From positions 1 to 32,348 of the forward strand of contig ML002425.1 in NCBI GenBank assembly GCA_003614675.1: a stretch of 32,348 nucleotides of DNA, in the 5' to 3' direction. A program made the translations under genes and the position numbers. Each line of letters begins with the position of its first letter. The stretch's first letter is position 1. The DNA comes from Dimargaris cristalligena (Eukaryota). The notes beneath the pieces are model-generated. The model ran no database searches and was not told where the DNA came from. It worked only from the letters and a program-made list of their open reading frames with translations. Below, in pieces: positions 1 to 32,348 of the stretch.

Positions 1-47
1 CAGTCGGGCCAGGGGCAGTATGAATGCAGGGGTATCATCCGGTCAGG

Positions 48-143
48 GGGGGGGGCTACTATACTCATCAGGGGCATACTTCCAATAAGTGCGAAAAATG
101 GATTAAAAATAAAAGTAGGTAAAAAATGTGGTAAGGTCACCAC
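48..143 (+). repeat. Dispersed repeat fragment, direct copy of ~4157-4248
   Basis: ggggctactatactcatcaggggcatacttccaataagtgcgaaaaatggattaaaaataaaagtaggtaaa aligns with ggggctcatttactcatctggggtgtacttctgatatgtgcaaaaagtagataaaaaataaaaataggtaaa. Reciprocal CA/TG differences point to ancestral CpGs. Confidence 0.8.
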
Positions 144-440
144 AATAGCCTTCATGATATAGTGGGAATTGGTAAGAATGGTTGTGGGTGATCTATAAGT
201 AGGAAAATGAAAACAGTAAATATATTTTGACAAAATAGTCAACTCACAATGATGTAATAAAATAAAGGGGATTTAAATAGCTGTTGTATAATCGTGAATG
301 TAGTAAATAAAATAATTTATAGCCATCAATAGTTTCATGAACCGAAACAATGGTATTTGTCTAAATTCGCTGGGATTCACCTGGTACAATGCTGTGTAAA
401 AGGTGTGTAAAGCCTTCTGGTTATAAATTCAATGTGAACG

Positions 441-715
441 ATTCTTGGCGAGGATTCCAAATGGTGTTCAACACTGTCATGGGCATGGCCGGAATTACCA
501 AGACTATGTGCTTTACTAATTTACGGACAAGGCATGTAAAGCACACATAGTCTCCCAACAAGGACAGGCCACAGCCTTTGAAAAACTTGAGGGGCGTACC
601 AGTCATGAACCTCATTTTTGAAAGCTTCTCAATTTCAATACCGATAGTTAACAAAGAACACGATCAAAATGAAAGGCACCTTCGGTCTTGTTCAGGATAT
701 TCATCATATATCCAC
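441..715 (+). repeat. Dispersed repeat (decayed coding-like sequence), direct copy of ~2829-3100
   Basis: attcttggcgaggattccaaatggtgttcaacactgtcatggg...gctttactaat...aaggacaggccaca matches attcttagtaaagattccaaatggtgtttaatactaccatagg...gctttactaat...aaggataggccaca at a constant offset of ~2388 nt. Confidence 0.8.
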
Positions 716-2239
716 CTATTGTTCTCCTGTGATTTCTTTTTCCAAGTAAAACAGCCCTAGCCCACTTGGATCCGCAAAGTTACCATTTCAAACAGTGTAC
801 CCCTACTGAATTTTTAATAATAAACGTATGTATAAAAGGCATTAATTTTCTCCCTATTTATCCATCAATTATCTTTCATTCGAACGCTTCCATACAATGC
901 AAATGTCAAACTCCGTTCTCCAACTCCTAATTCCTTGCGGTCCTATAGGCAACCAGGGGCCGCACTCTGCAGTATTGCAGACTTTAAATCCAAATATTTC
1001 CCCCAACCATAAAAAGGGGCGTAAGTCCCCCAAGAGATCTTGGTGGGATTTCTCAGATTTCACCAGAGCATCCCCCCGTATCCCCCAGGAGGGTGGTACC
1101 CCCCCTCCCCCATCTGACCCAGAGTGAAATACCAATAATCGCCTGGGATAGAGGGTTTCTATTAATTAGAATATATGTAGCGTGTTATTGCTATTGCATG
1201 TATTTTGATTGATAGCTTTTACTGATAAGGAACTTCCACCATTTTATACAGATGTGGTTTCATCTAGTGGAATACTCCTTATTTTTTAAGCCCATATCAA
1301 TATATTTTAAGTGGTATTGGGCACTTGGGCCCAATTAATGAATCTATGCCGAAACTATTCAAGAAGCAGGAAAAAGCCTGGTGGCTGAGTCCATCAAGTA
1401 ATTCATGGCAGCGGAAATGAGCTTGGTTTTGTTAATAAGTAATTGTGTCTCTTGAATAGATAGCAGCACCTGGCTCTGGTTGAATTAAAAATTGTTTGGA
1501 ACCACCAGTGGTCTCATTTTTCCCTATCCACTTCAATAAAGCCTCTCTTCACCCCAATGTTGATTGAAATCACAATCCACAGGTGATTGTAAACAATAAA
1601 AATTCTTTTCAACTAGCCCAAAACAATGGGCTTTTCCCATTTACTAATAAAATTCAGTTCATTACATCTATATTTCAACTTTTATATTGACTGGGTATTG
1701 AGCATACACTTAGTTTACTGGATGTCAGTAAATATATTCACACTTTTATTTTGAGACCGAATATGGCAATACAGAACAGGGCCCATGACCATTGATGTAA
1801 TGGGGTGGGGGGTGTTAAGGGGCTATAATCAATTTTTTGGAGTTGGCTACGGAAAATGTGGCACAACTATCACTAGCCGCAGACAAGATAACTGTTAGGT
1901 AATACAGCACACCATGCTACTTTGGCCCAGACCCTATGCAAATACCAGAAGGTGCTGTTTTTCATGAACTGGCATAACACTTATCAAATGTAAGAGCCAT
2001 ATACTGAAAGAGGTATTTATTAGTAATATTGTTGTAGATCAGGCATATCCCATCATCAGAATTGCATGGAAACCTGCTTTCAGAATATTAGAGCTTAGCA
2101 TGAGTGTGGATTATTTTGGTAAAAAATGAAGTATCTGTTCAATAGGGTGGGGCTCATTGGATAAACAGCAAGGCACTCCCTATTTTCTAGTCTAAATTTT
2201 ATTCATAATTTTATATTGATGGATTACATTTCTCTTATT

Positions 2240-2824
2240 TTACCCAGGTGGATTACTCTTAGTCTATTATGAGTCCTGAGGATAGACTTCTAATGGTAGG
2301 TAGGGTCTAAGCTCAGCAAAGCTTTTATTATTATTAGATATAGAGGTAGGATATTAACTAATAAGGGCTAGAGGTGATATATATTTAAGGGATATACAGG
2401 GGGTACATTTACTAATCAGTATATGAGGATAAGTGTATATAGAATTTATTAGATAAATAAGGGGTAGGAATAAGCTAAGGAGCTAACAGGTCCCAGTAGG
2501 GCCCTATTATATATATACATAGGGATAACTCCAGTAGAAGCTCCTATGAGAGAGAATACTAGTAAGACTAATGGATAGGTAAATAGACCAACCAGATAGC
2601 AATTAGTATCTGGAAAACTCTGATGGTAACTGGAAGAGAATTTGGATCAGCATATAAGTAATTAGTATAAAGGGTAGAGTCCAGGTAGCAGAAAGGTTAT
2701 ATTATGATGAAGGATAGTCCCATAGTATTGGGCTTTACTATGGGAAAGCCAATATGGCATATTAAGGCCCAATGTAGTCAGGAGGCCAACTAGCTAGATT
2801 AAGGTAGATTAGGTGAGTTGATAG
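2240..2824 (-). mobile_element. LTR-like repeat copy 1 (inverted relative to copies 2 and 3)
   Basis: Reverse complement of 2240-2300 matches 4043-4103 at 50/61 nt, and 9 of the 11 differences are transitions. Similarity continues to ~2824 vs ~3521. Confidence 0.75.
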
Positions 2825-2828
2825 GTTA

Positions 2829-3100
2829 ATTCTTAGTAAAGATTCCAAATGGTGTTTAATACTACCATAGGTATATATGGAATTATCAAGGCTATATGCT
2901 TTACTAATCCACAGATAAGTAGTCTTAATTATTCACAGTAATGTACAAAGGATAGGCCACAAACTTCTAGAAATTTAGGTAGCATGCTAGTTAAAAGTCT
3001 CCACTTTCAATACTTCCCAATACCAATACTGGCTGCTAAAAAAGGGTATGATGAATGTGTAAGGCTCTTCTAGGCCTGTTTCAGACATTCATTTAACCCC
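2829..3100 (+). repeat. More decayed copy of the 441-715 repeat
   Basis: Colinear with 441-715 and carries extra C>T/G>A changes. It starts directly after LTR-like copy 1. Confidence 0.75.
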
Positions 3101-3504
3101 ATATCCCATCCCCCCAGCTGGTTATTTTAGAAATATTCTATTATGTCCAATGAGGTATTTACAATTATTAGAGTTGATAGTTTATCAGTATCTTCAATGT
3201 ATAAGTATATAATATAACTATTGATACACTCCAAATTATTAACTAAATCTTTTATCATTCAATAACTAATACAATTACACTATTAAAGAGCCATTTATTT
3301 CTTATTGTAAGCAACATTTCAAGTGAATGGTGATCGTCCCTTACATAATCATAGGGCAATATTATTCCACTTTACACCTGCCAAGATAATACACATGATT
3401 ATATAGTATAATAATACAGAGATACTGTATTTTACAGCTGCAAGGCTTCCCATCTTCCACAGGAAGGGGTATTATCCCCCTATAGCCCCTTTAAGTCAAG
3501 AGAG

Positions 3505-4105
3505 TGTAACTGCAAAAGGGCTATCAGACTATCTAATCTGCCTTAATCCAGACACATTAGTGTCCATCTCTATTAGGCCTTATAATACCATATTAACCTT
3601 CCCATGGTCACCTCTGGTACTATGGGATCACCCTCTATCATATAACCATTCCCCTTCTGGACTCTTCCTCTTTGTACTAATCACTCAAGTGCTGATCCAA
3701 AGACTCTTCCAGCTACCAGTAGAGTCTTCCAAGTCCTTGCAGCTATCTGGTTGGCCTATTTACCCTAGCCTAGTCTCAGTAACATCCTTCCCCTAGGACC
3801 TCCCTCTGGAGTTGTCCCTGTGTATATATAACTGGGCCCCCATTGGGATCAGTTAGGTCCCTTATCTTATTCTTACCCCCCTGATTTACCCCTAATAAAC
3901 CCTATATATACTCACTTACCCCATACTAACTAGTAAGTATACCTGCTGCATATCCCTTGCCTATACCTGTACTTAGCCTTTATTAGTTAGTACTACACCT
4001 ATACCTAATGCTAGCAACTTGCTTGGCTGAGACTAAGCCCTGCCTACCATTAGAAGCCTATCCTTAGGACTCTTGGTAGATTAAGAGTAGTTAACTTAGG
4101 TAATA
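3505..4105 (+). mobile_element. LTR-like repeat copy 2 (probable solo LTR, ~600 bp)
   Basis: Starts TGTAAC (3505) and ends GGTAATA (4105), which could be a deaminated GGTAACA. Contains internal TATATATAA and AATAAA, and has three copies in the window. No target-site duplication was found, so the LTR identity is inferred. Confidence 0.6.
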
Positions 4106-4156
4106 ATTACTAATAAAAATGAAGTAAAAATGACTATGCTCATTAGGGGTAGTGGC

Positions 4157-4248
4157 AGGGGCTCATTTACTCATCTGGGGTGTACTTCTGATATGTGCAA
4201 AAAGTAGATAAAAAATAAAAATAGGTAAAGATATAGTAAGTTTACTAT
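4157..4248 (+). repeat. Dispersed repeat fragment, direct copy of ~48-143
   Basis: See the 48-143 alignment. Sits between LTR-like copies 2 and 3. Confidence 0.75.
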
Positions 4249-4249
4249 A

Positions 4250-4585
4250 CCTACCCTATTAGTCTTAGCAGTATCTCACTTGGAATAGGCCCTCTGGAGT
4301 TATCCCTACAAATATATAATGGGCCCCCACTGTGATCTATTAGTACCTTAGCTTATTCTTACCCCTAATATACCCACAATAATCTCTATATATACTCACC
4401 CCATAAACTAACTAGTAAGTATGCCTCCCTGCATGTCCCTTATATATACATTACATCTTACCTTTATTAGTTAGTACTATACCTATACCCAATATTAGTA
4501 ACCCTTTAGATAAGCCTAAGCCTCACCTACCATTGGAAATCTATCTCCAGGATTCTTAATAGACTAAAAGTGGCCAACCTGTACA
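4250..4585 (+). mobile_element. LTR-like repeat copy 3 (5'-truncated)
   Basis: Direct repeat of ~3760-4100. Shared blocks include ccctctggagtt, cttattcttacccc, ctaactagtaagtat, cctttattagttagtacta and cctaccatt. Confidence 0.75.
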
Positions 4586-5935
4586 GTATTGAGTAATTAT
4601 TTATATTATTTAGTATTCCCTCCTAGACAACCCTAATTAATCATTAGTATATAGAAATGCCCTACCCATATTATAATCTGTTAGTACTTTAGCTTATATA
4701 TATACTTATTTTTCTATTAAAACTATATAAATTCACACTTTTGATAATGTAACTATTGAACTAGGCAGGCTACTTAGAACTTAGACTGACACCTAGCCCT
4801 ACTAATGTGAGTGCCTTAATGATTCTATATATGATAATTATACTGCCATAGGCAGGGATGGGATTTTGTATCCATGGGTAGGCACAGGTGTCAGGTGTTG
4901 CTATGCTTATCCATCATAAGGATGGTATGATGGTCCACAGCTCCAGGCAACTCTCCCATGCAAACAGCCTGAGATGTTAATTGTTTTTCCTCTGAATTCA
5001 GTGGTAGACTTTTGCCTCAGTTGGATTTTCCTTAATTTTGCCTTCATGAAACCTAAAAGTTAATTCCACTTAGTGGCAAGTGTGAGCAAGGGAATTATCC
5101 TTGAGGAGAACAATATGGTGGTGTTGTCTTCTGTTCCCTCTCATCTTACAATTTAACCTTATATCACGACTACTCAGTAGATCCAAGGTGGGTTCTAATT
5201 TCTACAATGTTTCCTAATACACAATGCTGAGGATCCAAGTCCTAAAGTGTTTGGCTAGTTTTCTCCCTCTGTAGTTTTATAGCTGAACTACTTTGACTAA
5301 CCTCTGCTGCAATACCATTTTCACATATCTTCCTTCACATATATATAGTCTTATAGTTGGCTCTATTAGCTGGCAAGTTATCTTTGAGATAAGTTTTTAT
5401 TATTCAGAATAGATATCCATCCTTAACTTCACCCAGCATTTTACCCAATATCAGATGAAGACTTCAACTGGAAGTCAATTTACATATTATTCTTTCTATT
5501 TACCTTATTTTCTCTATAACTAGTTTATTAACATGTAGTCACTGTGGCTCCTCCAGTTCTTAATTCCAATGATGGGAGTTTAGGATTGATTTATTTAGAA
5601 TACTTTCCACCTTATCTGAGTTCCTACTCAAATAGTAGTTCCAATCTTCTTTGCCAAATGGAAGGTCCATTTCCCGAGTTCCCCATGTTCCTCCCAGGTA
5701 CCAACCCCTCAAGCCCAATGTCTAGTGAACCTACCATTCCAGGAGAAGTGAAGGAGAATCCCTCCAGCTCTTTCCTCAACATGGGAGCCCCTCAAAACAT
5801 CAGCAGAACAACAATCACCAATCACTTTGCAAGTAACAATTAGTTTCCACCCCAGTCAACTAACTAAAGAACAAGAAATATATATTATAAATTAATATGC
5901 AATGTCCTAAACTTCTTATATCTTAGTATTATTTT

Positions 5936-6232
5936 TTATATATTCTTGAAAAGCCCCCCCCCCCCTCTCACAGAATTGTAGCTATTTAGCTCCACTAAGC
6001 CTGTAACATCTGGAACAGAATGGTCAAAGTTGTTATTTAAATATCCTGATTTATTGTCAGAAACTCCTGATAGGTATTCTACTAAATCATATAGGTGAAA
6101 TGTGGCCCAGCTGTATAAGGTTTTAAATGATATGTGTATGGGATAATACATGGGAGATTTATTTTTAACCAGTAATATTCACTTCATCTAATGGATTTTT
6201 TGTTATACAGCTTGGTTGAACCTCTCCCATAT
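5936..6232 (-). pseudogene. Decayed coding fragment of an unidentified multicopy gene/TE family
   Basis: 6232-6089 (-) aligns without gaps to 29040-29183 (+) at 111/144 nt by hand count. It reads IWERFNQAV*QKIH*MK*ILLVKNKSPMYYPIHISFKTLY. Confidence 0.65.
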
Positions 6233-7812
6233 GTTTCCCTTACTAGCAAGCCTAAAGTAATAAATATTACATTATTTGGCCTGCCACATGATAATTTTCA
6301 GAAAGAGTTACTCATGTGCCTCTTGGTAACATCCCTATTTCAATATTGAATATTTTATGACACGGCTTCTGAGATGCACATTCTAAAAATCTGGACCACC
6401 TACTAATCCGGTCCATCATTGAGAACAGCTAAACGCCTTGGTAGTTAATATTTTCCTATTATTAACGTACACTTACTTATAAAGAGGTATTCGGCATACG
6501 AGCCATAGGGATCCACGATATCTATACCCAAGAGTCTTTCCACAGCTATTTTTTAGTATACCATATACTATTATTACCCCATTTCCAACTCAACGGTCAT
6601 TAAACTGCAGTTTATGTATTTTTTTTAGTGGTCCGCCCCCCCAACCCAAAAGCATTATATCTCCATCAGCTTCACCTCGGCGACAACTTATAATTGGTTT
6701 AGATCAATACATTATATAAATAAAGGGACGGTTGTTGCTTTCCGATCACGAAGGACATTTCCCCGCCTTTTTTGTTCTCACCCATGTCCCTTCCGAATCC
6801 GAGATATTATACGGCAGTTATTCTCAGAACCTGTTCAGAATTATTTCCAGTTATGAGGAATAGGTCTACCGGGTGGCTCTTCCAAATGAGGTGGGCTATG
6901 CAGTTTATTTGGAAACGTTAGCATCACCCTTACAGCTAAACTCCATCTTTATTGACCAAGAACAATAGTTCAATATAGGGCTGGTCGGCCTTGTAAACCA
7001 CCTTTTCCCCCTTATGTGTTCTCTTTTTTTGGTTGAGGTTCTGCCATTCTGACCCCCTTACATCACACCTGTTCTCCCCCTGTGCTGCGCGCGGTTCCTT
7101 TTTTCCTGTACTTTCCTTTTAATTCAGTTTTTTTTGTCCATATTATACCAACTAGCTCGCTGGTCCCCCTCATTATGTACCAAATAAGTTAATAAAGCAC
7201 GTCTCTTCCTGCCGAAGACTGCTTGCATTTTCCTCTAGGCTAGATCCCCCAGTCGACCCCGATGATGGGGGAGTCGTCGGACCACTTCGCGAGAATTGGA
7301 ATACTAAGGGTGATTGGAATTGGGTATGATCGCATTCTACCAGAACATAAAACCTTGAATCCATTTTGATTTTCACACACTCGTTTGAGAAGGAGTGTGA
7401 CTAAACAATAGCTGTATGCCGGTCTCCGCAGCATGGTATGCATAGACCTTCGGGTAATGGATGCTACCTGTCCTCCGCATTCTACATCCATCGTTTACCA
7501 GGAACTGGCCATATAATAGCATCCATTACGGTCGCCGGATTCTGAAATCAACATTAAACCACTAGTTCGCCAGCTTTTTTTATCCGATATTATCCACTTT
7601 TCCCTATGCGTGCTGCTGTCTGTCGACCATTGTCTCTTTAATCTACAAGGCTTTCGTTTGGCTTTACCATTCGACCCGTAGCATAGACTCTACGAGCCCA
7701 GCGTTGTCTATACCTACTTGCTCGTGACTTTTAATTTGGTATAAACCTATAAAAAACACATCATCTTATCCATTTATTCCGTATTTCCTACTTGTCGGGC
7801 CTTTTACAAGCT

Positions 7813-10797
7813 ATGGATAAGCCTTTCACTGACACCACCCCCACCATGGTAGTCACGCTTAAGCTGGCCGAGCATTGGTGGGAAGGTGCCATTTTGGCGG
7901 TCGGCTTGGCCCTGCTATCTCAGGTATCTCCTCCTGACGGTTTCCGTATGCATCCGACGGGGATGGCCTTGGTCTACATCACTATCCTCGCTATTTTAAT
8001 TGCGCGTCGCTACCGCTTGGGCCACCACTTGATCAGACCACATCAAAGAGAAGGTAAGACCATATCTGACCAAGCAAAGATAAATAGCAAATATATCACC
8101 CCACTCCACAATTCAAATTGCTTAAAAATTCTAACTTATATTGTATTATCTGACATACATCAATTATATATTCTTTATTGTAGAAGCTTGGATGATTTCT
8201 TATAAATTCTATAGTCAACCGACTGGTCCTGGGATGTCCTGGCTATACACCATCCAAAGAGTAATATGGATAGTATTCATATCCATGTATATCGAGGCCA
8301 CTGCGGTTATAATCGCCGTGTACGCCGACCCTGCCTCGCCGACAGACTGGCATCCCTGGCTCACCTCGGCAATAATTCAACAGGCCACTCTTGCCTTCAC
8401 CGTCGGGGTTTACTATTTCCTGTACTCCGAGGCCGATGCTCAGTCCATTATCCAAAAGAAGTCCGGTCTGCTTCCTCACTGGCTACAACTATGGGTCGTA
8501 GCGGTTGTTTTCCATGCCTGGGAGCTCTACCAGATTATACTGAGTAGCCGGCATCCCAACAATAGCCCCTTTGGCGCTGATTTATTTGCACATTACCTTA
8601 CATTAGGCATAGTAGTCATCAAGCTACTGTTGGCCATTTCCAGCGTAGCTATTCCACTCTTTACCATGTGGTACCACGCTGTGGGGATTTTCTCAGCGGC
8701 CAACTCGCCCCATGACCCAAGGACGTCAGAGGCCGAGAAGGAAGAATCTGTTTTGACGAACAAAAATCCCGAGGATGCCCCTCCTCCCCATTACTCAGTG
8801 TGGGTGGTCTACACCCGAACACTTCGTATTATTTGCAGTCAGGTGCTCACTTTGGATGTTCCCACAGCCTTTCGATTGGCATTGAGCTGGATGTTGGAGT
8901 TCTTTTTACAGTGGGCCCGGGCCTTTAAACCGAGTTGTTATAAGAGCCTTCTCGACTCGCTGTCTAATCGCGAATTGGCCTTCCCCGCTTTAGCCGCGTA
9001 CAGCGTGGCCAGTATATTCAACAGAATGGCCAGTGCGACATTGAGGCGGTATGGCCACCGCTCTTCCACTATACGGTCGTTTATTCTATCAAAGTGCAGT
9101 GTGTTCATGTACTCAATCACGCAGGCCAAGTCAATGCGGTTTCACGCGGAAAGTTCCAACCACAGACTGACCTATACATACTCTGACGCTACCAGAGGTC
9201 TGTACGGATTTGTGGAGCTTTTTTTTGTTAAGTTAGGCCCCGCCCTGTTGGGGATGTTAATGACCATGTACCAGTTTCATTGGTTTTACAATCCTTACTT
9301 TATGCCTCTTTCGTTAGCCATGGGTCTATGGGAACTGGCCACAAAGACTGTGATTGCCCCAGTTATTAACATTGACCGATACTACTGCAGCCTTCAGCGG
9401 TCGCTCGAATCACGGGAGTACAATTCGGCCATCAAATCCTCCAACCTAGTGAAGCAGTATGCAGGGGAGCAGTTCCACATCGATAGGCACCTGGACTTCG
9501 TCACCAAGGGCGGGTATGTATCTGGGGTGGATGATTATACAGATAGGTGTATAACGTTCAAAGATATTCCCCGAATGGCCAAGAAGCTACTCCAATTTAT
9601 AGGCATCGTAATGTGTCTACGTCTGCTAGCCCGTGGTGAAATGAAATCCACCGACGTTCTGTTCTTCGTGTCCCATTTTCACGAAACCTATCGTCCCTTG
9701 ACTTATTTAGCCAATCTCATACGTGAAATCAGTCAAGTATCTGATGACTGTCGAGTCCTTCTACATCTCATTGACAATTACAATGATGTATGCGATCCCG
9801 ATGACGCACCTGCCAATTGGGATATTTATGGAGGGACCATCGAGTTTAAGGACGTATATTTCAGCTACAACCCGAAGCGCCCGATACTCAACGGAATCAG
9901 CTTTAAGGTCCAGGGCGGCACCACTACGGCAATTGTCGGCGAGACCGGAGGTGGTAAAACTACAATAGCGCACTTAATTGCGCGCCTTTACGACGTTAAC
10001 CAGGGAAGTGTCACCATTGACGGGGTTGATGTACGCCATGTAAAGCAAAAGGACCTCCGCAAGTCCATCTCGATTGTGCCGCAGGTAAATTACTGGTGAT
10101 GTAAATAATGGATATATTTGTCAAATTTTCTATAATCTTCTTTTAATTTGAAATTTCCTAATCCCAACCTGCCCAACTGCATACTTTATGCTTGAACTGT
10201 ACTTTCCCCAAACATTCCCCGTCTGCTTTCGATCTATTTGCCCGACTCGTAAACTCGGATTGGAAGAATGCCAAAATGTTGTATACAACCATCCGGCATA
10301 ACATTCAGTACGGGACAGCTTCCACCAACATGAGTGCCACATTGGAAGATGTCCACGAAGCCGCTCGTAAGGCACAAATTCATGATAAGATTATATCCCT
10401 TCCAAATGGCTATGAGTCGGAAATTTACGGATCAGGCATTAGGTTTAGCGGTGGAGAAATGCAGCGCATCAATATTGCGCGGGGTTTGGTACGACCTAAC
10501 AAAATACTTCTTTTAGACGAAGCCACCTCGGCCCTGGACATGATTACCGAGCGGAAGGTCCAGGGGGCGCTCAGAGACGATAATCAGGGAAAAACATGCG
10601 TGGTCATTGCCCATCGCTTGTCGACCATTATTCACGCAGACCAGATTTTGGTTATCCGGGACAGAGGAATCGCCGAGCGGGGCACTTTTGCCCAGTTAAT
10701 TGCCTTACCCGACGGCATCTTCAGAGGGATGTGGGACTCCCAAATGAACATTTCCGAGGGATCCACTATCAAGACAGCCTCGGAAGCTCCCGTGTAG
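7813..10797 (+). CDS. Half-size ABCB transporter, HMT1/ABCB6/ATM1-like, ~890 aa; exons 7813-8053, 8184-10084, 10267-10797
   Basis: Walker A GETGGGKTT, Q-loop VPQ, signature FSGGEMQR, Walker B/D-loop ILLLDEATSALD and H-loop IAHRLSTI. A hydrophobic N-terminal extension precedes the core TMD. Both GT-AG introns join in frame, and VPQ|NAKMLYTTIRHNIQYG matches the family spacing. Start could instead be ATG 7846. Confidence 0.9.
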
Positions 10798-11831
10798 ATC
10801 GCTATCGAACCTGTTTATCCTGCTATTATATATTTTACTTTAACCAGCAGTGCTATTGTTGAAAAGTATGCCCCAGCGGGTAGATTATTATAACCTACTT
10901 CTGACCCTTTATCTTGGTTTATTTAGCTATTCTTTGTCCTCTCATTTTAGCCACTGAAGATGCCCCCTGCTAACTACACTATTCAAAAAAAAAACAGCCA
11001 CGTAGAGGTACTTACCTTCCTCTAGCTATTTTTTTCCTTTTACCCAGTTTTATTGACTTTTATTTAGTATTTCTAATAGGGGCACCTATTAGATTGCCCG
11101 AAGCCCGGGTCGTTACCCTGTCTGAACACTCTTTCAGTTGCCGGCGGCATATTCCTATACTTCCATTTGGATCCCCTTGAACACAATGACTTATATCAAA
11201 CGTTTACTTACACCCTTTTTTTATATGCCCCAGTAGTAAATCAAGGCAATACTGTATTGATGTCCACGTAGTAGGATTTCTAGTGCAGCACTAGGAGTTG
11301 CCACTGTCAAACTTATCAATTATGAACAACTGATAATGTTAATCTATGGGTGCCTGACTCATAGGTACTAGCTGGGGGTGAGTGTATAGGCATGTATTGA
11401 GACCAACTAGATGAATGCAAGCCAGTGAGTATCTTTTCATAGCCTGTGTGTGTGTTTAAACGTGCGGCCAATGCTAAATAGTTGCCCAAAATAGTATTGG
11501 TGGCACTGTAAGGTGTATACTATTATTCAGAGGAGTCGGAGGATCCATAGTAATGGTAGAGCGGTGGAGTCCGTTGAGTGTTAGTCAGGAACTGATAAAT
11601 GGTCACAATGGCACCGAGAGTTGCCAAGGGAGAAATACCACGACAACGAGCCGGCCTATCTAAGTAACGCCTAGGGCACAAAGACCCAGCTCAAATAGAG
11701 ACAATTGACTTGTGCGGAAGTTGTTAAGTAACGTTAGTACCGTGTTGCTTTAAGAGGCATTGGGAAGGGTGATATTTTGAGCAGGGCGAGATACGGCATA
11801 TGCCAAGGTATAATATACCCGCGAAGGAAGA

Positions 11832-12134
11832 CTACTGCCGTATAATCTTTTTGCCAATCCTTTTTGCTTTTTTCTTGACAATATGAGCGGTATCCTTCAT
11901 TTTCTCGGTGGCTCTTTCAGTTCGGGTCTTGGGTATATTCTCACTGGCCGAGATGCCCAGTATTGCGCCTGTCTCTGGGTCTTCATAAAACGCTTCCGAT
12001 TTGTATAAATGAAAACTTCGGCGAGCTAGGTGGTGAGTTGAGGGTTCAGTTGAAAATGCAGAACCTGGCTGGATCGGTCCTAAACCGAAGGTGACGGCAA
12101 GGGCAGCCAGAAATGGCTTCAGTCCGAGCAACAT
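11832..12134 (-). CDS. Small secreted protein (100 aa) with signal peptide, dibasic RR site and Lys/Arg-rich C-terminus
   Basis: ATG in accATG context, hydrophobic N-terminus MLLGLKPFLAALAVTFGLG, HHLARR|S Kex2-like site, and C-terminal KKKAKRIGKKIIRQ. A TATA-like element lies ~210 nt upstream. Confidence 0.7.
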   Translation of the reverse strand: MLLGLKPFLAALAVTFGLGPIQPGSAFSTEPSTHHLARRSFHLYKSEAFYEDPETGAILGISASENIPKTRTERATEKMKDTAHIVKKKAKRIGKKIIRQ

Positions 12135-12343
12135 GGTAATATTTAAAAATGTAAATATATGACTAATAGCTCAATACGAGTGGTAAAACTAAGAGCGAGT
12201 GTTAAACTGATTTATTTGAGGGATGGCAGATAAGTAGGTGATGTAGCATTTGAAAGAAACTTGCCAGATGTAAAATATAAACAAGTGGTTAGAGACTATT
12301 CGAAAATGAGCTGGGGTAAATCTGGAGAGCAAAGGGTAGTGGC

Positions 12344-12352
12344 TATATAATA
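12344..12352 (-). promoter_or_regulatory. Putative TATA box of the small secreted protein gene
   Basis: Minus-strand TATTATATA followed by a pyrimidine-rich leader towards ATG 12134. Confidence 0.4.
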
Positions 12353-13302
12353 CTGAGTAGGTTGGCGGTCCACGTCCACAGAAGAAGGGGGGCGACTAAC
12401 AAGACGTTGGTTCTTCGTGTTTCATTCAGCCGGTTTTCTTTGGGATCCATCAACGAAACTAGGAAGCCTTCCGATACACAAGTGCCATTTAGGGATGATT
12501 GGTTTGACTTAACGAGCCACCTGTAAAAAAACCAAAGATAGCGGACTCCATCTGTACCACCTACCAGCTTCTAAGAAAGCACTCAAGCGATATCTTCTCC
12601 CTGTGCTTTGCCGGATAATACTGGAAGCCTATTAAAAGAACGTATAAGGCCCCCAAAAAAGCATAGTCTATACAACCGGATATATAGAGTTGTTTCATTT
12701 CTGATGGACCATTATCCAGTTTTAGTGGCAGCCGGTCAAACTGCTTGTCGGAAAAGCAGTTAAACACCGATTACTCGTGGATAGCAAATATCCTACATCC
12801 CCAGCGATCACATAACATCCACAATTGCGGTGGCTCCGAAGGAATAATTTACGGCATAAATTTATGAACGGCCCTTTCTGATGCCTCATGATCATAAGAC
12901 CAATATGTATTTTACTTGATATGGGCGTTATTAAACAGCCTTCAATCCCCTAATTATTGGTATATCTCAGAAATGGGCTTTGATAATATTGATTAGTCAA
13001 TACACCCATTATCATGAGTCAGCCAGCCTAGCACTAGGTCTCTGGGATTCCACACCCCATCAAATTCGTGTATCAGTTGCTCCGCACATAATACCACCCC
13101 GAATTTTAACCGATCTTTGACTAGAAGAACTAATACATGTTTGTTTTAAAAATAAATGAAAAGATTGGCGAAAGTATTAGCAGTCCGTAACTTTGGAGCC
13201 CTTTAGGCGGGCGTAGTTTGGCCAGTTTTAACAATAGCACCTACATCACAGTCCAATCATCGTCATAAAGGCAAACCTCGAATGGTTTTACGAATACATA
13301 TT

Positions 13303-16300
13303 TTAGAGAGGCGCCGCCAGTTGTTTGCCAGACTGGGGACTAGGGGACACAAGGATTTCAAGGCCTATACCGGCAATCGCAAATATAACCTTCGCGCCAT
13401 TCTTTTCGTCGGTAATTTGATGGGTAATGGCGCAGGGGTCTACTACATTGGATAAACAGGACTGAACTATACTCGTTTGGAGCGTGGTGTGGCCGCGACT
13501 GCCCACCTCTTGCCAGGTCCACAGGATCATCCGTTGGTCCGTGGACGTAGTGACGATATGTTTCGGGTTAATCATCTCAAGACCGGTAATGGACGATGCG
13601 TGGGCATTAGAGGTCCGACTAATGGCCGCCACTTCGGGTAGATCCGAGGTAGCTGTGCCGGTGTTTAGCAGGGTTAATGCCAGCTGGTTGTCATCACCCC
13701 CGCTTGCAATAAGCAGCCGAGTCTCAGAAGTAGCCGATGCCTCGGTATATTGAACAACCCGCAGGGTATTCACCCCCGATTGGTGACTAGGTATTGTGAG
13801 CATGGGAGCCTCCATGACCAAAGGGACTGGATCCTCAGAGGAGGTTGGCGTGGTACCGCTGGTATGAGAATGAACATTCAAAAGAATAGCTTCAACACAG
13901 GTGCTCACGTCGAAAACACGAATCAGACCGTCGGTGGAGCCGGTTAGAAGCCAATGTTTATCTTGGCCGGGCTTCACTCTGCTAGGAACCGTAATTGATT
14001 CAACCGCCAGAGGGCAGTGCGTATGGTAACGCCTAGGCTCATGCGCAATGAGAAACATGCGCTGCTGAGCGGGAATGCACGCCCACAACCTCACTGTGGC
14101 GTCGGAATAGACGGCAGCAATTAACTGATAAGCGAGAGAGGACGAGGTCGAAGAATTTGCCGATTTGGGCAATTGGAGTACCGAGATATCCATGATTCGC
14201 ACGCCGTTATCAGGACCTGTGGTAGCAATAGCCATTTCGAGACAGTTGAGAGACGAATGGAGGGCGGTATCGGAGTTTCCATCACGGCCACATAGCTGCG
14301 GCGTTTTCGAAGTCACCTGCCAGCACCGTAGTTCTTCACAGCCACCGGCCGTAAACAAATACCGATCATCACCCACTGAATGTGATAACCACGGTAATAA
14401 ATAATAGTAAATCAAATAATAATAAACAATCCATGGTTAATACATTTAAAATAAATACGGCGTCTAACACCGCCTAACAACTGCTTCGATACTCTATGCC
14501 ACATTACTAATAAAGAAACCTCTTCCTTACCTTGGTTCCAGGCCAGACATTTAAGAACTGACGAATGCCGCTTCACTTGGAAAAGGGGTACGGCATTTAC
14601 TACTGGAGTGGATGCGCTACGGTGAGAGTCAATTTGGGATATACGGAGTTGCCCATCCTCACCTCCAGAGGCAACCAGAGGCAGCTCACCCTTACGGGCC
14701 GGTGCGAAAGCGAGACAGCGAATCTCCCGCCCATGTCCTCCTTCTTGGATTAAGGCCGGTCGGCGGGTGGTGGCTACTCCGGATTCGGTTTTGGTAGCGG
14801 GGGTAGCGGTGAAGTAGGCGTGGATCGCATCCCGCCGGAAGAATAAGAAAACGGCGCGGTCCAGGCGTGCATCTGCTGTGTGGAAATACCACCGGCGGTG
14901 GGCCCCCCCACAATTCACCGACAATTGGTCGTACTGGTGGGTGTAATTGTACACGGTAAACCGGCGACGGTAAAACACCGAAGCCAGAAGTTGTTGGTCC
15001 AGTAAAACGAGCCCCTCGATCCAGCCTTTGGTGATCTTCGTACGATGTTCTAGAATTAATTCAAGGTAATGGCAAGGTGAGCCGGGGGATATGTCCGATG
15101 CTAACTTAGGACATAGTGGGCACTCAATTCGCTGCACGGGCGAGGCCAAGTTCAATACCACAGTGGTCCATGGTTCGGCAGAGTCAGGGGTTGGTTGTGA
15201 AGCAGAGGCTCTTTGGTGATCTGGCATGTTCGTAAGCGGGCCCGTTCGCAGCCGAAGCTGACGGACCGCTCCATCCCGCCCCCCGCTGTAAACCGTGACC
15301 CATCGGCTGCCGGGGGTCGTGGCCGTAGTTTTAGATTCGTCTTCGGGAAGATCTTCACCATCGGACATATCACTGTCGACGGTATCACCTTCGACCACCG
15401 CAGTAGTGGATGTGGAACTATTTGCATCGTGAGGCGCAATGAATACACTGGTGACAGCGTCCTTGCCGTGCAAGCGGCGTATGTTTAAGCACGGCCGTAA
15501 TTGAAGCACTGTTTTAGGGTCTTTAGCAGTGGAACACCGATCAATAGACTCGGGTCGGAGTGCGGAGGGAAGACTGTACACCACCAGGGCTCCTTGGCGG
15601 GATCCCAATAACAATAAACCAGTCGTATAGTCGAGGGCAAAACTAATGGGTAGCGTATTCGAAGGGAGAATTACATGGGCCATTAAAGTGAGAGTCGCAG
15701 GAGAGGATAGGTTCAAACGAAGCCATTGGGCAGGCTGATTGAGTACGAGGGCGAAGATATCAATCTGAGTGGGGTCATTCGAGGACGTTTGGACATTTAG
15801 GTCAAAGATCTGTTGACCAGGGACAACAGGGAGTCGAAGGACATTCCAGTGGCTATCCTGGGAGTCCTGGCGATAATATACCAGGGCCGTGCCTTGGATG
15901 GTTCCACAGACCACTACGCGGCCGTCCCGACTAGAGGCCAGCATGGCATAGCCGGCAATTTCCGGCTCATACGCCACGAGTGACCAAAGCCGAGTGATGT
16001 AGCTGTAGTGGAGCAGATAACCATAATGGGAGGCCACCACCATGGCCCGATCAGGCACATAAGTGAAATTCCGGATAAAATCGGGTCTAAGCGTGCGGAC
16101 GTCGTGGGGAGTGGTCTGATAAGTGGCGAGGGCCGGCAATTCAATAGGGGCTTGCTGATAATCCGCCGAGTCGGCCCCGACGAGTCGCTGCCGAACACTG
16201 GCCAATGACCACAGGCGAATACCACCGTCGCCGCCGCCGGTGGCCACCCACGACTGGGTCGGATCAACGGCCACACCCCAAATACTCTTACCCAGATGAC

Positions 16301-17535
16301 CGCGCCAGCAGGCCAGGGAGCGCGGCTCCTGGTCCTCGGCCTGAAACTGGTTCGGGTCGAAACTCCATACGCGACACGTTGAGTCTTCCGAAATACTGAC
16401 CAAGAGATCAGATAGAATCAGACAATCCCAGACCCGAGCGGTGTGACCGAACAAGGTGACCGGCTGGACCGGTTTAGAGAGCTTATGGGGGTCATCAGCG
16501 GAGGGAAGTCGCCAAACTCGGACGGTCCGATCGTCCGATACAGAAGTCACAATTGACCCATCCGCGCTGAACCGCATACCGAAGATGACCCCTTCATGAC
16601 CCGCTAGGATGTATTCAACGGGGGGCCCCTCGGGGATGGACAAGTGAGTGTTGGAGAGGATCCGCCAGATAAGTACCTGATTAAAAACGGTCCCTGACGC
16701 TAAGCGCAGAGTAGACCGGGCATGGCCAAAAAATCGGGCCGCGTAGATAATGGCCTGCACGGAGCACTGGATCCGGTAGACCGGTTTCCCGGCGAGATCC
16801 TGGACGGAATAGATGGACACGTAGTTATGGGCAAAAGCCAGAGCTAGTTCGACGGGCTCATCCGAGTTGGGCGCAAACAGCCATTGCGTATCGTGGATCC
16901 AGTCTTCGAACTGGTAAATGGGGGCCGGAATGGAGACACTAAGGGGTGAATTGAGGAGCGGGCCAGGTGTTCGGGATAGTTCGACGATTCGTAGGGATTT
17001 GGCACCATAGACGGCCACGGTCCAGCGAGTCCGGTCACTATTCTCAACCAGGGCCAACCCGTGGATTCGAGTGCTCCCGAGAATATTGATATTAAATAAA
17101 TACCGTTCCGTTTGCGTATCGAAGCAGCGCAGATAGGGACCTGTACCAATCAATAGCCAGTCCTCGGTGAGGAAACGCAAGCTGGTAACCGGTCCGAGAA
17201 AGGCTAGCGACTGGAAGGCATCCTTCTCTCCGTCGAGGGGGTTAGAACGAAGCACGCAGGTCTATTGGCCGAGGATATTTAAAGGGATAATATATTTAAA
17301 CAGGTACCAGATAGGTATTAGACAGGTAGGTCTGTTAAAGGCATTAATACATACAACTATGGTAGTAATTTAGCCGCCCAGGTCGTGGGACTTCTTTCTT
17401 AGAAAAGCAACTGGCCATTATTTTTCCTAGACAAAGGTTAGGAGGGGGAGAGGTCAAACAGTAAGCAGCAATGCTTCCACTATGCCCGGATCCCAGGTGT
17501 TTGGGTATGGCATCCTTGAGGTTGAAACCTACCAT
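13303..17535 (-). CDS. RTT10: WD40-repeat protein WDR6/Rtt10 (Trm734) family, ~1270 aa; exons (17535-17533 tentative), 17261-14531, 14375-13303
   Basis: N-terminal GPVTSL..LLIGTGP and motifs LASGTVFNQV, GHEGVIF, SVSDDRTVRVW, GHTARVWD, CGGAHRRW, HGREIR, HQSGVN, SGGDDN and AHASSITG are typical of WDR6. Intron 14530-14376 (GTAAGG...CAG) joins the two ORFs in frame. The ATG-only first exon is tentative. Confidence 0.88.
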
Positions 17536-17858
17536 ATCCGTAAGGAAATGCACCGGTCGAATTTTAAGCGTATACCTCGCTGGGCTTAAATGAGTAACGA
17601 GTGTTTTAAAAGCTCGGCGGTTGGAGTCGTCCAAGGGAATGAGTGAACTAAGAACAAAGCAAACTATTTACAGAAACCTAAGGAACTTGTGCGAATGCTC
17701 CCGATGCGCTCGAACCATGCTCTATTCGGTTACGGGGTCATCGAGTCGAATTCTCGGGCTTGTTGGACAATGGCCAATGTCCCCGAACTTGGGGAAGGGG
17801 TGTGGGGGTTTGTCATACGAGGGGTATGGCAATTATAGTGCGTCGAGGATGATTTAAA

Positions 17859-17870
17859 TGACTCACGTGA
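17859..17870. promoter_or_regulatory. Overlapping TGACTCA (AP-1/Gcn4-type) and TCACGTGA (bHLH E-box) motifs in the divergent RTT10-YTM1 promoter
   Basis: Sequence TGACTCACGTGA lies roughly midway between the two divergent starts. Function is inferred from known consensus motifs. Confidence 0.45.
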
Positions 17871-18274
17871 CTATACATTCCGAATTAACTTCTAGTCTTC
17901 TGGTGGTCAACTAACTGTGAGGAAAGTCTGGAAGTGCCACTGGCACTATTTTACTGAAAGACACGATTAGCAAAAAAAATAAAAAAGGAGGAAGTATTGC
18001 TTAGGAGATAAAACCAATAATTTGACTAAACCACTCTACTGTATTTGCCATGGCGAATGTATAGTTTAGTTTACAAACTCCAGACCCACTTGACCTTACA
18101 ATATATATTTTTACTACCCTATTGAAAGGCCAATTTGAGATTCAAGTCGCATTAAGTATATACATATCTCTCTTTACCGCCCGACTCGATTACCCAGCCG
18201 GGACTACCCATTTCTCCACCACGTTTACCTCTTCAAAACACCCATACTTTCTCCATAGAGCCCATTCTCCTGCC

Positions 18275-19876
18275 ATGTCGACCCAGGAATCCCAGGTTCA
18301 GGTCCGCTTCGTGACCAAAAGCGCGAAGTACACCGTGCCCGATGTGCCGCTTCTGGTGCCCATTGTACTCAAACGCGACGGCTTATCGGAGCTAGTGAAC
18401 TTCTTGCTCAAATTAGAGACCCCCGTTCCGTTCCAATTCCTGGCTGGGGGTCAGCTTCTGCGTACCAGTCTGGCGTCCTTTATCAAATCGCAGCCCGATT
18501 TGTCGGCGGAAAATATTCTCGAAATTGAGTATATTGAATCCATGGTGCCGCCCAAGCGGGTATCCGAATACAAGGTTGACGACTGGATCAGCCAAGTGTG
18601 CACAGCCGCTAATGGGTAAGTATAAGTGACCTTCTCTATTTTGATTATGGCAATGCCCATAATTTAACCCAAACATTCCACGCCCACACCCGTGCTACTC
18701 GATAAAATATATCCTCTTCTTGAAGCTGGACTTGGCTGCCTATTGCATACTAACCTTCCAGCCATGTATTATCTGCGATTCCCTTTCACTCCCATTAGTG
18801 CGGTTTTGGTAGGCTGCTACGACGGTACGGCCAAGGTCTATGACCAGAGTTGCCAGCTCATGTACAACCTGGCGGCCCATCGGTCGGCGGTCAAGGCCGT
18901 CGCCTGGATGCACAGCAATGCCAAAGACTGGCAGGCCCCCCAAACGACGTTCCTTACCGGTTCCCAGGACTGCTCCATCATGGGCTGGTCCCTTAACCAA
19001 ACTACCCCTACAGCCGGTGACGTAACCGCGACGAACGAAAAGGGCCCCGAGCCCTCACTTCAGGCCCGCCCGGCCTTTGAATGCCTGGGCCATACAGGAA
19101 GCATTGAGTCTATCAGTGCGAACCGAAGCGGCACGCAGTTTGCTAGTGCGAGTTCGGATGGTACTATCAAGCTGTGGTCCACACGCGAACATTCGGGCAA
19201 GTCCCAGGCCACGGGTGGCGAGAATGAGTCTGACGAAGAAAACGAAGACGCCGAGGACGATACCGAATTCTTTGAAGTCAACGAGACGAAGCGTCGCAAG
19301 CTGAACGGATCCGCCATACCGCTGAAACGCGCCCTCTGTTCGCTCGTGGGCCACAACGGGGCCGTCAATACGGTGTGCTACAACACTCAGGACGAGCGAT
19401 TCCTGTACAGCGGTGGGTTCGACTACTCCCTGCGGACCTGGGACGCCGAACGCCGGGTGAACCTGAACACGCGCCCGGGAGATAAGGTCATTCTGGACCT
19501 GGCCTATTCGGGTCTGTCGCACCTCATCGCGACCGCCAATGCGGACCGTCTGATTCGGTTGTGGGATACCCGCGTCCAGGAAGGCGAGCCCGGCGTCAAA
19601 TTAACCCTGTCGGGCCACCGGGCCTGGGTATCGGCCGTGGATTGGTCCCCTACCTCCCCGTTCATGTTGGCGAGTGCCTCGCACGATGGTACAGTCAAAA
19701 TATGGGATGTGCGTAGCCCCACTGCGTCTCTCTACACGGTTAATCCGGCTGCCCAAGATATGGAGGAGAGTGGGTCCCGCAAGGGTCAGAAACTATTGAC
19801 CGTAGACTGGTCCGGTAGCACGCTTGCTAGCGGTGGTGAGGAGGGTGTGTTGCGGTTAACCTCGGTGGAATATTAA
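18275..19876 (+). CDS. YTM1: Ribosome biogenesis protein Ytm1/WDR12, 472 aa; exons 18275-18615, 18799-19876
   Basis: N-terminal NLE/ubiquitin-like domain (QVQVRFVTK...LSELVNFLL...PFQFL...LRTSL...SAENILEIEY), DDWIS, GCYDG and WD40 repeats ending WDVRS. Intron GTAAGT...TAG joins in frame. Confidence 0.93.
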
Positions 19877-20246
19877 ATCCGCCCATCTATAATCTCACTT
19901 TTCGCTTCTAAAAAATTATTTCTACTGGGCATTTTGGTTTTGCCTGCCTTCTTTTTGCCGCATTCCATGTTAGTACGATCGGTTTATTTTCAATAAAAAT
20001 TGAATGGTTACTTTGCTTTGCTTTGATTCAATTTGGTTTTTATTACTCATTTATCAATTATTATTATTATTTTGGGGGGGAAGGGGTTACCCCATTTTAG
20101 GGGTAGACATCAGTTGAAATCCGTGATATTGAAAATACCGAACAGTCTAGTCGTAGGACTCGCCGAGTTATACATTAAACTGGGTGCAGTGATGTTACAA
20201 AAGGAAACTACTTTTAGTCAATAGCATTAAAAATCTGCCAGTTTTT

Positions 20247-21335
20247 CTAAAAAGAGGCCGTCTCTTCGCCATTAAAGTGCTTGTGCAGCACTAAGTTCAG
20301 TCGACTGGCCTGCTCTAAGGGCAATACGTGACCGGAGCCGGAGAACACTAAAATAGGTGCCGCAAGATGGGATGCCAGATCCAGCGAGTCAACTGGGGGC
20401 ACCATTCGGTCATCAGTGCCGGTGAGCACCAGGCAGCGGATCCGGGGGTGTTTACTCAGGGGTTCGAGGCAAGCGGCGCTGGTCGAGTGACGCAGACAGG
20501 CCGATAGTTGGCCAAGAAACCCGTTGAACGTTTGGAGACGGGCAAACGGAGTGCGGATACGGCCCCCTTCGCGAACAAAGTCCAAGTTAGTCCGTACGCG
20601 ATTGGGGGGGTAGTCCGGGTCGACGGCCGAAGACTGGTACGGCTGTTCGAGCCATTTGGACGGAAACAGCAGAGAATTGGCCAGGTGGAATTTGGCCTCT
20701 AGGTCCTGGGTAAAGGCGAGTTTGAGAAATAGGTACATGGTGCTCCAGGGGAACAGGACACGGCCGGGGGTGGTGCTCAGAAAGGCAAAAGTACTAAACC
20801 GGTCCAAGTCGGCCACTCTGGCCAATTCCTGGATAATCATGCCGCCCAAACTAACCCCCACGACATGGACATCACTGCGCCAGTCCAAATGGTCGAGGAG
20901 GGCTAGCGTGTCGTAGGCCATGGCTTGGCTAGTGTAGAGCCCACTCGGGGTATCCGACCAGCCGGTGCCCCGGTTATCGAAAAGCAGGAGGGTATACTCT
21001 TCCCCATTGGTCGAAGCGTTGGCTCCAGTGAAATGCTTAATTTGCTGTTCCCAGGACACCAGGCCCATTCCGAATCCACCTACGAAAATGGCCCGTTTGG
21101 GACCGCGACCATGCACCTCGTAGTAAAGTCGGAACTTCTCGGGCGGGGAGCTTGACTCGACGGCCGGGTGGTGGATAGCCGGGTCTACGGTGAAGTAACC
21201 CTGCTTTTGGAGCGAATCAATGAAAAGCACTTGGGGTAGACGGGGCAGAAGCGGTTCGGAGCCGGCCTCCATCTCGGTTGGGTCCGGAATCAGTTCCTCG
21301 TGGTCCCGGTCACCGGGGCGGTTAGAATGTGCCAT
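20247..21335 (-). CDS. Alpha/beta-fold hydrolase (362 aa)
   Basis: LYYEVHGRGP, FDNRGTGWSD, nucleophile elbow GVSLGG, acid residue in TGTDD and His in GSGHVL. Single exon. Confidence 0.9.
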   Translation of the reverse strand: MAHSNRPGDRDHEELIPDPTEMEAGSEPLLPRLPQVLFIDSLQKQGYFTVDPAIHHPAVESSSPPEKFRLYYEVHGRGPKRAIFVGGFGMGLVSWEQQIKHFTGANASTNGEEYTLLLFDNRGTGWSDTPSGLYTSQAMAYDTLALLDHLDWRSDVHVVGVSLGGMIIQELARVADLDRFSTFAFLSTTPGRVLFPWSTMYLFLKLAFTQDLEAKFHLANSLLFPSKWLEQPYQSSAVDPDYPPNRVRTNLDFVREGGRIRTPFARLQTFNGFLGQLSACLRHSTSAACLEPLSKHPRIRCLVLTGTDDRMVPPVDSLDLASHLAAPILVFSGSGHVLPLEQASRLNLVLHKHFNGEETASF

Positions 21336-21722
21336 TCGGAGTAGTTGACGGGGTTACGGTTGGGTCTGACGATAGGGTGTGGATAGGCAATCACGGGGAA
21401 ATAAGGGGAAGCGATAAAGGCCTCCTGAAATAGCGGAGTGGTTGGTAACAGAGCTGCGGGAACGTCTAACTCTATTAAATAGCTAAGTAGCCCATACTCG
21501 TTGCTCAAAAGAAGCGTAGTAAACAGTGGATACTGTAGCGGGGTAGGCCGGCTTGGCGACCCTAAGAATAGGGGGGCGGATACAGACGACTGCGTCATAC
21601 CCTATAATGTGGGCATAGAGTCCAGGGAAATTAGGTGCTAAAATGCCCAGAAGAGTTGTCATGCGCATATACAATTAAGAACCACTCAGGTGATTTGATA
21701 GGAAGGGCTTCACATGCATATA

Positions 21723-21760
21723 ACGGCCGCGGTCAATTAATGCGCGCAATAAGCGGCCGT
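21723..21760. promoter_or_regulatory. GC-rich inverted repeat in the divergent hydrolase-PEX1 promoter
   Basis: ACGGCCGC (21723-30) and GCGGCCGT (21753-60) flank a spacer containing the palindrome TGCGCGCA. Confidence 0.35.
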
Positions 21761-22160
21761 GGCAGAATAAGGGAGGAAGTGTTGTAAAGCCATGAGAAAA
21801 GAATTTGCACTAAAGCCCTCAGCAGAAGCCAAGTCAATAGCAGAGGCAGTGACTGTGAACGCCTTCACGGCATCAGTATGCTAGTTGCCTGTGGTGGTCC
21901 CAACAGAACAGTAAAGTCCACTCGGTTTCAGCTGCTTCCGTTGACTATAATATATCCTGTTTTCCGCCCAGTTGACTTTTCAAGGTATTCTTGACTTATT
22001 CCCACCTGGCTTGGTGTGCTTTCTCGCTTTTCTCTATCGTTTGCATTGCCTCTTTATATTCAGCCAGACCACACCCACCTCGTTCAGCAACGCTCAAAAG
22101 GCAGTACACCCAGTGATTCCCTACCCACCCTTCTCCGGACCTAACCTATTTTACTCCGCC

Positions 22161-25100
22161 ATGTCCGAACGCGCGACTGTTCATTTATCCCCCCTGCGCA
22201 CCTGCTTTGTCAATTTGCCTCCTGAATGGACTCAGCATTTATGGGAAAGCAGAATTGTCAAGGTAAGCGCACCAGGTCTGCCTTGTTTCGAAGTGCATTC
22301 TCTTCTGGGTCACCATGAACCCTGAGTGGGCCCCAAGTCACAGTCTTGGGCCGAACCCGAGCCTCCCGAATACAGGTTCTCCGTATCCCCCCCATTGCTC
22401 ATATATCGGCCACTAACCCACACATACCCTCATTTACATTGACATTATGTCCCCCACACCCCCTTCCTCACACGCCCCAAGACGGTGGGTCCCTTTGCGG
22501 CCACGTTCAGATTGAGCTGGGAGGTCCACCAGCTTCAGCCGGAAACTGGCGCCAGCGAAAAAGTAACCCGGTCCGCCCTCGTTAGCTGGTCGGGGCATAG
22601 CAGCCAGGCGGCGGGGTCTACGGCCCCCGACCCCGCCACCTGGTCCGCTAAGGATCATTCCCCCCACACGATTGAGATTGACACGGCGTTGGGTAAAGAA
22701 CTCGGCCTGACCTCGGGGGTTCAGGTAAATGTGACCCTCGTGGCCAATATTCCGCCTTGCCGGAGTGCCGAGGTCGAGCCGTTGGATAGCGACGACTGGG
22801 AGATCATTGAGCTTAACGCCGGCTTGATTGAAGAAACCCTGCTAACCCAGGTCCGACTGATTTCCGAACACCAACCCATCACGTTCTGGGTCAACCACTC
22901 GACCGTCATTCGGCTTCGTACCAGTAAGTCGGCCTTTAACTTAGTAATTGGGAAGGAACCGGCCTTAATCCAAATGTGCAGTGTCTGTAGTCACACGCGC
23001 CATTTATAGCCGCTAGCTTATCAATCTCCAAACCATGTAAATGTATTCCCTTATCTATGTCTACTCTCCCTCAGAACACATTCAACCCGAGAGCCCTTAC
23101 GCTCTTTTAGGCCACGACTCCGAAATTGCCATTGCGCCGAAGGTCCGCCGTCCAAGGGCCCCAACCGCCGCACCCGAAAACACCGACCCCGACCAAATCT
23201 TTTTAGATCGCTGTTTAGTATGTAAGGCCCTGGATTTCCAACCCAACCCGGAGATCAGTACCGGTCCAATTAGGCCAGGAGAAAACTCCTCCAAGTTAAC
23301 CGACAGTGAGGTAAACCTAGCCAACCCTCTAGCATTCGACACGATACACGTGCATCCGTCCTGTCTCCGGCTATTCGGCCCGACTGCCACGCTCAAGTCA
23401 CGCGTCTTTCAAGTAACCCCCGGTAAACGGCCGCGGATAGTTCTGGGATCGAGTGATTTGCCGGCCCTTTGCCACGTTTACCTGGTTCCGGACTCTATGG
23501 TAGAGCCCTTCTACGCGGCCATCCCACCGGCGGTGAAAACTACACTGGGAATCAATCGTCTGGATGAAATCAAAATCCGACTGGCCCGCTCCCTTTCTCC
23601 GCCTGTACCCTCGTCGATCAGCATAACCCCTGTACCGTTAGCAGATGATGGTGCCGCGGTGGGGAAAGTCGCCAGTACAACCCTTGATTACACCGGCCTA
23701 ACCGACTGGTTTAAAAGCAAGTTATTAACTATGGCGCAGGACCGCGAAAACGATCCAATTCTGACGGATGGTCAGATTATTGACTGTAGCCAGGATTATG
23801 GTCGGCTAGCATTACACATATCCCTTGACGGCCCGAATGGTGATCACAAACGTCCTGGAATCAATAATCGATCACTGGGAATCCCGCCCGACGACGAAAC
23901 CGACATTAATAAACTTGACCGGCCATACATCGTTTTCGACACTCGGGGTATTGAGCAGTTGGATATCCGCCTCAGTACTTCTACGGAGGACCTGTTACCG
24001 CTATCCCCGGGGCCCCTGTCGGCACCGATGTCACCCCCGCATTTAGGGGGTATCGATTCGTTTCTCTCTGATTGCCAGCATTATTTGGAGAAAGCCTACG
24101 AACTAAAACAGCCAGCGGTGACGGTTAGCTGCCCCGATGCCCCCCTGGGCCTTCTTGTGTGTGGCCGTGCAGGGGCGGGTAAGACCTCGGTGTGCCAATG
24201 GCTCGCTTATCATTTAACAGGTCCACAGAGTAGCCAGCCACTACTGGATCATGTCTGGATTGACTGTCGAGATATGGGTCAACACCAACCTGCACCAAGT
24301 GGCGACGACGGTCGCCCCCCACCGCCGCTGTCCCCGATGGCCGATCTGAAACTTAATTTTGAACATGCCGTTCAGCGATCCCCCACGCTTATCGTACTAG
24401 ATAATTTAGATACCCTGCTACCCGCTGTCACGGAACTCGGGGAGGGGAACGCAAGTGTGTCATCCACCGCCAACAATGCGGCGGAGACATTTATCGTCAT
24501 GGTATCCGATGCGGCCCGTCGCCATTCATTCCTCCTACTAGCCTCCGCCCACGACAAGCCCCGCCTGCACAAACGAGTTACCACATCCTCGGTATTTAGC
24601 AAAGCGATCGAGATTCCACCACCCAGCCGACTGCAACGGCGGGATATTCTGGCGGCACTACTCGAGGGACCGCGCTTCACAGCCATCCGGGACACCGTGG
24701 CTTTGGCCCCTGAGGTGGATCTGTTGGATTTGGCGTACCGGACGGAGGGGTACCTACCCCAGGACATGAAGGCCCTACTTGATCGAAGCTACCGAGAAGC
24801 CACTGTGCGGTACGCCCAGCAACAGTCAGGCGGAGTGAAACAGGCCCTTCCCGGAAGACCGCACCACCAGTATGGCAATAGCCGAAAGTCGCGCAAGAAT
24901 AACACCGGGGATAAGCCAAACCAAACCGGAACCACAGGTATACAGGTCACGATGGTCGACTTTGAAAAGACTCTCAAGGGCTATACTCCGTCGTCGCTGA
25001 AAGGCGTAACCCTACATAAATCCGATGTGCAGTGGAAGGACATTGGGGGGCTGTGGGAAACGAAACAGGCCCTTATTGAAACCCTTGAACTGCCGGCCAA

Positions 25101-25311
25101 GTTCGCCAAAATCTTTGACAAATGCCCGCTCCGTCTCCGATCCGGGTAAGTAATGGCTATATCTATATTAATTTATTTTACAATAGTGGTGGTTTCGATA
25201 TTCAAGTGGATGAGTAAGGTTATCTGGGAACATACCTTGAGCAATGTTCTGTTTGGAATCCCACCATACCATTACTAATACCGCGTTGCCTGCTATGGAT
25301 TATGGATTTCC

Positions 25312-25346
<35 letters not shown>

Positions 25347-28300
25347 TCACGCTTTGTTATCTGTTCCTTTAGCATGATATGCATGGCGTAAATAGAATTC
25401 TGCTGTACGGTTATCCGGGCTGTGGGAAAACCCTCTTGGCCTCCGCCGTGGCCAAAGAATGTGGCCTCAACTTTATCTACGTGAAGGGCCCCGAAATCCT
25501 CAACAAATACATTGGTGCTAGCGAGCAGTCGGTCCGGGATCTTTTCAAACGGGCGACCGCGGCCAAACCCTGCGTGCTCTTCTTCGACGAGCTGGATTCG
25601 GTCGCCCCACGGCGTGGCCATGATAACACCGGTGTCACTGACCGAGTGGTCAACCAGTTTCTGACCGAAATGGACGGTGCCGAAGGCCTCTCAGGAGTTT
25701 ACGTGCTGGCTGCTACGAGGTATGTCCCGGCATTTATTTGTGCTTATGGCATCTGTATATTCTCATTGCTTAAGTGCCAGTCACCCATGTTTTCGTGGAA
25801 TTGAAAGCCCGTGTGCTGAACCATAGGCCCCCCTGGCATTTGACGTACACATGCTGTGGCTTCCGACCGGCTAGGGTGGTTGTTAGTGGTACCATATGCC
25901 TAGCTAACTTCGGCTGACCAACCAACTGGACACTAATTTAATATTGCATATCTTGATTCGTCCCATGATCACCCCATGCCTTCCTTCCTTTAACCGACCC
26001 AGCCGTCCTGACCTTATTGACCCGGCCCTTCTACGACCTGGTCGTCTAGATAAGGCGCTCTTCTGTAACCTACCCGACCGAAGCGAGCGGTTAGACGTAA
26101 GTGAGAGGCATCATGTGATTGGACCTGATTTGTGTAAAAACAAAGCTCTCACCTGATGTAAACGAAGTATAATAATGGTCCGTGGACCTACCGTTGCATT
26201 TTGATATAATAAGCGTGTTTAACCTCTCTCTGTGGTTTTTATCTTTTCTGTACTTTTACACCGACCTTTCTTTTGGCCGCGATTAAATGTGTGGGGTGTG
26301 GGGAACATGTGATTTTTGTAATAGATATTAACCAAGGTGGCCCGTACGATGCGCATGGATGCCGACGTTGATCTAGACCATTTGGCTGATCGTACCGACG
26401 GCCTAACCGGGGCCGACCTCCAAGCCGTTTTGTACAACGGCTATCTAGAGGCGGTCCACGGGGCTTCGGGTGTCGGGGCCGGTGGCAACTCTGGCGAAGA
26501 GCAGCCAGATGTTTCTGAGAAGGTGAATGGAAAAATGCCCGAGACCAGCGCGGATTTTTCTCCACCATCGTCTCCGGAACCTTTCACTGCTGCTGCTACC
26601 GCGACGTCTCTAGACTTGGGCCAACAGTTCGAGGCGATCCAAAATGGCCAGCTACAGTCCATGAATCGCCAAGAAAGGCAGACTATTGCTAATAAGGTAA
26701 GTGGATCGTTCCCCTTTCACACACACACATACATATATACATTTTTCTAAACTCGCGGGGTTCCCGAAATAACTTACGGTGCCCAAGTCGGTCGACCGCC
26801 TTGCTGATCCGCCACAATAGATAGTGTAACCGGTTGGGGGGCAGGGAGTAGAAACTATTAGCTCTAGGGAAATACATTTAGCCGGCCATCTCGCCACGCG
26901 TGCCTGGCCAGGGTGGGGGGTATGTGAACTTACGCTTTAATACTATTTATGTAAACGTGCCGTTTTTTCATTTGACTTCAGATTGAACGACTAGTAAAAA
27001 GTATGGAATCGAACGCCATCGACTCCCCAACGGGTCGGAACGGATCAGGCCACGTCGGCGCACCATCATTGGGTAGTCCGATTCCTGTAAGTTACAACAA
27101 CATCAATCGCCTTTCGAGGGATTGTATGGCCTGGGACTATTGTCTATTTTGCTACTGATCCTAGCTAGGATCGTCAAGTAGGTGACGTATGCACCCAACC
27201 AATGAGATAGCCAACGAGAGGGATATTGGATAGCTGCATTCTACCAATGGGAACTCTTATTAACGACTTGCCAAATTTGCTTCTGCCTTTTTGTGGGTTC
27301 AACCTATTTACGTACCTGGTGGGGTTTAAACTGTATGCTTGTGGATATGTTGGTGTTACTCTGATGGAAATCAGTCCATTTCGAACGCACACCTCCGAAA
27401 ATCGCTCACCCAAGCCAAATCGTCGCTCAACCCCGACGAAGCCATTCGTCTACAGACTATGTAAGTATCATCATATCAAGTAACGATTTAAATTGGATGG
27501 AGAGGAACTAGTTGTATTTTTTCTCGTTCTGCATGATTCATTTATTGTTCCTTAATGGGGTTGGGTACATTAAAGTGGAAGTGTAATAGAATAGATTAGC
27601 TAGCCTATCTATTGGGATCACGTGGGTGGGTGGTTGTGAGAGGAGGGGCCTGGGCTTAAGAGGTACCTGTGACTGAGGAAGAGAGAGGGGCCTATGACGT
27701 ATGGGCGGGGTAGAGTCAGTCAGTGAGTGATCAGAACCGTTTTTTAGGGGCGGATACTGGTTATAGTAGGTGGTTTATCCTGCTGCTCACTCGATATTAC
27801 GCTTATGGTAATGGCGGGAGTTGTTTCAACTGGCCCTTCCCTTTTTCCCATCTCCTTCACACCGCCACCTCCTCCCTCCTTTCTCCCACGACAGGCCTTA
27901 TTATAGGATGGGCGAGTGGGCGGGCTTCTCCCATTTTATCCAACTACATTTAGGGAGGGAGATTATTGGCTAGAACTAGGCAATGGAGAGGAGAGAGAGA
28001 GTGAGAGAGAGAGAGGAGGGCTTCCAATGTGCCATCCCCACCTTCTTCTCCTAGGGCCTAGCCAATGGCTGGCATAATGAGGATTCCCCCTTCCTCTCTA
28101 CCCTTCTTCTCACACACACCCGGGACTTTCTCTCTCTCTCTCTCTCCCCTCCCCATTTCGGCCATGGTTTGTGAGAGAGTGAGAGGTATAAGCGATGCAC
28201 TCGCCGATTAGCCCACATAATCACCCCAGACTTCGGACCACTTAACTTACATAACCCCATTCAACCACGCCTACGCAACGGATTCCGCCACTTGCGTTTT

Positions 28301-28681
28301 ATCCGAAAGTACGGGGTATCTGTGGATGGATAAGTTGGGCGTGACTGTATTTAGAAGGGTTATTGGCTCTATACCATCTGATATAGCCAAGGGGGAGGAG
28401 GGTTTCTATTGCTCTGTGTCTGTGCTCAATGACTAGAGGCGAATAATATACACCCTTGGGATGAGGGGTGGGAGGGGCTGGTTGGCTATGTTGCTGCTAT
28501 ATTCCGATATCGGGCCTTGGCTAATCTATTTTAACTTGCCCTGTGTTCTCTCTCTCCTTTGCTTGCTATTCCTCCAAACGAAACTGCATCATCATCATCA
28601 TATAGTTACGATCAATTCCTCGACGGTAAAAAAGGCAAGGGAATGCCTCCGAATGTGGGCCAGCGTGCCAGTTTAGCTTAA
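22161..28681 (+). CDS. PEX1: Peroxisomal AAA+ ATPase Pex1, 1223 aa; exons 22161-22262, 22482-22923, 23075-25145, 25396-25719, 26003-26096, 26325-26696, 26982-27086, 27375-27460, 28606-28681
   Basis: N-terminal CFVNLP and [27 protein letters not shown]1 [15 protein letters not shown]2 [54 protein letters not shown] and [18 protein letters not shown]-terminus VGQRASLA*. All 8 GT-AG introns are phase-compatible and the exons sum to 3672 nt. Confidence 0.95.
25314..25346 (+). repeat. (TTA)n microsatellite in PEX1 intron 3
   Basis: About 10 tandem TTA units. Confidence 0.9.
27986..28146. repeat. Complementary (GA)n (27986-28015) and (CT)n (28129-28146) tracts in PEX1 intron 8
   Basis: Directly visible dinucleotide runs. 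Confidence 0.85.
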
Positions 28682-29039
28682 AAAGGAAAGAGATGCCAAT
28701 CACCCCCTTTCCTTATACTGGTGGTGGGGGCTCCCCCACCTATCTACCCTTTAGCTCCCTGGACCCCTTTTACTTTATTATATTATATTTTATCCGACGT
28801 GACTCAACTTCGATTCTGCTGATCCCCAGCGCCTTGACAGCCAATTGGGCAATCAACATGGGACTGACTGAACCACAAAGACACCACTAGTATCAATTTC
28901 AGATGTACTTTTGATTTTGCATATAAAATGAATAATGATGAATCATTTCAGTTAGGATTAAGGGACAGACAATGCGATCGTATTCCTCAGAAGGGGAAGA
29001 AGAAGCCCTAGATTTATCTAAAAGGTCAGCTGGTTATAT

Positions 29040-29183
29040 ATGTGGGAGTAGTTCAACAAGGCTGTATAACGAAAAATCCATTTGATGAGGCAACTACTAC
29101 TGGTTGAAAATAAACATCCTACCGATTTTCCCATACACATATCGGTTAAAACCTTATATAACCAAGCTGAACTTCATCCATAT
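29040..29183 (+). pseudogene. Second decayed fragment of the family at 6089-6232
   Basis: Reads MWE*FNKAV*RKIHLMRQLLLVENKHPTDFPIHISVKTLYNQAELHPY and is ~77% identical in nucleotides to the reverse complement of 6089-6232. Confidence 0.65.
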
Positions 29184-30625
29184 GCATCCTTACCCCGCCA
29201 AGGCCCAGTAATAGTGGGGGTTAGGGCATGACTTGGTTTTTATGGTACGACGCTCTTGTAGCCAAGAAAGACCAGCGGTGTAGGATAGATATATTCTAGT
29301 CCCCCCTAGTCTCTTTAGGAGTCTCTCGCATTCCCCGATTTCCGCAACATTCCCACCCCCTTCACCCCTTCCCTTTTCTCTTCGTTCCTTCCATGGACGA
29401 GAAGGGCACGAGCGAATGGTTGATGGTTTGACGAGCCTTTTCGGCGGCTGGCTATTGGTCATCCACCCCACCACCTCAGAGAGCGAGGGGGGTGGGCAAC
29501 GAATCAGCACCAGCCCCGGTGGCTCGTTTTTACACAGGCAGATGCCACAAAAGGAAGTCCCAGATATAAACGGAAGGTCATATGGGCTACAGGATGATGT
29601 GGGAGCGCGGAAATCATTTTTGATTTAAGCATGTAGTTGAGGTGGGTGCATGTTAGTATAATATAAATATATATATATATATAATTGTATATACTCCGTA
29701 TAAAAAAGAAATTTATAGCTCACTTCCGGGGCCGCGTTCGTTCTATTGGACCGGGCACCGGAAGTTCCTCCATCCCTCCGGCCTGATACACCCACGCTCT
29801 ATGCCGGCTCGGATAGCACACCATCGGGCAGAGGACTGCCAATCCCCCCACCCGTTGCATTCGGCGTGATTATTCCTTCACAAAACAATAGCATCAGGAG
29901 AGGGCCATGGGGACCGCCGATTGGGGGGGTTTCATGGCCCTAATTCCCTTACTCACATTAGGACCCCTCACTTAGTTGCATAGCCACTGCATATCTACCC
30001 CCCTCCCTCCACCGTATATAGGTAAGTATGTGGTGGCGACATTGGTCTGTTTGGAAAGGAATGCCTGCTGCCAGATATGCATTTTTAAACGACGATGACG
30101 ACGACAATGATGATGGTGCTGGCTGGTATGTGGGAAACATAGGGAGAGGGATACATCCCCTAGTGTGATGGGCGTAAAAGATCACCGGTATTATGTTATA
30201 GAGGGACCTTATTATATGGACGGAACGGGGGAGGGGGTGGGTAGGGGGTATATACTTTTGCGGAACAAACGGCAGTCTTGTTGGGAGAATGTCCCTCCTC
30301 TCTATTAAGGGAAATAATACGGGGCGGAAGAGAAAGGCAAGGAAACCTCTAAATGACCCACGCTATGGCATGCCATGGAAGCGAACCAGAGAAAGCAGCG
30401 ACGGTGGTTTATAATGTAGGGTAGTAGCGGTAGAGTGGCTTTTGGTTCGCATCAGCCCAGTTGGTCGGGGATTGGTGAATTCGGCGGGGCAGTCTATACT
30501 ATACTATCACCTGATACCGCCAGTCAGCGACAACCATGCTGCAGTCGGTGGGGGGAGGGCGACGCGTACGAGTTATACGTCCGTTTGGTTTGCTTGGCGT
30601 TGTTTCGTTTGTTAGGGTTAGAGGG

Positions 30626-30665
30626 TACTACTACTACTACTACTACTATTATTATTATTATTATT
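30626..30665 (+). repeat. Compound (TAC)n(TAT)n microsatellite
   Basis: About 7 TAC units followed by about 6 TAT units. Confidence 0.9.
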
Positions 30666-30902
30666 GCCCTTTCGGGTCGTGTACGTCGGCTAATGGTATT
30701 TCCGATACTATTGGGACTGGCCGTGAACACTCGATTTCTTGGCGGGACTATATACATGGTCATTTCTCCCTTAAAATCGGGGATTCCAGGTGGCTTCGTA
30801 ATGGTGTACGACGGGGTATACGATGTAGCGTAAAGCAAGGGCTTACGACTCGCCCCCGTTTGGGAGGGCTGTGTGGGGCGGTGAGGTGCCATCTCGCGCG
30901 GA

Positions 30903-30923
30903 TGTGTGTGTGTGTGTGTGTGT
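30903..30923 (+). repeat. (TG)n microsatellite
   Basis: About 10 TG units. Confidence 0.9.
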
Positions 30924-31429
30924 ATGGGGGGAGGCATCTTGGTCGATTTTTTTTTTAAAAAAATGTGATTGGGAAACGCCATACACTATTTCGCCCATAG
31001 TATGGCGTACTCGTGTGGCTTGGCTTGCTACAAAATTGGCGAATTTAAGGGATATTAATATTTCCGATAGCGATACTAATACTGACAGTACTAACAATTG
31101 TCATCATCGTCGGTATCCTTATTATAGTAATAAGTAATGCCTCTGATATCATATACATTGCCCAGCCGGGATTTATAATACCCATCGGTGGCCGCTATCC
31201 AACACAAAACCATCACCCCTTTGCCCTAGTAAATCCCCAAAAATGTGACGCATAGCATATTAGTCGGACTGGCCTAGTTTTTCTTTACCCATGATCTAAT
31301 GGCTCATTAGTGCATTTAACGTACCCCAGCCACTGGTGGACTGCTAATTTATAGTACCCTCTTTTGATTTCAATTGTCAATATATTGTCAATAATATATA
31401 AAAGGATCTCTGGTGTCGTCCTAGTTTGA

Positions 31430-31796
31430 CTTTTGACCTCTCTGTTTTGGGCCTCTTTTCTCTAGTTCTATTTAACTTCATGGCCTTTATATCCTCAACT
31501 CATTACTGTTGAGGATTAAGTTTTATTCTGCCAACTGTGTTTATGTGTTAATCTGCTGGAGGAATACGATAAAGGCTCTAGTTACTTGAATAATCTCCGG
31601 TGTCCGACGCTATCTAATTAGTATATATCCTTCTTGTTTAACCTGCATTGTTCGCTTGCCTCTTGGACTGCTGGGTTTAGTCATAAACCGGCCCTGCCCT
31701 TGGGTGTCTTGTTGATTGTGCGCCCAGCGGGTGTTCCTTGCTTCTGTTTAGCTTAGCTCGACTGGGCTATTTAACCCCCCAGAGTACCACACACCC
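31430..31796 (+). ncRNA. Possible structured non-coding RNA or structured UTR (family unassigned)
   Basis: TATATAAAA at ~31395-31403; stems 31483-90/31569-76, 31491-99/31508-16, 31674-79/31684-89 and 31701-07/31720-26 (the last needs G-U pairs on the + strand). No ORF. Confidence 0.3.
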
Positions 31797-32259
31797 CAGC
31801 GCATTTCTATAAATATATTTATATATCTCACTCTTACGCCCAGCTCAGCTTGAGTGTATTATGACAGTGGCACTTTCCGTTGGTGTTGGTCCCGTGCCCT
31901 TTGAATTGAGCCCAATCACAGTGCTTGCAGTTCGCCTGCCCCATCCTCCCAGCCAATGTGTCGACAGTAATGTAAGTAAGAAGTAGCTGCCGCCTGCTAA
32001 TATTGTACGTGTCGCCCCTCTCCCCCTCCTTCAATAAATCTCGAAATCACCCCCAATTAATAAATATAAGAATATTTAGGGGTGAGAGGTACAATAAAAT
32101 AACACACAAATATATATATATATATATAGAGGGTGCGCCGCCCAAGCCCGCCCTCTATTTTCGCCTTGTTTTTTTCGAGTCCCTTAGTTGGTCCCAAAAT
32201 TTCCCCCATTCCGTTACCGGTTTAGCGTTCTTCCTTGTTACTATCAAACGTCACTTGAC

Positions 32260-32348
32260 TATAAAAAGTATATATATATATCTATTTGCTCATTCCATTC
32301 CATTCCATTCCCCTCTACTCTATTTTACTCTATTCTATCTCACTCCTC
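32260..32348 (+). promoter_or_regulatory. Probable TATA box and pyrimidine-rich leader of a gene starting beyond the window
   Basis: TATAAAAAG plus (TA)n, followed by a (CATTC)n/CT-rich tract typical of fungal 5' leaders. Confidence 0.4.

Follow-up and report, generated by a model that had tools for sequence, protein, structure and literature searches.

The telomerase RNA (TER) of the fungus Dimargaris cristalligena may acquire its 3' end by a splicing reaction that stops after the first step, at an AU or a GU donor. We consider this the best explanation of a locus on the minus strand of the stretch analyzed here (the window: 32,348 nucleotides, the entire contig C218 in an assembly of 30.65 Mb), and put it at about an even chance. 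Dimargaris, an early-branching mycoparasite, belongs to the Zoopagomycota, a placement that agrees with its listing in papers. The original prediction, made from the window alone, held that the 3' end of a candidate TER resembles a spliceosomal-cleavage module with a non-canonical AU 5' splice site. The telomerase setting on which it depends is strengthened by TERT, by array units in the candidate template and by a pseudoknot candidate, all described below; the poor pairing of both donors with U1 counts against cleavage. Its choice of the AU donor agrees with the position of the hexamer and with five of the six letters of the Aspergillus nidulans donor, but U1 pairing is worse there than at the GU alternative. 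The reading is plausible and has more support now than the original prediction could show, though this comes from one genome.

All motifs of the predicted module (hairpin, U-tract, AUACGG, GUAUAU, UACUAAC and first AG) are present on the minus strand where they had been placed. The terminal hairpin (29722..29765; stem 29765-29758/29729-29722, pair probability 0.98-0.99) sits just 5' of the U-tract AAAUUUCUUUUUU (29702..29714), an Sm/Lsm-like site. We identified U1, U2 (two copies), U4, U5 and U6 (two copies) small nuclear RNAs (snRNAs) in the Dimargaris genome, and the tract matches the Sm sites of the species' own snRNAs in sequence, beginning like that of U4 and resembling those of U1, U2 and U5; the mature 3' end of the candidate RNA is predicted at or near 29702. 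The candidate AU donor AUACGG (29696..29701) follows the tract directly, as in Aspergillus, and is followed by the alternative GU donor GUAUAU (29689..29694), which has no G at +5. The branch site UACUAAC (29652..29658, branch A 29653) is perfect, lies 48 nt from the AU hexamer and is fully complementary to Dimargaris's own U2, with extra pairs on both sides. The first AG after it, a possible acceptor, comes 66 nt beyond the branch A, at 29587..29588.

A pattern fitted to this module found one site in the window and none in 100 shuffles, and two sites in the whole 30.65 Mb assembly versus three for a reversed control. A looser U-tract/donor/branch pattern, modelled on Aspergillus TER ends, found 16 assembly sites versus 37 in the control. 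Because of this last count the module alone is not above chance: it is real but, by itself, shows no enrichment, and the case for a telomerase RNA 3' end is made by its context.

For comparison we deduced ordinary introns from reading frames and used 11 distinct ones (from 15 lines, of which three were dropped as their anchors failed and one intron appeared twice). All 11 donors start with GUA, and ten carry G at +5. In seven introns at least six of the seven branch-site letters match; the branch-to-AG distance is 45-133 nt in six of them, and one of the seven branch sites scored is perfect. The caveat of the original prediction, that long branch-to-AG distances are common in ordinary introns here, was thus borne out; since six of these seven introns have 45-133 nt between branch and AG, the 66 nt of the candidate is within the ordinary range and not diagnostic, and we rejected distance as evidence. 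Ordinary introns with a long branch-to-AG distance occur in the window (8055-26980) and at another locus (L013), and the YTM1 intron, whose branch site is perfect, passes over a CAG that lies closer to it.

In duplex with U1, the AU donor reaches -1.8 kcal/mol and the GU donor -3.7 kcal/mol, so that the AU donor is the weaker of the two; each of the 11 ordinary donors tested pairs better than either (-5.6 to -11.9 kcal/mol). AUACGG shares five of six positions with AUACGU of A. nidulans. Minor-spliceosome AU donors have the consensus AUAUCC, which the hexamer misfits, and we rejected a donor of this class. A model in which U1 binds the GU donor and U6 selects the AU donor was likewise set aside as speculation, as inspection of the U6 sequence showed no better pairing in the AU register. 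Competition between donors is described as decided by U5/U6 in a preprint (10.1101/2025.06.06.658024). Judged from the sequence, the odds between the AU and the GU donor are near even.

These donors also bear on two other readings. The locus could be a telomerase RNA whose 3' end is made by termination, or by an endonucleolytic cut and trimming, with no spliceosome, as in Saccharomyces cerevisiae or Ustilago, the donor and branch motifs being incidental or part of an ordinarily spliced intron. U1 pairing below all 11 ordinary donors fits this reading, as do the Ustilago TER, which has an Sm site and no donor, and the AT-rich microsatellite after the U-tract, where such motifs arise easily; we nevertheless hold it to be quite unlikely, given that a U-tract, an AU(A)(C)G hexamer and a perfect branch site 48 nt on reproduce the Aspergillus layout and that a perfect branch is found in just one of the seven ordinary sites scored. 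Less probable still, in our estimate, is an unrelated lncRNA or other unannotated transcript from which an ordinary GU-AG intron of 108 nt (29694-29587) is removed, with a promoter role for the telomere-like motif upstream. Both the intron length and the 66-nt branch-to-AG distance are ordinary in Dimargaris, and one of the competing template-like motifs precedes an opposite-strand protein gene, like a promoter motif. Against this, GUAUAU lacks the G at +5 present in ten of 11 donors, no downstream coding exon was recognized with Pfam in ten frames overlapping or flanking the candidate, and this reading leaves an Sm-like tract at the end of the exon without explanation.

The reading we prefer, first-step-only splicing of a telomerase RNA, draws on the telomerase context. 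Dimargaris encodes TERT (PF12009 match, E 3e-38, contig C696). An assembly-wide repeat search found one telomere-like array only, irregular and about 460 nt long (C2089, L030, 55-512), which lies near the contig start and reads as the C-rich strand. Split at GGG, it yields 49 tokens, among them TTAGAGGG (16), TTAGTTAGGG (nine), TTAGGG (eight), TTAGTGAGGG (five) and TTAGTTAGAGGG (two), which suggests that the Dimargaris telomere repeat is non-canonical and heterogeneous. On its inner side the array meets a decayed non-LTR retroelement, with an A10 run at the junction; its outer 55 nt recur on C15, there running into telomere-like microhomology. From this one contig we infer a chromosome end with a chimeric join. 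The retroelement belongs to a decayed family seen on C2089 (L030, 520-1250), at L016 (1459-1535) and at L313; a short conserved piece of it abuts the C2089 array and precedes telomere-like repeats on C1213 and C2004, and the family is possibly a telomere-associated element.

About 900 nt upstream of the module, on the minus strand, 30626-30611 match the array and, with a 4-nt 3' alignment flank, make up the candidate telomerase template (30607..30626). This single-copy stretch holds both the 8-nt and the 6-nt array units and has the terminal repeats that realignment for either unit would require. The match is independent support, because the array could not have been known when the original prediction was made. 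The 15-nt core of the template has ten genome sites, five of them inside the array; a vertebrate-type 11-nt template has 111 genome sites and hence no proof value. A compound (AAU)n(AGU)n microsatellite (30665-30627, minus strand) lies directly 5' of the candidate template, and similar repeats occur elsewhere in the genome.

A copy-and-reanneal model was used to score 62 template-like contexts against 456 nt of array. Under a tolerant rule, which allows one mismatch and was written after the window's flank had been seen, the window template leaves 13 events unexplained, seven of them due to the TTAGTGAGGG unit, and falls in a top tier of six contexts (12-13 events) with C140, C172, C760, C1626 and an array fragment on C1213; five of the six are single-copy, and all contexts below this tier leave at least 23 events. 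A strict re-annealing rule, applied to the window, C140 and 17 further sites, leaves 37 events for the window versus 14 for each of C140 and C172. Because the strict rule favors these two rivals, the template alone does not single out the window; its combination with the module does. Among 17 module sites (16 generic and one from the fitted-pattern genome search) the longest array match within 1.5 kb upstream is 16 nt at the window and 12 nt at the next site, and none of 124 background tiles has an array match above 12 nt. Across the five single-copy sites of the top tier the 3' module was found only at the window. C172, C760 and C1626 are without a module, and their pseudoknot candidates (-3.1, -6.3 and -15.0) are weaker than that of the window; none of the rival contigs is in the assembly module lists of either the fitted or the generic pattern. 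The template-like site on C140 (L012, 1501-1520, plus strand) fits the array under both rules, and that contig ends about 200 nt past it, which bars assessment of a downstream module.

Telomere-like 12-mers and 13-mers are enriched outside the array (41 and 27 sites versus 7 and 1 in controls). They may be binding sites for Tay1/Tbf1-type proteins, and several lie in non-coding DNA beside genes. The candidate template could therefore be a dispersed protein-binding motif, in which case the module might be one of about 16 random occurrences and intergenic motifs would have come together by chance; the true telomerase RNA gene would then lie at another locus, such as the C140 site, or in sequence absent from the assembly. 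The enrichment of the dispersed motifs, the lack of enrichment of the module and the better fit of C140 and C172 under the strict rule all count toward such a coincidence. We judge it unlikely, however, as the expected number of generic modules in the 1.5 kb downstream is only about 0.002 for the five top-tier sites and about 0.03 when about 68 sites are counted (hand arithmetic), values that are floors because the patterns were partly chosen after the locus had been seen, and as a pseudoknot candidate lies in the same interval.

That candidate is H-type, lies 270-670 nt after the template and was found by descriptor search at -21.3 kcal/mol, a level reached by five of 300 shuffles and by one of 26 real non-coding tiles. 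Its 10-bp stem 1 (30293..30337; 30337-30328/30302-30293) is accompanied by a U-rich loop (30327-30314), its 8-bp stem 2 pairs 30306..30313 with 29944..29951, all on the minus strand, and its last loop is 342 nt long. Large insertions in this loop are known (PMC3592445). Here the loop holds a long arm (29992..30254, minus strand; arms 30254-30233/30013-29992), the top inverted repeat of the region, for which alternative pairings exist and a constrained fold favors other partners. A structured distal domain (29789..29941, minus strand), with an 11-bp helix (29854-29844/29835-29825), occupies the position expected of a CR4/5-like domain. A possible hairpin with a 4-nt loop (29825-29812) shares 29825 with that helix and lies outside the minimum-energy fold.

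No canonical P6.1 (4-bp stem and NUNGN loop) was found in 29690-31000. In its vertebrate and filamentous-fungus type P6.1 is a 4-bp stem with a 5-nt NUNGN loop; the loops of S. pombe and Saitoella may have 4-5 nt, and budding yeasts are described as lacking the loop (PMC3592445). Given this variation, the absence of P6.1 lowers the subtype claim and not the telomerase-RNA claim. On the 5' side of the template only long-range pairing is predicted, using the (AGU)n microsatellite, at the position of a template-boundary helix. Global folding is not significant (z -0.26; 37 of 100 shuffles as good), and its stability was rejected as evidence. The lack of a canonical P6.1 and a folding z near zero are further points for a chance assembly. 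On the minus strand, a palindromic 12-mer at 30376-30365 has a near-identical counterpart at 29824-29813, and a similar 10-nt motif comes after both; the two can fold as separate local hairpins or pair with each other over a long range as a single 12-bp helix.

Between 27.5 kb and the end of the contig no gene was recognized in searches of ten overlapping or flanking frames against Pfam, where none had a match above cut-off, and against Rfam. The Rfam search of the window and the candidate region gave nothing relevant and no match to a curated telomerase RNA; a genome search with RF02462 gave no match under a filter stricter than usual, so that absence is not implied. A TATA-like box (30748..30754, minus strand) puts the predicted transcription start at about 30730-30716; an identical TATA core precedes the modelled start of the Dimargaris U1 gene by about 37 nt. 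From this box a telomerase RNA of about 1,020 nt is predicted, from about 30720 to 29702 on the minus strand.

The snRNA genes U1, U2, U4, U5 and U6 have in common a 9-nt upstream element and a TATA-like box, a combination that we take to resemble the plant USE/TATA snRNA promoter. The element lies about 73-86 nt before the gene at U1, both U2 copies, U4 and U5. At the candidate its best match is five of nine letters, and the candidate is absent from the 26 element-plus-TATA sites; it is therefore probably not expressed as an snRNA, and we infer that an RNA end beside the Sm site would need another maker. A telomerase RNA under an snRNA-type promoter was also considered and rejected, as none of the 26 sites has a downstream template-like match above 11 nt. 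A short A-rich downstream box is common to U1, U4 and one unnamed locus. The snRNA promoter element also precedes a U4atac-like RNA (C427, L295, 1581-1712, plus strand; 35.6 bits, E 0.0019, below the Rfam gathering score), a hint that a minor spliceosome is present, and a region of about 160 nt on the minus strand of C9 (L281), which has C/D-box-like motifs and a downstream A-rich box, gave no match in Rfam and is possibly an undescribed small RNA.

A narrow metagenome scan for homologues gave no matches. A scan with the generic module gave at least 117 matches, full flanks being available for 80; among those listed none resembles the candidate (best E 0.085), and the three of 117 with an 8-9 nt template fragment upstream were judged to be chance. 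Scans of viral sequences gave chance matches only. We found no validated telomerase RNA from Zoopagomycota or Mucoromycota in a literature search that mostly covered papers outside subscription, so that absence from print is unproven; the sole mention found for these phyla is a speculative, ciliate-like candidate from Lichtheimia without homologues (PMC4133162). Dimargaris is not named in the available main text of PMC12449055.

Taken together, the locus is probably a telomerase RNA gene. RNA polymerase II would make a longer precursor with a terminal intron, and the template would write irregular TTAGAGGG/TTAGGG/TTAGTTAGGG repeats. U2 would bind the perfect branch site, the first splicing step would cut either at 29701, the AU donor, or at 29694, the GU donor, with trimming back in the second case, and the second step would fail. 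The released 5' piece would then be guarded on the U-tract by Sm and later by Lsm2-8, by analogy with S. pombe and Aspergillus. If the locus is a telomerase RNA, spliceosomal cleavage is the probable origin of its 3' end; for the candidate RNA as it stands, such cleavage is an evenly balanced proposition. If cleavage occurs, the AU donor is about as likely as not to be the one used, and cleavage specifically at the AU donor is on the whole somewhat unlikely. The full proposal, a fungal telomerase RNA from beyond Dikarya that matures through only the first splicing step, at an AU-type donor, is doubtful.

If true, spliceosomal cleavage of TER 3' ends would not be confined to Ascomycota. Such processing has been reviewed for fission yeast, Candida and filamentous fungi (PMC4993307); a 2025 paper presents it as exclusive to Ascomycota, arising after their split from Basidiomycota (PMC12506658), a claim that a case from Zoopagomycota would directly test, while Kannan et al. 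argued for multiple origins (PMC4299874). Spliceosomal cleavage, possibly with the AU donor too, would predate the split of Zoopagomycota and Dikarya and would have been lost in Ustilago and Malassezia; in an alternative history it re-arose by convergence. Two features would be new variants: donors of AU and GU type in tandem, and a template that stutters to make an 8-nt repeat based on TTAGAGGG. The locus predicts an unusual telomere repeat in Dimargaris and can serve as a seed for finding telomerase RNAs across early-branching fungi.

The closest known layout is that of Aspergillus and Neurospora, in which AUA(A/C)G comes directly after a U-rich Sm-like tract, with a branch site farther downstream (PMC3603654, PMC4299874). 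The module geometry of Aspergillus TERs equals that of the candidate, and the A. nidulans donor is AUACGU (PMC3603654); A at +1 blocks step 2 in an A. niger intron (PMC4299874). The two known genera have U at +6, whereas AUACGG has G there and therefore weaker U1 pairing than AU-type donors, and their branch site is GCUAAC instead of UACUAAC. The candidate further differs in a second, GU-type hexamer 7 nt downstream of the AU hexamer, in an RNA of about half the length, in the lack of a NUNGN P6.1 loop and in a host outside Dikarya. With the donor different at +6, its sequence does not establish a place for Dimargaris in the AU-type TER family.

S. pombe TER1 is resembled in the fully U2-complementary branch site, the long distance to the first AG, the Sm site at the predicted end and the irregular telomere-like repeats, the telomere repeats of S. 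pombe being heterogeneous (PMC4299874). Its donor is the canonical GUAUGU, which the candidate lacks, and the 66 nt from branch to AG are ordinary in Dimargaris, so that the S. pombe-type signature of GUAUGU and an unusually long branch-to-AG distance is absent here; since long distances are normal in this species, distance may not block step 2 here. A GU-donor route with the perfect branch site would still be fission-yeast-like: trimming would finish the end, as in the TER1 of S. cryophilus and S. octosporus, where the GU donor lies 14 and 27 nt past the Sm site as against 7 nt in Dimargaris, and where GUCAGU over-stabilizes U6 pairing, the Dimargaris GUAUAU instead being without G at +5 (PMC4299874). 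The TERs of Ustilago maydis and Malassezia (PMC9564094, PMC12506658), for which an origin from coding transcripts is reported or proposed, have 3' ends without donor and branch motifs, unlike Dimargaris, where no coding frame was recognized and both motifs are present; they resemble the candidate in an Sm-like site near the 3' end and in the order of template, pseudoknot and distal domain.
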